A DNA stretch of 64,000 nt, from NCBI GenBank assembly GCA_964647585.1, contig CAZYGG010000004.1:16154-80153 (forward strand). The letters run 5' to 3'. Position numbers and translations under genes: made by a program. Below are positions 1-64,000 of the stretch, one piece after another. The notes under the pieces were generated by a model. It searched no databases. It had not been told where the DNA came from and saw nothing but the letters and a program-made list of their open reading frames with translations. The DNA is from an uncultured Desulfobacterales bacterium (GTDB lineage: Bacteria > Desulfobacterota > Desulfobacteria > Desulfobacterales > CAJINA01). Within the stretch, counting starts at the first letter, position 1. Each line of letters starts with the position of its first letter.

Positions 1-1
1 G

Positions 2-967
2 GAAACCGAGGCAGCCGTAAAACTGCTGTTTGAGCTGATCGTTGCCGCCACCCGGAAGAAGAACTTTACTAAAGCCGAAGAATTGCGGGACCGCCTGTAC
101 GATGTGGATGCCATGGCCCTGACGGAAATCGTCAAAGCCGGTGAAATCATCGAGCAGGAAAAGTCCGAGTCCATTGACCAGGACCACCTGGCTGTCTGGC
201 CCGAGCTCTACGACAAGCTGAGCAGCGAGGAAGCCAGCGCCCTTTTCTATGCCCTGGAAGAGGTTGCCTATGAAGCCGACCAGACCGTATATGCGCAGGG
301 ACAGAAAAACGAAAACCTCTATTTCATTACCGAGGGCAGCCTTAAACTGGTCTACCGGGATGGTGAAAAGGAAACCCTGCTAAAGACACTCGAAAAGGGG
401 AACATCGCCGGGCACACGACTTTTTTTACCATCAGCATGTGCACCACGTCGATGATCACACTCTCCAGTGTGAAGATGAACGTGCTCTCCCAGGCGGCAA
501 TGGAACCATGGCAGAATGACTTTCCCGCCTTGAAATCCAAACTTGAAGATTACTGCCTGAAACTTGAAAAATCCCGAGACATTATTAAAGCAAAGGGCAT
601 GGATCGCCGCAAGCATCCGCGTTTTGACGTCAAAGGCAAAATCCTGGTTCAGCTTTTAAACCGGAAACGGCTGCCCATGGGAAAACCCTTCAAGGGTGTC
701 TTCGCCGATATTTCCGAAGGCGGTTTGAGCTTTTTTATCATCACTTCCAAGCAGGAAACCGCCCGCATGCTGCTGGGCCGGCGCCTGGGTCTCAAATTTC
801 TCATCCCCACCCGGGCGGCCCCCCTGAAAACGTTCCAGCATGGGACGGTTATCTGCGTCAACTATCACCTGAAGAATGACTACTCCATCCACGTCTCCTT
901 CGATGACGAGTTGCCGGGCGGAATTGCCGGAGCCATAAAACGGTTGAAAAACGTGAAAACCGAATAG
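2..967 (+). CDS. cyclic-nucleotide-binding-like / PilZ domain protein (5' end probably upstream of window)
   Basis: The frame is open from nt 2, with no stop before the listed TTG at 83. cNMP-binding-like core 'NLYFITEGSLKLVYRDGEKE'. C-terminal PilZ motifs 'RRKHPR' (RxxxR) and 'DISEGG' (DxSxxG). Confidence 0.7.
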   Translation, partial: ETEAAVKLLFELIVAATRKKNFTKAEELRDRLYDVDAMALTEIVKAGEIIEQEKSESIDQDHLAVWPELYDKLSSEEASALFYALEEVAYEADQTVYAQGQKNENLYFITEGSLKLVYRDGEKETLLKTLEKGNIAGHTTFFTISMCTTSMITLSSVKMNVLSQAAMEPWQNDFPALKSKLEDYCLKLEKSRDIIKAKGMDRRKHPRFDVKGKILVQLLNRKRLPMGKPFKGVFADISEGGLSFFIITSKQETARMLLGRRLGLKFLIPTRAAPLKTFQHGTVICVNYHLKNDYSIHVSFDDELPGGIAGAIKRLKNVKTE

Positions 968-1342
968 CTCTTTAGCAATGTTGTTCTTTATTTATGCCAC
1001 GCGTTGCTGGCATATGAACGCTGCCTGGCAATTGCGGCCTGACAATTGCGGACAGATTACTCTGCAACCAGGTAAAACCGGTAGCTATTTCAACATATCT
1101 GTCTTCTTAGGGAATTTCTGATATTTAGCTGGCCCACCTTATACGCCAGTTTCGGTGGCGTTAGTGAGGACAGGGCGTGTTTATTGAATTATTTGATAAT
1201 TTCAGGTTTTGGTCATGCATCTGTATGGGCCGAAATTCCGTAGGAATTGACAAAATAGTCTTTTTTATATAACAAAATAGCCACTCCCACCCGAACCAGT
1301 TCCAAAATCAATCATATCGGCCACATATTTAGGGCTCATTTT

Positions 1343-4300
1343 ATGAATTGCCCAGTATGCCAAATTGAGATTCCCGAAGATTCGAAGTTTTGCAAAGAGT
1401 GTGGCCATCCTTTAATTGAGATCTTTGATGCAGAAGAAGCCCCACGGATAATAGACAGCGAACGGAAGCACGTTACTATCATGTTTTCTGACTTGTCGGG
1501 ATACACAGCCATTACCGAAAGGCTCGATCCTGAGGAAGTCAAAGCGATCATGAGCTATATCTTCGGAGAAGTAACGCAGATAATCCACAATTATGATGGA
1601 TTCATTGAGCGGTTCATTGGCGATGCTGTGATGGCTATTTTTGGCGTGCCAAAAGTACATGAGGATGATCCCGTCCGAGCGATAAGGGCCGCCAGGGAGA
1701 TACATGCTTTTGTGGAAGGGTTTAGCCCTCAAATTGAAATTAGAATTGGAAGGCCGCTGACAATGCACACGGGCATTAACACCGGCCTTGTTGTGACTGG
1801 CGAAGTAGATGTTGCCAAAAGGACGCATGGTTTGACCGGAGAGGCCATCAACCTGGCCTCAAGAATGGAAGGCCTTGCCAATGCGGGCGAAATCGTCGTC
1901 GGCCCTGCCACCTATCGCCGGTCAGAAGACATTTTTTCGTTTCAGGCCCTAAAGCCAACCAAAGTCAAGGGCTTCGCGAACCGAATTCGACCCTATAAAG
2001 TCTTAAGCTTGAAAACGCATACTAAAAGACCCCGTATAGGTTTGGAGCGCCGGATATACTCTGAGATGGTTGGGCGCGAAAGAGAATTGAATAAGCTGGA
2101 GTTGCAGTTGGCCAAGGCGATTGATGGTGATGGCTCAGTTGTAAACATCATTGGCGAGGCGGGCATTGGGAAATCAAGGCTTTTTTCGGAATTTAATAAT
2201 CTGGACTCATTACAGCGTGTGATACTTCTTGAAGGCAAGGCGATATCCATAGGTAGGAACCTGGCTTTCCATCCGATCATTGACCTTCTCAAACACTGGA
2301 CGCGTATCGGGGAAAATGACAGCGAGGCCAGTGCTTTAAGTAAACTTGAATCTGCCGTTCAGAACGTGTGCCGGGAAGATGCGGAGGAGATTGTTCCTTT
2401 TCTGGCGACCCTTATGGGCATGCAGCTTTTTGGCCGGTATGCTGAAAGAATCGCAGGCATCGAAGGTGAAGCCCTTGAAAAATTGATCTTGAAAAATATC
2501 AGGGAACTACTATCGAAAGCGTCTGAACTTATTCCGCTTGTGATTGTGATGGAAGACCTGCACTGGGCAGATACAAGCTCCATAGAACTCCTGGAATCTT
2601 TATTTCGCCTGGCAGAATCTCACAGCATACTTTTCGTCAATTTATTCAGGCCTGATCATGCAGAAACAGGGGAAAGGATCGTTGCAACCCTAAAAGAAAA
2701 GCTGTCTGTCTATCATGTTGAAATCGTATTGCAATCGCTGGATAAAAGTATGAGCGAAAAGTTAATCGACAATATGCTTAACATCCGGGACCTTAACTAT
2801 CCCATCAAAAATAAGATTATTGAACGTGCCGGCGGGAACCCTTTTTTCATTGAAGAGATAGTCCTTTCGTTTGTTGATGAGGGGTATATCGTCCCACAGG
2901 AAGGGAAATTCGAGATCAGCAACAAGATCGCCATGATGGTCGTGCCGTATACCATCAACGATGTCCTTAACGCGAGAATAGATCGCCTGGAGAAAGAGAC
3001 CCGGAACCTGGTGAAAATCGCTTCAGTGATTGGTAAAAATTTTTTTTACAGAATCCTGACAAATGTGGCTACGGCAACAGATGATATTGACAGCCACTTG
3101 GCATACCTCAAGAAGATCCAGATAATTATGGAACGGATGCGGCTGGATGAGTTGGAATTTTTTTTCAAGCACGCCCTGTTCCAGGAAGCTGCCTATAAAT
3201 CCATTTTGCATAACAAGCGAATAGCCCTGCATCTACGCGTTGCAAGAACTATTGAAAGTCTGTTCAAAGAACGTCTGCATGAATTTTACGGCATGCTGGC
3301 GCTGCACTATAACCGGGGCCGGAACGATGAACAGGCCGAATACTATCTATCCATGGCAGGGAAAGAAGCACTGAAATCATCGGCTTCAAATGAAGCGCTG
3401 CATTATTATCAAGAGGCCCTGAACCTGTATTTGAAAAAATCCAGCACCGATGCCGATCCTGAGAAGGAAGCCATGTTGGAGAAGAATATCGCCTTGGCCC
3501 TTTACAACCGCGGGCAGCACGAGGAGGCTGTGGGACACTTTGACCGGGCTCTGGATCATTATTGGGGCAAATTGTCGAAGAATGTATTTTCAAGAACAAT
3601 CGAGGTTTTGTCCTCTTTCTTGCACGTTGTCACAGCATTGTTCATTCCATCCTTGAAGTTTAGAAAAACGCCAACCCAACGAGATCTCCAAGTATTCGAC
3701 CTCTTCTACAAGAAATGTAAGGCCCTGGTCATAACTAATCCCAAGCAATCCTTTTTTGAATTCTTATTCCTTCACAAAACAATTTCTGCTTTCGATCTTA
3801 AAGAACTCGAAAACGGGACGGGCGTATTCGTAAGTGCAAGCCCGCTATTCTCTTTTTCCGGCCTTTCTTTCGGATTGAGCAGAAGGGTATTGGATTTCGT
3901 TAAGCCCAGGGTTAGTAGAGATGCTGTCAGACCTTACACAATCTATAAGTTATGTGAAACCATACATAATTTCTTAGAGGGGAACTGGGAAAAAATAGGA
4001 AATTATGATGAGGATTTGATAAACCAAACCTGCAACATTGGAGAAATATATGATGCCACCCAAATTCTGTACTGGCATGCTTTTCCCTGTATTTATCAGG
4101 GATCCCTCGAGATCGCCGAATCGATATTGAATCGATTGGAGGACATCTTTCAAGTTTATCAATATAACCTTGCAAAGACCTTCAAATATGAATTGAAATC
4201 GTGTTTGCTGATGGAGTGCCACAGATTTAATGATGCGCTGATTGAAATTAAGGAGGGAATTGATTTTGAGGCGAAGGCGGGTCCAGGGTTTTGGAAGCTT

Positions 4301-4858
4301 TATGTTTACGAAGCGCGGATATACACTTCAGTCGGCGAGATTGAAAAAGCGGAAAAATGCCTGGCGCAAGCGAATAGGATCTGCCACCAGATTAGACCAG
4401 TTCCCTTTCAAATGGCAGGACTCTGTAGAGCTGAGCTGGAGTACAATCTGTATCGAGTAAAAGAAATGCTGAGAAACGGCAATAAAACAAAACTATCCGA
4501 ATATCGGAAGAAGGCCGGCAAATCAGTTAAGATGCTCTTAAGAAATGTACGCAAAGTAGCTCAATATCGTACGGAAGCGTACAAACTGACTGGAGAGTTT
4601 TACTGGCTGATGAACAAACAGAAAACGGCCCATGCATGGTGGCGCAAGGCCATTGAGGAAGGCGAACGCCTCGGCGCCCGTCTTCAGCTCGCAGGCGTTT
4701 ATTTTGAATTAGGAAAACGATTACTCGGGCCCGAAAGTAAGTACAGGGTTCTTGACGGAATCAGAGCGGAAGATTACCTGGAAATGGCGAGATCATTGTT
4801 AGAGGAAATGAAACTGCAGTCTTATTTAGATGAACTGAATCAATTCACCAGGGGATAA
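1343..4858 (+). CDS. Zn-ribbon + class III adenylate/guanylate cyclase + STAND/AAA ATPase + TPR signalling protein
   Basis: N-terminal 'CPVCQ...CKECG'. Cyclase motifs 'VTIMFSDLSGYT', 'FIGDAVMAIFG', 'GEAINLASRMEG'. Walker A 'GEAGIGKSRL' and Walker B-like 'LVIVMEDLHWAD'. Long helical-repeat C-terminus (TPR-like, 'EALHYYQEALNLY'). Confidence 0.85.
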   Translation: MNCPVCQIEIPEDSKFCKECGHPLIEIFDAEEAPRIIDSERKHVTIMFSDLSGYTAITERLDPEEVKAIMSYIFGEVTQIIHNYDGFIERFIGDAVMAIFGVPKVHEDDPVRAIRAAREIHAFVEGFSPQIEIRIGRPLTMHTGINTGLVVTGEVDVAKRTHGLTGEAINLASRMEGLANAGEIVVGPATYRRSEDIFSFQALKPTKVKGFANRIRPYKVLSLKTHTKRPRIGLERRIYSEMVGRERELNKLELQLAKAIDGDGSVVNIIGEAGIGKSRLFSEFNNLDSLQRVILLEGKAISIGRNLAFHPIIDLLKHWTRIGENDSEASALSKLESAVQNVCREDAEEIVPFLATLMGMQLFGRYAERIAGIEGEALEKLILKNIRELLSKASELIPLVIVMEDLHWADTSSIELLESLFRLAESHSILFVNLFRPDHAETGERIVATLKEKLSVYHVEIVLQSLDKSMSEKLIDNMLNIRDLNYPIKNKIIERAGGNPFFIEEIVLSFVDEGYIVPQEGKFEISNKIAMMVVPYTINDVLNARIDRLEKETRNLVKIASVIGKNFFYRILTNVATATDDIDSHLAYLKKIQIIMERMRLDELEFFFKHALFQEAAYKSILHNKRIALHLRVARTIESLFKERLHEFYGMLALHYNRGRNDEQAEYYLSMAGKEALKSSASNEALHYYQEALNLYLKKSSTDADPEKEAMLEKNIALALYNRGQHEEAVGHFDRALDHYWGKLSKNVFSRTIEVLSSFLHVVTALFIPSLKFRKTPTQRDLQVFDLFYKKCKALVITNPKQSFFEFLFLHKTISAFDLKELENGTGVFVSASPLFSFSGLSFGLSRRVLDFVKPRVSRDAVRPYTIYKLCETIHNFLEGNWEKIGNYDEDLINQTCNIGEIYDATQILYWHAFPCIYQGSLEIAESILNRLEDIFQVYQYNLAKTFKYELKSCLLMECHRFNDALIEIKEGIDFEAKAGPGFWKLYVYEARIYTSVGEIEKAEKCLAQANRICHQIRPVPFQMAGLCRAELEYNLYRVKEMLRNGNKTKLSEYRKKAGKSVKMLLRNVRKVAQYRTEAYKLTGEFYWLMNKQKTAHAWWRKAIEEGERLGARLQLAGVYFELGKRLLGPESKYRVLDGIRAEDYLEMARSLLEEMKLQSYLDELNQFTRG

Positions 4859-4866
4859 GAGCCTGA

Positions 4867-5862
4867 ATGGATATTGGGATTACAAATTTGCTGTCATTCT
4901 GCGCGCGTGTCGATTTTGGCACGGTGAACCTTTCCCGAGAAGAGGAAGCCTTTCGTGGGGAGCTCAACCGGGTGATGTTGTCACTCTGTGAGTGCTTGCC
5001 TGAATCCAGGCAGACCGAGGCAACCTTATTCTTGATGAAATACTTGCAGGCCTCTTTCAGCGGCGGCCCTAATTTTGTCAACTACTTCTACGCGCCGGCA
5101 TGGTCGATCCTTTTTTGGCTTCATCGATCCTGTCCGGATAACATAAAACTGGACCCAGAATATGTGCAAGCTGTAAAGACCGGGCATACCATGGCCATGT
5201 TCCTGCATGCTTTCGACGACCATCTTGTTGACGGTCAATTACCCATTACACACCTGGCCTTGCTCATCAGGAGCCAAGCCTGGATGATCATGAACCGGGC
5301 TTTTGACCGATTAGCCAGTGACGTTGAGAGGGGACCGGCAATTGTTCATAATTTTATAGACGACTACTATGCGAGCATCGCCACTTCCGGCGGCACGAAT
5401 TCCCTGGGTAGTTATTGCGATCTTTTCAGGAAACAGATGGCCACCTGTTTGATCGTCCCCATCCTCCTGGCAAACAGGATAAGCACCGGCAAAGCGTTTT
5501 CACGATCCATTCAGGCAGCTTACTGCTCTTTCGGCATTGCCTGGAGGCTGCTCGATGATCTACAAGACCTTGAAAAAGATATGATGAAGGGCGTCCATTC
5601 TTCCATCTATGTCTGCCTTAGTGAAGATTTAAGGCGTTGCTGGGATAAAAGCACTGAAGAGAAAAAAAACCAGAATAACGGCTACGTGCAAAAATTATTG
5701 CGTTATGTTCAGAAAGAAGGGGTCATTGACCGCATAAAGGCAAGGACATGCAGCGAGTTGGACTCAGCCGCTGCTGTCGCTGACGCATGCAGCCTGCCAG
5801 AGCTGGCAGGTGAGTTTCGCTCTCTTTTGAAACCATTGAAAGAAGGGCAGCACCTTTCATGA
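4867..5862 (+). CDS. class I isoprenoid-synthase-fold protein (polyprenyl or squalene/phytoene-synthase-like), function unknown
   Basis: Two Asp-rich motifs, 'HAFDDHLVDG' and 'GIAWRLLDDLQDLEKDMMKG', lie about 100 aa apart as in head-to-head/trans-isoprenyl synthases. The start is 8 nt after the upstream stop. The stop overlaps the next gene (ATGA). Confidence 0.5.
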   Translation: MDIGITNLLSFCARVDFGTVNLSREEEAFRGELNRVMLSLCECLPESRQTEATLFLMKYLQASFSGGPNFVNYFYAPAWSILFWLHRSCPDNIKLDPEYVQAVKTGHTMAMFLHAFDDHLVDGQLPITHLALLIRSQAWMIMNRAFDRLASDVERGPAIVHNFIDDYYASIATSGGTNSLGSYCDLFRKQMATCLIVPILLANRISTGKAFSRSIQAAYCSFGIAWRLLDDLQDLEKDMMKGVHSSIYVCLSEDLRRCWDKSTEEKKNQNNGYVQKLLRYVQKEGVIDRIKARTCSELDSAAAVADACSLPELAGEFRSLLKPLKEGQHLS

Positions 5863-6941
5863 AGGGAAACACTACAGAGGGAATCTTTCCGGGGGTGGGG
5901 CAAGAAGCACTGTCTATCGAGGTAACATCGCGCTGCAACAGTTCCTGCTTACACTGTTTTGCCCGTTCCGCTATCTCCAGACGCCCCAGCCTCCCCGTCG
6001 ATATAGTCAAGGAGATCATTGCCGAAGGGCATGCTGTTGGATACCGTCACCTGCATATTACCGGCGGCGAACCGCTACTCTGGAAAGGCCTGTTTGAGGC
6101 CCTGGACTATGGATTTGAGGTGGGATATGAAACCATCTTTGTGAATACCAATGGGACCCTCATTACAGAAGAGATCAGTAAGAGACTTGCCAAATACGGT
6201 AACTTTTCGATCTCGGTCAGTTTGGATGGACCCGAAGACCTGCATGACCGCATACGGGGAGAGGGATCACACAAAAGGGCAATGCGGGGCATTGAGAAGG
6301 CGCTAAATGGGGGGAACGATTGTACAATTTTCACAACAGTTACAAAAGGCCTGCTGCCGGAGTTGCCGCACTTTGCAAATGATCTGTACACAGAGTTTCC
6401 AACCATCGACTGTCTCATTCTCATCCAGCTCATTCAAACAACCAATGGCGGGTTTCCCCTGTCAGAGGAGCTTCTTGATCCGGATGACTTCATACGCTTG
6501 GTGAGAATGGCGGCGCTTTTGAATATCGGCGGTTTGCGTACAATCGTGAAGAAGAATCCTGCCGCCAACGTCGTTTCTAAATTGATGCAGATGCCATGGA
6601 TCCCGAAGGTTCCGCCCCTCTACCGGGAGGGCTGCATGATTGTATTTGCAAACAGGCATATCGGCGTGGTGCACTCAAGCAAGAAAAGCTTCGGCAGATA
6701 CAGGACCGGTATGATACGAAAAGTTCTGGCTTCCGATGAGTATCAAAAAACCGTCGCGTCGGACCAAGAAACGTGTCTATTGTGTAAATATACCCAACTC
6801 TGTCAGGCAAACGGAATGATCCGTCCCTCACGCGGGTACGGAGATCTTTACACCGATAAACCCTATTGCCGGCGAGTACTGGAGACGATTGAATCGACTC
6901 AAGCTGTTAAGGTGCGGAAAAGAAAGGAGGGATATATCTGA
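5859..6941 (+). CDS. radical SAM enzyme with Cys-rich (partial SPASM/twitch-like) C-terminus
   Basis: 'SIEVTSRCNSSCLHCFA' (CxxxCxxC), 'ITGGEPLL', 'VNTNGTLI', 'SVSLDGPEDLHDRIRG'. C-terminal 'CLLCKYTQLC...YC'. Confidence 0.85.
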   Translation: MKGNTTEGIFPGVGQEALSIEVTSRCNSSCLHCFARSAISRRPSLPVDIVKEIIAEGHAVGYRHLHITGGEPLLWKGLFEALDYGFEVGYETIFVNTNGTLITEEISKRLAKYGNFSISVSLDGPEDLHDRIRGEGSHKRAMRGIEKALNGGNDCTIFTTVTKGLLPELPHFANDLYTEFPTIDCLILIQLIQTTNGGFPLSEELLDPDDFIRLVRMAALLNIGGLRTIVKKNPAANVVSKLMQMPWIPKVPPLYREGCMIVFANRHIGVVHSSKKSFGRYRTGMIRKVLASDEYQKTVASDQETCLLCKYTQLCQANGMIRPSRGYGDLYTDKPYCRRVLETIESTQAVKVRKRKEGYI

Positions 6942-7098
6942 CCGGAAAAAAAAGACAAGACCATGGATGGCTCTGGTAAACTGCAAAGGCGCTTTTCAGA
7001 TTCGAAACGGTCGGGTTCGACAAAAGGCCCTTTGTGGCTCGCGGGGTTTAACAACCTCATGAATCATAATGTGCAAACACAAAAGAGAGGAGAAAAAC

Positions 7099-7353
7099 AT
7101 GGATAGTGACAGAGAAAAAAAAGATTTTATAAAGTTCATTATGGATGCAACCCTAGATGCGGGACTGGCGACAAGATTTCTTAGAGAAAATACCGCTTCG
7201 GGTGTTCACGAATTCTTCCAACAAGAAGGGTACAAAGACATACCCCTCGAAGATTGCGAAGATATACTAAACGCTTCAACTTCCGGGCATGGGCGGGGTA
7301 TTGACGATGCCGGCAACCCTGTAGACCTCAGTGACGCTACAAAAAGTTACTGA
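7099..7353 (+). CDS. small (84 aa) Nif11-like domain protein; candidate RiPP-type precursor
   Basis: ATG at 7099 is preceded by 'agaggag' about 6 nt upstream; the listed ORF start 7069 lacks an RBS. 'KKDFIKFIMDATLDAGLATRFLRENTASGVHEFFQQEGYKDIPLEDCEDIL' follows the Nif11/N-terminal leader pattern (helix, ...L..FL, G(F/Y)..(S/T/P).E(D/E)). The C-terminal 25 aa are Gly/Asp-rich. Confidence 0.45.
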   Translation: MDSDREKKDFIKFIMDATLDAGLATRFLRENTASGVHEFFQQEGYKDIPLEDCEDILNASTSGHGRGIDDAGNPVDLSDATKSY

Positions 7354-7537
7354 TAGAAAAAAACTGTTATTTAAGCTCTGGGGAAAAACGATCTATACGA
7401 TGATGCTCGCGGCATTGATCTCGGCCTTCGATCCAGTGTCCGTAAAAAGTCCGGGGCTAGCCGTAGAAATAAGTATTCGTACGAACTATGATCTCACGGG
7501 GAAGGCAACCTGAAGCTAAAGCGGGTTCAGCGCGGTT

Positions 7538-8767
7538 TTGTTCGGAGGACTACTATTGGTTTCACAAAAGTTCAATACCGAAGAGCGGGTAACGGATTGC
7601 GACGTAATGATTGTCGGGGCCGGTCCGGCAGGCATATCGACCTGGCTGCATTTGAAAAAGTATGCGCCGGAACTGGCTGACAACACGGTTTTGATCGAGA
7701 AGGCCGCTTTCCCGCGACACAAGTTGTGCGCCGGCGGGGTCGGGGCGTGGAGTGCAGATGTATTAGGGCACCTGGAGGTTGATTTAAAAATCCCATCGCT
7801 GTTTGTAACTGATGTAGAGTTTCGGTATCGAGATGAAAGCTGGCTATATAAAAGCCCAACTCGTTTCAGGATGGTCCAGCGTGCGGATTTTGATTTTGCC
7901 CTGGCAAAATCGGGTGTCAATCGCGGCATGGCGTTTCATGAAAACGAAAAATTCATCGCGGCAAGCCGTGAGCGGGATACACTGGCGGTATTGACCAGCC
8001 AAGGAAAATATTACGTAAAAGCCCTTGTGGGCGCAGATGGGTCCCTTTCCATGGTGCGTCGCAAGATGATGCGGCCCCATCAAACCTGCCTGGCAACAAC
8101 GCTGCAGATCTCGGCGCCGGTAAATCCGAAATATGATCCGGAATTTTCCCTGAAGAAATTGCTGATTGATTTTTCACCGGTCGACGCAGGTCTTCAGGGG
8201 TACACGTGGCATATTCCCTGCCTGCAAGATGAGGCGCCCAGCATGAATCACGGTATCGGAAATTTCCGATTCCACCCCGAAAGGTCGCGGCCGGACATGA
8301 AAAAGATATTCAGCCGGGAATTAAAAACACGCCATATTGATAAGAGACCCGAATCCTGGTCCAGTCACCCCATCCGATGGTTCTCAAACGAAGTACCGAT
8401 TTCACGACCCAGTGTCCTTCTGGTCGGCGATGCCGCCGGCATTGAGCCCGCGTTCGGCGGGGGGATCCACATGGCCTTGTCTTATGGTGAGATCGCAGCC
8501 AGGACCCTGATTCAGGCGTTTCAAAATAAAGATTTCACATTTAGGCACTATAAGCATACCGTCATGTCCCATTTTATGGGGGGGCATATCAGGGCTTGTA
8601 CCCGTTTGGCAAGCAAGATATACGGCGGAAAAAAGAATCCATTAAGAAGCCTGGTACGCCATTTTTTAGCGGGTCGGTTTGGCAGCCGGAATCTATTGTC
8701 TCTCCTTCTTGGACCAGACAACGCCGGATACAACCAGGCTGCGTCCAAAGGGGCCAACATACAATAA
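7538..8767 (+). CDS. FAD-dependent oxidoreductase, geranylgeranyl-reductase/FixC-like family
   Basis: 'DVMIVGAGPAGIS' dinucleotide fold, 'LVGADGSLSMVRR', 'LVGDAAGIEPAFGGGI'. The start codon is uncertain (TTG 7538 or downstream). Confidence 0.75.
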   Translation: MFGGLLLVSQKFNTEERVTDCDVMIVGAGPAGISTWLHLKKYAPELADNTVLIEKAAFPRHKLCAGGVGAWSADVLGHLEVDLKIPSLFVTDVEFRYRDESWLYKSPTRFRMVQRADFDFALAKSGVNRGMAFHENEKFIAASRERDTLAVLTSQGKYYVKALVGADGSLSMVRRKMMRPHQTCLATTLQISAPVNPKYDPEFSLKKLLIDFSPVDAGLQGYTWHIPCLQDEAPSMNHGIGNFRFHPERSRPDMKKIFSRELKTRHIDKRPESWSSHPIRWFSNEVPISRPSVLLVGDAAGIEPAFGGGIHMALSYGEIAARTLIQAFQNKDFTFRHYKHTVMSHFMGGHIRACTRLASKIYGGKKNPLRSLVRHFLAGRFGSRNLLSLLLGPDNAGYNQAASKGANIQ

Positions 8768-8979
8768 CAGTTTAACACCACAGTGCCATTGAGGCTCCCA
8801 GGTCGCATGCCGGTGAAGCCCTGGCCGACGGTTAAACCAGCATGAACTTGATGTACCGATAGCCCCTGCATTTTTCTACATGGATTATTTTCTGCCTCCG
8901 GGATTCAGTAGAATGACCAAAGCAATGCCCGGTTTCAGTAATACCGATACGAAGACAGATATTTCATATCAAAGGATTT

Positions 8980-9828
8980 ATGCGTTGCGGCAATGCCTAT
9001 CACCCAGAAATATACCCGAATTTAGTCCCTGTAATTTTTTTGATTTGCCTTTGTTTTTCCACCGCCTGTACACATCCTGTCAGGCGATTGGTGTTCCAAC
9101 CACACAAAATACAGTCGGTACCGCCATTTTCTAAAGATGTGGCTCACCTTGATCGGTTTTGGCTGAAAACAGAACAAGGTGACGTTGAGTGGTGGCTTTT
9201 TGAGGGATACGGGGTTGATGCCCGCCACAGTGGCCCTGCCGTTTTAATGGCTCATGGCAATCGTGAATTGATCGATTTTTACATGGGTCGTGCCAAAGCA
9301 TATCAAAGCATGGGCTACACTGTGCTCTTAGGCGAATATCGCGGATATGGGCGAAGTGCCGGAGAGCCGAGCAGAAAGCGCATTGAGCGTGATTACAGGC
9401 GATATTATGATCAATTAATATCTCTCCCGACAGTAGACTCTGAGCGCATTGTGTTCCATGGTCGCTCATTGGGCGGTGCTGTATTGAGTGAGCTTTCCCG
9501 ACAACGACCACCGGCTGCCATAATTGTGGAATCAACATTTACATCTATCAAGGCAATGGCGCATGGAGCACCTGATTTCTTACTTTCGGACAACTACGAC
9601 ACCCTCTCCGCGCTATTGGACTTTCAAGGTCCAATCTTGATCATCCATGGCACTGAAGACGATGTAGTGCCTGTCGAACACGCCCTGGAAATGAAAAGAC
9701 GAATTCCGACTGCCGAATTGCGCCTTTACAACTGCGGCCACAGCGATGGGCCGCCGGTATGGGAAAAATACTGGAAAGATATTTCTAAATTTCTTGATCA
9801 GGTATGGTCAACTGGCAAGAAGCCCTGA
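8980..9828 (+). CDS. secreted or lipoprotein-like alpha/beta hydrolase
   Basis: Hydrophobic N-terminus ending 'CFSTAC'. Nucleophile elbow 'GRSLGG'. 'IIHGTEDDVVP' and 'CGHSD' are consistent with a Ser-Asp-His triad. Confidence 0.75.
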   Translation: MRCGNAYHPEIYPNLVPVIFLICLCFSTACTHPVRRLVFQPHKIQSVPPFSKDVAHLDRFWLKTEQGDVEWWLFEGYGVDARHSGPAVLMAHGNRELIDFYMGRAKAYQSMGYTVLLGEYRGYGRSAGEPSRKRIERDYRRYYDQLISLPTVDSERIVFHGRSLGGAVLSELSRQRPPAAIIVESTFTSIKAMAHGAPDFLLSDNYDTLSALLDFQGPILIIHGTEDDVVPVEHALEMKRRIPTAELRLYNCGHSDGPPVWEKYWKDISKFLDQVWSTGKKP

Positions 9829-9838
9829 TTGAAGAGTA

Positions 9839-9858
9839 CCCTGCAGCAAGCTGCAGGG
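9839..9858. terminator. perfect GC-rich palindrome between convergent genes (possible bidirectional terminator, no U-tract)
   Basis: 'CCCTGCAGC-AA-GCTGCAGGG' lies between the stop of the hydrolase (+) and the stop of the HD protein (-). Confidence 0.35.
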
Positions 9859-9939
9859 GATGCGCTCGCTGATTCGGTCCACAATTTACGTTCATGAACC
9901 CTGAATTATCAAAGAACCGCTCAAGGCATCTTCATGTTC

Positions 9940-10638
9940 CTATAGCCGTCCTTCAATTTCACTGATAAAACGCTCAAAGAAGGCTTCCATGAAAGTATGA
10001 CGTTCGGCAGCCAGCCGCCGGCCTTCGTTTGTGAGCATACGGGTATGGATGTGGCGCAGCTTGACCAGGTACTCCCGGTAGCCCGTGTCGTTTTCCGAGT
10101 AGGCCGGAGCGGCGGTCACGTCGATATCGGGGTTGTGCAACCGGGCCCCGACCTCACCGGCAAACAGGTAGGCCCGGGCAACCCCCACCGCGCCGATGGC
10201 GTCCAGTTTATCGGCGTCGAACAGGATTTGGGCCTCAAGGGTCTCAGGCGCGTGGTTCTCCCGGAAACGGTGCGACCGGACACAGTGCACGATATTCTTT
10301 TTTTCTCGCCCGGATAGCGGCATCTCTTCCAGGATGACCGCAGCCAGGCGAGCCCCCTCACTGGCATGGCACCGCGCGCCGGAAGAACGATCCTGGTGAC
10401 AGCGACCGATATCGTGCAGATAGCCGGCGATACAAAGAACTTTCAGATCGGCCCGTTCGACTCGGCCGATGTGTTCGCAAAGCGCCACAACTCGCAGGGT
10501 GTGGTCCCAGTCGTGACTCCCCGAGGCCCTGAGAAAGAGCTTTCGGGACTGGTCTTTTATCGAGGCGATCAGGTCAGCAGCGGCCGCAGGGTCGGATTCG
10601 GGGGCGCCCCCACCTCTCGCGTGGTTCCGGTCGTCCAC
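9940..10638 (-). CDS. HD-domain phosphohydrolase
   Basis: 'HDWDHTLRV' and 'GYLHDIGR' give the H...HD...D metal-binding pattern. Confidence 0.8.
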   Translation of the reverse strand: MDDRNHARGGGAPESDPAAAADLIASIKDQSRKLFLRASGSHDWDHTLRVVALCEHIGRVERADLKVLCIAGYLHDIGRCHQDRSSGARCHASEGARLAAVILEEMPLSGREKKNIVHCVRSHRFRENHAPETLEAQILFDADKLDAIGAVGVARAYLFAGEVGARLHNPDIDVTAAPAYSENDTGYREYLVKLRHIHTRMLTNEGRRLAAERHTFMEAFFERFISEIEGRL

Positions 10639-10640
10639 TA

Positions 10641-11096
10641 TCAGCCGGACCTCTTACCGGTTATTTCGTTAAGGGTGATTGCTATCACCGTGGTAATTTT
10701 CAACTTGTTATCCGGATATTCGCCCCCCTGGCCGCCATAATGTTCCATGATAACATCCAGAGCCTCTATTTTTCCGGTTTCATCTTCGATAAATCGAGCC
10801 TCTCCGAAGGCAATGACACTTTCAAAGCGTTGCCCCCATTCGCAGTTTGTTTCCCCCCGGACAATTTCACGCGGGTTACTGAATTCAAGGCAGACCCGGG
10901 GGTTGGCCTTGAGCATGTCAATCTTCCGGCCCTGCCTGGCGGAATGGAAGTAGACGGTATTATCCCTATAGCCGAAATTCAGGGGAACCACATACGGCTG
11001 GCGGTTGTCGGCCAGGGCCAGGTGGCAGACCTGGGCCTCCCGGATGAGTTGCTCGATCTTATCTTTATCCTTGATTTCTTTATCTTTTCTGCGCAT
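10641..11096 (-). CDS. pyridoxamine 5'-phosphate oxidase-family FMN-binding protein (NimA-like)
   Basis: 'MRRKDKEIKDKDKIEQLIREAQVCHLALADNRQPYVVPLNFGY...VYFHSARQGRKIDMLKANPRVC' matches the family pattern. It lies 2 nt upstream of the HD gene. Confidence 0.7.
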   Translation of the reverse strand: MRRKDKEIKDKDKIEQLIREAQVCHLALADNRQPYVVPLNFGYRDNTVYFHSARQGRKIDMLKANPRVCLEFSNPREIVRGETNCEWGQRFESVIAFGEARFIEDETGKIEALDVIMEHYGGQGGEYPDNKLKITTVIAITLNEITGKRSG

Positions 11097-11236
11097 TAAA
11101 CACCTCCGGTAAAAATTTCTGAAAAATGATACAAGAGCCCCGACAGGTTGTCAATTACATCGCTTGCTAAAAACCTTGATTTTACGTTCGATACCAATTA
11201 GTAATTTCTTTTTTAAACCCGGTAAGGTCCCTTAAA

Positions 11237-11704
11237 ATGAATAAAAAAATTCTGGTAATCGACAACAACAGAATCATTCTCAACTTCATGAAAAAGCTCC
11301 TTGAAAAAGAGGGCCATGCGGTTGCTACGGCCGAGGACGGCCTGAGGGCCATCAACCTTCTGGACGACTTCCAGCCGGATATCATATTTACCGATCTGAT
11401 CATGCCCAATATCGAGGGGGACAAACTCTGCGAAATTGTCCGCAGCAAGGGATTGCATGACAACTGCTACCTGGTGCTCATGTCCGCGGCAGCCGTGGAA
11501 ATCAATTTTGAAGACGTCGATATTTCCGCGGATGCCTTTATGGCCAAAGGACCTTTCAATGAGATGACCCGCAACATTCTGGAAATCATCAACCACCACG
11601 ACCCGGGAATAGTTACCCCCATGACCAAACCGGTTATGGGTACCGATTCGGTGTCCCCCCCGGCAGATGACCGTGGAACTGCTCTCCAGAAACAGCCATC
11701 TTAG
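11237..11704 (+). CDS. single-domain response regulator (REC)
   Basis: 'KILVIDNN', phospho-acceptor region 'DIIFTDLIMPNIEGD', 'VLMSA', 'AFMAKGPF'. Confidence 0.85.
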   Translation: MNKKILVIDNNRIILNFMKKLLEKEGHAVATAEDGLRAINLLDDFQPDIIFTDLIMPNIEGDKLCEIVRSKGLHDNCYLVLMSAAAVEINFEDVDISADAFMAKGPFNEMTRNILEIINHHDPGIVTPMTKPVMGTDSVSPPADDRGTALQKQPS

Positions 11705-13265
11705 AACCGTGCTTGAAAGTATATCTGAAGGGATACTTGAAATTTCCGCGGGCAAAGTCGTCTATGCCAACCAGACGGCCTGCCGGCTCTTCGGTCTCCC
11801 ACAGGAAAAGATGCTTTCAGTCACCCCGGAAGCCCTGTTTGAAAATAGCGCGGCCAACCGGGTTAGAAGACTGCTGGACACGACGACCACGACCGCAGTC
11901 GCGATTGGGACCCGGGTACCCCTCCAGCTTCTGAAAAAAAGAGTCCGGCTGCGCTGCCTGCCAGCCATCGGTGAAAACACCGTCATTTTGATGCTCTCGG
12001 ACGTTACCGAGCGCTTAGCCATCGAAAAAGAGCTGCACAAATACCGTGATCATCTGGAGCGCCTGGTGGAAAAACGCACGGCCGATTTGACCAGGACCAC
12101 CAAAAAACTTCACCAGGCCCAGAAACTGGAAGCCATCGGCACCCTCGCCCGCGGTATCGCCAACGACCTGAACAATGTCCTCGCAGGCATCATCAGCTAT
12201 CCGGAATTACTCCTGGCGCAAATCGGGCCGGATGACACCCTGGTCGCGCCACTGCAGACAATTAAAAAATCAGGGGAAAAAGCCGTCGCCATCGTGCAGG
12301 ACCTCTTGAACCTGGCCAATCGCGGTGTATCCGCTTCTGAAGTTGTCTCCCTGAACGAAACCATTCTGGCCAGTCTCGACAGCCCCGAGTTCCAGAAACT
12401 GCAAGCCTATCACCCGACCGTAAAGGTGCAAACTGACCTGATGACCGACCTCCCCCATATGCTGGGGTCTCCCCGCGACCTTTCCAGGGCACTGATGAAC
12501 CTGGTGTCCAACGCGGTCGCGGCCATGCCCTCGGGTGGCGGGATCACCATCACCACGCAGGTCCGGCACCTTGACCGCCCCCTAGACGGCTACCCTGACA
12601 TTGATGCAGGCGAATATATAGAAGTAACCGTAACCGATACCGGCGTGGGAATTTCTGAAAATGATATCACGCGTATCTTTGAACCGTTTTACACCAAAAA
12701 CGAGATGGGCCGCAGCGGCACCGGCCTGGGCATGGCGGTTGTCTGGGGAACTGTGAAAGACCACCAGGGTTACATTGACGTTGAAAGTATCATGGGGCAG
12801 GGCACCACCTTCAGCCTCTATTTTCCCGTACCCCGGCAGTTACCCGAGAAGAAACCCGCAACCGTATTGCTTGAACAACTCAGGGGCAACGGAGAATCCG
12901 TGCTGGTGGTGGATGATATGCCGGAACAACTGGAAATCGCTACCGGCATGCTGACCGAACTGGGGTACCAGGTCGCCAAGGCCGACAGCGGTGAAGCGGC
13001 CGTGTCCTACCTGCAGACCCACACGGTCGACCTGCTGCTGGATATGATTATGACACCGGGCCGCGACGGCCTGGAAACCTACCGGAAAATTCTCACGGCC
13101 CACCCTCACCAAAAAGCGGTTGTTTCCAGCGGCTTTTCAGCCACCGACCGCGTCCGTGAGGCGCACGCGCTCGGGGCCGGGCAATTCCTGCGCAAACCCT
13201 TTTCCATACAGGCACTGGGGATCAGTGTTAAAAAAGCCCTGCAGGGTAAAACCAACGAAGCCTAA
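11667..13265 (+). CDS. PAS / HisKA-like / HATPase_c / REC hybrid sensor kinase with non-canonical H-box (His replaced by Asn)
   Basis: PAS-like N-terminus. DHp 'KLEAIGTLARGIANDLNNVLAGI'. N-box 'LMNLVSNAVAAM', G1 'DTGVGI', G2 'GTGLGMAVV'. REC 'VLVVDD...LLLDMIMTPGRDG...LRKPF'. It overlaps the upstream RR by 38 nt, so the start is uncertain. Confidence 0.8.
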   Translation: MTVELLSRNSHLRTVLESISEGILEISAGKVVYANQTACRLFGLPQEKMLSVTPEALFENSAANRVRRLLDTTTTTAVAIGTRVPLQLLKKRVRLRCLPAIGENTVILMLSDVTERLAIEKELHKYRDHLERLVEKRTADLTRTTKKLHQAQKLEAIGTLARGIANDLNNVLAGIISYPELLLAQIGPDDTLVAPLQTIKKSGEKAVAIVQDLLNLANRGVSASEVVSLNETILASLDSPEFQKLQAYHPTVKVQTDLMTDLPHMLGSPRDLSRALMNLVSNAVAAMPSGGGITITTQVRHLDRPLDGYPDIDAGEYIEVTVTDTGVGISENDITRIFEPFYTKNEMGRSGTGLGMAVVWGTVKDHQGYIDVESIMGQGTTFSLYFPVPRQLPEKKPATVLLEQLRGNGESVLVVDDMPEQLEIATGMLTELGYQVAKADSGEAAVSYLQTHTVDLLLDMIMTPGRDGLETYRKILTAHPHQKAVVSSGFSATDRVREAHALGAGQFLRKPFSIQALGISVKKALQGKTNEA

Positions 13266-13315
13266 CAACCCTGCCATCTATTTTATGCAAAAGATGCCCC
13301 TTGTGGCCGGACACC

Positions 13316-14014
13316 CTATTCCAGTGACATGACCCCCAACCAGCGTTCATATTCGGTAACCACGGGAAAGCCGCGCTTTTTCAATAGGGCCATGATGGGC
13401 CCGGCATTGAAACGAAGATAAGGATTCACTTCCAGTTCATCCGCCAGGGTGGAATGAATGTGGGCGTTATCGTACTTTTTCAGGTAGGCATCGATTGCGA
13501 CATTATCCGGTTCAACGATTTTGGCAAAGGCCATTGCATAGCTGACATAATCGTGTCCCGCATAAACCCGGGTTGCCGCCGGATAGGCCAGCAGTTTCTT
13601 TATGGACTCGTAAAAGGCCTTGAGATCTCCGCTGAAACAATTTCCCACCGTACCGTTAAACAACGTATCACCGGTAATCAGACAGTTTGCCACGCTGAAG
13701 GAAAGCGAATCGTCGGTATGCCCCGGAGTTTCGATCACCTCTACAGTCAAGTTATCGATGGCGACCTGTCCCGCCTTGAGCAGCATTTCCCGGGAAAGGT
13801 ATTCAGCCCCCGACAGCTTGACCAGGTCACCGGTGCCGGCCGTGTGATCCGGATGTTTATGGGTGTTGATCACGTATTTCAACTGCAGGCCGCGCTTTTC
13901 CACAAAATCAAGAATAGCCTGCCCGGCCCCGCCGTCAATGGCCAGGGCGGTTTCATTTCCATAAACCAGGTAACCCAGATTGTCGGATGAATAGCGAAAC
14001 TGTCGGATGCCCAT
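13316..14014 (-). CDS. MBL-fold hydrolase, hydroxyacylglutathione hydrolase-like
   Basis: 'NTHKHPDHTAG' (HxHxDH), 'TPGHTDDS', 'YAGHDY'. ATG at 14014 is preceded by GGAGG. The listed ORF extends to 14035. Confidence 0.8.
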   Translation of the reverse strand: MGIRQFRYSSDNLGYLVYGNETALAIDGGAGQAILDFVEKRGLQLKYVINTHKHPDHTAGTGDLVKLSGAEYLSREMLLKAGQVAIDNLTVEVIETPGHTDDSLSFSVANCLITGDTLFNGTVGNCFSGDLKAFYESIKKLLAYPAATRVYAGHDYVSYAMAFAKIVEPDNVAIDAYLKKYDNAHIHSTLADELEVNPYLRFNAGPIMALLKKRGFPVVTEYERWLGVMSLE

Positions 14015-14440
14015 GCTGCCTCCAAAGCCATGCAATCGTGTCGGGGTATTGTAACCGTTGGAAGATAAACGACGATCAACCTAATAAGCATAACGCCTGT
14101 GGGCTGTCAAGCAAAGGGGCCGCAGCCGGTCGACCATCAGAACCTGCGACCTTACACCATCCGTTCAGGTGTAGATCTATAAAAGGTGCTAAAAACCGGC
14201 AGACGTTACTTATTATTGTTCCATCATGAAATGCAGTGCTTTCTTAACCTGTTGAATTTTAATTTGTTAAGTGTATACTCATCCAGACCTGCCCGAACGA
14301 GAGAAAAGTTCAAAAATAACTGATTCTCACTAAAACCGCGATAGCGACAGAATAAGAAGTTGGGTTTGAAACCTTACCGGCCCTGTTATGGTCAATTATA
14401 TTTAAAAAGACCACATGAAATTAAATTGTGACGATCATAT

Positions 14441-15436
14441 ATGAAAGCTATTTTGCACACAAAATTCGGACCACCGGATGAACTTCAGCTCAAAGAGGTA
14501 GAAAAACCTGTCCCTCGGGACAATGCAGTCCTGATAAAAATACATGCGGCATCGGTAACTTCCACGGACTGTAATGCTCGTAATTTCACATTTGTCTCGA
14601 AAGTGTTCCAACTCCCCGCGCGACTATTCTTTTTTGGTATTTTCAGACCAAGAATAAACATACTGGGGATAGACCTGGCTGGCGAAATCGAGGCGATTGG
14701 CAAAGCTGTAAACCGATTTAAAGTAGGTGACCAAGTTTTTGGGACCTCCGGCATCGCTTTTGGCGCCCATGCCGAGTACACATGCATGCCCGCAGATGGG
14801 GTGCTGACAATAAAACCGGCCAACATGGCCTGGGAGGAAGCCGCTTCCGTTTTTCTCGGGGCGCATACAGCGCTATTTTTCCTTAGAGATAAGGGGAATA
14901 TCCAGGCCGGACAAAAAATACTTATCTATGGCGCCTCCGGAGGTATAGGTACTTTTGCAGTACAACTAGCTAAATATTTTGGAGCCGAAGTTACCGGGGT
15001 TTGCAGTACCAAGAATTTAGAAATGGTGAAATCCATAGGAGCCGATAAGGTCCTTGATTATACGAAAGAGGACTTTACCAAGAGTGTTGCGGCCTATGAT
15101 CTTATTTTTGACACGATAGGCAAGACTTCTTTCTCAAACTGCAAAAAAGCACTGAAGAAAAAGGGTGTTTTTCTCACGTCCTCAATGGATCTGCCAGAGA
15201 TCATACAAATAGTATGGACTTCAATGACAGGCGGCAAGAGAGTCAAAGGCGGGGTAGCGATCGAGAGAGTTGAAGATCTGCTTTTCTTCAAAGACTTGAT
15301 TGAGTCAGGAAAGTTAAAACCAGTCATAGACCGGTGCTATCCGCTGGAACAGACTGCCGCGGCTTTCCGGTATGTTGAAAAAGGACACAAAAAGGGGAAT
15401 GTAGCCATAACTGTGGCGCACAATAGCAGAACCTGA
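14441..15436 (+). CDS. NAD(P)-dependent medium-chain dehydrogenase/quinone oxidoreductase family
   Basis: GroES-like N-terminus 'VLIKIHAASVT' and Rossmann motif 'GASGGIGTFAVQLAKYFGAEVTGV'. Confidence 0.85.
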   Translation: MKAILHTKFGPPDELQLKEVEKPVPRDNAVLIKIHAASVTSTDCNARNFTFVSKVFQLPARLFFFGIFRPRINILGIDLAGEIEAIGKAVNRFKVGDQVFGTSGIAFGAHAEYTCMPADGVLTIKPANMAWEEAASVFLGAHTALFFLRDKGNIQAGQKILIYGASGGIGTFAVQLAKYFGAEVTGVCSTKNLEMVKSIGADKVLDYTKEDFTKSVAAYDLIFDTIGKTSFSNCKKALKKKGVFLTSSMDLPEIIQIVWTSMTGGKRVKGGVAIERVEDLLFFKDLIESGKLKPVIDRCYPLEQTAAAFRYVEKGHKKGNVAITVAHNSRT

Positions 15437-15481
15437 AAAAGTGAGTGCGCCTATTCTGGCAAGCCGTTTGAGAAAACCATA

Positions 15482-15825
15482 ATGGATACAGACTTTATTA
15501 TGGAAAACGCTGAATACCCAGACCAGAAACACTTGCGACGATAAGAATCGCCTACATTGCCTTTTGCATTGAAAACAGCGTTTCCGGGAGGGCGCTGTTC
15601 GAGGCGTTTAGAAAAGTCCCGACGATTGATCCGGAATACGTCCAATTCTGCTGTGCCGAGTGGTTCTGGAAACACCAGGTTAATTCTTATGCGTTACAGG
15701 TGGAACCGGAAAGGTTTAAGCGTCTTGATAAAACAAGCCTTGATTACCGGGAAGCATTGCATATAGAGACAGTCCGCAACGAGTTCTTTATCCGGCTTGA
15801 AAAATTACTGAGTGCCTATCAGTAA
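15482..15825 (+). pseudogene. possible frameshifted or start-less small gene (about 112 aa, unknown family)
   Basis: Frame 1 reads a protein-like 104-codon stretch (15514-15825, '...IRIAYIAFCIENSVSGRALFEAFRKVPTIDPEYVQFCCAEWFWKHQ...EFFIRLEKLLSAYQ*') with no usable start. ATG 15482 in frame 2 ('MDTDFIMENAEYPDQKHLRR*') stops at 15542, within the overlap. Confidence 0.3.
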
Positions 15826-15826
15826 A

Positions 15827-15865
15827 GATCCTGGCCCAGGGGGCCAGGCTTTGGGTTGCCCCTGG
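15827..15865. repeat. REP-like GC-rich palindromic element, copy A
   Basis: 'GATCCTGGCCCAGGGGGCCAGGCTTTGGGTTGCCCCTGG'. The 7-bp stem CCTGGCC/GGCCAGG has a 5-nt loop. It starts 2 nt after a TAA. Near-identical to 36681-36725. Confidence 0.6.
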
Positions 15866-15874
15866 AAAATAATA

Positions 15875-18234
15875 TCAGGCCATGCACACCCGCCGAATCT
15901 GCGGCAGATCACTCTTTCCCTGGAAAACCTTGTCAATCCCGTCCTGCTTCAGGGTGGTCATACCATCCTGGATGGCCTGCTTGCGAATCTGGTCGACCAA
16001 TGACTGCTTTTCGATCAACTTCTTAATGGCATCCGTCCCCATGAGCAATTCATGCAATCCCATACGACCGCGATAGCCGGTGTAATTGCACGCATCGCAA
16101 CCATTGGCCCGGTAGAGGGTCAGGTTGCCCTTGTAAGCAGGCAGCTGTGTTTTTTATATAACTGCTCACCGCCATACTCCGCGACGATCTGGTGGTATTC
16201 TTTTTCCGTGGGATGAAAATTCTGTTTACACACCTCACAGAGGGTGGGTGCCAGACGCTGGGCCAGAATGGATAAAATCGCGTCGGCAAAACTGAACGGC
16301 TCCATGCCCATATTCAGCAACCGGGTGATGCTCTCCGGGGCACTGTTGGTATGCAGGGTTGAAAAAACCAGGTGCCCGGTAAGCGAAGCCTCGATCCCTA
16401 TCTGGGCGGTTTCACTGTCACGCATTTCACCCACCATAATGACATCCGGATCGGCCCTGAGAAACGCCCGCAGAGCCGCCGCGAAATCAAATCCTATTTT
16501 GGGCTTTACCTGGACCTGGCTGAGACCGGCCTGGGTGATTTCGATGGGGTCTTCGGCCGTCCAGATTTTCCTTTCCGGTTTATTGATGTGCCCCAGGGCG
16601 GAATGCAGGGTGGTGGTTTTCCCGCTGCCGGTGGGGCCACAGACAAACACAATGCCGTAGGGATTTGAGATCGAGGCGACAAAATTATCATAATTGCGCT
16701 TTGAGAAACCGAGACTGCCCAGCGGCATCGGTTTGCTGTTGGCCAGAATACGAATGGCAACCGTCTCCCCGCTTCCCTGGGTCGGGACTGTGGCCACCCT
16801 GAGTTCTACGTCCAGTCCCCCGTATTTTTTAAACTTGATCTTGCCGTCCTGGGGGATGCGCCGTTCGGCAATATCAAGGTCGGCCATTATTTTCAGGCGG
16901 GATACCACGGCCGACTGGTGCTTGTGAGGCAGGGTTTTATATTCCGTGCAAAAACCGTCGACCCTGAAGCGGACCTGGGTGTCCCGCCCGTCCTGCTGCG
17001 GTTCAATATGGATATCCGATGTTCCCCGTTCATACGCGGAAACGATAATATCGTTCACCAGTTTCGCCGCCTCACTGCCTTCCTCAAAGAGGACCTCTGC
17101 GACCGCCGCAGATTCCTCGGAAGCGGCAATCTCAGCCAGGGTCGGTGCTTCCCGGGAACCGGTCGCGTCTTCCTCAACGGTTTCTCCGGATGCTCCCCGT
17201 TTGCCATCTTTCCGTGAGGCCGACCGGACCAGGGTCGCTGTTCTCATCTGCAATGCTTTCTCGCAGCAGTCAATATACCTGAGGATCTCTTTTTTTAAGG
17301 CAATACAGAACCCGACCTGCTGGTCTGAGAAAATCGACTTGATCTCATCGACCCGCTGCAGGCTGTGAGGGTCGTCTATGGCCACCATGACACGCCCTTT
17401 TTCTACACAGAGCGGGACCCAGGTATTGTTTTTTAGAAATGACGGCTTCAGATTTTTGAAAAGGTCGATATCGACCGGGGTGCCGTCTTTGAAGGATACA
17501 AAGGGTACCCGGTAGTAGGCTGACAAAGATTTTCCAAGATCTTCCCGGGAAATACCGTGACCTCTGATAAGTGTTTCTTCAACCGGTTCTTCCCGTTTAC
17601 CAGCGGTAATCAGCGCTTTGTGCAGATCCTTGCGACTCAGGAGAAACTGTTTCAGGAGATAGTCAAATTTTTCGATTCTACCCTGGGCACTGCGTTTCTG
17701 GTTGTAGAAAGCAGCTCCCAGATGCCGGGCCAGCGTCGCAGCGGCCTGCTCCTCCTGGTCTGAAAACGGCTGGCCATCTTTCCGGTTCAGGGCCTGGATG
17801 GCACCGAGTGTAAAGGTTTTATAGGCAATCGGAACCACGAGAATCTGGTGGGTGGCAAAGCCGGACCGGGCATCCCAGCGACCGTCAAATTTTATTCCAG
17901 GGTCTATACCGGCAAGTTCCAGGTTGTCGTAGGCGTCCGCGACTCTCAAAACTTTCTTTTTACCCACGGCATAACCGACAATACTGTTCGGGGTAACCGG
18001 CAGGCGGATTTCGTTCAGGTCTTTACCTGATTTTACGACAGTCACCAGTTCACGCTGGCGCCCGTTATAGGAAAAAACGCTCAGGCGTTCAGCGTTCATA
18101 CAGGCGGCCATTTCCGGAATCATGGCGGCGAGCGTGTCGGGGAGGTTGCGCGCCTTGTCTATGCGGGTACAGATGTCCTGCAGGTACAGGCCTTGTTCGA
18201 GATTTTCCCGGGTCATCACTGAATTTGTTTGCAT
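15875..18234 (-). pseudogene. GAF-domain GspE/PilB-family secretion ATPase, interrupted by one frameshift
   Basis: Walker A 'GPTGSGKTTT', 'VGEMRD', and N-terminal GAF-like plus T2SSE_N-like regions. The reading frame breaks at the T6/A6 run 16150-16155. Shifting frame restores '...QLPAYKGNLTLYRANGCDACNYTGYRGRMGLHELL...', which joins ORF 15875-16063. The likely start is 'MQTNSV' at 18234. Confidence 0.8.
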
Positions 18235-18647
18235 CGGTGTCGCCCCCGAATAGCCATCCGTAAATCGCCCGATGAAACAGATCCCACCCAATTTTTTTCG
18301 ACGCAAGTTACATGCCAGACGACGGCAATACCCACAATTGAGATAAGTACCTGTATTTACATTTTTATTTTGAATACCCGGTCACAGGAAAACTGTGACA
18401 ACCTTCAGATAAATAGTGATATTTCACCACCGGAGTTAAATATCACCGCCCCGCTTGAAATAAAGGCAACTGAAAATTTTCCCGGAACCCGCTCCCGGGA
18501 AAATTGTAGCCGATAGATCCACATTACCCCACCAGTGGTATATTGAGTAAAAAATGAATTAACTAAACAAAATTATTAAGAAAAACATTATACAAATCAT
18601 ACTTTTTTTCTTGACATTTCCGGGAATTTGTACTTTTACTCCATTAT

Positions 18648-18675
18648 AGTGGATAAAAGTGGAGTTAAAGGGTGA
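18648..18675 (+). promoter_or_regulatory. candidate MraZ operator (direct GTGG repeats, about 10-bp period) overlapping the mraZ RBS
   Basis: 'AGTGGAtaaaAGTGGAgttaaAGGGTGA' lies immediately 5' of mraZ ATG 18679. A TTGACA box sits at 18611-18616. Confidence 0.4.
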
Positions 18676-18678
18676 TCT

Positions 18679-19125
18679 ATGTTTCGGGGAAGCAGCTTTC
18701 ATACAATTGACGCGAAGGGGCGCATCATTGTTCCCACACGTTTTCGCGACGCGATAAAGGCCGGTGGATCCGGCTCGGTGATGGTGTCCCGGATGGACGC
18801 CTGCCTCGTCTCCTACCCCCTTGACGAATGGCGCAAAATTGAAGCCCGCATTCTATCCCTGGCCGAAAAAAGCGACAGCATGCGCCGTTTCCGCCGGGTC
18901 TTTGTCGGTGGCGCATTCGAATGCCCCGGTGACCGCCAGGAACGCATTCTGCTCCCGCCCACGCTCAGGCAGTACGCTCAGCTTGAAAAGGAAATCGTCA
19001 TGGTGGGCGTTCTTGACCATTTTGAAATCTGGTCCCGCAAAAACTGGGAACAGGAAAATCTGGACATGGAAGCCGACATGCAAACCGAGGAGGTCCGCAA
19101 CGAAATAGCCAGACTGGGGCTATAA
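18679..19125 (+). CDS. mraZ: transcriptional regulator MraZ
   Basis: 'MFRGSSFHTIDAKGRIIVPTRFR' and a second SpoVT/AbrB-like half 'ERILLPPTLRQYA'. First gene of the dcw cluster. Confidence 0.95.
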   Translation: MFRGSSFHTIDAKGRIIVPTRFRDAIKAGGSGSVMVSRMDACLVSYPLDEWRKIEARILSLAEKSDSMRRFRRVFVGGAFECPGDRQERILLPPTLRQYAQLEKEIVMVGVLDHFEIWSRKNWEQENLDMEADMQTEEVRNEIARLGL

Positions 19126-19129
19126 TTCC

Positions 19130-20065
19130 ATGCCTTACCACCACATATCCGCCATGCCGGAAGAGGTGGCCCGGTTTCTCGACTGCCGCCCGGGGCAGTG
19201 CGTGGTGGATTGCACCCTGGGCGGTGCGGGCCATGCGGCCGACATCTGCAGTAAAATTAGACCAGGCGGCACCTTTATCGGCATTGACCAGGACACGGAT
19301 GCCATTCGCAACGCCGAGAAAGTGCTGCCGACGCAGGGCATCAGGCGGCATCTGGTCCACTCGAATTTCTCCAGGCTGCCGATTATCCTGCAAGACCTGG
19401 AAATCGCAGGGGTTGACGGCATCCTGATGGACCTCGGCATATCGCTCCATCACATTGAAGGCAGCGGGCGCGGTTTCAGTTTTCGTAAGAATGAACCCCT
19501 GGATATGCGGATGGACCCGGACTCAGAACTCACGGCCCGCGAGATTATAAACACACAACCGGAGAAAGCGCTTAAAAAGTTGTTTTTCACACTGGGCGAA
19601 GAGCGGCTGGCCGGCCCCATCGCCAGAAAAATTGTGGCCGAACGTGCCCGGGGCCCGATAGAAAAAGCAGACCACCTGGCGAACATCATAAAGTCGGCGG
19701 TTCCGACCGCCCTGTCTTCGCAGCGGATTCATCCGGCAACCCGTGTTTTTATGGCACTGCGCATCGCGGTCAACCGTGAGTTGGAGCACCTGGAAACTTT
19801 TATGGCCGGGGTTCCCGAGCTGCTGAACCCCGGCGGCAAAATCTGTGTCTTGTCATTTCATTCACTGGAAGACCGGATTGTGAAAACACAACTGAAAACA
19901 CACGCGTTCCCTTGCACATGTCCACCAAAGCTGCCGGTTTGTTCTTGCGGGAAAGAGCCTCTGCTGCGGCTGCTCACCCGCAGGGTTGTCAGGCCGTCCG
20001 CGGAAGAGGTGAATCAGAACCCTATGGCCCGCAGTACCCGGCTCCGAGCCGCCGAGAGACTGTGA
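19130..20065 (+). CDS. rsmH: 16S rRNA (cytosine1402-N4)-methyltransferase RsmH
   Basis: 'VVDCTLGGAGHA', 'DGILMDLGISLHH', 'SFHSLEDRIVK'. Confidence 0.95.
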   Translation: MPYHHISAMPEEVARFLDCRPGQCVVDCTLGGAGHAADICSKIRPGGTFIGIDQDTDAIRNAEKVLPTQGIRRHLVHSNFSRLPIILQDLEIAGVDGILMDLGISLHHIEGSGRGFSFRKNEPLDMRMDPDSELTAREIINTQPEKALKKLFFTLGEERLAGPIARKIVAERARGPIEKADHLANIIKSAVPTALSSQRIHPATRVFMALRIAVNRELEHLETFMAGVPELLNPGGKICVLSFHSLEDRIVKTQLKTHAFPCTCPPKLPVCSCGKEPLLRLLTRRVVRPSAEEVNQNPMARSTRLRAAERL

Positions 20066-20080
20066 CCGGTTGGACTGCAT

Positions 20081-20383
20081 ATGAACCGCAAGTTTACTAA
20101 AACAAAAGTCCCGACCAGAAGCCCCCTGGTCATCGGCTTCTGGGTTGTCATGATGGCGGCCCTGATCGGGGAGCTGTTCTTTTCCACATGGTGCCGGGTG
20201 CAATACACCCGCACAGGGTATGACATTACCGCGATAACCGCTCAGAACCGGGAGCTGTTTACCGCGCAGCGTAATTTGAGAATTGAACTGGAGCGGCTTA
20301 AGTCCCCCAAGCGAATTGAAGCCAAGGCCCTCTCCCTCGGCCTGATGATACCGACCCCTGAACAGACGCTGAGGTTCCGATGA
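20081..20383 (+). CDS. ftsL: cell division protein FtsL-like
   Basis: 100-aa bitopic protein with TM 'LVIGFWVVMMAALIGELFF' and a coiled-coil. Position is between rsmH and ftsI, and it overlaps the ftsI start. Confidence 0.65.
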   Translation: MNRKFTKTKVPTRSPLVIGFWVVMMAALIGELFFSTWCRVQYTRTGYDITAITAQNRELFTAQRNLRIELERLKSPKRIEAKALSLGLMIPTPEQTLRFR

Positions 20384-22116
20384 AAGCCGTTAGCTATAAA
20401 AGAATCCGCCTACGGACAGCGCTGGTCGGGGCTGTGTTCGGGCTGCTGCTCGCCGGGATCGGCGCCAAGGCGATTCATGTACAGATCGTACACGGCACCT
20501 GGCTTTCCGATAAAGCCCTGCGGCAATACCAGAAATCTTTCAAGGCCATCGGGCAACGCGGCACCATCTTCGATGCGCAGGGCCGGGAACTTGCGGTCAG
20601 TATCAATCTGACCTCGATCGCCGCCTATCCGGCCCGGATAAAAGATAGGGCGGCTACGGCCGCCGCGCTGGCGGGGATTCTGAAAACAGACCGCCGTCAA
20701 CTGACAACCCGGCTGACCCAGGGAAACAAACCTTTCGTCTGGCTCCAACGGCACGTCAATCCCCGGAAAGCTGAAAAAATCAGGAAGCTGGCCGTTGCGG
20801 GACTTGATTTTATCCCCGAACATAGCCGCGCCTACCCCCACCGGTCGGTGGCCGCCCAGGTCATCGGCTTCGCCGGGATAGACGGCCGCGGCCTTGAAGG
20901 AGTTGAGTACCTCTATAACAACCGTCTAAAGGGCGACCTGGGCAAATACAAAATCTTCAAAGATGCCCTGGGGCGCAGATTTGACGATCCATCCGGGAAA
21001 AACCGGAGTATCCGGGGGCACAATCTCTATCTGACAATCGACCGAACCATCCAATACAATGTCGAAAAAATTCTCCTGCAGACGGTCAACCGGTATAAGG
21101 CCCGCTCCGCAATGGGAATCGTTATGGTGCCCCAGACCGGGGCCATTCTCGCCATGGCCAATGTACCGCTTTTCAATCCCAACAGCCACAATCAGTCGCC
21201 CAGCTGGCACTGGCGCAACCGGACGGTGGCCGATCGCTTTGAGCCCGGTTCAACCATGAAGATATTCAGCATCGCGGCCGCCCTTGAGGCCGGTGCTTTC
21301 AGGGCGGACACCCGCCTCTACTGTGAAAACGGCGAATATGCAATCGGGCGCAACATTGTCCACGACACAAAACCTCACGAATGGCTGACCGTTACCGACA
21401 TCGTACGCCTTTCGAGCAACATCGGGGCCGTCAAGGTCGGCGAAAAAATCGGGCCGGAGCGGCTTTACACAACCCTTAAAGAATTCGGTTTCGGGACGCG
21501 CACCGGCATCAACTGCCCCGGCGAAACCACCGGCCGGCTCGCTTCCTATAAACGGTGGTCGAAAATCGATGCCGGCGCCATCTCGTTTGGTCAGGGCCTG
21601 TCCGTATCCGCCCTGCAGCTGGCCGCGGCGACCGGCGCCATTGCCAACGGCGGTGTCCTCATGCGGCCGTACATCGTTGCCCGGGTCACCGATACCCGGG
21701 ACCGCGAGATCGAAGCTTACGGACCAAAGCCTGTCCACCGGGTAATCTCGGCCGGCACCGCGGCCATTGTCGCGCGCATGATGCAATCAGTTGTTGCAAG
21801 CGGCACCGGAACACTGGCCGCGCTGAATGAATACCAGGTGAGCGGCAAGACCGGCACCGCCCAGAAAACGGATGAAAGCGGCGGCTATGCCAATGATAAG
21901 TTTATCGCGTCGTTTACCGGTTTCGTACCTGCCGAAAAGCCTGAACTGGTAATCCTGGTAGTGGTTGATGAGCCGCAAGAGAACCACTATGGCGGTACGG
22001 TCGCCGGACCGGCCTTCAGAAAGATAGCGGAAACCACGCTTGATTATTTGAACATCGCCCCGACCAAGGGGCACCTGAATCTGATCGTCTCCCGGGAAAG
22101 CGAGGCCACGGGTTGA
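20380..22116 (+). CDS. ftsI: peptidoglycan D,D-transpeptidase FtsI (PBP3)
   Basis: 'GSTMKIFS' (SxxK), 'LSSNIG' (SxN), 'SGKTGTAQ' (KTG). Confidence 0.9.
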   Translation: MKAVSYKRIRLRTALVGAVFGLLLAGIGAKAIHVQIVHGTWLSDKALRQYQKSFKAIGQRGTIFDAQGRELAVSINLTSIAAYPARIKDRAATAAALAGILKTDRRQLTTRLTQGNKPFVWLQRHVNPRKAEKIRKLAVAGLDFIPEHSRAYPHRSVAAQVIGFAGIDGRGLEGVEYLYNNRLKGDLGKYKIFKDALGRRFDDPSGKNRSIRGHNLYLTIDRTIQYNVEKILLQTVNRYKARSAMGIVMVPQTGAILAMANVPLFNPNSHNQSPSWHWRNRTVADRFEPGSTMKIFSIAAALEAGAFRADTRLYCENGEYAIGRNIVHDTKPHEWLTVTDIVRLSSNIGAVKVGEKIGPERLYTTLKEFGFGTRTGINCPGETTGRLASYKRWSKIDAGAISFGQGLSVSALQLAAATGAIANGGVLMRPYIVARVTDTRDREIEAYGPKPVHRVISAGTAAIVARMMQSVVASGTGTLAALNEYQVSGKTGTAQKTDESGGYANDKFIASFTGFVPAEKPELVILVVVDEPQENHYGGTVAGPAFRKIAETTLDYLNIAPTKGHLNLIVSRESEATG

Positions 22117-25043
22117 AACTGTCAAAACTGATAACCGCGATTGAAACAGCGCCGGATGGTTTCATCCCCGGCAATGATCCGGATATCGTTTCGATCCACT
22201 ACCATGCGGGGGATGTCAGGCCGGGCGGCATTTTTGTGGCCATCCCCGGCCTGACGGCGGACGGCCATGATTTCATCGCGCAGGCTGTGGAAAAAAAGGC
22301 CGCGGCCATCGTGGCCGCCAGGCCGGTGGCCGCCCCGGTCCCGGTTGTCGTCACCGGGGATACGCGGGTGGCCCTGGCCCAACTGGCTGCCAGATTTTAT
22401 GGTGATCCGGCCGCAGACCTGGTGCTGATCGGACTGACCGGCACCAACGGAAAAACAACAACGGCCTATATCATCGAAAGCATCCTGACCCGGGCGGGAT
22501 TGGCAACCGGTGTCATCGGGACTATTGAATACCGCTACGCGGGCCGCCATTTTGACAATCCCATGACCACCCCGGAATCCAGCGACCTGCAGCGCATACT
22601 CAGCGAAATGAAATCCGCCGGTATCACCCATGTGGTCATGGAGGTCTCCTCGCACGCCCTGGACCTCAAACGGGTACATGGCTGCCGGTTTACCGCCGCG
22701 GTCTTCACCAACCTGACCCGGGACCATCTCGATTACCACCCGGACATGGCGCACTACTGGGCCTGTAAACAGCGCCTTTTCACCGAACACCTGGAAACCG
22801 GCCGGGGAGCCGCCATTATCAACAGCAACGATAAAAAAGCCGATGACCTCATCGCGGCGCTGCAATCTGAAGAATCCACCCCGGTTATCCTGACGGCCGG
22901 TGACGCACTCGATTCAAAAATCCGGCCTTCCGCCTGTACGGCCTCGGGTACCGGGATGTCCGTTACGCTGGCTACCCCCTCCGGCCCGTTGGACATCCGG
23001 TCCCCGCTGGTCGGCCGCCACAACCTCGAAAACGTGATGAGCGCCGTGGGCGTGGGCCTGCACCTGGAACTTGCCCCGGACGCTATCCGGCAAGGCGTTG
23101 CCGCCCTCTCCGCCGTCCCCGGACGCCTCGAGCCGGTTGCCAACAATCGAGACCTGTATGTTTTCGTGGATTACGCCCATACGCCGGACGCCCTGGAAAA
23201 TGTACTCCTGGCCCTGGCACCGCTGCGTAAAACACGCATGATCTGCGTTTTCGGCTGCGGCGGCGACCGCGATCGAGCCAAACGGCCCCTGATGGGCGCC
23301 ATTGCCGGACGCCTGGCGGATGTTTCCGTGGTCACCTCGGATAACCCGCGCACGGAGGATCCGGAAGCGATTATTGCCGAAATTCTAGCCGGCAGTCTAG
23401 GCGCAAACAGCTCCCGGTTAGAGACGGCTGATCTGCACGCCGGGGTCGTCCAGACCGGGTACCTGGTTGAACCGGACCGGCGCCGGGCCATCAACCTGGC
23501 CATCGGCCTGGCACAGCCCGGGGACATTGTCCTGATCGCGGGCAAAGGGCACGAAACCTACCAGATCCGGGGTACGGAAAAATTTGATTTTGATGACCGC
23601 GCCGAAGCAAGCGCCGCGCTGCGGGATGCCAACCCTGACAGCCCGGCGGCGGACGGCTGGTCCGTCCCTGATCTTCTGGCGGCGACCGGGGGAACGCTGG
23701 TGAGCGGCAGCCGGGACCTGACCTTCACGGATATCGCCATCGACTCACGCACCATTGCTGAAAACGCTGTTTTCTGCGCCATCCGCGGGGAAAATCACGA
23801 CGGACACCGGTTTACAGCCCAGGTCCTTGAAAACGGCGTCAAGGGTATCCTCTGCGCGGATGACCGCCTGGACGCGCTGGCGGATCTACGCAGTCGCTAC
23901 CCGCAGGCAGCCTGGATCAGTGTACCCGACACCACGGCGGCGCTGGGCCGGCTGGGACGCTATCATCGCAGGCGCACCGGTGTGCCGGTGGTCGCCATTA
24001 CCGGCTCTAACGGTAAGACCTCCACCCGCAACATGATTGCCGCCGTGCTTTCCCAGCAGTTTTCGATCCTGACGACCGCCGGTAATTATAACAATGATAT
24101 CGGCCTGCCCCTAACCCTTTTACGCCTGAAACCGGATCACGCCTGGGCCGTTATCGAACTGGGCATGAACCACCCCGGGGAGATCGGTTACCTGGCCGGG
24201 CTCTGCGAACCTCAGGTGGGGGTCATCACCAATATCGGCCCGGCCCACCTTGAATTTCTCGGTTCCCTGGACGGCGTCAAACGCGCCAAGGGTGAATTGC
24301 TCGAAGCGCTCCCCGCAAATGGGCTGGCCATTTTAAATGGAGATGACCCTAAATGCCGGGAACTGGGGAAAACATGCCCCTGCCCGGTTGACTACTTCGG
24401 TTTCACTGAAGAGGCCGGCATCCGGGCCAGCGATATCACCCCCCAGGCGGCCGGGCTGTCGTTCAATCTCGATCTGCCGGAATCCCGGCAGGCGGTCCGG
24501 ATGAATGTCGCCGGCCGTTTCATGGTGGCCAATGCGGTGGCCGCCGCGAGTGTGGGCCGGCACCTGGGCCTTTCCGGCGAACAGATCAAAGCCGGACTGG
24601 AATCGTTTTCACCGGTAAATGGCCGCCTGAATGTAAAACTGACACCGTCCGGCATGAACATTATAGACGATACCTATAATGCCAATCCCGGCAGCATGGC
24701 CGTCGCCATCGATACCCTGATCCAGCGGGCCGGCCAACATCCACGGTTTCTGGTGCTGGGGAATATGGCCGAACTGGGCACCCACGCAGCGCAGCTGCAT
24801 TATGAACTGGGCCAGAAGGCGGCGTCCGCGACGGCAGCGCGCCTTTACCTGGCCGGTGAAAATGCCGATTCGGTGGCCGCCGGGGCGGATGCCGGCGGGA
24901 TGCCAGCCGATGCCATTTTTATCGGTGACCACCAGGCCATCATCGCGGACCTGAAACAAAACCTTAAACCGGGCGACTGGGTCCTGATCAAAGGCTCCCG
25001 CTCGATGCACATGGAAACCGTTACCGCCGGCCTGATTGATTGA
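22113..25043 (+). CDS. murE/murF: fused MurE (UDP-MurNAc-tripeptide synthetase, DAP-type) - MurF (D-Ala-D-Ala adding enzyme)
   Basis: N-terminal half: 'GLTGTNGKTTTAYI' and 'TSDNPRTEDP' (DNPR, meso-DAP type). C-terminal half: 'AITGSNGKTSTRNM' and 'DDTYNANPGSM'. There is no stop across the linker 'RDANPDSPAADGW' (about 23.62-23.66 kb). Confidence 0.9.
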   Translation: MKLSKLITAIETAPDGFIPGNDPDIVSIHYHAGDVRPGGIFVAIPGLTADGHDFIAQAVEKKAAAIVAARPVAAPVPVVVTGDTRVALAQLAARFYGDPAADLVLIGLTGTNGKTTTAYIIESILTRAGLATGVIGTIEYRYAGRHFDNPMTTPESSDLQRILSEMKSAGITHVVMEVSSHALDLKRVHGCRFTAAVFTNLTRDHLDYHPDMAHYWACKQRLFTEHLETGRGAAIINSNDKKADDLIAALQSEESTPVILTAGDALDSKIRPSACTASGTGMSVTLATPSGPLDIRSPLVGRHNLENVMSAVGVGLHLELAPDAIRQGVAALSAVPGRLEPVANNRDLYVFVDYAHTPDALENVLLALAPLRKTRMICVFGCGGDRDRAKRPLMGAIAGRLADVSVVTSDNPRTEDPEAIIAEILAGSLGANSSRLETADLHAGVVQTGYLVEPDRRRAINLAIGLAQPGDIVLIAGKGHETYQIRGTEKFDFDDRAEASAALRDANPDSPAADGWSVPDLLAATGGTLVSGSRDLTFTDIAIDSRTIAENAVFCAIRGENHDGHRFTAQVLENGVKGILCADDRLDALADLRSRYPQAAWISVPDTTAALGRLGRYHRRRTGVPVVAITGSNGKTSTRNMIAAVLSQQFSILTTAGNYNNDIGLPLTLLRLKPDHAWAVIELGMNHPGEIGYLAGLCEPQVGVITNIGPAHLEFLGSLDGVKRAKGELLEALPANGLAILNGDDPKCRELGKTCPCPVDYFGFTEEAGIRASDITPQAAGLSFNLDLPESRQAVRMNVAGRFMVANAVAAASVGRHLGLSGEQIKAGLESFSPVNGRLNVKLTPSGMNIIDDTYNANPGSMAVAIDTLIQRAGQHPRFLVLGNMAELGTHAAQLHYELGQKAASATAARLYLAGENADSVAAGADAGGMPADAIFIGDHQAIIADLKQNLKPGDWVLIKGSRSMHMETVTAGLID

Positions 25044-25089
25044 AACCAGTACCCGCAAACGGCTCGCGGAGAGAGCCTGAGAAAAACAT

Positions 25090-26169
25090 ATGATCTATCA
25101 TTTTCTATACCCGCTGCATGAGATCATTTCGGCCTTTAATGTGTTCCGGTACATTACGTTCCGGACCATTTATGCCAGCCTCACGGCCTTTTTGATCTGC
25201 TTTCTGCTGGGCCCCTGGGTAATCCGCCGGCTCAAGCAAATGCAGGTGGGGCAATATGTCCGGGACGACGGCCCCGAATCGCACCTTGACAAAGCCGGGA
25301 CCCCCACCATGGGCGGCACGCTGATCGTTTTTGCGGTCACCGTGTCCACGGTCCTGTGGACGGACATTACCAATTTTTATGTATGGATCGCCCTGCTGGT
25401 CATGGTGGGCTACGCGCTCATCGGTTTCGTGGATGATTATCTGATGCAGGTCAAAAAGCAAAGCAAGGGCCTGGGTGCCAAAAGCAAAATCCTGCTGCAG
25501 ACGGTTCTCGCACTCGTTGCGGGCACCCTGCTGTGGGCCCACCCCGACTTCTCGACCCAGGTAACCATACCCTTTTTTAAGAACGTATCGCCGGATCTCG
25601 GGTGGGGCTATGTCCTGTTTGCCGCCCTGGTCATTGTGGGGGCATCCAATGCCGTCAATCTTACCGATGGCCTGGACGGTCTGGCCATCGGCCCCCTGGT
25701 GGTTGCTTCGGCGGCTTACATGGTTTTCGCCTACGTCACCAGCCACGTGAAAATTGCCGAATATCTGCAGCTCCACTATGTGTCCGGCGGCGGTGAGATT
25801 ACGGTTTTCTGCGGCGCCCTGGCCGGTGCGGGGCTCGGGTTTCTCTGGTTCAACGCGTACCCGGCCCAGGTATTCATGGGGGATGTGGGTTCCCTTTCCC
25901 TGGGCGGCGCCCTGGGGACCGTGGCGGTGATTACCAAGCAGGAAATCCTGCTGGTCCTGGTGGGCGGACTGTTTGTGGTGGAGACCCTGTCGGTCATTTT
26001 CCAGGTGGGATTTTTTAAAATCAGCGGGGGCAAGCGTATTTTCAGGATGGCCCCCCTGCATCACCATTTTGAACTGAAGGGCTGGCCGGAACCCAAAGTG
26101 ATCGTCAGGTTCTGGATCGTCGCCATTGCCCTGGCGCTTTTATCGATGAGCACCCTTAAACTCAGGTAG
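25090..26169 (+). CDS. mraY: phospho-N-acetylmuramoyl-pentapeptide transferase MraY
   Basis: 'PTMGG', '[13 protein letters not shown]', 'PLHHHFE'; polytopic membrane protein. Confidence 0.95.
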
Positions 26170-26176
26170 ATGCTGC

Positions 26177-27535
26177 GTGGAACTTGCTAAAAAAAATATC
26201 CTGGTGGTGGGACTTGGAAAGTCCGGATTGGCAGTGGCCCGGTTTGCCGCACATAAAGGCGCCACCGTGACCGCGACGGACCTTAGCGATGCTGCCGCCC
26301 TGGCGGCGCAGATTCCCGAACTGGAAAAAACGGGCACACGCCTGGTCCTCGGCGAGCACCCGCCTGACATTTTTAAACAGGCCGACCTCATCGTGGTAAG
26401 TCCCGGCGTACCGCACACCATCCCCCCGCTGGCGCTGTCCCGGAAAGCAGGCATCCCGGTCATGGGTGAACTGGAATTCGCTTTTCGCTTTATCCATGAG
26501 CCCGTGGTGGCGGTCACCGGCACCAACGGCAAGACCACCACGACCGCCCTGCTGGGAGAAATGCTGGCCCGTTCCGGAAAACAGGTTTTCGTCGGCGGCA
26601 ACATTGGCAATCCCCTGATTGAGTATGTTGAAAAAAACGCCGCGGCCGATGTGGTGGTCCTGGAAGTCAGCAGTTTTCAACTGGACACGGCCAGTACTTT
26701 CCGGGCCCATGTGGCCGTGCTTCTCAATATCAGCGCGGATCATCTTGACCGCTATGACAACTTTGCCGCCTACGCGCTTTCTAAAGGAAGAATCTTCGAA
26801 AACCAGGCTCCGGAAGATACGGCGGTTATAAACCGGATGGATCCGGAAGTAAAAAAGCTGACCGCAACCTGCCGCGCGGCCGTAAAACCCTTTTTCCACA
26901 CCGGCCGCAATGGCACGGCGACCGATGCGGGCGCGGAGATATTTACAGACCGCATCCTGATCCGCACGGGGGCCGAACCACTGGTCCTGGACCTGCAGCG
27001 GGCACCGCTCACCGGGGCGCATAACCGCGAAAACATCGCGGCTGCGGCCCTGGCCGCCCTGGCGGCCGGCGGGACCGCCGCCGGGATCCAGGCAGCCATT
27101 GATGCCTTCCGGGGGCTGGCCCACCGCCTGGAAGCGGTAGCCACCGTAAACGGCGTCCTCTACGTGGACGACTCCAAGGGCACCAACGTGGACGCGGTGG
27201 CCCGGGCGCTGGAAGCCTTCGACCGGCCCACGATCCTGATCATGGGCGGCCGCGACAAGGGCGGCGATTACACCGTTCTCCAGCCGCACCTGGAGAAAAC
27301 CGTAAAAAAGCTGGTGGTCATGGGCGAAGCGGCCGCCACCATTGAAACCCAGCTGGGGGCCCTGACCCCGGTCCAGAGTGCCGGTGATATGGCCCAGGCC
27401 GTCCAACTGGCCGCCGCGGCATCCGGTCCGGGTGACGTCGTCCTGCTATCCCCGGCCTGTTCAAGTTTCGACATGTATGACAGCTACTCCCAACGGGGAG
27501 AAGATTTTCGCCAACAGGTAAGCGAGTTGACATGA
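26177..27535 (+). CDS. murD: UDP-N-acetylmuramoylalanine--D-glutamate ligase MurD
   Basis: 'VVGLGKSG', 'VTGTNGKTTTT', 'DDSKGTN'. GTG start. Confidence 0.9.
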   Translation: MELAKKNILVVGLGKSGLAVARFAAHKGATVTATDLSDAAALAAQIPELEKTGTRLVLGEHPPDIFKQADLIVVSPGVPHTIPPLALSRKAGIPVMGELEFAFRFIHEPVVAVTGTNGKTTTTALLGEMLARSGKQVFVGGNIGNPLIEYVEKNAAADVVVLEVSSFQLDTASTFRAHVAVLLNISADHLDRYDNFAAYALSKGRIFENQAPEDTAVINRMDPEVKKLTATCRAAVKPFFHTGRNGTATDAGAEIFTDRILIRTGAEPLVLDLQRAPLTGAHNRENIAAAALAALAAGGTAAGIQAAIDAFRGLAHRLEAVATVNGVLYVDDSKGTNVDAVARALEAFDRPTILIMGGRDKGGDYTVLQPHLEKTVKKLVVMGEAAATIETQLGALTPVQSAGDMAQAVQLAAAASGPGDVVLLSPACSSFDMYDSYSQRGEDFRQQVSELT

Positions 27536-27607
27536 CGTACCCCGGTTCATTTGACCGGGCATTGGATGGCCTGGGCAGAAACATCTACCCGGCACCAAAG
27601 AGTGGAA

Positions 27608-27708
27608 AGTGACTAAAGTTTAAGAATCGCTTCACTCTGCTGGTTTTATAAAATCAGTAGAATGCCATAACTTTAGTTCACTTCAAATTTTAGATCACTT
27701 TAGTCACT
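27608..27708. repeat. three copies of a 12-14-nt motif (one forward, two inverted) in the murD-ftsW spacer
   Basis: 'AGTGACTAAAGTTT' 27608-27621; 'AACTTTAGTTCACTT' 27669-27683 (inverted, 1-nt insertion); 'CACTTTAGTCACT' 27696-27708 (inverted, exact core). Confidence 0.6.
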
Positions 27709-27757
27709 AAACGATTGTTTTTCAGGTATAACTTCAAGACCAGCGTGAAGGCTGAAT

Positions 27758-28879
27758 ATGAGCGGCACCGATAAACCCAATATGCCTCCTCCGGAGCCCA
27801 TGGCCTATGATGTGGGGCTGTTGTTTCCGGTACTCTTCCTGGTGGGTATCGGTATTGTGATGGTCTACAGTGCCAGCTCAGCCCTGGCCTTGAAAAAATT
27901 TGGATCGGACTTCTATTTCCTGAAGAAGCAGGCCGTGTTTTCCCTGCTGGGCATTGTTGTACTGGTCCTGTGCCGGCATTTCCCGTACCGGCTGTTGAAA
28001 CCCCTGGCCTATCCGATCCTGTTCACCGCTTTCGCCTTGCTTTGCATCGTCCACATTCCCGGTTTGGGAGTCAACGTCGGCGGGGCCACACGCTGGATCA
28101 GGCTTTTTGGTTTTTCTTTTCAACCATCTGAATTCGCCCGCCTGGCGCTGGTCATCTACATCGCGTATTCCATGAGCCGTAAAATCGAGGATATCAACGA
28201 TTTCTACATCGGCTTTTTGCCCCATCTCATGGTGCTGGGCATCTTCACCGCGCTGATTATCATCCAGCCGGATTTCGGGGCCATCGTCATTCTGGGCGCG
28301 ATTACCTGGATCATGCTTTTTGTCGGGGGAGTACGGGTGGTGCACCTGGGCTCGGTCCTGCTCTTCCTGTTTCCGTTTGTCTATCTGTTCATGGTGAGCG
28401 CCGCCTACCGGACACGCCGGCTGTTGAGTTTCATGGACCCCTGGCAGTACTCAACCAACGAGGGTTACCAGACGGTGCACTCATTGATGGCTTTTGGCTC
28501 CGGCGGCATCTGGGGCACCGGGATCGGCAAGGGGGTTCAAAAGCTTTTTTATCTCCCCGAGCCACATACGGATTTCATTTTTTCCGTTATTGGAGAAGAG
28601 TTGGGCCTGGTCGGGGTCATGGTCATCCTGCTGCTGTACGCCATCATTTTATTCCGGGGCGTCAGCATCGCCCGCAATGCCCGGGACGAATTCGGGGCCT
28701 ATATGGCCGTGGGTATTACCACGGCCGTCGGCCTGCAGGTCTGTATCAATATGGGGGTGGCCCTGGGGCTGCTACCCACCAAGGGGCTTACTCTCCCTTT
28801 TTTAAGCTACGGCGGCAGCTCCCTGATTATCAGCATGGCTTCAATCGGAATTTTGATGAACATAGGAAAATCAAACTGA
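27758..28879 (+). CDS. ftsW: SEDS-family peptidoglycan glycosyltransferase FtsW
   Basis: Ten-TM-type profile, 'RWIRLFGFSFQPSEF', 'LPEPHTDFIFS', 'LPFLSYGGSS'. Confidence 0.9.
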   Translation: MSGTDKPNMPPPEPMAYDVGLLFPVLFLVGIGIVMVYSASSALALKKFGSDFYFLKKQAVFSLLGIVVLVLCRHFPYRLLKPLAYPILFTAFALLCIVHIPGLGVNVGGATRWIRLFGFSFQPSEFARLALVIYIAYSMSRKIEDINDFYIGFLPHLMVLGIFTALIIIQPDFGAIVILGAITWIMLFVGGVRVVHLGSVLLFLFPFVYLFMVSAAYRTRRLLSFMDPWQYSTNEGYQTVHSLMAFGSGGIWGTGIGKGVQKLFYLPEPHTDFIFSVIGEELGLVGVMVILLLYAIILFRGVSIARNARDEFGAYMAVGITTAVGLQVCINMGVALGLLPTKGLTLPFLSYGGSSLIISMASIGILMNIGKSN

Positions 28880-30033
28880 TGCCTGGCACAGATACCAGCC
28901 CAACGATCAATGCCGGCCGGGACCCCGGCAGCCCCGCAGGGCAACCCCTGCGCCTGGCCATCGCCGGCGGCGGTACCGGCGGTCACCTCTTTCCGGGCAT
29001 CGCCATTGCCAGAGAGTGGCTGGGCCGCAATCCGGAAAGCAGTGTGCTGTTTGTGGGTACCGATCGGGCATTTGAAAAAAAGATACTGGCCGAATCCGGT
29101 TTCGCGCATGCCTCCATTACCGCAGCCGGGATAAAGGGGCTGGGCCTCTTCAAGAAGATCAGGGCCCTGGGCTGCATCCCGAAAGGTATCGCCCAGGCCG
29201 CCGGAATCCTGGCCCGGTTCCGACCCCACGTCGTTCTGGGTGTGGGCGGTTACAGCTCAGGCCCGGTGGCCCTGGCTGCCTGGCTGCGCCGGATCCCGGT
29301 TGTACTGCACGAACAAAACCTGCTGCCAGGCATCACCAACCGGCTGCTGGCACGCGTTGCCCGGCGCATCTATCTCTCCTTTGAGCAGACCCGCCTGGAC
29401 CGGGGAAAAGCGCGGACCCTTTTAACCGGCAACCCCGTCCGGGCCGAATTCCTTTCCGGCAACGACCGGAAAAGCCCGGCGGGAAAACCGTTTACCGTCC
29501 TGGTATCCGGCGGCAGCCAGGGCGCCCATGGTATCAATACGGCAGTCTGCACCGCGCTGGGGTATCTGCAAAATCCGGCAGCCCTGTTTTTCATCCACCA
29601 GACCGGGCCGGCCGATGTGGATGCAGTGGAAAAAGCCTATGCCCGCCAGGGTATTCAATGCGAGGTGCGGCCTTTCTTTTTTGATATGGCCGCCCGGTAC
29701 CGCGCCGCCGATCTGGTCATCTGCCGGGCCGGGGCAACCACCGTGGCAGAGATTACCGCCATGGGTAAAGCGGTTATCTTTGTTCCGTTTCCCTTTGCGG
29801 CGGATAACCACCAGGTTTTGAATGCCAGAACGCTTGTGGACGCGGATGCCGCCCTGATGGTGGAGGAACGCGATTTAGACGGCGCGATCCTGGCAAAGTG
29901 GATGGATCACTTTTACGACAATCCCGGGCAACTGGCCCGGATGGCCGCCCTGGCAGCCACCAAAGGCAAACCAGACGCCGCCGGGGCGATTGTCGACGAC
30001 ATTTACGCATTACTGAAACTTGGGAAGGGCTGA
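28879..30033 (+). CDS. murG: undecaprenyldiphospho-MurNAc-pentapeptide GlcNAc transferase MurG
   Basis: '[15 protein letters not shown]', 'VVLGVGGY', '[10 protein letters not shown]'. Confidence 0.9.
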
Positions 30034-30037
30034 CCCT

Positions 30038-31408
30038 ATGTATCAGAAAAAATACCATATCCATTTCGTAGGCATCGGCGGCATCGGGATGAGCGGCATC
30101 GCCGAGCTTCTCTTAAATCTTGGCTACCGGGTTTCCGGCTCAGACATTCAGTCTTCGGATATCACCCGGCGACTGGAAAAGCTGGGTGGCACGCTTTATG
30201 CCGGTCATGCCGCCGACAACCTCAAAGATGTGGATGTGGTGGTCACCTCTTCGGCCATCGACCCTGGCAACCCGGAGGTGGCCCTGGCCCTGGAAAAAGC
30301 CATCCCCGTCATTCCCCGGGCGGAAATGCTGGCCGAACTGATGCGTCTGAAATATTCCATCGCGGTTGCCGGGGCGCATGGCAAGACTTCGACGACCTCT
30401 CTGGTGGCGGCTATCCTGGACAAGGGCCAGTTGGACCCGACGGTGGTCATCGGCGGAAAGCTGAAGAGTATCGGGGTGAACGCGGTGCTGGGCCAGGGTG
30501 ATTTTATCGTCGCCGAAGCAGATGAAAGCGACGGCAGTTTTCTCAAATTTTCTCCGGCCATCGCGGTTGTCACCAATATCGACAAGGAACATCTGGATTT
30601 CTATAAAGACCTGGAAGCCATCAAATCCGTTTTCCTTGATTTTATCCACCGCATCCCGTTTTACGGACTGGCGGTGCTGTGCCTGGACAACGAAGCGGTC
30701 CAGGACATTATCCCCGGCATCAAAAATCGGTACACCACTTACGGGCTCAGCAGCCAGGCGGACCTGCAGGCCAAAAACGTCCGGTTCGACGGTCTGTGCA
30801 GCTGTTTTGACCTGTATCACCATGGTCGGGACCTGGGTGAAATTTGCCTTAACATGCCCGGGATACACAACATCTACAATTCCATGGCCGCCATCGCGGT
30901 GGGATTGGAGTTGGAAATCCCGTTTACCACCATCAAAGCCGCCCTGGAAACCGTCCAGGGTGTCCAGCGCCGCCTGGAAATAAAAGGTGAATCCGGTGGG
31001 GTCACCGTCATTGATGACTACGGCCACCACCCGACCGAAGTGAAAACCACGCTGCTGGCCCTGAAAGAGTGCTGGCCCGACCGACGCAAGGTGGTGGTGT
31101 TCCAGCCCCATAGATATACCCGCACCCAGGCCCTGTTCGCTGAATTTACCCGGGCTTTCTATCAATCCGATGTGCTTCTCGTGATGCCCATTTACGCGGC
31201 CAGCGAGCAGCCGATTGCGGGTGTGGATGCGGCTTTGCTCTGTGCGGGCATCAAGGCCCACGGCCACAAGGATGTCCGCTGCGTCAGCGGGCCGGAAGAA
31301 GTCGTCCAACTGCTTGCAGGGGTGCTGGCACCCGATGATATCCTGTTAACCCTCGGAGCCGGCGATGTCTGGAAAATTGGAGAACAGGTACTCACTGAAA
31401 ATAACTGA
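30038..31408 (+). CDS. murC: UDP-N-acetylmuramate--L-alanine ligase MurC
   Basis: '[16 protein letters not shown]', '[10 protein letters not shown]', 'DDYGHHPTE'. ATG 30038 is preferred over the listed 30020. Confidence 0.9.
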
Positions 31409-31427
31409 CAGGCCCATATAGGAAAAG

Positions 31428-32285
31428 ATGGTAAAGAAAAAGAAATCACTGCGCAAAAACAAATCCAAAGCCCGGCAGGCCGAAAAGCGCGCCCGCGTTC
31501 AGCGCCGGCTGGCCCTGGGTTTCAAAACCTTCGGCGGCATCCTGGCGCTTCCGCTCCTGGCCCTGTTGTTTATCTTTGCCCACGACCTGATCACCCAGTG
31601 GGATCACTTTAACGCGCAGACGATTCAGATTACGGGAAACCGTCACCTGACGGATAATCAGGTTCTTGAACTGGCCGGCATAGACCGAGGGCAGAACATT
31701 CTGTCTGTGAATCTGGGGTTGGCCCGCAGAAGGCTTATCAGCCATGGGTGGATCGCCGACGCCGCGGTTCACCGCAAATTACCCGCGGGCCTTGGCATTA
31801 AAATTCGCGAACATACCCCGGCGGCCGTCCTCGATATGGGTCCCGGTTTTCTCATGGACGCCCGGGGTACGGTTTTCAAAAAGCTGGGCCAGGGTGAATC
31901 AGCCGGGCTGCCGATGGTCAGCGGACTGGCCTACGCGGACCTGGCCGTCGGGAAACCGCCCGTGACACCGTTGATGCATGCGGTGGTAAGCCTGCTTGAA
32001 ATGAGCCGCGGCGCGGCTGCGGCGATACCGGGGAAACGGCTTAAAAAGATACAGGCCGATCGGGAAACGGGTCTGACCCTGACGCTAACCGGCCGCCCGG
32101 CAACCATAAAGATCGGGTATCACCGCTATCCCGAAAAACTCCACATGCTGAACCTCATCAGTAAATTTGCAGCCAAAATGCAGAACCTGGCCACCATTGA
32201 GTCAATTGACCTGAACAACACCAACCGGATTGTCCTCGGTCCGGTTACGCCGGATACGGCCTTAGTGAATAACAAGGAGGTTTAA
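31428..32285 (+). CDS. ftsQ: cell division protein FtsQ (POTRA domain)
   Basis: Basic N-terminus, single TM, POTRA-like 'IQITGNRHLTDNQVLELAGI'. Position is between murC and ftsA. Confidence 0.75.
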   Translation: MVKKKKSLRKNKSKARQAEKRARVQRRLALGFKTFGGILALPLLALLFIFAHDLITQWDHFNAQTIQITGNRHLTDNQVLELAGIDRGQNILSVNLGLARRRLISHGWIADAAVHRKLPAGLGIKIREHTPAAVLDMGPGFLMDARGTVFKKLGQGESAGLPMVSGLAYADLAVGKPPVTPLMHAVVSLLEMSRGAAAAIPGKRLKKIQADRETGLTLTLTGRPATIKIGYHRYPEKLHMLNLISKFAAKMQNLATIESIDLNNTNRIVLGPVTPDTALVNNKEV

Positions 32286-32286
32286 G

Positions 32287-33516
32287 ATGCAGCCACAGGA
32301 AGAAATTATCGTCGGTCTGGATGTCGGCACTACCAAAATCTGCGCGGTAGTCGGCGAACTGTCCGGCAGCGACATCAACGTTATCGGCATTGGGACCCAC
32401 CCCTCCATAGGCCTGCGCAAAGGCGTCGTCGTTAATATCGAATCCACGGTAGAGTCCATCCAGAAGGCCGTGGAAGAAGCCGAACTGATGGCGGGCTGTG
32501 AAATATCCTCGGTTTATGCCGGTATCGCCGGCGGGCACATCACGGGATTCAACAGCCGGGGCATCGTGGCGATAAAGGGCCCGGAGATCACGGAAAATGA
32601 TGTGGAAAGGGTTATTGACGCGGCCCGGGCGGTGGCGATCCCCATGGATCGTGAGGTCATCCATGTCCTGCCCCAGGAGTTCATCGTGGACGACCAGTCC
32701 GGGATCCAGAACCCGGTGGGTATGGCCGGTGTCAGGCTCGAAGCAAAAATCCACATCGTTACCGGGGCCGTCACGTCTGCCCACAATATTGTCAAATGCT
32801 GCAACCGCAGCGGGCTGGATGTGTGCGACATCGTGCTGGAGTCCCTGGCCTCCGGGGAAGCGGTTCTGACCGCCGAAGAGCGGGAACTGGGCACTGCCCT
32901 GGTGGATCTGGGGGGCGGTACCAGCGACCTGGCGGTCTTTTCCGGCAACAATATCAAACACACGTTCGTACTCGCCCTGGGCGGCAACACCATTACCAAC
33001 GATATCGCGGTGGGCCTGCGGGCCCCCATTGGCGAAGCGGAAAAGATAAAGAAAAAGTTCGGAACCTGTATCGCCGGAAAAATCAGCGGAGATGAAACCA
33101 TCGAGGTCCCGGGTATGGGCGGCCGGGAATCCCGGCAGCTGCCCCGCCAGATACTGGGCGAAATCCTGGAGCCGCGCATGGAAGAAATCTTCACACTGAT
33201 CAAACGTGAAATCTACCGGGAGGGCATGGAAAACTCCCTGACCTCGGGCGTTGTCCTGACCGGGGGCTCGGCCCTGCTCCACGACGCGACGGAGGTGGCC
33301 GAATCGATTTTCAACCTGCCCACCCGGCTGGGTACGCCCCGGGGCATCAACGGCCTGGTCGATGTCGTCAACAACCCCATGTACGCAACCGGGGTGGGTC
33401 TGGTTCTATACGGCGCCAAAAACCAGTCTACGTCGAAAAAATTCCGGATTCGGGACGCCAATATATTCAACCGGTTGATCGGCAGAATGAAACGGTGGTT
33501 CAAAGATGTGATTTAA
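32287..33516 (+). CDS. ftsA: cell division protein FtsA
   Basis: Actin-fold 'VGLDVGTTKICAVVG', 'LVDLGGGTSDLAVF', 'VVLTGGSALL'. Confidence 0.95.
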   Translation: MQPQEEIIVGLDVGTTKICAVVGELSGSDINVIGIGTHPSIGLRKGVVVNIESTVESIQKAVEEAELMAGCEISSVYAGIAGGHITGFNSRGIVAIKGPEITENDVERVIDAARAVAIPMDREVIHVLPQEFIVDDQSGIQNPVGMAGVRLEAKIHIVTGAVTSAHNIVKCCNRSGLDVCDIVLESLASGEAVLTAEERELGTALVDLGGGTSDLAVFSGNNIKHTFVLALGGNTITNDIAVGLRAPIGEAEKIKKKFGTCIAGKISGDETIEVPGMGGRESRQLPRQILGEILEPRMEEIFTLIKREIYREGMENSLTSGVVLTGGSALLHDATEVAESIFNLPTRLGTPRGINGLVDVVNNPMYATGVGLVLYGAKNQSTSKKFRIRDANIFNRLIGRMKRWFKDVI

Positions 33517-33713
33517 TGACGCTGAAATCGACAGATACGACCTCAGCGGTTTTAAGTGTTACGTTTTAAGTTTTAAGCCAATAACCAAAGAACATAATTA
33601 TGACAATCGGTATGTTTCGTTTCGTAGTGTAGTCTGATTTGCATATTTTTACACGGACCACGGTCCGACAACAGCCGCCGCATGCGGCGGCCTAATGTAC
33701 AGGAGGTGGGGGT

Positions 33714-34901
33714 ATGGACGAAGTCTTTAAGTATGTCGAGAAAGAGAAGTCTGCAAAGATCAAGGTAATCGGTGTTGGCGGCGCCGGCGGAAACGCCGTC
33801 AACAACATGATCGATTCCAAACTTCAGGGTGTGCGTTTTATCGCGGCGAACACGGATGCCCAGGCCCTGGATGTTTCGAAAGCCCAGGACAGAATCCAGA
33901 TCGGCGAACTGCTCACCGAGGGGCTGGGGGCCGGCGCCAATCCGCAGGTGGGCCGGGATGCCGCTGTTGAAAACCTCGATGAAATCCGCGCAGCCCTGGA
34001 CGGCAGCCACATGGTTTTCATCACAGCCGGATTCGGGGGCGGCACCGGGACAGGCGCGGCGCCGGTCATTGCACAGGCCTGCAAGGACCTGGGCGCACTT
34101 ACCGTGGCGGTGGTTTCAAAACCGTTTTCCTTTGAAGGCCGCAAGCGCGCCCGACAGGCCGAAGAGGGTATCAGCGCGCTCAAAGAGGTTGCCGACACAG
34201 TGATCACTATCCCGAATGACCGCCTGCGGGGCCTGGCCTCCAAAAACGCCCGCATGGTGGACATGTTCAAGAAAGCCGATGAGATCCTCCTGCACTCCGT
34301 CAAGGGAATCACCGATCTCATTATGATCCCGGGTCTCGTCAACCTGGACTTCGCGGATGTAAAGACCACCATGCAAAAGGCGGGACTGGCCATCATGGGC
34401 ATCGGTATCGCCAGCGGCGAGAACCGGGCCGTGGAAGCCGCAGAAAGGGCCATTTCCCATCCGCTGCTGGAAGATATCTCCATTGCCGGCGCCAAGGGAG
34501 TTCTCATGAACATCACCTCCTCCAGTGATCTTACCCTCGAAGAGATGACGGAAGCGTCGGACAAAATCTATGAGGAAGTCGGAGACGATGCTGAAATCAT
34601 CTGGGGCCAGGCCATAGATGAGTCTCTGGGTGACGAAATGCGGGTAACTGTCATTGCCACCGGCATCGGCGGCCCGGAAAAGCGGACCGCACGTGGCTTT
34701 AAGGACATCACCCGGGGAAAGGTGCGCGATTTCACACCGGCCGACATGGAGAACGCAGTGGACCTGGATGAACCGACCTATATCCGCCAGCAGGAGGCTG
34801 TGGGTGAATCATCGGGTGCCACCTACCGCGGATACAAAGGCATTGTCATCGACAACGATGACCTGGATGTTCCGACGTTCTTGAGAAAGAAGGCCGATTA
34901 G
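33714..34901 (+). CDS. ftsZ: cell division GTPase FtsZ
   Basis: 'GVGGAGGNAVN', tubulin signature 'GGGTGTGAAPV', 'NLDFADV', C-terminal 'DDLDVPTFLRK'. Confidence 0.97.
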   Translation: MDEVFKYVEKEKSAKIKVIGVGGAGGNAVNNMIDSKLQGVRFIAANTDAQALDVSKAQDRIQIGELLTEGLGAGANPQVGRDAAVENLDEIRAALDGSHMVFITAGFGGGTGTGAAPVIAQACKDLGALTVAVVSKPFSFEGRKRARQAEEGISALKEVADTVITIPNDRLRGLASKNARMVDMFKKADEILLHSVKGITDLIMIPGLVNLDFADVKTTMQKAGLAIMGIGIASGENRAVEAAERAISHPLLEDISIAGAKGVLMNITSSSDLTLEEMTEASDKIYEEVGDDAEIIWGQAIDESLGDEMRVTVIATGIGGPEKRTARGFKDITRGKVRDFTPADMENAVDLDEPTYIRQQEAVGESSGATYRGYKGIVIDNDDLDVPTFLRKKAD

Positions 34902-34958
34902 TGTTCGCCCAGAGCGGCGTTTTCGCATCATCAAACATGAACGGACAACCCCGGCAAC

Positions 34959-36671
34959 ATGGCCCGAAAAACCGTAAAAAAAGCGTGGCAACCACTGCGT
35001 GGCGAATCAGGCGTGGTGCAAAAGCAGCATGCCGGCCGTCTCACGGTTGCCCTGGTATATCCCAACACTTACCCGGTGGGGATGTCCAATCTTGGTTTTC
35101 TGACGGTTTACCGCCTGCTCAACGGGTTCGATCACGTTGTCTGTGAGCGGGCATTTCTCCCTGCCGGTAAAGATGGCCCGGCCCGTGGAATTCACACGGT
35201 CGAATCCGGCAAACCGATCAGTGATTTCGATATCGTGGCCTTCAGCCTGTCGTTTGAAAACGATTATCCGGCAATTCTGACAGTACTTGAAAAAGCAGGC
35301 CTCCCCCTGGAATCCGGCGACAGAGGAACCCCCCACCCCCTTGTCGTGGCCGGGGGGGTCGCCTGCTTTCTCAATCCGGAACCGATTGCGGCTTTTATCG
35401 ACTGTTTCCTGCTCGGTGAAGCCGAAATTAGCCTGCCCCTTTTTCTGGACACTTATGCCCCTCAAACCGACCGACAGGCAACCCTGGCACGCATCGCCCG
35501 CCAGGTCCCGGGTGCCTATGTCCCCGCATTCTATTCACCGTCCTACCATAAAGACGGCACGTTAAAAGGACTGGAGGTTCTCCCGGAAGTCCCCCGAACC
35601 GTCAAGCCACCGCGGTTGAACAACCTTGCCGATGAACCGGCTTTCAGCAGCATCATCACCCCGGACACCACGTTCAAGAACACCTATCTACTGGAAGTTG
35701 CCCGCGGATGCCCCCACGGGTGCCGCTTCTGCAGCGCCGGATTTGTTTACCGCCCCCCGCGTTTCCAATCCCTGGGGGCCCTTAAAGCGTGCCTTGAGCA
35801 GGCCGCCGAACGCACCTCTAAAGTCGGCCTGGTGGGCACGGCTGTCTCAGATCTGCCCTGCCTGGCCGACCTGTGCCACTTTGCCACGAACAAGGGGCTG
35901 CAGGTTTCGTTCAGCAGCCTCCGGGCCGACGCCCTCGACGACAACCTGGTGAAAACCCTGCACGCCAATAAAGTAAAAACGGCCACCATTGCCCCGGATG
36001 CAGGCTCGGAACGTATGCGCTGCATTATAAATAAAGGTATCAGTGAAGCCCAGATCCTGAAGGCCGCTGAAAAACTCGTCGCCGGGGGCATTCCCAATCT
36101 CAAACTCTATTTCATGGTGGGCCTTCCCTGGGAAACCGAAGCCGATGTCCGCGCCATCGTAGAACTCACCGGAAAAATAAAGCAGCAGTTTCTGAAAACC
36201 AGCCGCAAATTGAAAAAAATCGGTTCGATAACCGTCAGCCTCAACGCCTTTGTCCCCAAACCTTTTACCCCCTTTCAATGGTGTCCCATGGATGACCGAA
36301 AAAGCCTCCAGTCAAAAATAAAGACCATTCGAAAGGCCCTGCAAAAGATCCCCAACGTCCGGGTCCAGGCCGAAAACCTGCGCTGGTCTTATATCCAGGC
36401 GCTGCTGGCCCGCGGAGACCGGCGGGTTTCCGGGTTGCTGAAACAGGCCCATGCCGGCGGCGGCAACTGGTCGCGCACCTTCAAGGAAACCGTGGTTGGT
36501 CCCGATTTTTATGTCACCCGGGAAAGGTCGACCGATGAACGTCTGCCCTGGGAGTTTATCGACCACGGACTGAAAAAGGCTTTTCTGGTGAGAGAATACC
36601 AAAGGGCCCGTGCCGGGAAAACATCCGCGGCCTGTCCACTGGATAACTGCCATCTTTGCGGAATCTGCTAG
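34959..36671 (+). CDS. radical SAM protein with B12-binding-like N-terminal domain (uncharacterised family)
   Basis: 'LEVARGCPHGCRFCSAG' (CxxxCxxC). The N-terminal 'VALVYPNTYPVGMSNLGF' resembles the family often annotated TIGR03960; that family call was not verified. Confidence 0.75.
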   Translation: MARKTVKKAWQPLRGESGVVQKQHAGRLTVALVYPNTYPVGMSNLGFLTVYRLLNGFDHVVCERAFLPAGKDGPARGIHTVESGKPISDFDIVAFSLSFENDYPAILTVLEKAGLPLESGDRGTPHPLVVAGGVACFLNPEPIAAFIDCFLLGEAEISLPLFLDTYAPQTDRQATLARIARQVPGAYVPAFYSPSYHKDGTLKGLEVLPEVPRTVKPPRLNNLADEPAFSSIITPDTTFKNTYLLEVARGCPHGCRFCSAGFVYRPPRFQSLGALKACLEQAAERTSKVGLVGTAVSDLPCLADLCHFATNKGLQVSFSSLRADALDDNLVKTLHANKVKTATIAPDAGSERMRCIINKGISEAQILKAAEKLVAGGIPNLKLYFMVGLPWETEADVRAIVELTGKIKQQFLKTSRKLKKIGSITVSLNAFVPKPFTPFQWCPMDDRKSLQSKIKTIRKALQKIPNVRVQAENLRWSYIQALLARGDRRVSGLLKQAHAGGGNWSRTFKETVVGPDFYVTRERSTDERLPWEFIDHGLKKAFLVREYQRARAGKTSAACPLDNCHLCGIC

Positions 36672-36680
36672 GTTGTATAG

Positions 36681-36725
36681 AATCCTGGCCAAGCGGGCCA
36701 GGCTTTGGATGGCCCCTTGCGGGGG
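36681..36725. repeat. REP-like GC-rich palindromic element, copy B
   Basis: 'AATCCTGGCCAAGCGGGCCAGGCTTTGGATGGCCCCTTGCGGGGG'. It begins 10 nt after the radical SAM stop and has the same CCTGGCC/GGCCAGG stem as copy A. Confidence 0.6.
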
Positions 36726-36744
36726 CTTCTAACCAATTATCTCT

Positions 36745-36777
36745 GACCTGGCCCTGAGGACCAAGCTTTTAGGGCTG
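36745..36777. repeat. degenerate copy (B') of the REP-like element
   Basis: 'GACCTGGCCCTGAGGACCAAGCTTTTAGGGCTG' is colinear with copies A and B, with substitutions. Confidence 0.4.
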
Positions 36778-37008
36778 AATAAAAGGTCCGCTTACCCAAC
36801 GCGTTCCAGCAGATGCCCAGTCGCCGGACGCAGCTTTCCCAAAAACCTATTAAACTTAATAAGTTCGGTTATTTTTTAGTATTTTCTCCCCGCCTGTCAA
36901 CCTGCAAAAAGGACTTGAAACCATCTGCTCATTATGTTAGTCGTGCTGTTGATTTATCAAAAATCCTTCTTTCCAAACGCCAAAAGAATTGAAAGGATCG
37001 GACCGTAA

Positions 37009-37452
37009 ATGACTTCGAAAAGCGAGTTTCAACTGGCCCTCCGACTGGCGCTCATTCTACTGGTCGCAGGGTTGTTCTGTTTTGCTGCATTTCCCGTCAC
37101 TCCCCCGGAAAGACCTGTAAGATTGGCCTATCAAACCAAAGCCGGCAAGGTCATTTTTGACCACAAAACACATTTGAGTGAGACCGGTTACGGGTTGAAT
37201 TGCGGGGACTGCCACCATCACACCGGCGAAGGTGAGGCCGAGACTGAAGAGCACGGGAACTGCGGCGTCTGTCACGCCGGGCCCGAGGAGGCTGAAGTGG
37301 TCAGTCAGACCTGTAATGAATGTCACGATCCTGAAGACTACGATCTTGAGGATGTGGCCGCCCGGGCAGACGCCTTTCACTCCCAGTGTATCACGTGCCA
37401 CAAAGATTTTGAGGCCGGACCGGTTGAATGTGCCGCCTGCCATGTCATGTAG
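37009..37452 (+). CDS. membrane-anchored multihaem c-type cytochrome (five CxxCH)
   Basis: N-terminal TM 'LALILLVAGLFCFAAF'. Haem motifs CGDCH, CGVCH, CNECH, CITCH, CAACH. First gene of the rnf operon. Confidence 0.85.
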   Translation: MTSKSEFQLALRLALILLVAGLFCFAAFPVTPPERPVRLAYQTKAGKVIFDHKTHLSETGYGLNCGDCHHHTGEGEAETEEHGNCGVCHAGPEEAEVVSQTCNECHDPEDYDLEDVAARADAFHSQCITCHKDFEAGPVECAACHVM

Positions 37453-37521
37453 CCAGGTGGTGAACTTTTCAAACAGCTGCGCCTTTCACCCACAAGCGGC
37501 AAACTTTTAAAAGGCTAAACT

Positions 37522-38808
37522 ATGCTGACAAGATCATTTTTTGGTTTCTCGAAGCCCAGAATTAAAAACCTGATAACCGGTGACGTCTACCGCCCACCTG
37601 AGACGATTACCGTCCCCAGTGCGGTGACCCTCCTGGTGGAAAAACCGGGCATTGCCACGGGACCGCCCCTGGTTCAGCCGGGCGAGGCGGTAAAAACCGG
37701 CCAGAAACTGGTTCTGTTTGAACAGGCCGATACGTATGCCACCGCACCGGTCACCGGCCAGGTCACCCAGGTCACGACCCGCGCAGGTGATTTTGGTAAG
37801 ACCTATGTTGAGATTTGCCTGGAAACCGGTGATGCAGACCAGCCGGATGAAAGCTTTGCAGCGGTCTGCGGCGACACCCCGACCCTGGAAACCCTGACCG
37901 GCTACCTGGCCAATGTTCCGGGGAAACCGTGCCTCGAAACACTCAATGACCCCGACAAACCGATAAAAAAGATCGTGGTCAACGGCGCCGACTCGGATCT
38001 GCTGGTGGCCACGCGTCAATACCAGGTGAAAAACCAGGCGGACGATATTCACCACGGCGTCGGCATCCTCAAAACAGTCACCGGGATCGAGGATATCGTC
38101 ATCTGCCTCACCCAGGATGTCACCCAGAATATCGGGCACCTCGGAGCCGAACCGGTAGGGGTCAGCAACGACTACCCCGGCACCCTGCCCCTCATGATTA
38201 TGAAGGACGCGCTGGACATGGAAGTTCCGGCTGGTAGCTCCTGTGAGGATCTGGGGGTTTTCTTTGTCAGTGCGGAAGCCGTGGCAGCCATCGGCCGCGC
38301 TTTTTCACAAAAGGCAATTCCGGTTCAAAAAACCGTTACCGTTGTTGATAAAAGCGGTCATATTCAGCTGTATACGGCAACCATCGGGACACCGCTTGCG
38401 GCAGTATTTGAAGCCATGGGCATGGAACTGGCCGAGGGCGACCGTATCATTTGCGGAGGTCCCATGACCGGTGCGGCCATCTACTCCGACCAATTTCCGG
38501 TCATGCCCGACACCGATGCCATCATGGTTCAGCCTGGCGCGGATATCCCGCTGACTTCGGATTATCCCTGCATCAACTGTGGTGACTGTATCCCCATCTG
38601 TCCGGCCAGAATCCAGGTAAACATGCTGGTCCGCTTCCTGGAAGCCGGCCAGTACCAGGAGGCGGCCGACCTGTATGACCTGCAATCCTGTGTGGACTGT
38701 GGTCTGTGCGCGTTTGTGTGCCCCTCGAAAATTCCTGTTTTTCAGTATATCAAGCTGGCCAAATATGAACTCGATCGGCTTGAATCAGCGGAGGCTGCTA
38801 ATGAGTAA
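37522..38808 (+). CDS. rnfC: RnfC-like subunit (2x[4Fe-4S]) with degenerate NADH/FMN-binding motifs
   Basis: RnfC_N-like 'PGEAVKTGQKLV...APVTGQV', 'CINCGDCIPICP' and 'CVDCGLCAFVCP'. The expected 'GxGGAGFPT' and 'ECEP' positions read 'ANVPGKPCLET' and 'GADSDLL'. Confidence 0.8.
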   Translation: MLTRSFFGFSKPRIKNLITGDVYRPPETITVPSAVTLLVEKPGIATGPPLVQPGEAVKTGQKLVLFEQADTYATAPVTGQVTQVTTRAGDFGKTYVEICLETGDADQPDESFAAVCGDTPTLETLTGYLANVPGKPCLETLNDPDKPIKKIVVNGADSDLLVATRQYQVKNQADDIHHGVGILKTVTGIEDIVICLTQDVTQNIGHLGAEPVGVSNDYPGTLPLMIMKDALDMEVPAGSSCEDLGVFFVSAEAVAAIGRAFSQKAIPVQKTVTVVDKSGHIQLYTATIGTPLAAVFEAMGMELAEGDRIICGGPMTGAAIYSDQFPVMPDTDAIMVQPGADIPLTSDYPCINCGDCIPICPARIQVNMLVRFLEAGQYQEAADLYDLQSCVDCGLCAFVCPSKIPVFQYIKLAKYELDRLESAEAANE

Positions 38809-39760
38809 TCAGAAGAAATTGATCGTCTCCCACGCCCCTTTCTGGCACAATGGGAGCAATGTGACCGAACGCAGTTATGCCATGCTGGTTGCGGCCATGC
38901 CGGCCGTCATCTGCGGTATCCTGCAGTACGGCATGCCGGCCATCGCCGTGGTCTGCTTTTCCGTCGCCACTGCCATGGGCTGGGAGTGGTTGATCAACCG
39001 CACCATGAAACAGGCGCCCACCATTGGGGACGGCAATGCCGCGGTGATCGGCCTGCTGATGGCTATGCTGCTGCCCGCTACGGTTTCCTGGTGGGTCGTA
39101 CTGACCGGCACGTTTATCGCGGTTGTGCTGGGCAAGCAAATTTTCGGCGGCATTGGCGCCAACCCCTTTAATCCGGCGGTCATGTCCATGGCTATCATGT
39201 CCGTGGCCTGGCGGGGCCTGCTGGATTTCGATATCGCCCTGGCTCACTACGATTTCGGCTACAATATGCTCTACCCGCTGGGGGTTCTTAAAGCCTTTGG
39301 CGTTGCGGGCATCGATTCTTACAGTTACGGGGATCTGCTCCTGGGACGACAGGCCGGCGGCCTGGGTTCCACGTTCGGCCTCGGACTGATCATCGGCGGG
39401 CTCTTCCTGATTGCCCGTGGTTTTATTCGCTGGGAAATCGCCGGCAGCTTTCTGGCCGGTGTGCTCGTCACCGCGCTTTTGTTCAATATGTCCGATCCGA
39501 CCCAATACGCCGATCCGATATTCCACCTGCTCACCGGCTACACGCTGATCGGGGCTTTTTTCCTGGCCACCGAGGATGCCTCTTCACCCGTCAATCCCAT
39601 CCCGATGCTGATTTACGGCGCCGGTTGCGGCGTGCTCACCGTGCTGATCCGGAATATCGGCAATTATGCCGACGGGGTGATGCTGGCCATCCTGCTCATG
39701 AACGCCATCAATCCGCTCCTGGATAGAATCAGACCGCAAGCGATAGGAAAGGTAGGATAA
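38801..39760 (+). CDS. rnfD: Rnf complex subunit D
   Basis: 'MSNQKKLIVSHAPFWH' N-terminus typical of RnfD/NqrB; polytopic. ATG 38801 overlaps the rnfC stop by 8 nt. The listed 38675 start would lie inside rnfC. Confidence 0.9.
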   Translation: MSNQKKLIVSHAPFWHNGSNVTERSYAMLVAAMPAVICGILQYGMPAIAVVCFSVATAMGWEWLINRTMKQAPTIGDGNAAVIGLLMAMLLPATVSWWVVLTGTFIAVVLGKQIFGGIGANPFNPAVMSMAIMSVAWRGLLDFDIALAHYDFGYNMLYPLGVLKAFGVAGIDSYSYGDLLLGRQAGGLGSTFGLGLIIGGLFLIARGFIRWEIAGSFLAGVLVTALLFNMSDPTQYADPIFHLLTGYTLIGAFFLATEDASSPVNPIPMLIYGAGCGVLTVLIRNIGNYADGVMLAILLMNAINPLLDRIRPQAIGKVG

Positions 39761-39761
39761 C

Positions 39762-40355
39762 ATGGGTGAAATTATTAAGATGATCGTGGTATTGACGTTC
39801 CTCAGCTCCTTTTCCGGGGGACTGCTGGCCTATGTCAAGGAAAACACCGAAGAACGGATCGAGAACCAGGTGCTCCAATTTGTAAAGGGGCCCACGCTGA
39901 AAAGCCTTTTCAAAGATGCGGAAAACGATCCCCTGACGGACCGTTTTACCATTGACCGCGACAAGCAGAGTATGACCTTTTTCGTCGCCAAACTCGACGG
40001 AAAAACCCAAACCGTCGCCTTTGAGACGTCCGGTAAAGGCTACGGCGGTGATGTCGGCCTGATGGTGGCCGTGAACGTGGCCACCGATAAAATCTACGGG
40101 GCGGGGGTCACCACCCACAGTGAAACCGCGGGCTTAGGTTCCATGGCCAAGGACGATCCGAACTTTGCCGCCCAGTTCGCCGGGCAGCCGATCCTGGAAA
40201 CAATCCAGGTGACCGGTGACGGTGGCAAGATCAACGCCCTTTCCGGGGCGACCATCACATCCCGGGCTGTGTGCGCCGCCGCTACTCAGGCGGGTGCAAC
40301 ATATAAGAGCCTGAAACCGGAAATCGAAGAAAAGCTCAAATCACTTACCCCATAG
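39762..40355 (+). CDS. rnfG: Rnf complex subunit G (FMN-binding)
   Basis: N-terminal TM, 'GYGGDV', and FMN attachment region 'SGATITSRAV'. Confidence 0.9.
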   Translation: MGEIIKMIVVLTFLSSFSGGLLAYVKENTEERIENQVLQFVKGPTLKSLFKDAENDPLTDRFTIDRDKQSMTFFVAKLDGKTQTVAFETSGKGYGGDVGLMVAVNVATDKIYGAGVTTHSETAGLGSMAKDDPNFAAQFAGQPILETIQVTGDGGKINALSGATITSRAVCAAATQAGATYKSLKPEIEEKLKSLTP

Positions 40356-40365
40356 GGAGATAGTA

Positions 40366-40980
40366 ATGGCAAAGTCTGTTACCCACGAATTTATAAAAGG
40401 TTTCTGGGAAGAAATTGCGCCTTTCCGACTGGTTCTCGGGTTGTGCCCGGTACTGGGTGTAACCACCAAGGCTCAATTCGGTATCGGCATGGGTCTGGCC
40501 ACCACGTTCGTGCTGGTCTGCTCCAACCTGCTGGTTTCATCCCTGCGCAATGTGATTCCCAGCAAAGTCCGGGTTCCATGCTTCATCATCATCATCGCCA
40601 CGTTCGTCGTCCTGGTGGAAATGCTTATGCAGGCCTATACATATGAACTCTTCCTGCAGCTGGGTATGTTCATCCCGCTGATCGTGGTGAACTGTATCGT
40701 CCTGGGAAGGGCCGAGGCCTTCGCCTCCAAAAACGGCTTGGTGCTTTCACTGGCGGACGGGCTGGGGATCGGCCTGGGCTTCACCATTTCCCTGGGCGCC
40801 CTGGGCGCTTTCCGCGAAATTTTGGGGGCCGGGACCCTTACGATCTGGGGAGACCCGCTGTTCAACCTGGTCACTATCTTTCCAGGATTTCAAGCATTCG
40901 CTTTCATGGTCCAGGCCCCCGGTGCCTTTGTCGCCCTCGGCCTCATGCTCTGCGGTATGAACATGTTAGGTCAGAAATAG
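40366..40980 (+). CDS. rnfE: Rnf complex subunit E
   Basis: 'LVLGLCPVLGVTT', 'IPLIVVNCIVLGRAEAFA'; RnfE/NqrD family pattern. Confidence 0.9.
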   Translation: MAKSVTHEFIKGFWEEIAPFRLVLGLCPVLGVTTKAQFGIGMGLATTFVLVCSNLLVSSLRNVIPSKVRVPCFIIIIATFVVLVEMLMQAYTYELFLQLGMFIPLIVVNCIVLGRAEAFASKNGLVLSLADGLGIGLGFTISLGALGAFREILGAGTLTIWGDPLFNLVTIFPGFQAFAFMVQAPGAFVALGLMLCGMNMLGQK

Positions 40981-40990
40981 GAGGATTCCC

Positions 40991-41566
40991 ATGGGTGATT
41001 ATATCGTCCTGATTATTAGCTGCATTTTCGTCAACAATATCCTGCTGGCCCAGTTTCTGGGCAACTGCCCGTTCTTCGGAACCTCCAAGAAAATGGAGAC
41101 TGCCGTCGGCATGGCCATGGCCGTGGTATTTGTACTGGTCATGGCCGGGGTGATCTCCTATATCACCTACCACATGATCCTGGTACCCGCCGGCCTGGTC
41201 TACCTGCGGACCATCGCCTTTATTCTGGTAATTGCCTCCCTGGTACAGTTCGTGGAGATGTTCTTGAAAAAAAGCATCCCCGCCCTGTATGCCGGGCTCG
41301 GCATTTTCCTGCCGCTGATCACCACCAACTGCGCCGTTTTCGGCGCCTGCGTGATCAATATCGATCAGGAATACAATTTCATGCAGGCCCTGGTGGCTTC
41401 TTTCGCCTATGCGGTCGGGTTCGGACTGGCGCTGGTTATTTTTGCCGGGCTACGCGAAAAGATTCTTCTGGCCCGGGTTCCCAAACCCCTGCAGGATACG
41501 TCCATTGCGCTGGTTACCGCCGGCGTCCTTTCCCTGGCATTTTACGCCTTCAAGGGAATGGTTTAA
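40991..41566 (+). CDS. rnfA: Rnf complex subunit A
   Basis: 'FVNNILLAQFLGNCPFFG', 'LPLITTNCAVFG'; RnfA/NqrE family pattern. Confidence 0.9.
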   Translation: MGDYIVLIISCIFVNNILLAQFLGNCPFFGTSKKMETAVGMAMAVVFVLVMAGVISYITYHMILVPAGLVYLRTIAFILVIASLVQFVEMFLKKSIPALYAGLGIFLPLITTNCAVFGACVINIDQEYNFMQALVASFAYAVGFGLALVIFAGLREKILLARVPKPLQDTSIALVTAGVLSLAFYAFKGMV

Positions 41567-41593
41567 TTGCAGATGTAAACAAGGGAGGTCATT

Positions 41594-43717
41594 TTGGTCG
41601 AAGCCGTTCTTGTTCTAATGGGAGTGGGTGCTCTCTGCGGCACCATTCTTAGCGTGGCATCCAAAGTTTTCTATGTATATGAAGACCCCCGGATTGCTGA
41701 AATCGAAGGCCACCTGGCCGGGGCCAACTGCGGCGGCTGTGGATTTGCAGGCTGCTCGGCAGCCGCGGTGGCTGTGGTTAATGGCAAGGCCTTGCCTACG
41801 GTTTGTGTTGTGGCCGGCCCTGAAACCACGGCCAATGTGGCCGAAGTCATGGACATGGATCCCGGGACGGCTGAACCGTCACTCTCACAAAACCTGTGCG
41901 AAGGCGGAAACCGGGCTGATGACCAGTACAACTATATGGGTGTGAACACCTGTGCTGCTTTGAGCACCCTGTACGGCGGTGAGCGGGTCTGCCAGGTGGG
42001 CTGCCTGGGTATGGGTGACTGTGTCCGGTCCTGTATTTTCAACGCTATTGCCATAGGCCCTAACGGCTTCCCCGTTGTTGACGAAACCATGTGTGTGGGC
42101 TGTGGTGCTTGTGAAAAAGCCTGTCCGAAGAATATCCTTAAGGTACGGACCATGTCCGAACGGCTGCTCCACTTCAACCAGGAAGACGACGCCCTGGCGC
42201 CCTGCGCACAGACCTGCCCGGCCGAGATCAATATTCCCAAGTATATCTCTCAGATCCGGGAGGGCGATTATGCCGGCGCGGTACATACCATCCGGGAACG
42301 CAACCCGCTGCTACTCTCCTGCGGGCGGGTGTGCCCGCATCCCTGTGAAGATTACTGCCGCCGGGACATCGAGGATGATGAACCGGTTTCCATCAACCAG
42401 CTTAAGCGGTTTGTGGCCGATTATGAAATGAATTCCGGAACCCGGCTGCCCATCTCCTGCGCCCCGGAAACCGGCAAAAAAGTTGCCGTGGTCGGCGGTG
42501 GTCCGGCCGGCCTGAGCTGCGCCTTCTTCCTGAGAAGACTGGGTCACAATGTGACCATCTTCGACATGATGACGGAGCTGGGCGGCATGATCCGCTACGG
42601 CATCCCCGAATACCGCCTGCCCAAAGAGGTCCTTAAATGGGAAACGGACGGCATCCTCAACCTGGGTATCGAGGCCCGGATGAACCAGAAGCTCGGCGAA
42701 GATTTCACCGTCGGCACCCTCAAAGAGGCCGGCTATGACGCCATTTTCCTGGGCGTGGGCGCCTGGAAAGACTACTCTTTAAGGGTGGAGGGTGAAGACC
42801 TCAACGGATGCTACACCGGAATTAACTTTCTGACCAACTTCGCCAGTGATCAGCAATCCGAACATCCCCAGGGTTTCCCCATTGGTAAAAAATGCGTGGT
42901 CATCGGCGGCGGCAACACAGCCATCGACTGTGTCCGCACCCTGGTGAGACTGGGCGCCGAAGAGGTTTCCATCGTCTACCGTCGGACCCGGGCGGAAATG
43001 CCTGCCAACATGGTCGAAATAGAAGCGGCCGAACATGAAGGGATAAACTTCCTGTTCCTGGCAGCCCCCACAAAAGTCATCGGCGATGAAAACGGCAATG
43101 TAAAACAGTTTGAATACCTGAAGTGTGAACTGGGTGAACCGGATGCCAGCGGCCGCCGGAGCCCGGTCCCCGTTGAAGGTTCGGAAACGCTTCTGGATAT
43201 CGATATGCTGGTGACCGCCATTGGCCAGGGGCCGGATGCCTCTTTCAAGGACAAGGACAACGCCCTGGCTGACCTGGAGTTGACCCGCTGGAGCACCATC
43301 GACAACGATCCTGAAATCCTCCAGGCCAACATCCCGTACATTTTCACAGCCGGCGACTCGGCTACCGGGGCCAGCCTGGTGGTGGAAGCCATCGGCGGCG
43401 GCCGGCGGGCCGCCCGATCCATTCACCTGTATCTCATGGGCCAGGATGAGGAAGCGGAAGAACCAGTTGATGTTCCCATACCTCCGGTTCCAAACTCCCT
43501 GCTTAAAAAACACATCCCCGAATCACTATTTGAAGAAGTCCCGGGTGTGGGCAAGCAAAAACGCACCCCCATGCCGGAAATGGATGTAGCCGCCCGCATC
43601 AAGTGCTTTGAAGAAGCGGACCTGGTCATCACCGAAGAAGACGCCAAATACGAATCCAACCGCTGCCTGAACTGCTGCCGGATCTGTTACGACAAGGACG
43701 GCGACCGAGCCGCCTAA
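41594..43717 (+). CDS. rnfB: RnfB fused to a GltD/NfnB-like NAD(P)H-dependent FAD oxidoreductase
   Basis: RnfB part: TM, 'ANCGGCGFAGC', 'CQVGCLGMGDCVRSC', 'CVGCGACEKACP'. GltD-like part from about aa 195: 'CAQTCPAEINIPKY...NPLLLSCGRVCPHPCEDYC', 'VAVVGGGPAGLSCAFFL', 'GGMIRYGIPEYRLP', 'VVIGGGNTAIDC'. TTG start with a GGGAGG RBS. Confidence 0.85.
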   Translation: MVEAVLVLMGVGALCGTILSVASKVFYVYEDPRIAEIEGHLAGANCGGCGFAGCSAAAVAVVNGKALPTVCVVAGPETTANVAEVMDMDPGTAEPSLSQNLCEGGNRADDQYNYMGVNTCAALSTLYGGERVCQVGCLGMGDCVRSCIFNAIAIGPNGFPVVDETMCVGCGACEKACPKNILKVRTMSERLLHFNQEDDALAPCAQTCPAEINIPKYISQIREGDYAGAVHTIRERNPLLLSCGRVCPHPCEDYCRRDIEDDEPVSINQLKRFVADYEMNSGTRLPISCAPETGKKVAVVGGGPAGLSCAFFLRRLGHNVTIFDMMTELGGMIRYGIPEYRLPKEVLKWETDGILNLGIEARMNQKLGEDFTVGTLKEAGYDAIFLGVGAWKDYSLRVEGEDLNGCYTGINFLTNFASDQQSEHPQGFPIGKKCVVIGGGNTAIDCVRTLVRLGAEEVSIVYRRTRAEMPANMVEIEAAEHEGINFLFLAAPTKVIGDENGNVKQFEYLKCELGEPDASGRRSPVPVEGSETLLDIDMLVTAIGQGPDASFKDKDNALADLELTRWSTIDNDPEILQANIPYIFTAGDSATGASLVVEAIGGGRRAARSIHLYLMGQDEEAEEPVDVPIPPVPNSLLKKHIPESLFEEVPGVGKQKRTPMPEMDVAARIKCFEEADLVITEEDAKYESNRCLNCCRICYDKDGDRAA

Positions 43718-43740
43718 AACTTTCGCCTAAAAATATAAAA

Positions 43741-43776
43741 GCCGCAGTCTCTTAGAGGCTGCGGCTTTTTCTTTTA
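43741..43776 (+). terminator. rho-independent terminator of the rnf operon
   Basis: 'GCCGCAGtctcttagaggCTGCGGC' followed by 'TTTTTCTTTT'. Confidence 0.8.
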
Positions 43777-43930
43777 TTGGCCAAGATTAAACGTACGTCA
43801 TCGAAAGCTCCGTTTGCACTACTTCGGCCTACTCCTCCCCCTTGACGGGGGCGGTTGGGTGGGGGTGCTGGTGGGAATACCGCCGTAATCACAGAAAAGT
43901 ATGCAACCCAGGCAAGTCACCCTCCCCCGG

Positions 43931-43958
43931 CCCCTCCCGTCAAGGGAGGGGAGTTTTT
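43931..43958 (+). terminator. second plus-strand intrinsic-terminator-like hairpin
   Basis: 'CCCCTCCC-GTCAA-GGGAGGGG' followed by 'AGTTTTTCT'. The U-tract is present only on the plus strand. Confidence 0.55.
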
Positions 43959-43991
43959 CTGCTTACCAGGTCGCGTATTCGTGAGTTGGTC

Positions 43992-45053
43992 TTACTCAAG
44001 CCCCTCCAGAAAGCCCCGCATATCATCCGGCAAAGGCGCCTCAAACGTCTTACGTTCACCTGTCTCCGGGTGCGTAACGGTCAACTGCCAGGCATGCAGC
44101 ATCTGCCGCTCAACGCGTCTTACCAGGGAATCCAGACGCGCATCCTGCCGCCGGTACTGGTTGCCGGTCCGGCCACCGTACAGGGCATCCCCGACAATTG
44201 GATGCTGCCGCGCGGCACAGTGCACCCGGATCTGGTGGGTCCGGCCGGTCTTGATGTTCACCTCGAGCAGGCAGCAGGATCCATAGTTCGCCTTCACCCG
44301 CCACAAGGTCAACGCACTGCGCGGACTGCGGCTTTTGACGGACATTTTTTTACGATCCGTGGGGTGCCGCCCCACCGGCAGGTCAATCTGGCCGGTTTCG
44401 CTTTTCATATCCCCATACACAATGGCCAGATAGGTTTTCGCCACGGTGCGGGCCTTGAACTGCCCGGCCAGGTTTTCAAGGGCCGCGGCGTTTTTGGCCA
44501 CAATAATGGTGCCGGAGGTATGCTTGTCCAGGCGATGGACGATCCCCGGTCGAATCTCACCGGCGATGGGCGCCAGGTCGGGACAGTGATGCAACAGACC
44601 GTTCACCAGGGTTCCGGTATAGTGGCCCGGTGCCGGGTGAACCACCAGGCCCGCCGGCTTATTGATAACAATGATGACCCGGTCTTCATAAAGGATGGAT
44701 AGATCCAGCGGTTCCGGCTCAAATGAAACCACGGCCGGTTCCGGCATCTCACCGTCAACCACGTCCCCGGATTTGATCCGGTAACCCGGTTTCTTCAAGG
44801 TGGCATTCACACGAACATGGCCATCGCGAATGATACGGGCGGCATAGGAACGGGAACACTGGGAGGTATGGGTACTGATGAAGGCATCCAGGCGCAAGCC
44901 ACCTTCACGCGGATCTATTTTGAATGAAAAAGTGCCGTTGTCAGGAGACTTTTGAGAAGTATTCAATGTCGGTTGGGGCCGGGGTGACCCCCTGCTATTT
45001 AGATGCCTCTTCCTCGGATTCTTCCGGCGGTGGTGCCGGCCGCTGTTCTTCAA
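43992..45053 (-). CDS. rluD: 23S rRNA pseudouridine synthase RluD family
   Basis: S4-like 'GGLRLDAFI', catalytic 'IVHRLDKHTSGTIIVAKN', 'GRTHQIRVH'. The start is uncertain: the listed start overlaps carD by 59 nt, and TTG 44966 is an alternative. Confidence 0.85.
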   Translation of the reverse strand: MKNSGRHHRRKNPRKRHLNSRGSPRPQPTLNTSQKSPDNGTFSFKIDPREGGLRLDAFISTHTSQCSRSYAARIIRDGHVRVNATLKKPGYRIKSGDVVDGEMPEPAVVSFEPEPLDLSILYEDRVIIVINKPAGLVVHPAPGHYTGTLVNGLLHHCPDLAPIAGEIRPGIVHRLDKHTSGTIIVAKNAAALENLAGQFKARTVAKTYLAIVYGDMKSETGQIDLPVGRHPTDRKKMSVKSRSPRSALTLWRVKANYGSCCLLEVNIKTGRTHQIRVHCAARQHPIVGDALYGGRTGNQYRRQDARLDSLVRRVERQMLHAWQLTVTHPETGERKTFEAPLPDDMRGFLEGLE

Positions 45054-45582
45054 TCAGGGCATCCAGTTCAGCGGCAATGGAAGCTTCATCCGTGTTTTTG
45101 GCGGTCGACAACTCTTTTACCAGAAGAATTTGGGCGGTGTCGTAAAGCTTGCGCTCTCCAAAGGAGAGATCCTTGGTGAATTTAAGCAGTGACAGATCCC
45201 GGAACACTTCGGCCACATCATAAAGCGATCCGGTTTTGATCTTGTCCATGTATTCGCGGTAGCGCCGGTTCCAGGTCTGGCTTTCCAGGTTGCTGTTGCG
45301 CTTGCCCTTCATGACATCGTAGACCTTGGGAACATCTTTTTCATCGATGATATCCCGCAGACCAACCGAGGCCACATTCCAGGTGGGAATCATGATGACC
45401 ATGCCGTTTTCCAGCACTTTCATGATGTAAAAGTCGTGGGTTTCGCCATTGACATCCCGGCTTTCTATCGCTTCGATTTTCCCCACACCGTGGGCCGGGT
45501 ATACGGCCAGATCTCCGACATTGAATTTTTTTACCTCGCCCTGAGGTTCGGGGGTCTGATCGCCGTTCTCTTTTTTATCCAT
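44995..45582 (-). CDS. carD: CarD/CdnL-family RNA polymerase-binding regulator
   Basis: 'FNVGDLAVYPAHGVGKIEAIESR...YIMKV' followed by a helical C-terminal domain. Confidence 0.85.
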   Translation of the reverse strand: MDKKENGDQTPEPQGEVKKFNVGDLAVYPAHGVGKIEAIESRDVNGETHDFYIMKVLENGMVIMIPTWNVASVGLRDIIDEKDVPKVYDVMKGKRNSNLESQTWNRRYREYMDKIKTGSLYDVAEVFRDLSLLKFTKDLSFGERKLYDTAQILLVKELSTAKNTDEASIAAELDALIEEQRPAPPPEESEEEASK

Positions 45583-45726
45583 TTGGTTTTACCCGTGAAA
45601 TTTGCTTTTTTGCTGGATTTGGTAATTGAAGAAAGCCAACTGGCGGTTGAGTGCTGTTGGATAAAATATCCTCAAATTTCGGTACAATATGAGTGATCTA
45701 TACCATACCTTCGGGGATCAATCAAT

Positions 45727-45764
45727 AAAAAAGGATTGACGCCCAAAGGGCGCCAATCCTTTTT
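45727..45764. terminator. bidirectional rho-independent terminator (serves hppA on the minus strand)
   Basis: 'AAAAAAGGATTGaCGCCCaaaGGGCGcCAATCCTTTTT', with A-run and T-run flanks. Confidence 0.75.
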
Positions 45765-45799
45765 AGATTGAACAGATTTAAATGCTGCTGATGCCCTGA

Positions 45800-47821
45800 T
45801 TACATCAGGAACGGAACCATCAGAAGGGCCACAACATTCAGAATCTTGATCATCGGGTTAACGGCCGGGCCGGCGGTATCTTTGTAGGGGTCGCCTACGG
45901 TGTCGCCGGTTACAGCGGCTTTATGGGCATCAGAGCCCTTGCCGCCGAGGTTGCCGTCTTCGATGTATTTTTTAGCGTTATCCCATGCGGCTCCACCGGT
46001 AGTCATGGAGACCGCAACGAAAACGCCGGTTATAATGGAACCGATGAGCAGACCGCCCAGGGCGACTTTGCCCAGCACGAAGCCAACGATCAGCGGTGCG
46101 GCTATCGGCAGAAGGGCCGGAACCATCATCTCTTTGAGTGCGAACTTGGTGACGATGTCAACACAAGCAGCGTAATCCGGTTTGGCGGTCCCTTCCATGA
46201 TGCCCGGGATCTCGGCAAACTGGCGACGGACTTCAACCACAACTGCGGCACCGGCGTTTCCAACCGCCTCCATGGCAATGGAAGCGAACAGGTACGGCAG
46301 CAGACCGCCGATGAAAAGACCCAGGATAACGTTTACGTTAGACAGGTCAAAAGCGATCGTGCCCGTGGCACCGTGAATGGCGAATTCCTGTGTATAGGCT
46401 GCAAACAGAACCAGGGCGGCCAGGGCGGCAGAGCCGATAGCGTAACCCTTGGTAACGGCCTTGGTGGTGTTTCCAACAGCATCCAGCGGATCAGTGATCG
46501 CGCGAACGCTCTCGTCCATCTCGGCCATTTCGGCGATACCACCGGCGTTGTCGGTGATCGGGCCGTAGGCGTCAATGGCAATTACCATACCGGTCATGGA
46601 AAGCATGGACATGGCGGCCATGGCAATCCCGTAAAGGCCGGCAAACGCGTAGGCCAGGTAGATGCTCAGGCAGATGGCCAGGATCGGCAGCGCGGTGGAC
46701 TGCATGGAAACGGCCAGACCGGCAATGATGTTGGTGCCGTGCCCGGTGGTGGACGCTTCGGCAATTCTCTTAACCGGGGCATAAATACCGGTGTAGTATT
46801 CGGTGATGATAACGATGACCACCGTGAGAATCAGGCCGATCAGGGTACAGTAGTAAATGTTCATGGCGGTCAGGTCGCCCAGACCGTTCATGTACTTCAC
46901 AGCGACAAAGTAAAACGCGATGCCTGACAGGATGGCGGAACCGAACATGCCTTTGTACAGGGCGCCCATGACGTAACCGCTGCTGCCCAGTCTGACCATA
47001 AAGCTGCCGAGGATGGAAGCGATAATGGAGATGGCGCCGAGAATCAGCGGAAATTCAGTAGCCATGGCATTTTTCGGAAACAGCAGACTGCCGATCAGCA
47101 TGGCGGCCACTGCGGTTACCGCGTAGGTTTCAAAAAGGTCTGCGGCCATACCGGCACAGTCGCCCACGTTGTCGCCCACGTTGTCGGCGATGGTGGCCGG
47201 GTTGCGCGGATCGTCTTCGGGAATACCGGCTTCAACCTTGCCTACCAGGTCGGCGCCCACATCCGCACCCTTGGTGAAGATACCGCCGCCCAGACGGGCA
47301 AAAATGGAGATCAGGCTGCCACCGAATCCGAGGGCAACCAGGGCCATGATGTCATGCGTAAACATGTAGAAACCGGCTACGGAAGTCAGCGCCAGGCCGG
47401 CCACGATCATACCGGTCACGGTACCGCCCCTGAAAGCCATGGACAGGCCGGCCGCCATGCCGTTTCTGGCCGCTTCAGCGGTCCGGACATTGGCCAGAAC
47501 GGAGACGCGCATCCCGATGTAGCCTGCGCAAAAGGACGCGATGGCGCCGATGGCAAATCCAGCGGCGGTCTTGGCGCCCAGGGTCGCGAAGATAACTGCA
47601 AAAATGATAATCCCGGTGATGCCCATGGATTTCATCTGACGGTTCAAGTAGGCAATCGCGCCTTCCTGGATCGCGCCGGCGATTTCCTGCATTCTTTCAT
47701 TACCCGCGGGGGCACTTTTCACAGCCATCGCCAGGATAAGGGCAAATACAATTCCCACAATACCAACGAGTGTGCATGCCAACGGGATGTTGCTCAACAA
47801 GACTTCCATGCTTACCTCCAT
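45800..47821 (-). CDS. hppA: membrane-integral H+-translocating pyrophosphatase, K+-independent signature
   Basis: '[13 protein letters not shown]', '[12 protein letters not shown]', 'DTVGDPYKD'. '[16 protein letters not shown]' carries Lys/Thr at the positions that are Ala/Gly in K+-dependent enzymes. Confidence 0.95.
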
Positions 47822-47831
47822 ATTGAAAATG

Positions 47832-48446
47832 TTAAAATTTCGTGATGCTTTTGCTATTAAACTGATTCATGCCTGCGTTAACTCCGTCGCAAAGCACTTT
47901 AACTGCACTTTCCGAAGCCCGGTTGATGAATTCTGCCAGGTGTTCCACCTCCCGGTCGTTAAACTGCCCCAGGACGTGGTCAACCACATCAACATCTTCT
48001 CCGGAACGACCGATACCCAGGCGGAGTCGTGCGAAATCTCCGGTTCCAAGGGTATCTATCATGGATCTTATACCTCTGTGTCCGCCATCGCCCCCTTTCT
48101 TTTTTATTTTTAATCTTCCAAATTCCAGGTCGATATCATCATGAATGACCAATATCTCCCTGTATGATATGCAAAATTTTTCTAAAAAAGCGTTTACCGG
48201 CGGCCCGCTGCGATTCATGTAGCCTTGCGGCTTGAGAACGTACACGGCCAGGTCTTTTATTTCACCCTGCCCGGACTCCAGTTCGGGTGCACTGGCTGTC
48301 AGTCCGATCTTGAACCTGTGGGCCAGGTCGTCAACCACCCGAAAACCGAGATTGTGCCGGGTCTTCCGGTAATCGGGCCCAGGGTTGCCAAGGCCCGCAA
48401 TGAGCTTTATCTGCGAGGATTTAGTATGCAAGGCAGCCCCCGTCAA
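47832..48446 (-). CDS. pth: peptidyl-tRNA hydrolase
   Basis: 'LIAGLGNPG', 'TRHNLGF', '[11 protein letters not shown]', 'GHRGIRS'. Confidence 0.9.
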
Positions 48447-48466
48447 ATGTCAGCCCGATCCGAATG

Positions 48467-49147
48467 CTATTTTTCTTTCTCCGCGGTTTCATCCACGTCC
48501 GCGTCCGCATCCGCTTCAGCACCTTCTTCAGCACCCTCTTCACCTTCTTCCAGCTCTTCCTCTTCCTCTTCCACTTCCTCTTCCGCCATCAGGGCACTGA
48601 GGATGGTCAGGATGGTAAAGTCGACATCATGGGGGATCTCAATATCCCCTTCCAGCTTGACATCTTCGACGTGGATCGAGTCGCCGATGTTCAGTTCGGT
48701 GATATCAATTTCAATGGACTCCGGTATTTCACCGGGCATGCACAGAACCTCAAGCTCACGTCGGATGAGCTGGATCATACCGCCCATCTCGATACCGATG
48801 CATTTACCGGTGGTGGTCACCGGCACCATGACATTGATTTTCTTCTTCATATCCACTTCATAGAAATCAACGTGGAGGTAGTCACGGCTCAATGGCGAAA
48901 CCTGCAGTTCTTTGATCATGGCTGTGCGCGCCTCTTTCGCCCCATCGACCGAAATACCAAAGATGGCCTGGCCGGCACTGCCGCCTTTAACAATGTCTTC
49001 CAGTTCGCCCAGATCGATTGACAGCATAACCGGGTCTGTATTGGGTCCGTACAGGACAGCGGGCAGCCGGCCCTCCCGGCGTAGTGTCCGGGACTGGCCT
49101 TTGCCTGTATCTGTCCGGGTAACGGCGTTTAATTCAAGTAACTCCAA
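48467..49147 (-). CDS. rplY: 50S ribosomal protein L25/general stress protein Ctc, with long acidic C-terminal tail
   Basis: 'TGKGQSRTLRREGRLPAVLYG'. TTG 49147 is preceded by AAGGAGG 7 nt upstream; the listed 49210 start lacks an RBS. Tail 'EEEVEEEEEELEEGEEGAEEGAEADADADVDE'. Confidence 0.85.
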   Translation of the reverse strand: MELLELNAVTRTDTGKGQSRTLRREGRLPAVLYGPNTDPVMLSIDLGELEDIVKGGSAGQAIFGISVDGAKEARTAMIKELQVSPLSRDYLHVDFYEVDMKKKINVMVPVTTTGKCIGIEMGGMIQLIRRELEVLCMPGEIPESIEIDITELNIGDSIHVEDVKLEGDIEIPHDVDFTILTILSALMAEEEVEEEEEELEEGEEGAEEGAEADADADVDETAEKEK

Positions 49148-49457
49148 AATAGTTCCTCCTTGATTCAATAACCTTCGGAAAGCTGAAAGAATGGGTTCCG
49201 AACCGCCCAAAGTGGTTCAGAGAAAAAACCCTTCCAGACATACCACCGGTTATTGAATGAAAATTTCTAAGATATCAGTCTCAATTCTCTCCAGCACTTC
49301 TATAAATTTGGGCCAACAACCTCACCGGGTTGCCTAAAACAAGTTCTTGATCTGTTCTATTTTCATATAATCATCGCCGCGGTGACTGGACGGGCTCGCA
49401 ACATCAATTTTCACAGGCTCCCCCGGCAAAAAAGAGTGTTTGCCGATGATTATATTT

Positions 49458-50399
49458 TTATACAAAAAGCGACGTCACTGAATCGCCGGTTGTACTCCGT
49501 ATAATTGCTTCCCCTACGAGTTCCGCAATGGAAAGCACCTCAATTTTTCCACACACCGCCGCCTTGTCACTGAGGGGGATGGTATCCGAGACAATCAGGG
49601 ACTTCAACGGTGACTCTGTAATCCGATCCACGGCCGGTCCGGACAGGACCGCGTGGCTGCAGCAGGCATGCACCTCGCTGGCGCCGTGCTCCATGATGGC
49701 GCTGGCCGCCTGGGTCAGGGTCCCGGCCGTATCCGCCATGTCATCCAGGATCATGGCCACTTTATTTTTTACATCGCCGACCACCGACATCGCCTTGGCG
49801 ACATTGGGAGCGGTACGGCGCTTATCAATGATGGCCAGGTCAGCCCCCAGCCGTTTGGCAAAGGCTCTGGCCCTTTCCGCGCCGCCCGCATCGGGAGACA
49901 CGATGACCAGTTTCTCATGGTCGTAATTTGCCCTTATATGCTTCAATGTGACCGGCGCGGCAAACATGTTGTCCACCGGGATACTGAAAAACCCCTGGAT
50001 CTGTCCGGCATGCAGGTCCATGGTGATGACCCGATCCGCCCCGGCCGTCGTGATCAAATCAGCCACCAGTTTGGCGCTGATGGGGACCCGGGGGGCTACC
50101 TTTTTGTCCTGGCGGGCATACCCGAAATAGGGTACCACCGCGGTAATTCTTTTGGCGGACGACCGGTTGAAAGCATCGATCATCAGGAGCAGTTCCACGA
50201 GGTTATCATTCACTGGATGACAGGTGGACTGAATAACAAAGATGTCTTTCAAGCGCACATTTTCATTGATTTCGATCTGGATCTCACCGTCGCTGAATGT
50301 TTTTACCTTGGCGCCCCCCATGGGCACGTTCAGGTAATCACATATCTTTTTGGACAGAACCGGATTCGAATTTCCTGAAAATATGGCGAAATCGGTCAT
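49458..50399 (-). CDS. prs: ribose-phosphate pyrophosphokinase
   Basis: '[15 protein letters not shown]', '[13 protein letters not shown]', '[11 protein letters not shown]', '[11 protein letters not shown]'. Confidence 0.95.
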
Positions 50400-50476
50400 G
50401 ATTAATCCTTTACGGGTTTAAATTTAAAACTATCCCAAAACGTACAAGACGGATTTTCATCCAGTCTATCAGCCGG

Positions 50477-50551
50477 TGGCTGGGGCGGGAGGATTCGAAC
50501 CTCCGAATGCAGGGACCAAAACCCTGTGTCTTGCCACTTGACGACGCCCCA
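50477..50551 (-). tRNA. tRNA-Gln (anticodon UUG), CCA encoded
   Basis: Minus-strand sequence TGGGGCG..GTCaagtggcaaGAC.CAGGG-TTTTGGT-CCCTG.CATTC.GGAGG-TTCGAAT-CCTCC.CGCCCCA-G-CCA folds into a cloverleaf by hand. Confidence 0.9.
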
Positions 50552-50694
50552 TGAGTGAGACTCGAAGCCATCTCAAAAAATCCTTTGAGATCACTTCATG
50601 CAAAGCGTCTCCACAGTCCTGCTTCCAGCCGATACGGGGCCCTTAGACCTCAGTTTAAACAAAAAAAATCGGGCATTTGGATGCACCTGAATCA

Positions 50695-51546
50695 TTAGAC
50701 CAGCAGATCCGCCACGAAAACCCCGTCACCGTAATGGGCAGCGAGGGCCTTTGCCGCAAAGCGGGCGGTCCGGGCATCAGCAAACAGCCCAAACACGCTG
50801 GAGCCGCTTCCGGACATCAACGCACCTGTAGCCCCGTTTTCCAGCAACTTCTTTTTAACAGCTGCAATTTCAGGATATCGTGCAATTACAACTGTTTCCA
50901 AATCATTATACAAATGCTTGGCAGGTATAAACCCATTTTGTTTTAAAGAGAAAGATTTAAGGTGATTTTCACATTTTGTCAATCCCAAATTCAGTTTTTT
51001 GTATACACTGGCCGTCGGAATACTAAATCCGGGATAAATCACAACCACCTTCCAGCGATCGAGCCCGTCAAATGCCGTCAGACGCTCGCCAATACCGGTT
51101 GCCAGGGCCGGCCGGCCGAACATGAAAAACGGAACATCCGCACCGATTGAAACCCCCATGCGGATGAGCTGATCCGTTGAAAAAGGCTGCCCGTAATGCT
51201 TGTTCAAACCCCTTAAGACCGTGGCCGCATTGCTGCTGCCGCCACCCAGCCCCGCCCCCACCGGGATCTGTTTTTCTATCTCGATGGCAACCCGATCGCT
51301 CGCCGGGTACTGTTCGTAGAACAACTCGGCCGCCCGCACAGCCAGGTTGGACCGGTCCTCCGGCACATCGGGAAAAGAGCAGGTGACCGAAATGGCGGTC
51401 GCGCCTGTTCGCAGAACAACCCGGTCGCTTAGACTGATGCAGCCCATGAGCGAGACCAGATCGTGGTAGCCATCCGGCCGCTTGCCGGTCACCTTGAGAA
51501 ACAGGTTAATCTTGGCCGGTGACCCGAGTTCAAGGCTAACGGTCAC
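50695..51546 (-). CDS. ispE: 4-diphosphocytidyl-2-C-methyl-D-erythritol kinase
   Basis: 'PAKINLFLKVTGKRPDGYH' and GHMP motif 'IPVGAGLGGGSSNAA'. Confidence 0.85.
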   Translation of the reverse strand: MTVSLELGSPAKINLFLKVTGKRPDGYHDLVSLMGCISLSDRVVLRTGATAISVTCSFPDVPEDRSNLAVRAAELFYEQYPASDRVAIEIEKQIPVGAGLGGGSSNAATVLRGLNKHYGQPFSTDQLIRMGVSIGADVPFFMFGRPALATGIGERLTAFDGLDRWKVVVIYPGFSIPTASVYKKLNLGLTKCENHLKSFSLKQNGFIPAKHLYNDLETVVIARYPEIAAVKKKLLENGATGALMSGSGSSVFGLFADARTARFAAKALAAHYGDGVFVADLLV

Positions 51547-51890
51547 TATTTGCTCTGCTTGACAAAGTTAATCCGCAGATCATACAGGATGTTCTGCAGA
51601 AGTTTCTCCTCCTCTGTCGAGAGATTGCCCCGGGTCTTTTCCTCAAGCATGACCAGGATATCGATGGTCTGTTTCCCCAGCTCCAGGTTCTTGACCTTCT
51701 GCCCCTGGATCGGATCTTCCATGAGCCCCAGATGCATGAGCGCGGACGCATTCAGGGAAACCACAAAGGTGGAAAAATTCATCTCCGGCAGCGGAATCTG
51801 GCTTTCAGGCCCGGAATCAGGTTCGCCTGCGGCGTCATCGGGGGCGTCTTTCATTATAAACCCCTGTTTTTCCTCTTTGTTCTCTGTCAT
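51546..51890 (-). CDS. DUF1844-like small protein
   Basis: 'MNFSTFVVSLNASALMHLG...DILVMLEEKTRGNLSTEEEKLL' follows the DUF1844 pattern. The stop abuts the ispE start. Confidence 0.6.
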   Translation of the reverse strand: MTENKEEKQGFIMKDAPDDAAGEPDSGPESQIPLPEMNFSTFVVSLNASALMHLGLMEDPIQGQKVKNLELGKQTIDILVMLEEKTRGNLSTEEEKLLQNILYDLRINFVKQSK

Positions 51891-51940
51891 TATTTCCCCT
51901 TTCCTCTAAAATGATGACCCTGTATAAGTCACCGTCCCGC

Positions 51941-53527
51941 TTAAAATTCAAGCGGAATGGCTGTCCTGACCGAGGCCAGGCCTCTGAGCTCTTCAAACAC
52001 ACTATCGGGAATAGGCGTGTCAGTGCACAAGAAGATAATGTTGTTGTCCCCGTCTTCCTCCTGCCCCACCTGCATCCGGCCGATATTGATATTATGGTTG
52101 CCCAGCGTGGTGCCAATTTCGCCTATGGACCCGGGCCGGTCGATATTGTAAATCAGGCCAAGGTGGCCGTTGGGGACCATTTCAAGGCGGAAGGAGTTGA
52201 TGCGTACAATCCGGGGATCATTTTTGCCAAAAATAGTTCCGGAAACCAGACTCGTCGTCTCGGTGGTTACCACTTTGACGGTAATCATGTTCATGTATTC
52301 ATCTGAATCGGCCGTCTCGGTTTCGGTTACCTTGATGCCCCTGTCCTTGGCAATGATCCTGGCATTTACGAAATTGACATCGTCCTTGACTACAGGCAAC
52401 AGAAGACCCCTGAGGCCGGCGGTGGTAACCGGGGAGAGGTCCAGACCCTGGAAATCACCAACATATTCAATGATCACCTCTTTGAGCGCGCCAGTGGTCA
52501 ACTGGGCCTGCAGGCAGCCGATTTTATCGGCAATCGAAAGAAAGGGCCCCAGCTTTTCGAGGAGCTCGCCGGTCACGGACGGCACGTTAACGGCATTGCG
52601 GATTGTCCCGTTTTTAAGATAATCGATAATCTGATCGGCGACCGCCACGGCAACGTTGGTCTGAGCCTCACGAGTGGAAGCCCCCAGGTGCGGGGTGCAG
52701 ATCAGTCGATCCAACCCAAGTAACGGTGAATCTTCCGGCGGTTCGGTTTCAAATACATCCAGCGCGGCACCGGCCACCTTGCCGGACTCCATGGCCGCGT
52801 ACAGGTCATTCTCGTCAACTATCCCGCCGCGGGCACAGTTGACGACCATCACCCCGTCCTTCATCTTGGCAAAGGCATCCTTGTTGATGAGCCCGGTGGT
52901 TTCCTTTAGCTTTGGAACGTGAATGGTAATGTAATCCGCCCGGGTGTATAATTCGTCGAGCGAGGCAGACTCAAACCCTGCTTTTTCAATAACTTCCGGC
53001 GTCACGAACGGATCGTATACAATGACTTTCATCCTGAGGCCCCTGGCCCGGTCGGCCACAATGGACCCGATATTTCCATAGCCGACAACCCCCAGAACCT
53101 TATTATAAATCTCGCGTCCCTGTAGCTTTTTCTTGTCCCAGCGCCCCGCCTTCAACGAAGCGGTTCCCTCGGGGATATTGCGGGAGAGCGATAACATCAT
53201 GGCGATGGCGTGCTCGGCGGTGGTTACTACGTTACCGCCGGGGGTATTCATGACAACCACTCCGCATTTGGAGGCCGCGGGGATATCGACATTGTCCAGC
53301 CCGATGCCGGCGCGGCCCACTACTTTCAGGTTTTTTGCGGCCGACAGGAGGTCTTCGGTCACTTGGGTGGCACTCCTGATAACCAGGCCATCATACTCCC
53401 CGATGATATCCTTGAGTTCATCCGGGGACAAACCGGTTTTTACATCCACGTCTATCCCGTCTTCCTGCGCAAACATTTCGATCCCGATTTCACCCAGCAT
53501 ATCACTTACCAGAACTTTCATCGCCAC
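51941..53527 (-). CDS. serA: D-3-phosphoglycerate dehydrogenase (long form with ASB/ACT domains)
   Basis: 'GRAGIGLDNVD', 'GVVGYGNIGS', 'NCARGG', 'TPHLGAST'. C-terminal ACT-like 'IDRPGSIGEIGTTLG'. Confidence 0.9.
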   Translation of the reverse strand: MAMKVLVSDMLGEIGIEMFAQEDGIDVDVKTGLSPDELKDIIGEYDGLVIRSATQVTEDLLSAAKNLKVVGRAGIGLDNVDIPAASKCGVVVMNTPGGNVVTTAEHAIAMMLSLSRNIPEGTASLKAGRWDKKKLQGREIYNKVLGVVGYGNIGSIVADRARGLRMKVIVYDPFVTPEVIEKAGFESASLDELYTRADYITIHVPKLKETTGLINKDAFAKMKDGVMVVNCARGGIVDENDLYAAMESGKVAGAALDVFETEPPEDSPLLGLDRLICTPHLGASTREAQTNVAVAVADQIIDYLKNGTIRNAVNVPSVTGELLEKLGPFLSIADKIGCLQAQLTTGALKEVIIEYVGDFQGLDLSPVTTAGLRGLLLPVVKDDVNFVNARIIAKDRGIKVTETETADSDEYMNMITVKVVTTETTSLVSGTIFGKNDPRIVRINSFRLEMVPNGHLGLIYNIDRPGSIGEIGTTLGNHNINIGRMQVGQEEDGDNNIIFLCTDTPIPDSVFEELRGLASVRTAIPLEF

Positions 53528-54054
53528 TCTCCCAGTTTTTGATTAATTGTAGCTGTCAATGTGACCCCTCAACATATAAAATTCGGACTGTTTGTCAAGA
53601 ATAAAGCCGGGCAGTTACACGCTATTTTACAGGTCAACCCGCATCCCTTGCCCGGCACCGACCCTAAGAAAGCCAATCCATAAAATGAATCAACTTTAAA
53701 GGCCGTTTTCTAGGCTTCAGAAAGATACCGGTTACATTGTATTTCAGTAAAAACCGCAGCACGCCCAAGGGGAAGGGGCGCTATGAGGTGAGAATGCCGC
53801 TATATAACTATGGATGCCCCCCATTTCACTTCGTGGAGACCGGCCACAGCGGGTAGGTTTTGGTTCTGGGCAAGGCCGCAGCATTCCTGGCAAGCCGAGG
53901 CGTAGACCATCTACGTCGAGGGTTGACAGGAAGCGCCTGTCCGGCATAGCTTTCGGCGACGCCGGAAGAACGCAGCCCGGGCCAATCCGTCTTCGCCAGA
54001 GGCTACGCCGGACACGAAGATGCCCCATCTCAACTCACGGTGTCCGCGGACACC

Positions 54055-54852
54055 TTATTGGCCGACTTTCGTCCTGCGATATTGTATATACCCATCCCGA
54101 AACGCCTCATAAGGATCGAGAGCCGCATCTTTGATGGTTTCGTAGTCGCCTATCCGGAAAGAAGTGGCGTTGACATTCTTGCCGGCCCATACGGCGTAGG
54201 ATAGCTGCCACGGTTCAAGATACGAGAGCGGGTCCACCGCCCAGTTGCCCAGCCGGCCAATGCCATCCCGCAGGGTTGAGGGTCCCAGCATGGGCAGCAC
54301 CAGATAAAATCCGTTGCCAAACCCCCAGTAACCGAGTGTCTGACCGAAATCCTCTTCCGGCGGATTGAGTTCCGGATAGCGCCGGGCTACGTCCGCTAAA
54401 CCCAGAACCCCGGCAGTCGTATTGATGAAAAATTGACCGAATTCGGCGCCCGCATTTTTAAATTTCCCCTGCAGCAGACAGTTCGTAAACCGTACCGGTG
54501 CATAGAGATTGTCAAAAAAATTCAGAGCACATACGCGTATCTCGATGGGCACAACAACCTTATACCCGCGGGCCACCGGTTTGAGAACCCAGAAATAGAG
54601 TTTGTCGTTAAAAATGTGAATTGCGTAGTTTACCGGTTTGAAAGGGTCCGGTACGGAAATGGCCCCGCCGCCGTCATCGTCCAGGTCTTCATCGAAAAAC
54701 TCCTCATCCTCGAAAAATTCCTGGTCTTCGTCCTCGCTATCTTCTTTGAATTCGGTATCCGCAGTCTCTGCCGCAAATAGAGGGGCCGGCAAGATAGCCG
54801 GCCCGGCGAGCATCAGGATTGCTAATATTACTATAATTTTCAACTGCTTCAA
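54055..54852 (-). CDS. mlaA: MlaA/VacJ-family protein (no lipobox Cys; acidic low-complexity insert)
   Basis: 'DPFKPVNYAIHIFNDKLYFWVLKPVARGY', 'GFGNGFYLVLPMLGPSTLRD'. The signal peptide 'ILMLAGPAILPAPLFAAE' has no Cys. 'EDSEDEDQEFFEDEEFFDEDLDDD'. Confidence 0.8.
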   Translation of the reverse strand: MKQLKIIVILAILMLAGPAILPAPLFAAETADTEFKEDSEDEDQEFFEDEEFFDEDLDDDGGGAISVPDPFKPVNYAIHIFNDKLYFWVLKPVARGYKVVVPIEIRVCALNFFDNLYAPVRFTNCLLQGKFKNAGAEFGQFFINTTAGVLGLADVARRYPELNPPEEDFGQTLGYWGFGNGFYLVLPMLGPSTLRDGIGRLGNWAVDPLSYLEPWQLSYAVWAGKNVNATSFRIGDYETIKDAALDPYEAFRDGYIQYRRTKVGQ

Positions 54853-54866
54853 TTCTGTCTCGCTTT

Positions 54867-55475
54867 TTACTCAAGCTTTCCTTTAAGTTTTTTGATGAGA
54901 CTATCCGGGGTACCCTTCTCTTTTGCAAGGAACGTGTTAAACTGGCGTCTGTAATTCAGCACCAACCCGATGCCTTCGACATTTATGTCGTAAACCTTCC
55001 ACTCCCCCGCTTTAAAGCGCACCTTGTAATCAACCGGAATTTCCTGATTCTGTCGTTTAATCACGGTTTTTACAACAGCCTTTTTTTTCGAAAACACCTC
55101 CTCACCAATAAAAAGCACCTGTTCATCCTGATACTCTCCCTGAATCTTGGAGATGTAGGTGTTGCCCAGCAGCTGTGAAAAGACATCGGCAAATTCTTTT
55201 CTCTTTTCAGGGGAAAAGCGTTTCCAGTTCTTCCCGAGCGCCAATGCTGAAATAAGCCTGAAATCGAAAGCCTGGCGTATAATAGCCCACATCTGGTCGG
55301 CCTGCGCGCGACGCTGGGCATCCGTTTCCACCGACTGGTCTCTCAGGAGGCTGATGCCGTCATTAATGGGCTGTCTTACCGCTTCGGTGGCCGGACCGGC
55401 AACCACGGCAAGCGGGCTGCCTAAAACCGCCAGCACCATCAAAACCAGGCAACCGGTGAGTGCTGTACTTTTCAT
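54867..55475 (-). CDS. mlaC: MlaC/Ttg2D-family periplasmic lipid-binding protein
   Basis: Signal peptide; 'FDFRLISALALGKNWKRFSPEKRKEFADVFSQLLGNTY'. ATGA overlap with the upstream gene. Confidence 0.8.
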   Translation of the reverse strand: MKSTALTGCLVLMVLAVLGSPLAVVAGPATEAVRQPINDGISLLRDQSVETDAQRRAQADQMWAIIRQAFDFRLISALALGKNWKRFSPEKRKEFADVFSQLLGNTYISKIQGEYQDEQVLFIGEEVFSKKKAVVKTVIKRQNQEIPVDYKVRFKAGEWKVYDINVEGIGLVLNYRRQFNTFLAKEKGTPDSLIKKLKGKLE

Positions 55476-56725
55476 TCCAGTATCCTTTGCTCAGTATCAA
55501 GATTAAACTTGTAAAAAGGTGTCTGCATGGATTCCGCCAACGCCATGACCTGTTCCACGGAACTGTCACCACGGGCTTGGGCAAACCCGGCATTTATGGA
55601 AAAGAAAGCCCCGGGTTCAGGCTGAACAGCGGCAATTGTGCCGGCGTTCATCGCCCCGGCCAGCTTGGCGCAAACCTGCCGCGATTGTTCCATATCCGTA
55701 TGGGGCAGCTGAATCTGGATTTTATCAGGCGGTAGATAGATACATCTGTCCGCCCCGCGAACGTTGGACTGGATCTGATCAGCCAGTGTCTGCAGGGCTT
55801 TTTCAGCGCCGCTATTGTCCAGTTTCTTCCGGATTTCGTCCATATTATCAACACTGAGTATGACCACGGCAAAATCTCCCGGATAGAGCTGGTCGAACGA
55901 ATCGTTTGACGGCTGATCAGCGGTCACTTCCGGTCCGCCCCCGCTGTCATCGGCCTCCTGGAGAAAGCCGGTGATGGCCGGATCCTGCGCATCGCGGATC
56001 TCAGCGGGAGTACCCTCGAAAAATATCCGCCCGCCGTCCAGCATGGCCACCCGGTGTGAAATTTCAAAAACATCCGGCACATCCTGGCTGGTAATAATCG
56101 CCGTAAAGCCCATCGCATTCTGGCATTCAGCGATGAGGCTGTATACCGCGTTCTTACGGATGGGATCCATGCCGGCAGCCGGTCGGTCAAACAATACGAT
56201 TTGCGGTCCGGTTACAAGCGCCCGGGCCAGAATAACCGTTTTATTTGCCTCGCCCGACAGCTGAAAAGGAAAGTCGCGGCCCACCGGACCCAGCTCCAGC
56301 CGGTTGATGATGTCACTGACCCGCTCTCTGACTGCGCTCTCCGACACCCCCGCCTGCTCTCGCAAAGGCAGAGCAATGTTTTCAAATACGTTCAGGGCGT
56401 CTAAGAGAGCTGTTTCCCGAAAAATAGGACTGCACACCTGGGGCCAGGGTGTCCCGGCCCCGGCAGTGTCAGGTGACAATGCCTGGCCGTCATACACAAC
56501 CCCACCGCTGTCCGGTTTCATCTGACCGGCAATGTGGTTTAAAACAATGCGCTTGCCGGCGCCTTGCGGCCCAACCAGTGTGGTTATCTGACCTTTATAT
56601 ACATTCAGGTTGAGGCCATTGAGAACAGTCAGGTTACCGAAGCTTTTATGGACATCTGTAAATTGAATCAGCAGTGGTTTCATGGGAATCCTGTTTAAGT
56701 TAAAGTCAGGGACTTGTTTGGGCAA
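55472..56725 (-). CDS. MlaF-like ABC ATPase with degenerate catalytic motifs, fused to a degenerate GGDEF-like domain
   Basis: Walker A 'GPQGAGKR'; signature 'LSGEANK'; Walker B 'VLFDRP'; H-loop 'ITSQD'. The C-terminal 160 aa are colinear with GGDEF ('FAVVILSVDNMDEIRKKL...RGADRCIYLPPDKIQIQL...SINAGFA'). Confidence 0.75.
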   Translation of the reverse strand: MPKQVPDFNLNRIPMKPLLIQFTDVHKSFGNLTVLNGLNLNVYKGQITTLVGPQGAGKRIVLNHIAGQMKPDSGGVVYDGQALSPDTAGAGTPWPQVCSPIFRETALLDALNVFENIALPLREQAGVSESAVRERVSDIINRLELGPVGRDFPFQLSGEANKTVILARALVTGPQIVLFDRPAAGMDPIRKNAVYSLIAECQNAMGFTAIITSQDVPDVFEISHRVAMLDGGRIFFEGTPAEIRDAQDPAITGFLQEADDSGGGPEVTADQPSNDSFDQLYPGDFAVVILSVDNMDEIRKKLDNSGAEKALQTLADQIQSNVRGADRCIYLPPDKIQIQLPHTDMEQSRQVCAKLAGAMNAGTIAAVQPEPGAFFSINAGFAQARGDSSVEQVMALAESMQTPFYKFNLDTEQRILE

Positions 56726-56999
56726 AAGTCCTGTTATTCTACAAATTTCTGCAAAATTATATGGAAAAGACCCCTGAGTGTCAAGGTGAATACAAATCCT
56801 TTGGCGGTCGGGAACGCTTTTGAAGCAACCCGGCTGCCGGAAAATCTGCCCCGCCGGCGTATCCCCTGTAAAACAGGCCGGACATCTGGTTCCCGCCCTT
56901 CATTTCACCAGGTAAAATTGCATAATTTGACTTTAATATCAGATTGATATAGATAATTGGAGATAGCTTCATGAAACAGTCAACGTCGAGGTTCTTGAA

Positions 57000-57668
57000 T
57001 TGGGCCGTACATTCAAACGGCAACTCATCGTTTTCACCCGCTTCCCTGTAGCGGGCGTTACCAAAACCCGCCTGATCCCCACATTGGGAGCCGCCGGGGC
57101 CGCTTTATTGCAGCGCAAGATGACGGAGCATACGCTCAAGCACGCCGGCCGCACCCGCATCACACCAGAGCCAGCCGTCGAAATCAGATTTGAAGGCGGG
57201 AACAAAGAGCGGATGCGGGCCTGGCTGGGGGACACCTATCTCTACCAGCCCCAAGCAGGCAATACCCTGGGAGACCGAATGGCATCCGCCTTGGGGGACG
57301 CTTTTCAGAACCGGGTCGATCAGGCGGCCCTGATCGGTACGGACATTCCGGGCCTTACATCCGCAACCCTGGAGAGCGCTTTCGACAGCCTCGGGGAAGC
57401 CGATGTGGTCCTCGGGCCGGCCAGTGATGGCGGGTATTACCTGATCGGGATGCATTGCGGGGCATTTCCGGCAGCCCGGAAACTGTTTGTAAACATGAAC
57501 TGGGGCACAGACAGCGTTCTGGCCGATACACTGGAAATTGCCGCCATTTCAGGATTGCGTACCCGACTGCTGGAAGAACTGACCGATGTTGATGTCCCCG
57601 CTGATCTTTCGACCTGGGAGCAGGAAGTAACGAATCCTGGCCCTGAGGACCAAGTTTTTAAAGACTGA
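57000..57668 (+). CDS. DUF2064/TIGR04282-like nucleotidyl/glycosyl-transferase family protein
   Basis: 'LIVFTRFPVAGVTKTRL', 'ALIGTDIPGLT', 'DGGYYLIG'. TTG start is uncertain. Confidence 0.65.
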   Translation: MGRTFKRQLIVFTRFPVAGVTKTRLIPTLGAAGAALLQRKMTEHTLKHAGRTRITPEPAVEIRFEGGNKERMRAWLGDTYLYQPQAGNTLGDRMASALGDAFQNRVDQAALIGTDIPGLTSATLESAFDSLGEADVVLGPASDGGYYLIGMHCGAFPAARKLFVNMNWGTDSVLADTLEIAAISGLRTRLLEELTDVDVPADLSTWEQEVTNPGPEDQVFKD

Positions 57669-57752
57669 ATAAACAACCACGCCTGAAACGGGTGGTTTAC
57701 GTTTGTCGCTGGTAAACTTTGGGGGGGCCGTTTCTAATATGAAGGGGTGTAA

Positions 57753-58616
57753 ATGATGCTTACTGTTGACCTGTCAGAATCGACGCTGGAACGCGCCCAA
57801 AACCCGTCTCTTTTTTTCAGAAACCATATGGCTGAAAATGAAAAGGCCAGAATGGTCATTGTCCATGGTCTCGGCGAGCATTCCGGACGGTACCTGGCCC
57901 TGGCGGATCATCTGGCCGGTCTGGGATTTTCCCTCTGGATTCTTGATCTGAGGGGCCACGGAAAATCCGGCGGCGACAGGGGTCATGTGGACGCTTTTGA
58001 TGATTATACCCGGGATGTCCGGGAAATTCTGGATCAAGCCCTGATCGACAAACCAGCCAGAACGCCGGTTTTCCTACTGGGACACAGTATGGGGGGGCTG
58101 GTCGCCATCCTGGTTGCCCTTGAACACCAGGACTTGATCGACGGCCTGGTTCTCTCATCACCGGCTCTGGGCGTGGCCACACCGCTCCCCGCCGTTAAAA
58201 AAATTGCGGTCACATGCCTGGCCCGGCTCTTTCCCCGGCTGGGCATCAAAAATGAGCTCGACCCACAGAATGTGAGCCGTGATCCGGAAATCGTAAAACA
58301 GTACATCGCGGACCCACTGGTTCACGACCGGGTTTCGACCAACTGGTTTATTCAATTTTTAGGCGCCATTGAAAAAGCCTTCGACCGGGCAGCGGAGATT
58401 CAATTGCCAATCCTGGTTCAGGCCGCGGGAGAAGACCGGCTCGTAGACACGCACGCCGTGGAGGCATTCTTCGAAAAACTGACCATGCCGGACAGGGAAT
58501 TGAAGGTTTTCAGTGATCTTTACCATGAAATCTACAACGAGACTGAACCGGATCGGGAAACAGTCATCGCTGCTCTGACCAGCTGGTTGACGGACAGGAT
58601 ATGTGAAAGTGCATGA
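57753..58616 (+). CDS. alpha/beta hydrolase (lysophospholipase/monoacylglycerol lipase-like)
   Basis: 'VHGLGEHSGRY', 'GHSMGG', 'GEDRLVD', 'LYHEI'. Confidence 0.8.
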   Translation: MMLTVDLSESTLERAQNPSLFFRNHMAENEKARMVIVHGLGEHSGRYLALADHLAGLGFSLWILDLRGHGKSGGDRGHVDAFDDYTRDVREILDQALIDKPARTPVFLLGHSMGGLVAILVALEHQDLIDGLVLSSPALGVATPLPAVKKIAVTCLARLFPRLGIKNELDPQNVSRDPEIVKQYIADPLVHDRVSTNWFIQFLGAIEKAFDRAAEIQLPILVQAAGEDRLVDTHAVEAFFEKLTMPDRELKVFSDLYHEIYNETEPDRETVIAALTSWLTDRICESA

Positions 58617-59266
58617 GCAGATTCAAAGCCATCATTTTTGACCTTGACGGAACCCTGCTGGACAGCCTGGAAGACATCGCCGACTCCATGAACCTTGTTC
58701 TGAAACGCGCCGGTTTTCCGCCCCACCCTGTTGAGGCCTACAAATACTTTATCGGCGACGGGATGGATGTTCTCGTAGAAAGAGCCCTCGGACCGGAAAA
58801 CACACGCCCGGCAGTGATCTCCAAATGCCTGGCCGCCCTGCAAAAGGTATACAGCGAGCACTGGGCCGCCAAAACCCATCCCTATCCCGGCATTGCGAAT
58901 CTTCTCAACCGGTGCGAGGCCATCGGGCTAAAAATGGGGATTTTATCCAACAAACCGGACGATGCCACCCAGGCGACTGTCGACCATTTCCTACTGCCGG
59001 AAATATTTGCGGCCATTCACGGGGCGCGCCCGAACATCCCTAAAAAGCCGCATCCCCTGGGCGCGGAATTGATGGCCGGACAAATGGGGATGGAACCTGA
59101 GGAATGCATCTTCCTGGGGGATATGCCTGTAGATATGCAAACCGCCGTGGCGGCCGGAATGTATCCGGTCGGGGCTCTCTGGGGCATGCGGACAGCCCGG
59201 GAACTGAGCGCGGGCGGGGCAAAAATGCTCGCCGTCACACCGGCTGACCTGGCCGAATGGTTGTAA
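58613..59266 (+). CDS. HAD-superfamily phosphatase (phosphoglycolate phosphatase-like)
   Basis: 'IIFDLDGTLLDS', 'ILSNK', 'FLGDMPVDMQTAVAAG'. 4-nt overlap with the upstream gene. Confidence 0.8.
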   Translation: MSRFKAIIFDLDGTLLDSLEDIADSMNLVLKRAGFPPHPVEAYKYFIGDGMDVLVERALGPENTRPAVISKCLAALQKVYSEHWAAKTHPYPGIANLLNRCEAIGLKMGILSNKPDDATQATVDHFLLPEIFAAIHGARPNIPKKPHPLGAELMAGQMGMEPEECIFLGDMPVDMQTAVAAGMYPVGALWGMRTARELSAGGAKMLAVTPADLAEWL

Positions 59267-59268
59267 AG

Positions 59269-59298
59269 AGTCTTGGCCAGAGGACAAAGCTTTAGATT
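59269..59298. repeat. degenerate REP-like element, copy C
   Basis: 'AGTCTTGGCCAGAGGACAAAGCTTTAGATT' begins 3 nt after the HAD stop and is colinear with copies A, B and B'. Confidence 0.35.
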
Positions 59299-59357
59299 AA
59301 TTCAACAGAGGGTGTATAACCAGAGCACTCTGTCGTAGCTTGGCCGGATTCAGGTGG

Positions 59358-59385
59358 ATAGGCTATAGGCATTTAGGCGGTAGGG
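59358..59385. repeat. tandem heptamer-like repeats (TAGGCnn)
   Basis: 'aTAGGCTA TAGGCAT TTAGGCGG TAGGG'. This is an inverted counterpart of 59461-59495. Confidence 0.5.
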
Positions 59386-59460
59386 AAATCCCGGGAAATG
59401 GCTTTTAGCAATCAGCTCTTGGCGGTTAGCGATCCTGTATTACATTGTTTTTTGCATTTC

Positions 59461-59495
59461 AGCTAAAAGCTAATAGCCTACAGCCTAAACACCTG
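59461..59495. repeat. tandem heptamer repeats (AGC(C)TAA)
   Basis: 'AGCTAAA AGCTAAT AGCCTAC AGCCTAA ACACCTG', about 70 nt upstream of the NUDIX gene. Confidence 0.5.
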
Positions 59496-59562
59496 GAAAA
59501 GTCTCACCCGACACTGCCAAATGTCTCTGGCTTGGCATGGAGATTGAGTTTATGGTGACTGC

Positions 59563-60012
59563 ATGAGCGCATCCGACCCACGCTATCCACCGGTCCCCCG
59601 CGTGGCGGTGGGCGCCTTGGTAATCAAAGGCGGGGCGGTCCTGCTGATCAAACGCGGCAAGGCCCCTTCGAACGGTAAGTGGGCCATCCCCGGGGGTAGC
59701 GTTGAACTGGGCGAAACCCTGCAGCAGGCGGCGGAAAGAGAAATTTTTGAAGAGACCGGGATTCGCATCCGGGCCGCCGAACCGGTGTATACATTCGATT
59801 TTATCGAACGCAACCGGCACAGCCGTATCCGCTTCCATTATGTCATTATCGACCTCGCGGCCGAGTATCTCAGTGGAAGGATCAAACCGGGTGATGACGC
59901 TGACCAGGCCGCCTGGATACCATTTGCGGAATTAGAAGACCTCGATATGAATATAAAAACCCGCTCTTTTCTGGCCGAGTATCTCCAGAAAGGTAAAACC
60001 AGTGGAACATGA
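59563..60012 (+). CDS. NUDIX hydrolase
   Basis: Nudix box 'GGSVELGETLQQAAEREIFEETG'. Confidence 0.85.
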   Translation: MSASDPRYPPVPRVAVGALVIKGGAVLLIKRGKAPSNGKWAIPGGSVELGETLQQAAEREIFEETGIRIRAAEPVYTFDFIERNRHSRIRFHYVIIDLAAEYLSGRIKPGDDADQAAWIPFAELEDLDMNIKTRSFLAEYLQKGKTSGT

Positions 60013-60556
60013 CCGCATAAAATGGAATAAAAGGTATCTGGAAAAGGATACGGGGGAGATGATCCCCGGAATTGTCCGTGACTACATCGACCGGGCGACG
60101 GTAGGCCGGGCCCTTGATATTGCCTGCGGTACCGGGGCCGTCAGCCTGTTTCTGGCCAAGCGGGGCTATACAGTGGAGGCGGTGGATATTTCGGATGTGG
60201 CCCTGGCAAGTTTGGCTGCCCGGCACCCGGCCATACAGGGCGTGTGTGCCGACCTGGACTCATTTCATTTAGCCGTCGGCCGCTACCGCCTGATTACCAA
60301 TATCCGGTATCTGAACCGCAGACTTTTTCCCCAAATCATTGCGGCCCTGCAGCCGGGTGGCATGCTGATATTTGAAACTTTTTTGAAATCGCGTAAAAAA
60401 GAGATGGACGGGGGGTTCAAAAGAGAATATTTGCTCGATGAACAGGAATTGCCGCATGTGTTTGCATCCCTGAACATCCTTTTTTACAAGGAATCCGACA
60501 GCGGGAGTGCTGAATGCCCCCCCCGGATGGCATCCCTGGTGGGAGTAAAGCCATGA
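60002..60556 (+). CDS. class I SAM-dependent methyltransferase (TehB-like)
   Basis: 'ALDIACGTGAVSLFLAKRGYTVEAVDIS', 'LQPGGMLIFETF'. Overlaps the NUDIX stop. Confidence 0.75.
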   Translation: MEHDRIKWNKRYLEKDTGEMIPGIVRDYIDRATVGRALDIACGTGAVSLFLAKRGYTVEAVDISDVALASLAARHPAIQGVCADLDSFHLAVGRYRLITNIRYLNRRLFPQIIAALQPGGMLIFETFLKSRKKEMDGGFKREYLLDEQELPHVFASLNILFYKESDSGSAECPPRMASLVGVKP

Positions 60557-60753
60557 AGCCACGCACAGCGTTGACGATTACCGAAAAAGAGGCCCTGGCA
60601 AGCTACCTGGCAACCATTCAGAAAGCGGCGGAAATTGAAGAATACGAAATAGCCCTGACCGCCATGGAGAGCCTCAAGCAGATTTTTCTCGAAAAACTGA
60701 TGATCATCCACCATGGCACTGACAAAGACAGCAAATTCTTTAGCTCAGACTGA
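60553..60753 (+). CDS. small hypothetical protein (66 aa)
   Basis: ATG 60553 overlaps the methyltransferase stop (ATGA). Helical, charged sequence with no recognised family. Confidence 0.4.
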   Translation: MKPRTALTITEKEALASYLATIQKAAEIEEYEIALTAMESLKQIFLEKLMIIHHGTDKDSKFFSSD

Positions 60754-60765
60754 TTTGTTTTATAC

Positions 60766-60798
60766 CTTCAGTCTTCAGCCTAAAGCCTAAACGACCTG
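60766..60798. repeat. tandem heptamer repeats related to 59461-59495
   Basis: 'CTTCAGT CTTCAGC CTAAAGC CTAAACG ACCTG' ends 8 nt before the plsB ATG. It shares 'AGCCTAAAC(A/G)(C/A)CTG' with 59481-59495. Confidence 0.5.
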
Positions 60799-60805
60799 AC
60801 TAAAT

Positions 60806-63406
60806 ATGCCTGCTAAATCAAACTGGATCATAAGGTTCCTTAAAGGCACCTACAACCACTACAGCATGGAGCTGCCGGAAAAACCCGGCTTTCTCACCGG
60901 CTTTTTCCTGAAACGCTTCTTTTCTGGCGTAAGCATCGAAAAAGAGCAGGTGGCCGTCCTCAACAGCCTGCCGGAAGACGCAATCATCGTCTATGTCGCC
61001 AAACAAAAAAGCCGTTTTCAATACCTGCTGTATTACATGCGCTACCGCCAACTGGGACTGCCCTATCCGACCCTGGGATTTTACTACAGTATTTTTTTTC
61101 TGCAGCCCGTCATGCGGCTGCTGCGCATCATCCTGGCCGGCACGTTGCGTCTTTCGAAAAAACGGGAACTGCTCTCGCCGCTGGATAATGGCTACCTGGC
61201 CGGCGAACTAAAAAATGGAAATACGGCCTTCCTCTCCCTGGTCAGCAAACGGGATTTCCGCCGGCGTTTCGTCAAGTCGGCCACCGACCCACTGGCGTTC
61301 CTGCTACGCCTCCAACGCGACCTTCGCCGGCCCGTGATCCTGGTGCCCCAACTGGTTTTCTTCGGCCGCCAGCCTTTGCCGGCAGTGCCTTCGCTGGTAG
61401 ATGTCTTCTTCGGACCGGAACAAGATCCGGGCAAATTAAGGCGCCTAGTGACCCTATTGAAGAACCCCGGCAAGAGCTTCATTGAGGTCACGGATCCCGT
61501 GAACCTCCAGGTGTTTTTGTCCGACCTGTCCCCCCCAGACGTCTCCACCGGACAGGCGGCCCGTATGTTGAGACGGCACCTGCTCACCCAGGTTAACCAA
61601 CACCGCCGGGCCATTACCGGACCGGTCCGGCGCACGGATACGGAACTGAAACAGAACATTCTCATAGGGGATGACATCCAGGCGTATATGCGCAAGTACG
61701 CCGAAAGGCGGGACAAGTCCCGCTACTGGGTACATGCCGAAGCATTGGCCTACCTGGATGAAATCGCGGCCAAACCCAACCCGGCGGTTATCAAGGGCGG
61801 GGCCATAGTTGTACGCTGGCTGCTAAACAGCATGTTCGAAGGCGTCTCCATCAACACCCAGGCCCTCAACAGTATTAAAAGCCATGCGCGTAAAGGGCCG
61901 ATTATTTTCATCCCCTGCCACAAGAGCCACCTGGACTCGCTGCTTGTGGCGCACATTCTTTACCGGAACAATCTGCCCGCGCCCCTGTTTTTTGCCGGAC
62001 GCAATCTCGCCTTCTGGCCCATGGGCGCTATTTTCAGGCGATTGGGCGCCTTTTTTGTCCGCCGCTCGTTCAAAGCGGTCTTTTACGCCAAGGTGCTTTC
62101 CGAATACATTCGTAAAATTATCGCCAATGGTCACAATATCGGTGTGTTCATCGAGGGCACCCGCAGTCGCTCCGGAAAACTCTACGCCCCCCAGTTGGGC
62201 ATGCTGACTATTTTGCTAAACGCGGTTAAAAGGGGAGCCTGTGAAGACCTCTCCTTTGTACCGGTGTTTATCGGTTACGATCGGGTCCCTGAAGAGCAGG
62301 CGTACCTCAGCGAAGTGGAAGGGCACACCAAGCCGGCCGAAAGCCTGGAACAGATGGTAAAAGCCCGCAAGATCCTGAAAAAACGCTACGGCCGCATCTA
62401 CGTAAACTTTCATGAACCCTTCCTGCTCAGCGACCTGATGAGGGCCCAGAATCTGACTGTCGAAAAACTGGCCGGCAAACAGCAAAACTTGTTTTGCCGC
62501 TACCTGGGTCACCGTATCCTGTCAGCCATCAACACGGATAACGTGGCCACCCCGCATGCCCTGGTGGCCTGCGCAATCCTGCACAGTGATAACCAGGTAT
62601 CCCAGGAAGAACTCGACTTCCGGACGGAAGCCGGTCTGGCGCACCTTACCTCACGCCGGGTTCACTTCTCGGATTCGCTGGTGACCAATCCGGATGGGGC
62701 CCTTCACAACTCCCTGGTGGATTGCATCAAACGGAAAATCATCGACCCCCAGGGCCTTGAAGGTGAAACTCAGGTATCGGCGACCTTCTATCGCATCAAT
62801 CCCAAGAAACGGACAGAGCTGGAGTACTACAAAAATACCGTGATTAACCTGTTTATTCCCACGGCATTTACCGCCCTGCTGATCCGCGCCAAGGATGCGT
62901 TTCAGTTTTCCGCGGCCGACCTGCATGAAAACTATTCTTTCCTGCAGGACCTGTTCATCAATGAATTCACCCCCGACCCGGATCGTCCGCCGGCGTTCCT
63001 GGTGCGCAAAACCGTTAAAGCCTTTATCGATGATGCCATTATTATCCCGCACCCCACCCTGCCGGACACCTACAACATCACTGCATCCGGATATAAAAAA
63101 CTGGTGTTCTTCGCCGGGCTCCTGAAGCCCTTCTTTGAATCGTATATGGTGGCCCTGGACTACCTGAGCGGCTCCGCGGAGGAAGACCGGGACAGGCAGA
63201 AAACCGCTAAAAAAATACGCAGTCTCGGTCAGAAAATGTTCAAGCACGGCGACATTACCCGCAGAGAATCTCTCTCGGTGCTCTACTACACCAATGCCGT
63301 CGACAGTTACGCGAAAAACGGCCTCAAGGGCCCCCGGGGCGCTGAAAAGTTGTCACAGTATAAAAAAAATATTACCCTGTATCTGAAAATTCTTTCAGGA
63401 GGGTAA
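60806..63406 (+). CDS. plsB: glycerol-3-phosphate acyltransferase PlsB-like
   Basis: Acyltransferase motifs 'PCHKSHLDSLL' (HxxxxD), 'FFVRRSF', 'FIEGTRSRSGK'. At 866 aa it is in the size range typical of PlsB. Confidence 0.85.
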   Translation: MPAKSNWIIRFLKGTYNHYSMELPEKPGFLTGFFLKRFFSGVSIEKEQVAVLNSLPEDAIIVYVAKQKSRFQYLLYYMRYRQLGLPYPTLGFYYSIFFLQPVMRLLRIILAGTLRLSKKRELLSPLDNGYLAGELKNGNTAFLSLVSKRDFRRRFVKSATDPLAFLLRLQRDLRRPVILVPQLVFFGRQPLPAVPSLVDVFFGPEQDPGKLRRLVTLLKNPGKSFIEVTDPVNLQVFLSDLSPPDVSTGQAARMLRRHLLTQVNQHRRAITGPVRRTDTELKQNILIGDDIQAYMRKYAERRDKSRYWVHAEALAYLDEIAAKPNPAVIKGGAIVVRWLLNSMFEGVSINTQALNSIKSHARKGPIIFIPCHKSHLDSLLVAHILYRNNLPAPLFFAGRNLAFWPMGAIFRRLGAFFVRRSFKAVFYAKVLSEYIRKIIANGHNIGVFIEGTRSRSGKLYAPQLGMLTILLNAVKRGACEDLSFVPVFIGYDRVPEEQAYLSEVEGHTKPAESLEQMVKARKILKKRYGRIYVNFHEPFLLSDLMRAQNLTVEKLAGKQQNLFCRYLGHRILSAINTDNVATPHALVACAILHSDNQVSQEELDFRTEAGLAHLTSRRVHFSDSLVTNPDGALHNSLVDCIKRKIIDPQGLEGETQVSATFYRINPKKRTELEYYKNTVINLFIPTAFTALLIRAKDAFQFSAADLHENYSFLQDLFINEFTPDPDRPPAFLVRKTVKAFIDDAIIIPHPTLPDTYNITASGYKKLVFFAGLLKPFFESYMVALDYLSGSAEEDRDRQKTAKKIRSLGQKMFKHGDITRRESLSVLYYTNAVDSYAKNGLKGPRGAEKLSQYKKNITLYLKILSGG

Positions 63407-63514
63407 GCGGTACCGGCAATTATTTCATCGAAACCACCCACTTCAACCATTGTAATCAATGCAGTTTCAGTCTATCATTAGCTTGGTTTTGATTATCACC
63501 GTAGGGAGGAACCC

Positions 63515-64000
63515 ATGGAAGAACTCAAAATGGAAGCACTCAAAAAACAAATGGATTTATTGCAGGCCCAGATCACCGCTGCCAGCAACCGGCTTCCGGA
63601 AAACAAGGTTTCCATAATTGTGTTCAGTGGCGATTTGGACAAAGCACTGGCCGCCTTTGTGATTGCCACCGGGGCAGTGGCCATGGGGATGGATGTGGTC
63701 ATGTTTTTCACCTTCTGGGGGACACCGCTGTTGAGAGACAGCGCGAAAAAGGCAGGCGAAAAGGATGCCATGAGCACAATGTTCGGCGCCATGCTCCCAT
63801 CCGGTGCCAAAGATGCAAAGCTGAGCAAGATGAACATGAGCGGACTGGGCACTGCCATGATGAAGTCCCTGATGAAGAAAAAAAATGTCAGCTCACTGGA
63901 AGGGTTTATAGAACTGGCCGAAGAACTCGGCGTACGCATCTTTATCTGCGAAATGTCTATGGATTTAATGGGTTTCAAACGTGAAGAGATGATTGACTAT
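63515..64000 (+). CDS. DsrE/DsrF-like family protein (3' end beyond window)
   Basis: ATG 63515 follows a GGGAGGA RBS and the frame is open to the window end. 'VSIIVFSGDLDKALAAFVIATGAVAMGMDVVMFFTFWG...IFICEMSMDLMG' follows the DsrE-like pattern. It is absent from the ORF track because it has no stop. Confidence 0.55.
   Translation, partial: MEELKMEALKKQMDLLQAQITAASNRLPENKVSIIVFSGDLDKALAAFVIATGAVAMGMDVVMFFTFWGTPLLRDSAKKAGEKDAMSTMFGAMLPSGAKDAKLSKMNMSGLGTAMMKSLMKKKNVSSLEGFIELAEELGVRIFICEMSMDLMGFKREEMIDY

Follow-up and report, generated by a model that had tools for sequence, protein, structure and literature searches.

The window (the whole 64,000-nucleotide stretch of DNA analysed here) probably contains an uncharacterised, RiPP-like peptide maturation system in which the modification would be placed on the C-terminal Tyr of a small precursor. 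Core of this cassette is formed by a radical SAM enzyme (rSAM) and a 331 aa protein (T331), which are co-inherited as an inseparable pair. Modelling predicts that T331 is a divergent protein with the class I trans-isoprenyl-diphosphate-synthase (trans-IDS) fold, and hence a putative prenyl-diphosphate-binding enzyme. No description of the cassette was found in the full-text literature, Pfam, NCBIfam (June 2026), PADLOC or public protein names, and the view of an earlier note on this DNA that the genes do not form a named pathway held against the same sources.

Organization and conservation of the locus

All of the open reading frames, coordinates, sequence strings and gene junctions of the earlier note proved correct when re-checked on the sequence. 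The features of the locus are:

83–967, + strand: cNMP-binding and PilZ protein (PF00027, 3e-11; PF07238, 6e-5)
1343–4858, + strand: STAND-type signalling protein, from its Pfam domains
4867–5862, + strand: T331 (331 aa)
5215–5232, + strand: T331 motif 1 (FARM-like), from alignment
5545–5580, + strand: T331 motif 2 (SARM-equivalent), from alignment and hhalign
5859–6941, + strand: radical SAM enzyme (360 aa; PF04055, 3.2e-27)
5934–5957, + strand: rSAM cluster motif C26-x3-C30-x2-C33, from ortholog alignment
6774–6869, + strand: four C-terminal Cys of rSAM, from ortholog alignment
7099–7353, + strand: precursor peptide gene (84 aa)
7556–8767, + strand: GGR-superfamily FAD flavoprotein, from full-model TIGR02032 alignment
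ATG at 8980: alpha/beta hydrolase, after a 212-bp gap from the flavoprotein end at 8767

The T331 gene begins (ATG 4867) 8 nt after the stop of the STAND-cyclase (ORF end 4858) and its own stop overlaps the start of rSAM in the sequence ATGA (5859–5862), an arrangement by which rSAM appears to be translationally coupled to T331. The precursor has a Shine-Dalgarno sequence of its own (GAGGAG, 7087–7092) and the same 84 aa gene is predicted by independent gene callers. The flavoprotein starts at 7538 in the ORF list; its start is probably the TTG at 7556 chosen by the gene caller, with GGAGGA at 7544–7549 as Shine-Dalgarno sequence.

Two sets of loci, all of them from uncultured MAGs or metagenomes, were compared with the window: 33 anchored on T331 and 80 anchored on rSAM. 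T331 adjoins rSAM in 75 of the 80 rSAM-anchored loci (three of the five exceptions lie at contig edges) and in about 30 of the 33 T331-anchored ones. Fusion of both into one protein is seen in at least six loci (L011, L030–33 and L035) and again among database proteins (P0123, P0193, P0196, P0200 and P0210). A member of the precursor family is encoded in 56 of the 80 loci; no cis precursor of the Tyr-ended family was found in the other 24, which include the whole fused-enzyme clade. The GGR-like flavoprotein, present in 17/80, is an accessory tailoring enzyme and not part of the core. Neighbourhood conservation, which the earlier note had proposed as a check, was found for the pair and the small protein but not for the hydrolase that it had counted as secreted: the gene is there, and a hydrophobic, lipobox-like segment does lie at the N-terminus of its product, but none of the approximately 110 related loci has a copy, and the gene lies outside the cassette.

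The upstream STAND-type protein combines a zinc ribbon, a class III nucleotide cyclase, an AAA_16 NTPase and TPR repeats (Pfam: Guanylate_cyc 8.3e-23, AAA_16 8e-23, TPR); among NCBIfam models it scores highest against the TOMM kinase/cyclase fusion TIGR03903 (280 bits), though under the cutoff. In 11 loci it is located directly upstream of T331, spaced −11 to +79 nt from it, and it occurs in 37/80 rSAM-anchored loci with tight linkage in Desulfobacterota, where it is part of the unit. A 7TM histidine kinase/PP2C protein is present in 26/80 loci, those of spirochaetes, and this group is disjoint from the 37. Directly upstream of the cyclase, the cNMP-binding/PilZ protein is possibly the cAMP receptor of the module; this association is tentative, and in L005, the closest relative, the same position is taken by a longer ortholog with HEAT and cNMP-binding domains. 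Peptidases of three unrelated classes (S8, S53 and C25) recur across the related loci, and B12-rSAM, SPASM-rSAM and CMAS-like methyltransferase genes are found in some of them. The cassette in the window contains no prenyl-diphosphate synthase, transporter or peptidase, and a dedicated peptidase is likewise absent from the other minimal cassettes (L005 and L009).

T331 and the radical SAM enzyme

T331, which contains the strings HAFDDHLVDG and GIAWRLLDDLQDLEKDMMKG, has no significant match in Pfam, NCBIfam or PDB sequences. Its family comprises 657 homologs in 271 clusters at 50% identity. Foldseek with the AF2 model (pLDDT 74, pTM 0.74) gave 26 matches at E<=1e-3, every one of them a trans-IDS or an IDS-fold prenyltransferase (TM 0.53–0.64), the IDS-fold indole prenyltransferase Ord1 included. 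Motif 1 (D117-D118-H119-x-x-D122) is FARM-like with DDxxxD spacing, is invariant in alignment A1 and is located at the C-terminal end of helix 97–121. The near-invariant motif 2 (R227-LL-D230-D231-x-Q-D234-x-E-x-D238), at the C-terminal end of helix 209–233, falls in hhalign on the SARM (GxAFQxxDDxxD) of E. coli IspB and IspA. Each Asp of both motifs is kept in 109–111 of 111 diverse members (24–64% identity), among which conservation is highest in the Asp-rich motifs and at H114, H119, R135, W139, Y167 and R227. The earlier description of T331 as isoprenoid-synthase-like therefore stands at the level of fold and motifs but has no significant family match behind it: PF00348 gives at best 0.018, in 6/34 members, hhalign scores against prenyl synthases are weak (E 0.0012–0.026), and the fold model is of moderate confidence. 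T331 is also atypical of true synthases in the spacing of motif 1 and in having no RRG after the FARM. On balance, we lean slightly towards T331 being catalytic and diphosphate-binding.

The rSAM protein contains CNSSCLHC and CLLCKYTQLC. Its CX3CX2C motif is kept in 25/26 orthologs, and all four Cys of C306-x2-C309-x5-C315...C337 in 26/26. Since four invariant C-terminal Cys suffice for one cluster, they presumably form a single auxiliary [4Fe-4S] site of the twitch or partial SPASM type; the label SPASM-like was too strong, as a Pfam search gives no PF13186 match. The closest NCBIfam models to the core are AhbD (93.8 bits), AhbC, NirJ and MftC (77.5 bits), and the closest PDB entries are SkfB and BlsE (5.9e-9). 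AhbD, NirJ, MftC and BlsE are decarboxylating, but SkfB, the top PDB relative, forms thioethers and is no decarboxylase, which counts against decarboxylation here. Resemblance confined to the core of an rSAM says little about which reaction the enzyme catalyses.

It is conceivable that T331 is instead a non-catalytic or differently catalytic helical partner which binds the leader in place of a PqqD-type element, the Tyr chemistry being purely radical (decarboxylation, cross-linking or hydroxylation). The rSAM has no recognition domain in front of its core, and neither a PqqD-type domain nor such an ORF was identified in the cassette. T331 scores below the thresholds of all isoprenoid families and lacks the RRG element, and obligate pairing with fusions would fit chaperone–enzyme pairs such as PqqD–PqqE and MftB–MftC. 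However, a scaffold role alone would have no need of the two Asp-rich motifs, which are among the most conserved positions of the 111 members and are placed as FARM and SARM in the fold. Moreover, T331 is joined to flavoproteins with rSAM absent in P0170, a natural flavoprotein–T331 fusion, and in P0231. We consider a scaffold role improbable.

The precursor family and alternative functions

The small protein appears from its sequence to represent a new precursor family, in which a leader of four helices is followed by a hypervariable tail and a terminal Tyr. In the 84 aa precursor of the window, residues ~10–62 form the helical leader, residues 63–83 the variable tail and Tyr84 (TAC, 7348–7350) directly precedes the stop codon. 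In the AF2 model, four helices (pLDDT ~80) precede a disordered tail, whose ~20 residues are hypervariable between clades. All of the precursor HMM hits in the locus scans end in Tyr (23/23 and 62/62), compared to 80/3,563 and 153/4,915 background ORFs (2.2–3.1%). In a search of 5.8 billion proteins 24 of 26 hits do so, the two exceptions being on contigs of ~0.5 kb. The preceding residue is unconstrained; Tyr alone is invariant. This residue, missing from the earlier note, is the most diagnostic feature of the small protein. The name Nif11-like claimed too much: 0/16 members match PF07862 or TIGR03798 at E<=1, although a validated Nif11 domain aligns with the leader end to end in hhalign (E 5.9e-4, probability 29%), a weak resemblance. 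A helical leader of ~50–60 residues followed by a short variable core recalls Nif11/NHLP-leader precursors such as the prochlorosins, but the conserved GG/GA cleavage motif of those is absent here and the partner enzymes are others.

These data bear on the two readings that the earlier note left side by side: a RiPP-like system in which the rSAM modifies the small protein, possibly with an isoprenoid-derived group added, and a lipid pathway to which the small protein is incidental. The former is strongly favoured because the co-localised small-protein family is conserved with leader, variable tail and invariant terminal Tyr, T331 and rSAM are co-inherited and repeatedly fused, and peptidases of three classes recur. 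That a RiPP-like system acts on the terminal Tyr is, taken by itself, highly probable.

A somewhat remoter alternative than the scaffold role is a small-molecule redox cofactor derived from the peptide, comparable to mycofactocin or PQQ: the Tyr would be modified on the scaffold peptide, excised and used by partner oxidoreductases, and the product would be neither signal nor antibiotic. Mycofactocin (MftA/MftB/MftC/MftD/MftE) shares the C-terminal Tyr of a ribosomal precursor as the site of rSAM chemistry (inferred here) and the involvement of a flavoprotein and a peptidase; of the named enzymes, MftC is one of those closer to the rSAM core. A trio of rSAM (QhpD), flavoprotein (QhpG) and S8 peptidase (QhpE) likewise acts on a small ribosomal polypeptide in QHNDH maturation, and the P0170 flavoprotein domain scores 73 bits against QhpG. 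A product made from Tyr only would fit the invariance of Tyr alone. Four aldehyde dehydrogenase paralogs flank the T331–rSAM pair in L024 and L026, and in an outlier clade oxidases of the VAO/DprE1 type are encoded as fusions or as neighbours. However, the MftC score is far below its cutoff of 265 bits, no RRE protein of the MftB/PqqD type and none of MftD, MftE and MftF was identified, the penultimate residue is unconstrained and not Val, rSAM has four auxiliary-region Cys and no full SPASM, and T331 has no Mft counterpart. Nor does the Qhp system have a T331; the flavoprotein of the window is a weak match to QhpG (28 bits, cutoff 240), and the precursor shows no visible thioether Cys/Asp/Glu pattern and no dehydrogenase subunit context. 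Known cofactor precursors keep their core conserved, whereas the tails here are hypervariable between clades; linkage is consistently to large sensor proteins and not to dehydrogenase families, and the minimal cassettes have no dedicated peptidase.

The lipid pathway of synthase, rSAM and reductase could draw on the IDS fold of T331, the GGR-like flavoprotein and the CMAS-like methyltransferase of some loci, but it is effectively refuted by the same data that favour a RiPP-like system: the supposedly incidental ORF is a conserved family in 56/80 loci with an invariant terminal residue, peptidases recur, most loci have no flavoprotein and none of the neighbours belongs to a lipid pathway. An anti-phage module of STAND sensor, Pycsar-like cyclase, cNMP-binding effector (the upstream protein) and viperin-like rSAM is just as improbable, as the PADLOC matches (PycC to the cyclase domain, 58 bits; pVip to the rSAM core, 57 bits) are generic and single-domain, the pVip match is confined to the first half of that model and AhbD scores higher, T331, precursor and flavoprotein have no PADLOC match, and spirochaetes keep the T331–rSAM–precursor core without a STAND protein.

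Proposed maturation pathway

In the RiPP-like reading, the precursor leader would dock onto the T331–rSAM complex and present its free C-terminal Tyr as the reaction site. The rSAM, with its one auxiliary cluster, may abstract a hydrogen atom at this Tyr, plausibly leading to MftC-like oxidative decarboxylation, which would account for Tyr being strictly the last residue; taken by itself, we regard decarboxylation as rather unlikely. The Asp-rich motifs of T331 would bind Mg2+ and a prenyl diphosphate, and T331 may alkylate the phenol ring or oxygen of Tyr, as the IDS-fold enzymes ComQ and StheQ do with Trp. Both enzymes attach the prenyl group to an aromatic residue close to the C-terminus of a ~70 aa peptide encoded next to them (10.64898/2026.08.29.745113). 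Like the ComQ/ComX and StheQ/StheX pairs, the cassette has the gene of a trans-IDS-fold enzyme beside a ~55–100 aa precursor gene, and an otherwise polymorphic tail whose sole conserved core residue is aromatic and lies at the C-terminus or close to it; a sensor gene adjoins as well, ComP in the case of ComQ/ComX and the 7TM histidine kinase/PP2C protein or STAND-cyclase here. However, the Tyr is strictly terminal whereas the Trp of ComX is subterminal, T331 has a full DDxxD SARM in place of the pseudo-SARM (NDxxx) of the ComQ family and falls below PF00348, and its rSAM is an obligate, often fused partner of a kind that ComQ does not have. Taken by itself, prenylation of the Tyr is a serious candidate, but slightly less likely than not.

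Lineage-specific tailoring would follow. The flavoprotein of the window could saturate a C=C bond, while B12-rSAM, SPASM-rSAM or methyltransferase would act in other loci. The earlier assignment of this flavoprotein as GGR-type is supported by TIGR02032, of the GGR/ChlP/MenJ family, being the best-scoring model, aligned over its full length, and by the motifs PxxKxCGG, GYxW and GDAAG, invariant in eight orthologs, but the score (120.8 bits) remains under the cutoff of 158.8 and the gene sits in a peptide-maturation locus. Hydroxylases of peptide residues (QhpG, LodB and GoxB) belong to the same superfamily, which counts against our main reading. In other loci, S8, S53 or C25 peptidases may then free a short lipidated C-terminal fragment.

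The product would probably be a signal linked to the sensor encoded next to the cassette, in Desulfobacterota the STAND-cyclase together with the upstream cNMP-binding/PilZ protein and in spirochaetes the 7TM histidine kinase/PP2C protein; taken by itself, the signalling role is advanced tentatively. The cassette is widespread in bacteria yet undescribed, and its product would most likely be a lipid-modified peptide signal or cofactor.

Gene layout and conservation of the T331-rSAM pair

The minimal unit of the cassette is three or four genes. T331, a protein of 331 amino acids with two Asp-rich motifs, is encoded between a STAND-cyclase and a radical SAM enzyme (rSAM), and the genes in and around the cassette are as follows.

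83-967 (+): protein with cNMP-binding and PilZ domains, immediately upstream of the STAND-cyclase gene
1343-4858 (+): STAND-cyclase
4867-5862 (+): T331, 331 aa, beginning 8 nt past the cyclase stop
5859-6941 (+): rSAM, overlapping the T331 stop by ATGA
7099-7353 (+): putative precursor, 84 aa, ATG at 7099, with the Shine-Dalgarno sequence GAGGAG at 7087-7092
7556-8767 (+): GGR-like flavoprotein, with its probable start TTG 7556 behind GGAGGA
8980-9828 (+): α/β hydrolase, following a gap of 212 bp

Every coordinate of the earlier note agrees with the ORF listing and the raw sequence, and all the peptide strings that it quoted are found in the window. Independent gene callers have also produced the same cyclase, 331-aa, 360-aa and 84-aa genes on three metagenome contigs with an identical T331. 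A promoter and terminator scan of positions 900-10100 is uninformative on operon structure, with a site count not above that of shuffled controls. GC content is 0.45-0.50 in the cassette and increases near 9.5 kb to 0.55-0.59. The downstream stretch 9940-13265 encodes, on the strand opposite to the cassette, an HD-domain protein and an FMN-binding protein of PNPOx-like type, after which come a response regulator (11237-11704) and a hybrid of PAS, histidine kinase and receiver domains (11667-13265).

The first three neighbourhoods compared share the order STAND-cyclase, T331, rSAM, an ORF of 80-87 aa, sometimes a second rSAM with an S8 or S53 peptidase, and the flavoprotein. A scan of species-representative genomes with T331 gave 33 loci, all of them in MAGs, which belong to Desulfobacterota and Spirochaetota/Leptospirales, with one bin each from Firmicutes, Planctomycetota and Symbiobacteriaceae. 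The nearest locus is that of the Olavius algarvensis Delta 4 endosymbiont, where the four large proteins are all 79-81% identical to those of the window. The reciprocal scan with the rSAM gave 396 relatives, and counts per 80 loci below refer to the best 80 of these 396. Loci L058 and L101 come from MAGs labelled as Desulfomonile tiedjei DSM 6799 and Leptospira biflexa Patoc. T331 adjoins the rSAM in 75 of the 80 loci; in three of the five non-adjacent cases the rSAM lies at a contig edge. Moreover, T331 and the rSAM form a single ORF in six loci (L011, at 9989-12025, L030-L033 and L035) and likewise in a number of database proteins, while the database homologs P0170 and P0231 are fusions of T331 to a GGR-like flavoprotein and to a VAO/DprE1-type oxidase, respectively. 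These fusions indicate that T331 would act in physical association with both the rSAM and flavoproteins.

Several loci depart from this arrangement. An outlier T331 subfamily of 28-29% identity (L034 8408-10936; L037 8436-10939; P0231) is present without the rSAM; it stands beside, or is fused to, an FAD_binding_4 (VAO/DprE1-type) oxidase and a protein of ~1,260 aa which has no Pfam match. Two related MAGs have four aldehyde dehydrogenase paralogs (PF00171) immediately 3' of the T331-rSAM pair (L026 12050-18438; L024 7185-13492). The rSAM is present in two ORFs in one MAG (L003/L006, split at ~9262), and another carries T331 as well as the rSAM in fragments (L036 6565-8592); such split copies reflect either frameshifts from sequencing or decay of the cassette. 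In several Leptospirales/spirochaete loci, VapBC-like toxin-antitoxin pairs are situated between T331 and the rSAM, splitting the otherwise tightly coupled pair:

L013, 2911-3548: VapBC-like insertion
L023, 7469-8124: VapBC-like insertion
L019, 11120-11766: VapBC-like insertion
L015: VapBC-like insertion

T331 and the accompanying enzymes

T331 constitutes a family of its own, with a predicted prenyl-synthase fold. The protein has no significant match in Pfam or NCBIfam (the top one being Terpene_synth_C, E 0.05), and sequence and profile searches of the PDB returned nothing relevant, the sole match being a ROP helix at E~1. Among 5.8 billion proteins there are 657 homologs at E ≤ 1e-3, mostly unnamed, a few of them carrying the NCBI name "class 1 isoprenoid biosynthesis enzyme". 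An exhaustive profile search over 1.84 billion representatives reached just 271 clusters without any overlap with canonical isoprenyl diphosphate synthases (IDS), and the T331 profile thus does not extend to canonical polyprenyl or terpene synthases. Of the PDB sequence, profile and fold searches, the fold search alone tied T331 to prenyl synthases. The AlphaFold2 model is all-α (pLDDT 74, pTM 0.74), and all 26 Foldseek matches in the PDB at E ≤ 1e-3 are either trans-IDS (GGPPS, FPPS, OPPS) or Ord1, an IDS-fold indole prenyltransferase, with TM values of 0.53-0.64 and identities of 9-16%.

The positions best conserved in an alignment of 111 diverse members are H114, D117, D118, H119, D122, R135, W139, Y167, W226, R227, D230, D231, D234 and D238, which include both of the Asp-rich motifs that had been read from the sequence earlier. 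In the model, motif 1 (DDHxxD) lies at the C-terminal end of the helix 97-121 and motif 2 (DDxxD) at that of the helix 209-233. This predicted placement is the topology of the first and second Asp-rich motifs of IDS (FARM on helix D, SARM on helix H). Alignment by hhalign with E. coli IspB and IspA places "GIAWRLLDDLQD" on the SARM "GxAFQxxDDxxD", weakly, with pairwise E of 0.026 and 0.0012. With its all-alpha IDS fold and two facing Asp-rich motifs, the T331 model belongs, at the level of predicted fold, to the class I trans-isoprenyl diphosphate synthase superfamily. Motif 1 has a non-canonical DDxxxD spacing and GQLP after D122, and the RRG which follows the FARM and binds IPP/diphosphate is not conserved in the T331 alignment. 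Because of this spacing and the missing RRG, T331 probably does not act as a chain-elongating synthase.

The reading of the 331-aa protein as isoprenoid-synthase-like therefore survives in its fold and motifs and not in family assignment, since the window protein does not match PF00348 at E ≤ 0.1 and 34 diverse members stay below the gathering threshold of that model (lowest E 0.018). The Pfam scan of these 34 members gave sub-threshold matches to the isoprenoid clan and to DUF5685, and no others. The weak DUF5685 matches come from two homologs (P0100 and one other, in the T331 alignment A3; best E 1.6e-4). DUF5685, hardly studied and mentioned in a single paper, may be a sister family of T331 with the same fold.

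The rSAM matches PF04055 at 3.2e-27, which confirms the radical SAM assignment, and its C26, C30 and C33 (CX3CX2C) are kept in 25 of 26 orthologs. Four C-terminal cysteines (C306-x2-C309-x5-C315...C337) are invariant in all 26 and are consistent with the ligands that would suffice for one auxiliary cluster. The earlier description of this enzyme as SPASM-like holds for the tail with its four cysteines, CX2CX5C...C; the window protein has neither a PF13186 match nor the seven-Cys SPASM motif of two auxiliary clusters. Its core is nearest to AhbD (93.8 bits), AhbC, NirJ and MftC (77.5 bits) in NCBIfam, all far under their cutoffs, and to SkfB and BlsE in the PDB. The protein begins directly at this core, hence without an N-terminal recognition domain.

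GGR enzymes are defined by a conserved Cys in PxxKxCGG and by YxWxxP. The flavoprotein aligns over its full length with TIGR02032 at 120.8 bits, under the cutoff of 158.8, and the flavoprotein domain of P0170 scores 140.7 bits. P59, K62, C64, G66, G221, Y222, W224 and GDAAG are invariant in eight orthologs, and these PxxKxCGG, GYxW and GDAAG motifs are in line with a putative GGR-type enzyme. Thus the earlier GGR-type label agrees with the alignment and the motifs but not with the score. The same superfamily also contains the peptide-residue hydroxylases QhpG, LodB and GoxB. The flavoprotein is present in only 17 of the 80 loci. Other accessory genes are lineage-specific and encode peptidases of the S8, S53 or C25 class, rSAMs of the B12-binding and SPASM types, and a methyltransferase resembling CMAS.

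The α/β hydrolase matches Hydrolase_4/S33 and Peptidase_S9 and carries an N-terminal hydrophobic, lipobox-like segment (LCFSTAC). No homolog of it is found in any related locus, and we have therefore excluded it from the cassette, where the earlier note had counted it as a secreted hydrolase, and dropped it as a candidate for the cassette's leader peptidase. It may have a local role, because S9 proteases act as RiPP leader peptidases elsewhere, as in WprB clusters (PMC12957482).

A family of small proteins ending in tyrosine

The 84-aa protein of the window has no Pfam or NCBIfam match. Clustering of neighbouring ORFs places it in a family of 72-108-aa proteins, every member of which has Tyr at its end. 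The family shares the N-terminal pattern dFIdFI...L...F......L..fF..kGY.i...dC, while the tail is unalignable between clades. All small-ORF matches of the family HMM end in Tyr, 23/23 in the first locus set and 62/62 in the second, compared with 80 of 3,563 and 153 of 4,915 background ORFs; these matches are homologous, so that the counts carry no formal P-value. In the database of 5.8 billion proteins, 24 of 26 matches end in Tyr, and the two others lie on contigs of ~0.5 kb and diverge partway through. The ~20 residues ahead of the Tyr-stop, the penultimate one included, vary freely, but the Tyr-stop itself is kept. At least one copy is present in 56 of the 80 loci, several of which have two. 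A search for Tyr-ended small ORFs of at least 40 aa in the 13 loci without an HMM-detected precursor yielded no convincing one.

The AF2 model of the precursor consists of four helices (residues 10-62, pLDDT ~80) followed by a disordered tail (residues 63-83) and the terminal Tyr84, which as modelled is the usual leader-plus-core layout; a fold search with it gave nothing significant. Judged from sequence, the loci have the generic layout of RiPP loci, a putative precursor gene with conserved leader and variable core beside candidate modifying enzymes and peptidases.

The small protein had earlier been called Nif11-like, a label that the HMMs do not support, as none of 16 precursors matches the Nif11 HMMs PF07862 or TIGR03798 at E ≤ 1 in Pfam and NCBIfam. 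The hhalign alignment between a Nif11 prochlorosin-type leader (confirmed as Nif11 by PF07862 at 2.9e-17) and the leader profile of our family runs end to end, with a weak score (E 5.9e-4, probability 29%).

Within Desulfobacteraceae, a large precursor sub-family (e.g. L017 11981-12307, P0278-P0295) has the conserved tail ...F(N/S)VPxNVDY, so that the tail is kept within clades, though hypervariable between them. Found together with this sub-family are a C25 peptidase of gingipain type and additional rSAMs. The fused T331-rSAM clade (L031 4482-7142; L033; L035) lacks a Tyr-ended precursor; it has a conserved upstream trio of a HEAT-repeat protein (493 aa), an ORF of 70-73 aa and an ORF of 293 aa without Pfam match.

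Possible chemistry and role of the product

A role as a defence module (Pycsar, Avs or viperin) is rejected, since PADLOC gave generic matches only, one set to the domain of the cyclase and the other to the rSAM core over its first half, with no match for T331, the precursor or the flavoprotein and none at system level. In mycofactocin biosynthesis, the precursor ends in Val-Tyr; here, the last residue is likewise Tyr, but the one before it varies. The window rSAM scores 77.5 bits against the MftC equivalog TIGR03962, whose cutoff is 265, and MftB/PqqD, MftD, MftE and MftF are not among the Pfam and NCBIfam matches listed for the cassette ORFs. The cassette is of a known kind, an rSAM-dependent RiPP-like pathway; what is new is the precursor family, the enzyme family and their pairing. 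The absence of a named pathway noticed earlier is borne out by Pfam, NCBIfam (release 20), PADLOC and public protein names, which do not describe the system, and by a full-text literature search, which returned no description of the cassette. Protein names at the NCBI-annotated locus are all generic.

The requirement for Tyr as the last residue points to chemistry that would involve the free carboxylate or its recognition. By analogy, the nearest precedent for terminal-Tyr chemistry would be oxidative decarboxylation of the MftC type, and those for an IDS-fold enzyme beside its peptide would be ComQ/ComX and StheQ/StheX, in which the FARM binds a Mg2+-prenyl diphosphate that alkylates a Trp near the terminus (10.64898/2026.08.29.745113). 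The ComQ family has a FARM and a pseudo-SARM (NDxxx), whereas T331 has a full DDxxD; the ComX-like substrate residue is Trp, whereas precursors of the window type have an invariant terminal Tyr. On the basis of these precedents, we propose that the leader would dock on a T331-rSAM complex, that the rSAM would activate the terminal Tyr by a radical route and T331 would transfer a prenyl group to it, and that the GGR-like enzyme would then reduce a C=C bond, with further tailoring and proteolysis afterwards in other lineages. Beyond the genes acting together on this peptide, every step of this order is one that we infer.

The STAND-cyclase contains a zinc ribbon, a class III cyclase, AAA_16 and TPR, and its top NCBIfam match is "TOMM system kinase/cyclase fusion protein" (280 bits, under its cutoff), a family whose members are themselves encoded beside RiPP loci. 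It is present in 37 of the 80 loci, all of Desulfobacterota type, with junctions to T331 of -11 to +79 nt. In the Delta 4 symbiont, the ortholog of the cNMP-binding protein (L005 2707-6180) is 1,157 aa long with HEAT repeats added. A producer and a likely receptor of cAMP thus flank the cassette. Another 26 of the 80 loci, mostly in spirochaetes and none with the STAND-cyclase, encode a 7TMR-DISM histidine kinase/receiver/SpoIIE-PP2C protein of ~1,070-1,120 aa, whose gene adjoins the precursor gene in the same orientation:

L022, 12026-15226 (-): 7TMR-DISM kinase/PP2C protein, with 25 further loci (e.g. L077, L094, L100, L101)

That the cassette is so regularly linked to two large sensor proteins, unrelated to each other, suggests a role in cell-cell or intracellular signalling. 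The adjacent sensors and a tail that is polymorphic but for one invariant aromatic residue resemble ComX pherotypes, which likewise favours a signalling role for the putative product. A bolder reading, which we consider rather improbable, is that the fused or paired IDS-fold and rSAM enzymes perform an unprecedented hybrid of radical and polar chemistry. For example, a radical of the (decarboxylated) C-terminal Tyr could be coupled to a polyprenyl chain held by T331, giving a lipidated peptide pheromone that would be read by the intracellular STAND-cyclase through cAMP and the cNMP/PilZ protein in Desulfobacterota, or by the 7TM kinase/PP2C protein in spirochaetes. If this pheromone reading were true, it would mean ComX-like quorum sensing in anaerobic phyla, in which we know of none, together with a new RiPP class. 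To our knowledge, peptide signalling is not known in the host organisms, including the gutless-worm symbionts and Leptospirales.

With at least 657 T331 homologs and 396 rSAM relatives in species-representative genomes, the system is spread over Desulfobacterota, Spirochaetota/Leptospirales and a few other phyla, and despite this wide occurrence its members are annotated merely as "hypothetical protein" or "radical SAM protein". If the proposed pathway holds, what would be new is the RiPP class, with its precursor family and its "C-terminal Tyr" rule, the enzyme family, in which an IDS-fold protein is obligately coupled to an rSAM, and possibly the route to peptide lipidation.

Follow-up and report, generated by a model that had tools for sequence, protein, structure and literature searches.

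The open reading frame that closes a seven-gene operon in an uncultured Desulfobacterales bacterium, a sulfate reducer, is rnfB and encodes the "large RnfB" of an Rnf complex of the Rnf2 or "Desulfobacula toluolica Tol2-type" kind. Domain scans, matches to solved structures and descriptions in the literature agree point by point, and we therefore assign the operon to the Rnf2 type. We give the complex a slightly better than even chance of working as an Nqr-like, NADPH-fed ion pump. The window, i.e., the whole stretch of DNA that was analyzed, comprises 64,000 nucleotides of contig CAZYGG010000004.1 (assembly GCA_964647585.1).

The architecture is already known and has been published as "Tol2-type" or "Rnf2" (PMC5109826; PMC11887813). 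Dörries et al. (2016; PMC5109826), citing Wöhlbrand et al. (2013), describe the Tol2-type Rnf, and Rnf2 is also treated in a Science Advances paper of 2025 and its supplement (PMC11887813). The published RnfB has about 700 residues, of which the first 200 are RnfB-like and the other 500 form a pyridine-nucleotide oxidoreductase with an NAD-binding domain; the published RnfC lacks the Complex1_51K and SLBB domains, and a cytochrome c gene lies within the cluster (PMC5109826; PMC11887813). The window's operon shares all architectural features of this type and shows no architectural difference: it has a fused RnfB of about 700 aa, an RnfC without Complex1_51K, an in-cluster cytochrome c and relatives in Desulfobacterales. 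By contrast, the papers call the cytochrome "c3", whereas that of the window has five CxxCH motifs, and they name NAD+/NADH, whereas the motifs of the window's fusion point to NADPH. Rnf2 is part of the core genome of the Desulfobacteraceae and is produced in abundance (PMC11887813). Its subunits are made and membrane-associated in D. multivorans and six Desulfobacteraceae strains, its cytochrome was mostly missed by proteomics, and Rnf1 and Rnf2 coexist in some Desulfobacteraceae genomes (PMC5109826; PMC11887813).

Organization of the operon and of the fused gene

The genes are arranged in the order five-haem cytochrome c, rnfC, rnfD, rnfG, rnfE, rnfA and, last, the fusion:

37009..37452, plus strand: small cytochrome c of 147 aa, operon gene 1, with an N-terminal hydrophobic anchor or signal
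37522..38808, plus strand: RnfC of the Rnf2 type (RnfC2), 428 aa, FMN/NADH pocket motifs replaced, both C-terminal [4Fe-4S] motifs kept
38675..39760, plus strand: RnfD (Pfam NQR2_RnfD_RnfE, E 7e-90, from residue 51; TIGR01946, 220 bits, above cut-off)
39762..40355, plus strand: RnfG, the periplasmic FMN subunit (NF045876, RnfG of the DVU2794 type, 249 bits, above cut-off)
40366..40980, plus strand: RnfE (TIGR01948, 242 bits, above cut-off)
40991..41566, plus strand: RnfA (TIGR01943, 243 bits, above cut-off)
41594..43717, plus strand: fused RnfB, a single open frame with a TTG start and a product of 707 aa
43737..43769, plus strand: intrinsic-terminator-like hairpin, 20 nt past the stop, with a 15-pair stem (8 G-C pairs) and a T-rich tail

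The hairpin is the end of the operon; a sigma-70 promoter scan upstream of 37009 returned no plus-strand site. The five CxxCH motifs of the cytochrome lie at residues 65, 85, 102, 127 and 141, and the protein matched Pfam Cytochrome_C7 (E 3.8e-9) and, under the cut-off, a TmcA-like NCBIfam model. The rnfC gene starts 70 nt downstream of the cytochrome ORF. The true start of RnfD, which also aligned to the Rnf1 RnfD of the same genome, is probably not the listed 38675 but an ATG near 38801, which shares nucleotides with the rnfC stop codon. The membrane [2Fe-2S] cluster (AE1) has its full pair of cysteines in RnfE, where "GLCP" and "VVNC" match the Rnf1 RnfE, and in RnfA, where "GNCPF" and "TTNCAV" are conserved. 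The flavinylation motif SGAT is likewise present in RnfG, "LSGATITS" aligning with "ITGATISS" of the genome's Rnf1 RnfG. By these residues, the membrane core (AE1 cysteines of RnfA and RnfE, SGAT of RnfG) looks intact. The same genome separately encodes a canonical Rnf1, Nqr (the true nqrF is on another contig) and an NfnB-like gene, so Rnf2 is no substitute for any of the three.

The fused protein consists of RnfB at residues 1–195 and a GltD/NfnL-like module at residues 196–707, the latter corresponding to the span 42180–43717 singled out by the original prediction. Its parts are as follows:

41594..42178, plus strand: minimal RnfB part, residues 1–195, with a TM helix, a mobile single-cluster FeS domain and a ferredoxin-like dicluster domain
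42197..42436, plus strand: Fer4_20, residues 202–281 (Pfam PF14691, E 1.3e-23), with two predicted [4Fe-4S] clusters
42476..43399, plus strand: FAD and NADPH Rossmann folds, residues 295–602 (Pfam Pyr_redox_2, E 7e-33)
43400..43714, plus strand: C-terminal extension, residues 603–707, ending in C691-x2-C694-C695-x2-C698

NCBIfam RnfB models matched residues 1–190, and PRK12771 and PRK12814 matched residues 185–699. In the RnfB part, Pfam placed the FeS domain (PF04060) at residues 41–72, with cysteines C46, C49, C54 and C71, and a Fer4 dicluster at residues 135–181; this part matched the solved RnfB chains 7zc6_B (E 6.5e-46, residues 4–191) and 9eri_B. The prediction that RnfB runs into a GltD-like module without a stop was thus borne out by one 707-aa frame, and all of the motifs it quoted were found in the translation: CGGCGFAGC (46–54), CVGCGACEKACP (167–178), CAQTCP (204–209), CGRVCPHPCEDYC (243–255), GGGPAG (301–306), GIPEYRLP (336–343), GGGNTAID (438–445), YRRTRAEMPA (462–471) and CLNCCRIC (691–698).

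The domain combination RnfB, Fer4_20 and Pyr_redox_2 is recurrent. The fusion was found in 77 other genome records at 66–91% identity, more than 120 protein clusters of 685–720 aa have the same domains, and about 100 of the 151 sampled genomes of the order showed an RnfB match within an open frame of about 700 aa. Almost all of the related loci are in Desulfobacterales or Desulfobacteraceae records. The closest record is that of the Olavius algarvensis Delta 4 endosymbiont (91% identity); the window's own copy is in a symbiont-like genome. Contigs assembled from runs of three studies spanned the RnfB/GltD junction with 0 differences, but the assembly may have been built from these very runs, and the bridging is therefore weak independent support. 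The recurrence of the same fusion in these records and in more than 100 protein clusters rules out an assembly or sequencing error as the cause of the continuous frame. There is practically no chance that the frame is such an artefact or reflects a recent, inactivating fusion of two genes: the copies elsewhere have the same length, every cofactor motif is intact, the AF2 model of the fused protein has a pTM of 0.83, and a large RnfB has been detected by proteomics (PMC5109826).

Divergence of RnfC

The original prediction described the RnfC of this operon as degenerate. Consistent with this description, both profile scores were below the cut-off (TIGR01945, 171 bits against 246; Complex1_51K, 23.5 bits against 31.2). 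When read against the solved chains 8ahx_C, 9eri_C and 7zc6_C and the genome's own canonical RnfC, GLGGAAFPT was replaced by NVPGKPC and NGxECEPYLT by NGADSDLLVAT, while the cluster motifs CINCGDCIPICP and CVDCGLCAFVCP were retained. The same loss of the FMN and NADH motifs, with both [4Fe-4S] motifs kept, was seen in 34 of 34 aligned RnfC2 proteins (33 from related loci and the window's own copy), and the fusion was paired with this divergent RnfC type in all 59 related loci that had enough upstream flank. The predicted co-variation of the fusion with RnfC motif loss is thus supported, and the two counts further support the Rnf2 identity. RnfC2 proteins are 68% identical in the cluster region, as against 32–38% in the N-terminal half, and the altered N-terminal domain has a conserved motif of its own (PG ... 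DxDLLVxT).

Strict conservation of its clusters makes it very probable that RnfC2 still carries electrons. The same conservation also speaks for a rival reading in which Rnf2 would be a ferredoxin-driven pump, i.e., a ferredoxin:NADP+ Rnf with the fused module as terminal NADP+ reductase. Electrons would then follow the usual U-shaped path from ferredoxin through the RnfB core clusters, RnfA/E, RnfG and RnfD to the RnfC clusters, and the GltD module, tethered to RnfB and docked on the remodelled RnfC, would pass them to FAD and NADP+. The N-terminal motif of RnfC2 is conserved, as a docking surface would be, and does not look like random decay; RnfC and RnfB are neighbours in the cytoplasm in A. 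woodii (PMC11889175); domains adjacent in sequence need not exchange electrons; and an NADP-specific twin is plausible in a genome that has a ferredoxin:NAD+ type Rnf1. On the other hand, the nearest solved relatives of the module wire the GltD clusters to the preceding domain, which would short-circuit the pump here (PMC10482914). This path also leaves the cytochrome c of the operon unexplained, and the poly-ferredoxin extension on which ferredoxin docks is absent. We regard it as unlikely, though a serious alternative to NADPH input.

Relatives of the GltD-like module and a proposed electron path

By both sequence and fold, the nearest solved relatives of the module are NfnA of Caldicellulosiruptor saccharolyticus (Csac NfnA, 9bov_A), StnC of Sporomusa ovata (8oh5_C) and NfnA of Thermococcus sibiricus (9n5u_A), with E values of 1e-103 to 3e-120 over residues ~180–697. 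The predicted ligands of the proximal cluster in Fer4_20 are C208, C247, C251 and K271. In the alignment to 9bov_A they fall on Cys108, Cys147, Cys151 and Lys170, which are named as ligands of the A7 cluster (PMC11829005), and K271 is kept in at least 90% of alignment A1. From these positions, the proximal [4Fe-4S] cluster of the fusion is predicted to be ligated by three cysteines and a lysine, as in StnC and both NfnA proteins. Placing the module nearest to StnC/NfnA, including the Lys-ligated proximal cluster, is one of three additions of this analysis to the literature; the others are the presence of Rnf1, Nqr and the NfnB-like gene in the same genome and a second RnfB–GltD paralogue, described below. 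The Rossmann-fold motifs are those of the NADPH-using NfnA chains 9n5u_A and 9bov_A, and AF2 modelled residues 295–602 with a pLDDT of ~90–97. StnC/NfnA and the fusion also share the NADPH motif and a conserved "RCLxC" segment right behind the GltD fold: the C-terminal extension aligned with the post-GltD segment of StnC/NfnA up to their "RCLxCGC" motif. R690, C691 and C694 are kept in at least 90% of alignment A1, the CC doublet of the tail is specific to the Rnf2 type, and the pLDDT is low at the extreme C-terminus.

StnC and NfnA, which belong to Bfu-type transhydrogenases, are however soluble proteins of 950–1180 aa with an N-terminal [2Fe-2S] domain, a C-terminal NuoG/Fdh-like domain and NuoE/F-like bifurcating subunits as partners. 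By contrast, the N-terminal domain of the fusion is RnfB, the protein stops just past the Cys motif, and its partners are the Rnf membrane subunits. A Pfam scan of the operon revealed neither NuoE/F genes nor an NfnS/NfnA-like [2Fe-2S]/FAD partner. Since both the NuoG/Fdh-like domain and the NuoE/F genes are missing, the module is related to the StnC/NfnA input domain but does not belong to the Bfu family of enzymes.

In StnC and NfnA the FAD is a non-bifurcating entry point for NADPH and feeds a chain of clusters that leads, by way of a cluster behind the GltD fold, to the N-terminal domain (PMC10482914; PMC11829005). This role, together with the match of K271 to Lys170, argues for NADPH input in Rnf2. 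So does the pattern of conservation: all Rnf2-type sequences examined have intact copies of GGGNTAID and YRRTRAEMPA, but these are degenerate in a second RnfB–GltD paralogue family, in which the NADPH motif is missing and the gene usually adjoins rseC (ten loci). In a quick tree of GltD modules, the Rnf2 type formed one clade and the rseC-linked paralogues another, with one fused outlier (P0176) nested among unfused proteins. The analogy with StnC wiring is not strict, because the fold of the RnfB N-terminal domain differs from that of the StnC [2Fe-2S] domain.

The weakest part of the original prediction was the suggestion of possibly bifurcating energetics. The fused FAD would then bifurcate or confurcate as in NfnSL, with electrons of NADPH going to ferredoxin via the RnfB clusters (low-potential branch) and to the membrane and cytochrome c (high-potential branch). 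The NfnL chains 5jca_L and 4ylf_B are indeed clear structural relatives of the module, and the extra Cys-rich tail might in principle bear a second branch. However, these chains scored behind the Bfu-type input domains, the proximal ligand is the Lys of non-bifurcating StnC/NfnA and not the Glu of bifurcating NfnB, and the operon lacks the NfnS/NfnA-like partner. Given the Lys ligand and the nearest relatives, a bifurcating, NfnL-like FAD is most improbable.

A StnC-like cluster wire between RnfB and the GltD module would also permit a short circuit if ferredoxin docked on the RnfB core. The module could in that case be mainly a membrane-tethered cytoplasmic ferredoxin:NADP+ (or NADPH:ferredoxin) reductase in which electrons shuttle between FAD and the clusters of RnfB, no ions are transported and RnfC is only structural. 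We consider this improbable: the cofactor residues of the membrane core and the RnfC2 clusters are all conserved, the whole operon is kept, Rnf2 is an abundantly formed part of the core genome (PMC11887813), and the NfnB-like enzyme of the genome would already link the NADP and ferredoxin pools.

For the preferred reading, an NADPH-fed pump, we infer the donor, acceptor, ion and direction as follows. NADPH would reduce the FAD of the fused module, and electrons would pass singly to the proximal cluster with its Lys ligand, to the distal cluster and then, possibly through a tail cluster, to the RnfB clusters. From there they would reach the [2Fe-2S] cluster in the membrane (RnfA/E) and the FMN on the periplasmic side (RnfG), a flow that would power the export of Na+ (or H+), as it does in Rnf and Nqr. 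The final acceptor would have a potential more positive than that of NADPH. It may be the cytochrome c of the operon, followed by Qrc, menaquinone and sulfate reduction, or else another partner in the cytoplasm, to which electrons would travel by RnfD and the clusters that RnfC has kept. Minimal RnfB proteins of ~190 aa still function with ferredoxin or flavodoxin, and ferredoxin input to Rnf2 is therefore possible as well. In favour of NADPH input, alignment to solved chains showed that the GltD-like module takes the place of the poly-ferredoxin C-terminus of RnfB, which in A. woodii is the presumed docking place of ferredoxin (PMC11889175).

The proposals that the site for the pyridine nucleotide now lies on the RnfB side instead of in RnfC and that NAD(P)H is coupled to the membrane and cytochrome c thus gain support, the former from the intact NADPH motif of the fusion and the lost RnfC motifs, the latter from the five-haem cytochrome gene that opens the operon. 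These proposals, like the link to RnfC, fit our tests, but much the same speculation is already in print: the authors of the Rnf2 papers suggest that the complex hands electrons to cytochrome c (PMC5109826; PMC11887813). The prediction's statement that there is no characterized example holds, in that a literature search for enzymology of large RnfB or Rnf2 returned only genomic and proteomic descriptions.

Comparison with Nqr and canonical Rnf

In Nqr, an NADH/FAD subunit occupies the position of RnfB, and the RnfC homologue NqrA is degenerate (PMC11889175). Rnf2 resembles Nqr in having a flavin/pyridine-nucleotide dehydrogenase at the RnfB position, on a core of RnfA/E/D/G type that is common to both. 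The modules themselves are not alike: NqrF, an FNR-type FAD/[2Fe-2S] protein, is related to neither RnfB nor GltD, whereas the Rnf2 module is of the GltD type. In addition, NqrA has lost all cofactors while RnfC2 retains two [4Fe-4S] sites, and the acceptor of Nqr is quinone. Canonical Rnf (A. woodii, 9eri; C. tetanomorphum, 7zc6; A. vinelandii, 8ahx) shares with Rnf2 the rnfCDGEAB order, the full set of membrane subunits, the core of RnfB and the dicluster domain of RnfC. In canonical complexes, however, RnfC has FMN and NADH as ligands, and the C-terminal end of RnfB consists of ferredoxin-like domains. Rnf2 departs from them on both counts, the canonical RnfC motifs GxGGAxFP and NGxECEP being replaced in the window's copy and in the 33 other aligned RnfC2 proteins. 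A multihaem cytochrome gene beside rnf is also found in the cytochrome-linked Rnf of Methanosarcina acetivorans and Desulfovibrio.

A broader proposal, which we advance tentatively and with somewhat less than even confidence, is that Rnf2 may be a distinct respiratory, Na+-pumping NADPH:cytochrome c (or NADPH:other acceptor) oxidoreductase. It would have been derived from Rnf by the two moves of Nqr, with a dehydrogenase module being placed at the position of RnfB and RnfC losing its nucleotide site, and would serve as the main energy-conserving NADPH exit in completely oxidizing marine sulfate reducers. The fusion itself is a re-discovery of a published architecture, and since the idea has already been hinted at in print, only proof of the Rnf2 pump, and not the concept, would be new. 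Desulfobacteraceae account for much of the carbon mineralization in marine sediments, and the question touched upon here is by what energy-conserving route the NAD(P)H of complete oxidation is coupled to the reduction of sulfate. Should Rnf2 prove to be an ion pump fed by NADPH, this gap would be closed, and the complex would represent a second, independent case of the step from Rnf to Nqr.

The fusion gene and its distribution

The last of the seven genes of the Rnf2 operon encodes an RnfB that continues into a GltD/NfnL-like module. The original prediction, that RnfB runs into this module without a stop, was borne out by a single uninterrupted frame; the range it gave, 42180-43717, corresponds to residues 196-707, and all of the motifs it quoted are present in the translation of 41594..43717.

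Features of the Rnf2 operon (window positions) and of the encoded fusion (Pfam domains, residues)
37009-37452, cytochrome c gene, 147 aa, five CxxCH motifs
37522-38808, rnfC
38675-39760, longest rnfD frame, sharing its first 134 nt with the end of rnfC
39762-40355, rnfG
40366-40980, rnfE
40991-41566, rnfA
41594..43717, + strand, RnfB-GltD fusion, 707 codons, TTG start
43737-43769, strong terminator-like hairpin 3′ of the fusion gene
residues 41-72, RnfB-specific FeS domain (PF04060)
residues 135-181, ferredoxin dicluster
residues 202-281, Fer4_20 (E 1e-23)
residues 295-602, Pyr_redox_2 (E 7e-33)

Since RnfD is matched by Pfam from residue 51 onward, and a start at the ATG near 38801 would leave an overlap of the usual short length, the listed rnfD start is probably too far upstream and this ATG the true one. 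Among NCBIfam models, residues 1-190 of the fusion matched RnfB, and residues 185-699, C-terminal extension included, matched PRK12771 and PRK12814 (NAD(P)-binding / GltD-like). Directly upstream of the operon lie ftsZ and a TIGR03960-type B12-binding radical SAM gene (33714-34901 and 34959-36671; the latter scoring just below cut-off), and no functional link of either to the rnf operon was evident.

Among 5.8 billion proteins searched, more than 120 clusters of 685-720 aa were 71-91% identical to the fusion; each has PF04060, PF14691 and PF07992, and contigs of 4.6-7.4 Mb carry several of them. The fusion was also found in 77 genome records (66-91% identity), nearly all labeled Desulfobacterales or Desulfobacteraceae, the closest being the Olavius algarvensis Delta 4 endosymbiont (91%). 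This recurrence rules out an assembly or sequencing artefact. Run contigs from three studies spanned the RnfB/GltD junction with zero differences, weak support, as the assembly may have been built from these very runs. An RnfB-like match was present in 135 of 151 sampled genomes of the order, and in about 100 of those 135 the close RnfB type lay within an open frame of ~700 aa.

The observation holds and its reading is reasonable, but the architecture is already in print. A passage in Dörries et al. 2016, citing the D. toluolica Tol2 genome paper, describes an RnfB of about 700 aa with NAD-binding sites; the authors named the complex Tol2-type Rnf2, pointed out the cytochrome gene inside its cluster and detected five of six Rnf2 subunits in D. 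multivorans membrane fractions (PMC5109826). A 2025 study in Science Advances, with its supplement, places Rnf2 in the core genome of the Desulfobacteraceae, reports its constitutive and abundant formation in six strains, and adds Desulfarculus baarsii and a Desulfovibrio to the organisms that have it (PMC11887813). Both papers state that its function awaits experimental verification (PMC5109826; PMC11887813), and no enzymology or structure of an Rnf2-type complex was found in the literature searched.

Relatives of the fused GltD module

The best solved relatives by sequence were NfnA of T. sibiricus (9n5u_A, E 3e-120), NfnA of C. saccharolyticus (9bov_A, E 1e-116) and StnC of S. ovata (8oh5_C, E 2e-103), each covering about residue 180 to 697 of the fusion; NfnL (4ylf_B, 5jca_L), GltD and DPD followed. 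The same three chains ranked first when Foldseek was run with an AlphaFold2 model built from a 41-sequence alignment (mean pLDDT 83.6, pTM 0.83; poor only in two loops and the C-terminal 11 residues). Among 1.84 billion cluster representatives, the closest after a few full-length fused clusters were proteins of 1000-1250 aa that matched from their residue 80 on.

In the StnABC and NfnABC transhydrogenases, the NfnL/GltD-like domain is the entry point of NADPH, its FAD was shown to be non-bifurcating, and electrons pass from FAD via C7, C6 and C5 to the N-terminal domain; the proximal cluster has three Cys ligands and, where bifurcating NfnB has Glu, a Lys (Lys170) (PMC10482914; PMC11829005). 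C208, C247, C251 and K271 of the fusion align exactly with Cys108, Cys147, Cys151 and Lys170 of 9bov_A, and K271 is at least 90% conserved in alignment A1. Bifurcation at the FAD of the fused module is accordingly a less likely mechanism. The NADPH motifs GGGNTAID and YRRTRAEMPA are the same as in NADPH-using relatives and intact in every Rnf2-type sequence examined.

R690, C691 and C694 of the C-terminal tail, which has low pLDDT in the model, are kept in almost all tail-bearing relatives. In Bfu-type proteins the tail goes on as CxxCxC-x5-C into a NuoG-like domain, whereas Rnf2-type proteins end with CxxCCxxC. Because of this ending, and because the first cysteine of most relatives, four residues ahead of C204, is missing from the Rnf2 type, the tail may coordinate a third cluster equivalent to C5/A3 of StnC/NfnA; another possibility is that it completes the distal one.

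A second RnfB-GltD fusion of 714 aa is encoded outside the window and outside any rnf operon (contig C60, L009:8456-10600, + strand); its RnfB part is 48% identical to that of the first fusion, and the whole protein 35-40%. Its FeS, dicluster, Fer4_20 and FAD motifs are kept, and the NADPH motif has degenerated (YGGSAGVID ... LFKESATEIGLN). This family is widespread in the order (about 45 listed matches), a quick tree puts its GltD module in a clade separate from that of the Rnf2 type, and no discussion of it was found in the literature searched. An rseC/mucC gene followed in 6 of 10 loci examined, and NuoE-like and NuoF-like genes preceded the fusion only in the window's own genus. In another genome, a 692-aa fusion (P0176) combines an FeS domain of odd sequence with an intact NADPH motif; the quick tree places its GltD module within unfused relatives (SH-aLRT 92), suggesting that the two modules were joined independently at least once.

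The divergent RnfC

RnfC of the window, called degenerate in the original prediction, fell below the cut-off of both TIGR01945 (171 bits against 246) and Complex1_51K (23.5 bits against 31.2). Alignment with the solved chains 8ahx_C, 9eri_C and 7zc6_C and with the canonical RnfC of the same genome revealed NVPGKPC where the FMN loop GLGGAAFPT was expected and NGADSDLLVAT in place of NGxECEPYLT, with both CxxCxxCxxxC(P) motifs intact. The proposed check for co-variation with the fusion gave a consistent answer: a divergent RnfC, 38-82% identical to that of the window but only 21-31% to canonical RnfC, lay upstream in 59 of 59 related loci with enough upstream sequence, and the motif replacement was identical in type in all 34 RnfC2 aligned (33 from these loci plus the window's own). 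RnfC2 has a small conserved motif of its own (PG ... DxDLLVxT) and keeps all eight cluster cysteines. Its cluster domain is 68% identical to that of the window RnfC, against 32-38% for the N-terminal half. Since the motifs are replaced throughout while the cysteines and the cluster domain are conserved, we conclude from the alignments that the flavin and nucleotide pocket is lost across the RnfC2 group and that the clusters are still under constraint.

Across loci L011-L087, divergence is much faster in RnfC2 than in the fused RnfB (38-55% against 66-78% identity). It lies mostly in the N-terminal two thirds of RnfC2, a sign that constraint on the former flavin domain has been relaxed or has shifted.

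The main rival mechanism is a ferredoxin:NADP+ pump: docked on the remodelled RnfC, the tethered module would draw its electrons from the RnfC clusters. Such a pump would account well for the conservation of those clusters, and poorly for the cytochrome of the operon.

Electron input to Rnf2 and its place in the genome

The most likely mechanism is instead NADPH-fed input on the RnfB side with ion export. NADPH would reduce the FAD of the fused module, from which single electrons would pass through the module's clusters to those of RnfB, then to the RnfA/E [2Fe-2S] cluster and the FMN of RnfG, with outward ion transport along this path as described for Rnf (PMC11889175). Their acceptor, of more positive potential than NADPH, would be the five-haem cytochrome of the operon on the periplasmic side or a cytoplasmic partner reached via RnfD and the retained RnfC clusters. 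We favor this input because the solved proteins closest to the module are themselves entry modules for NADPH, connected to the domain before them, the module takes the place of the RnfB poly-ferredoxin end, a putative ferredoxin dock, RnfC is without a nucleotide site, and a low-potential partner at RnfC would make no energetic sense if the Rnf coupling direction is conserved. The arrangement mirrors the origin of Nqr from Rnf, with NqrF at the RnfB position and NqrA stripped of cofactors (PMC11889175). The earlier proposal that the pyridine-nucleotide site may have moved, feeding NAD(P)H electrons to the membrane or cytochrome c, was reasonable but not new, being essentially contained in PMC11887813.

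The membrane core looks functional by alignment: the four intramembrane [2Fe-2S] cysteines (RnfA GNCPF and TTNC; RnfE GLCP and VVNC) and the SGAT flavinylation motif of RnfG are kept. A non-pumping, membrane-tethered reductase is less likely.

The assembly (4.15 Mb, 95% complete) also carries a genuine Nqr (NqrF 555 bits), an NfnB-like gene above the TIGR01316 cut-off, and a canonical operon:

contig C63, L010:122-5755, minus strand, Rnf1 operon rnfCDGEAB; RnfC 511 bits, above cut-off, with full RnfC motifs; RnfB of 304 aa

No cytochrome gene adjoins the Rnf1 operon, and NuoE-like and NuoF-like genes lie nearby on the opposite strand. Given this co-occurrence, Rnf2 is an addition to the ferredoxin:NAD+, NADH:quinone and NADPH/NAD/ferredoxin links of the organism and replaces none of them.
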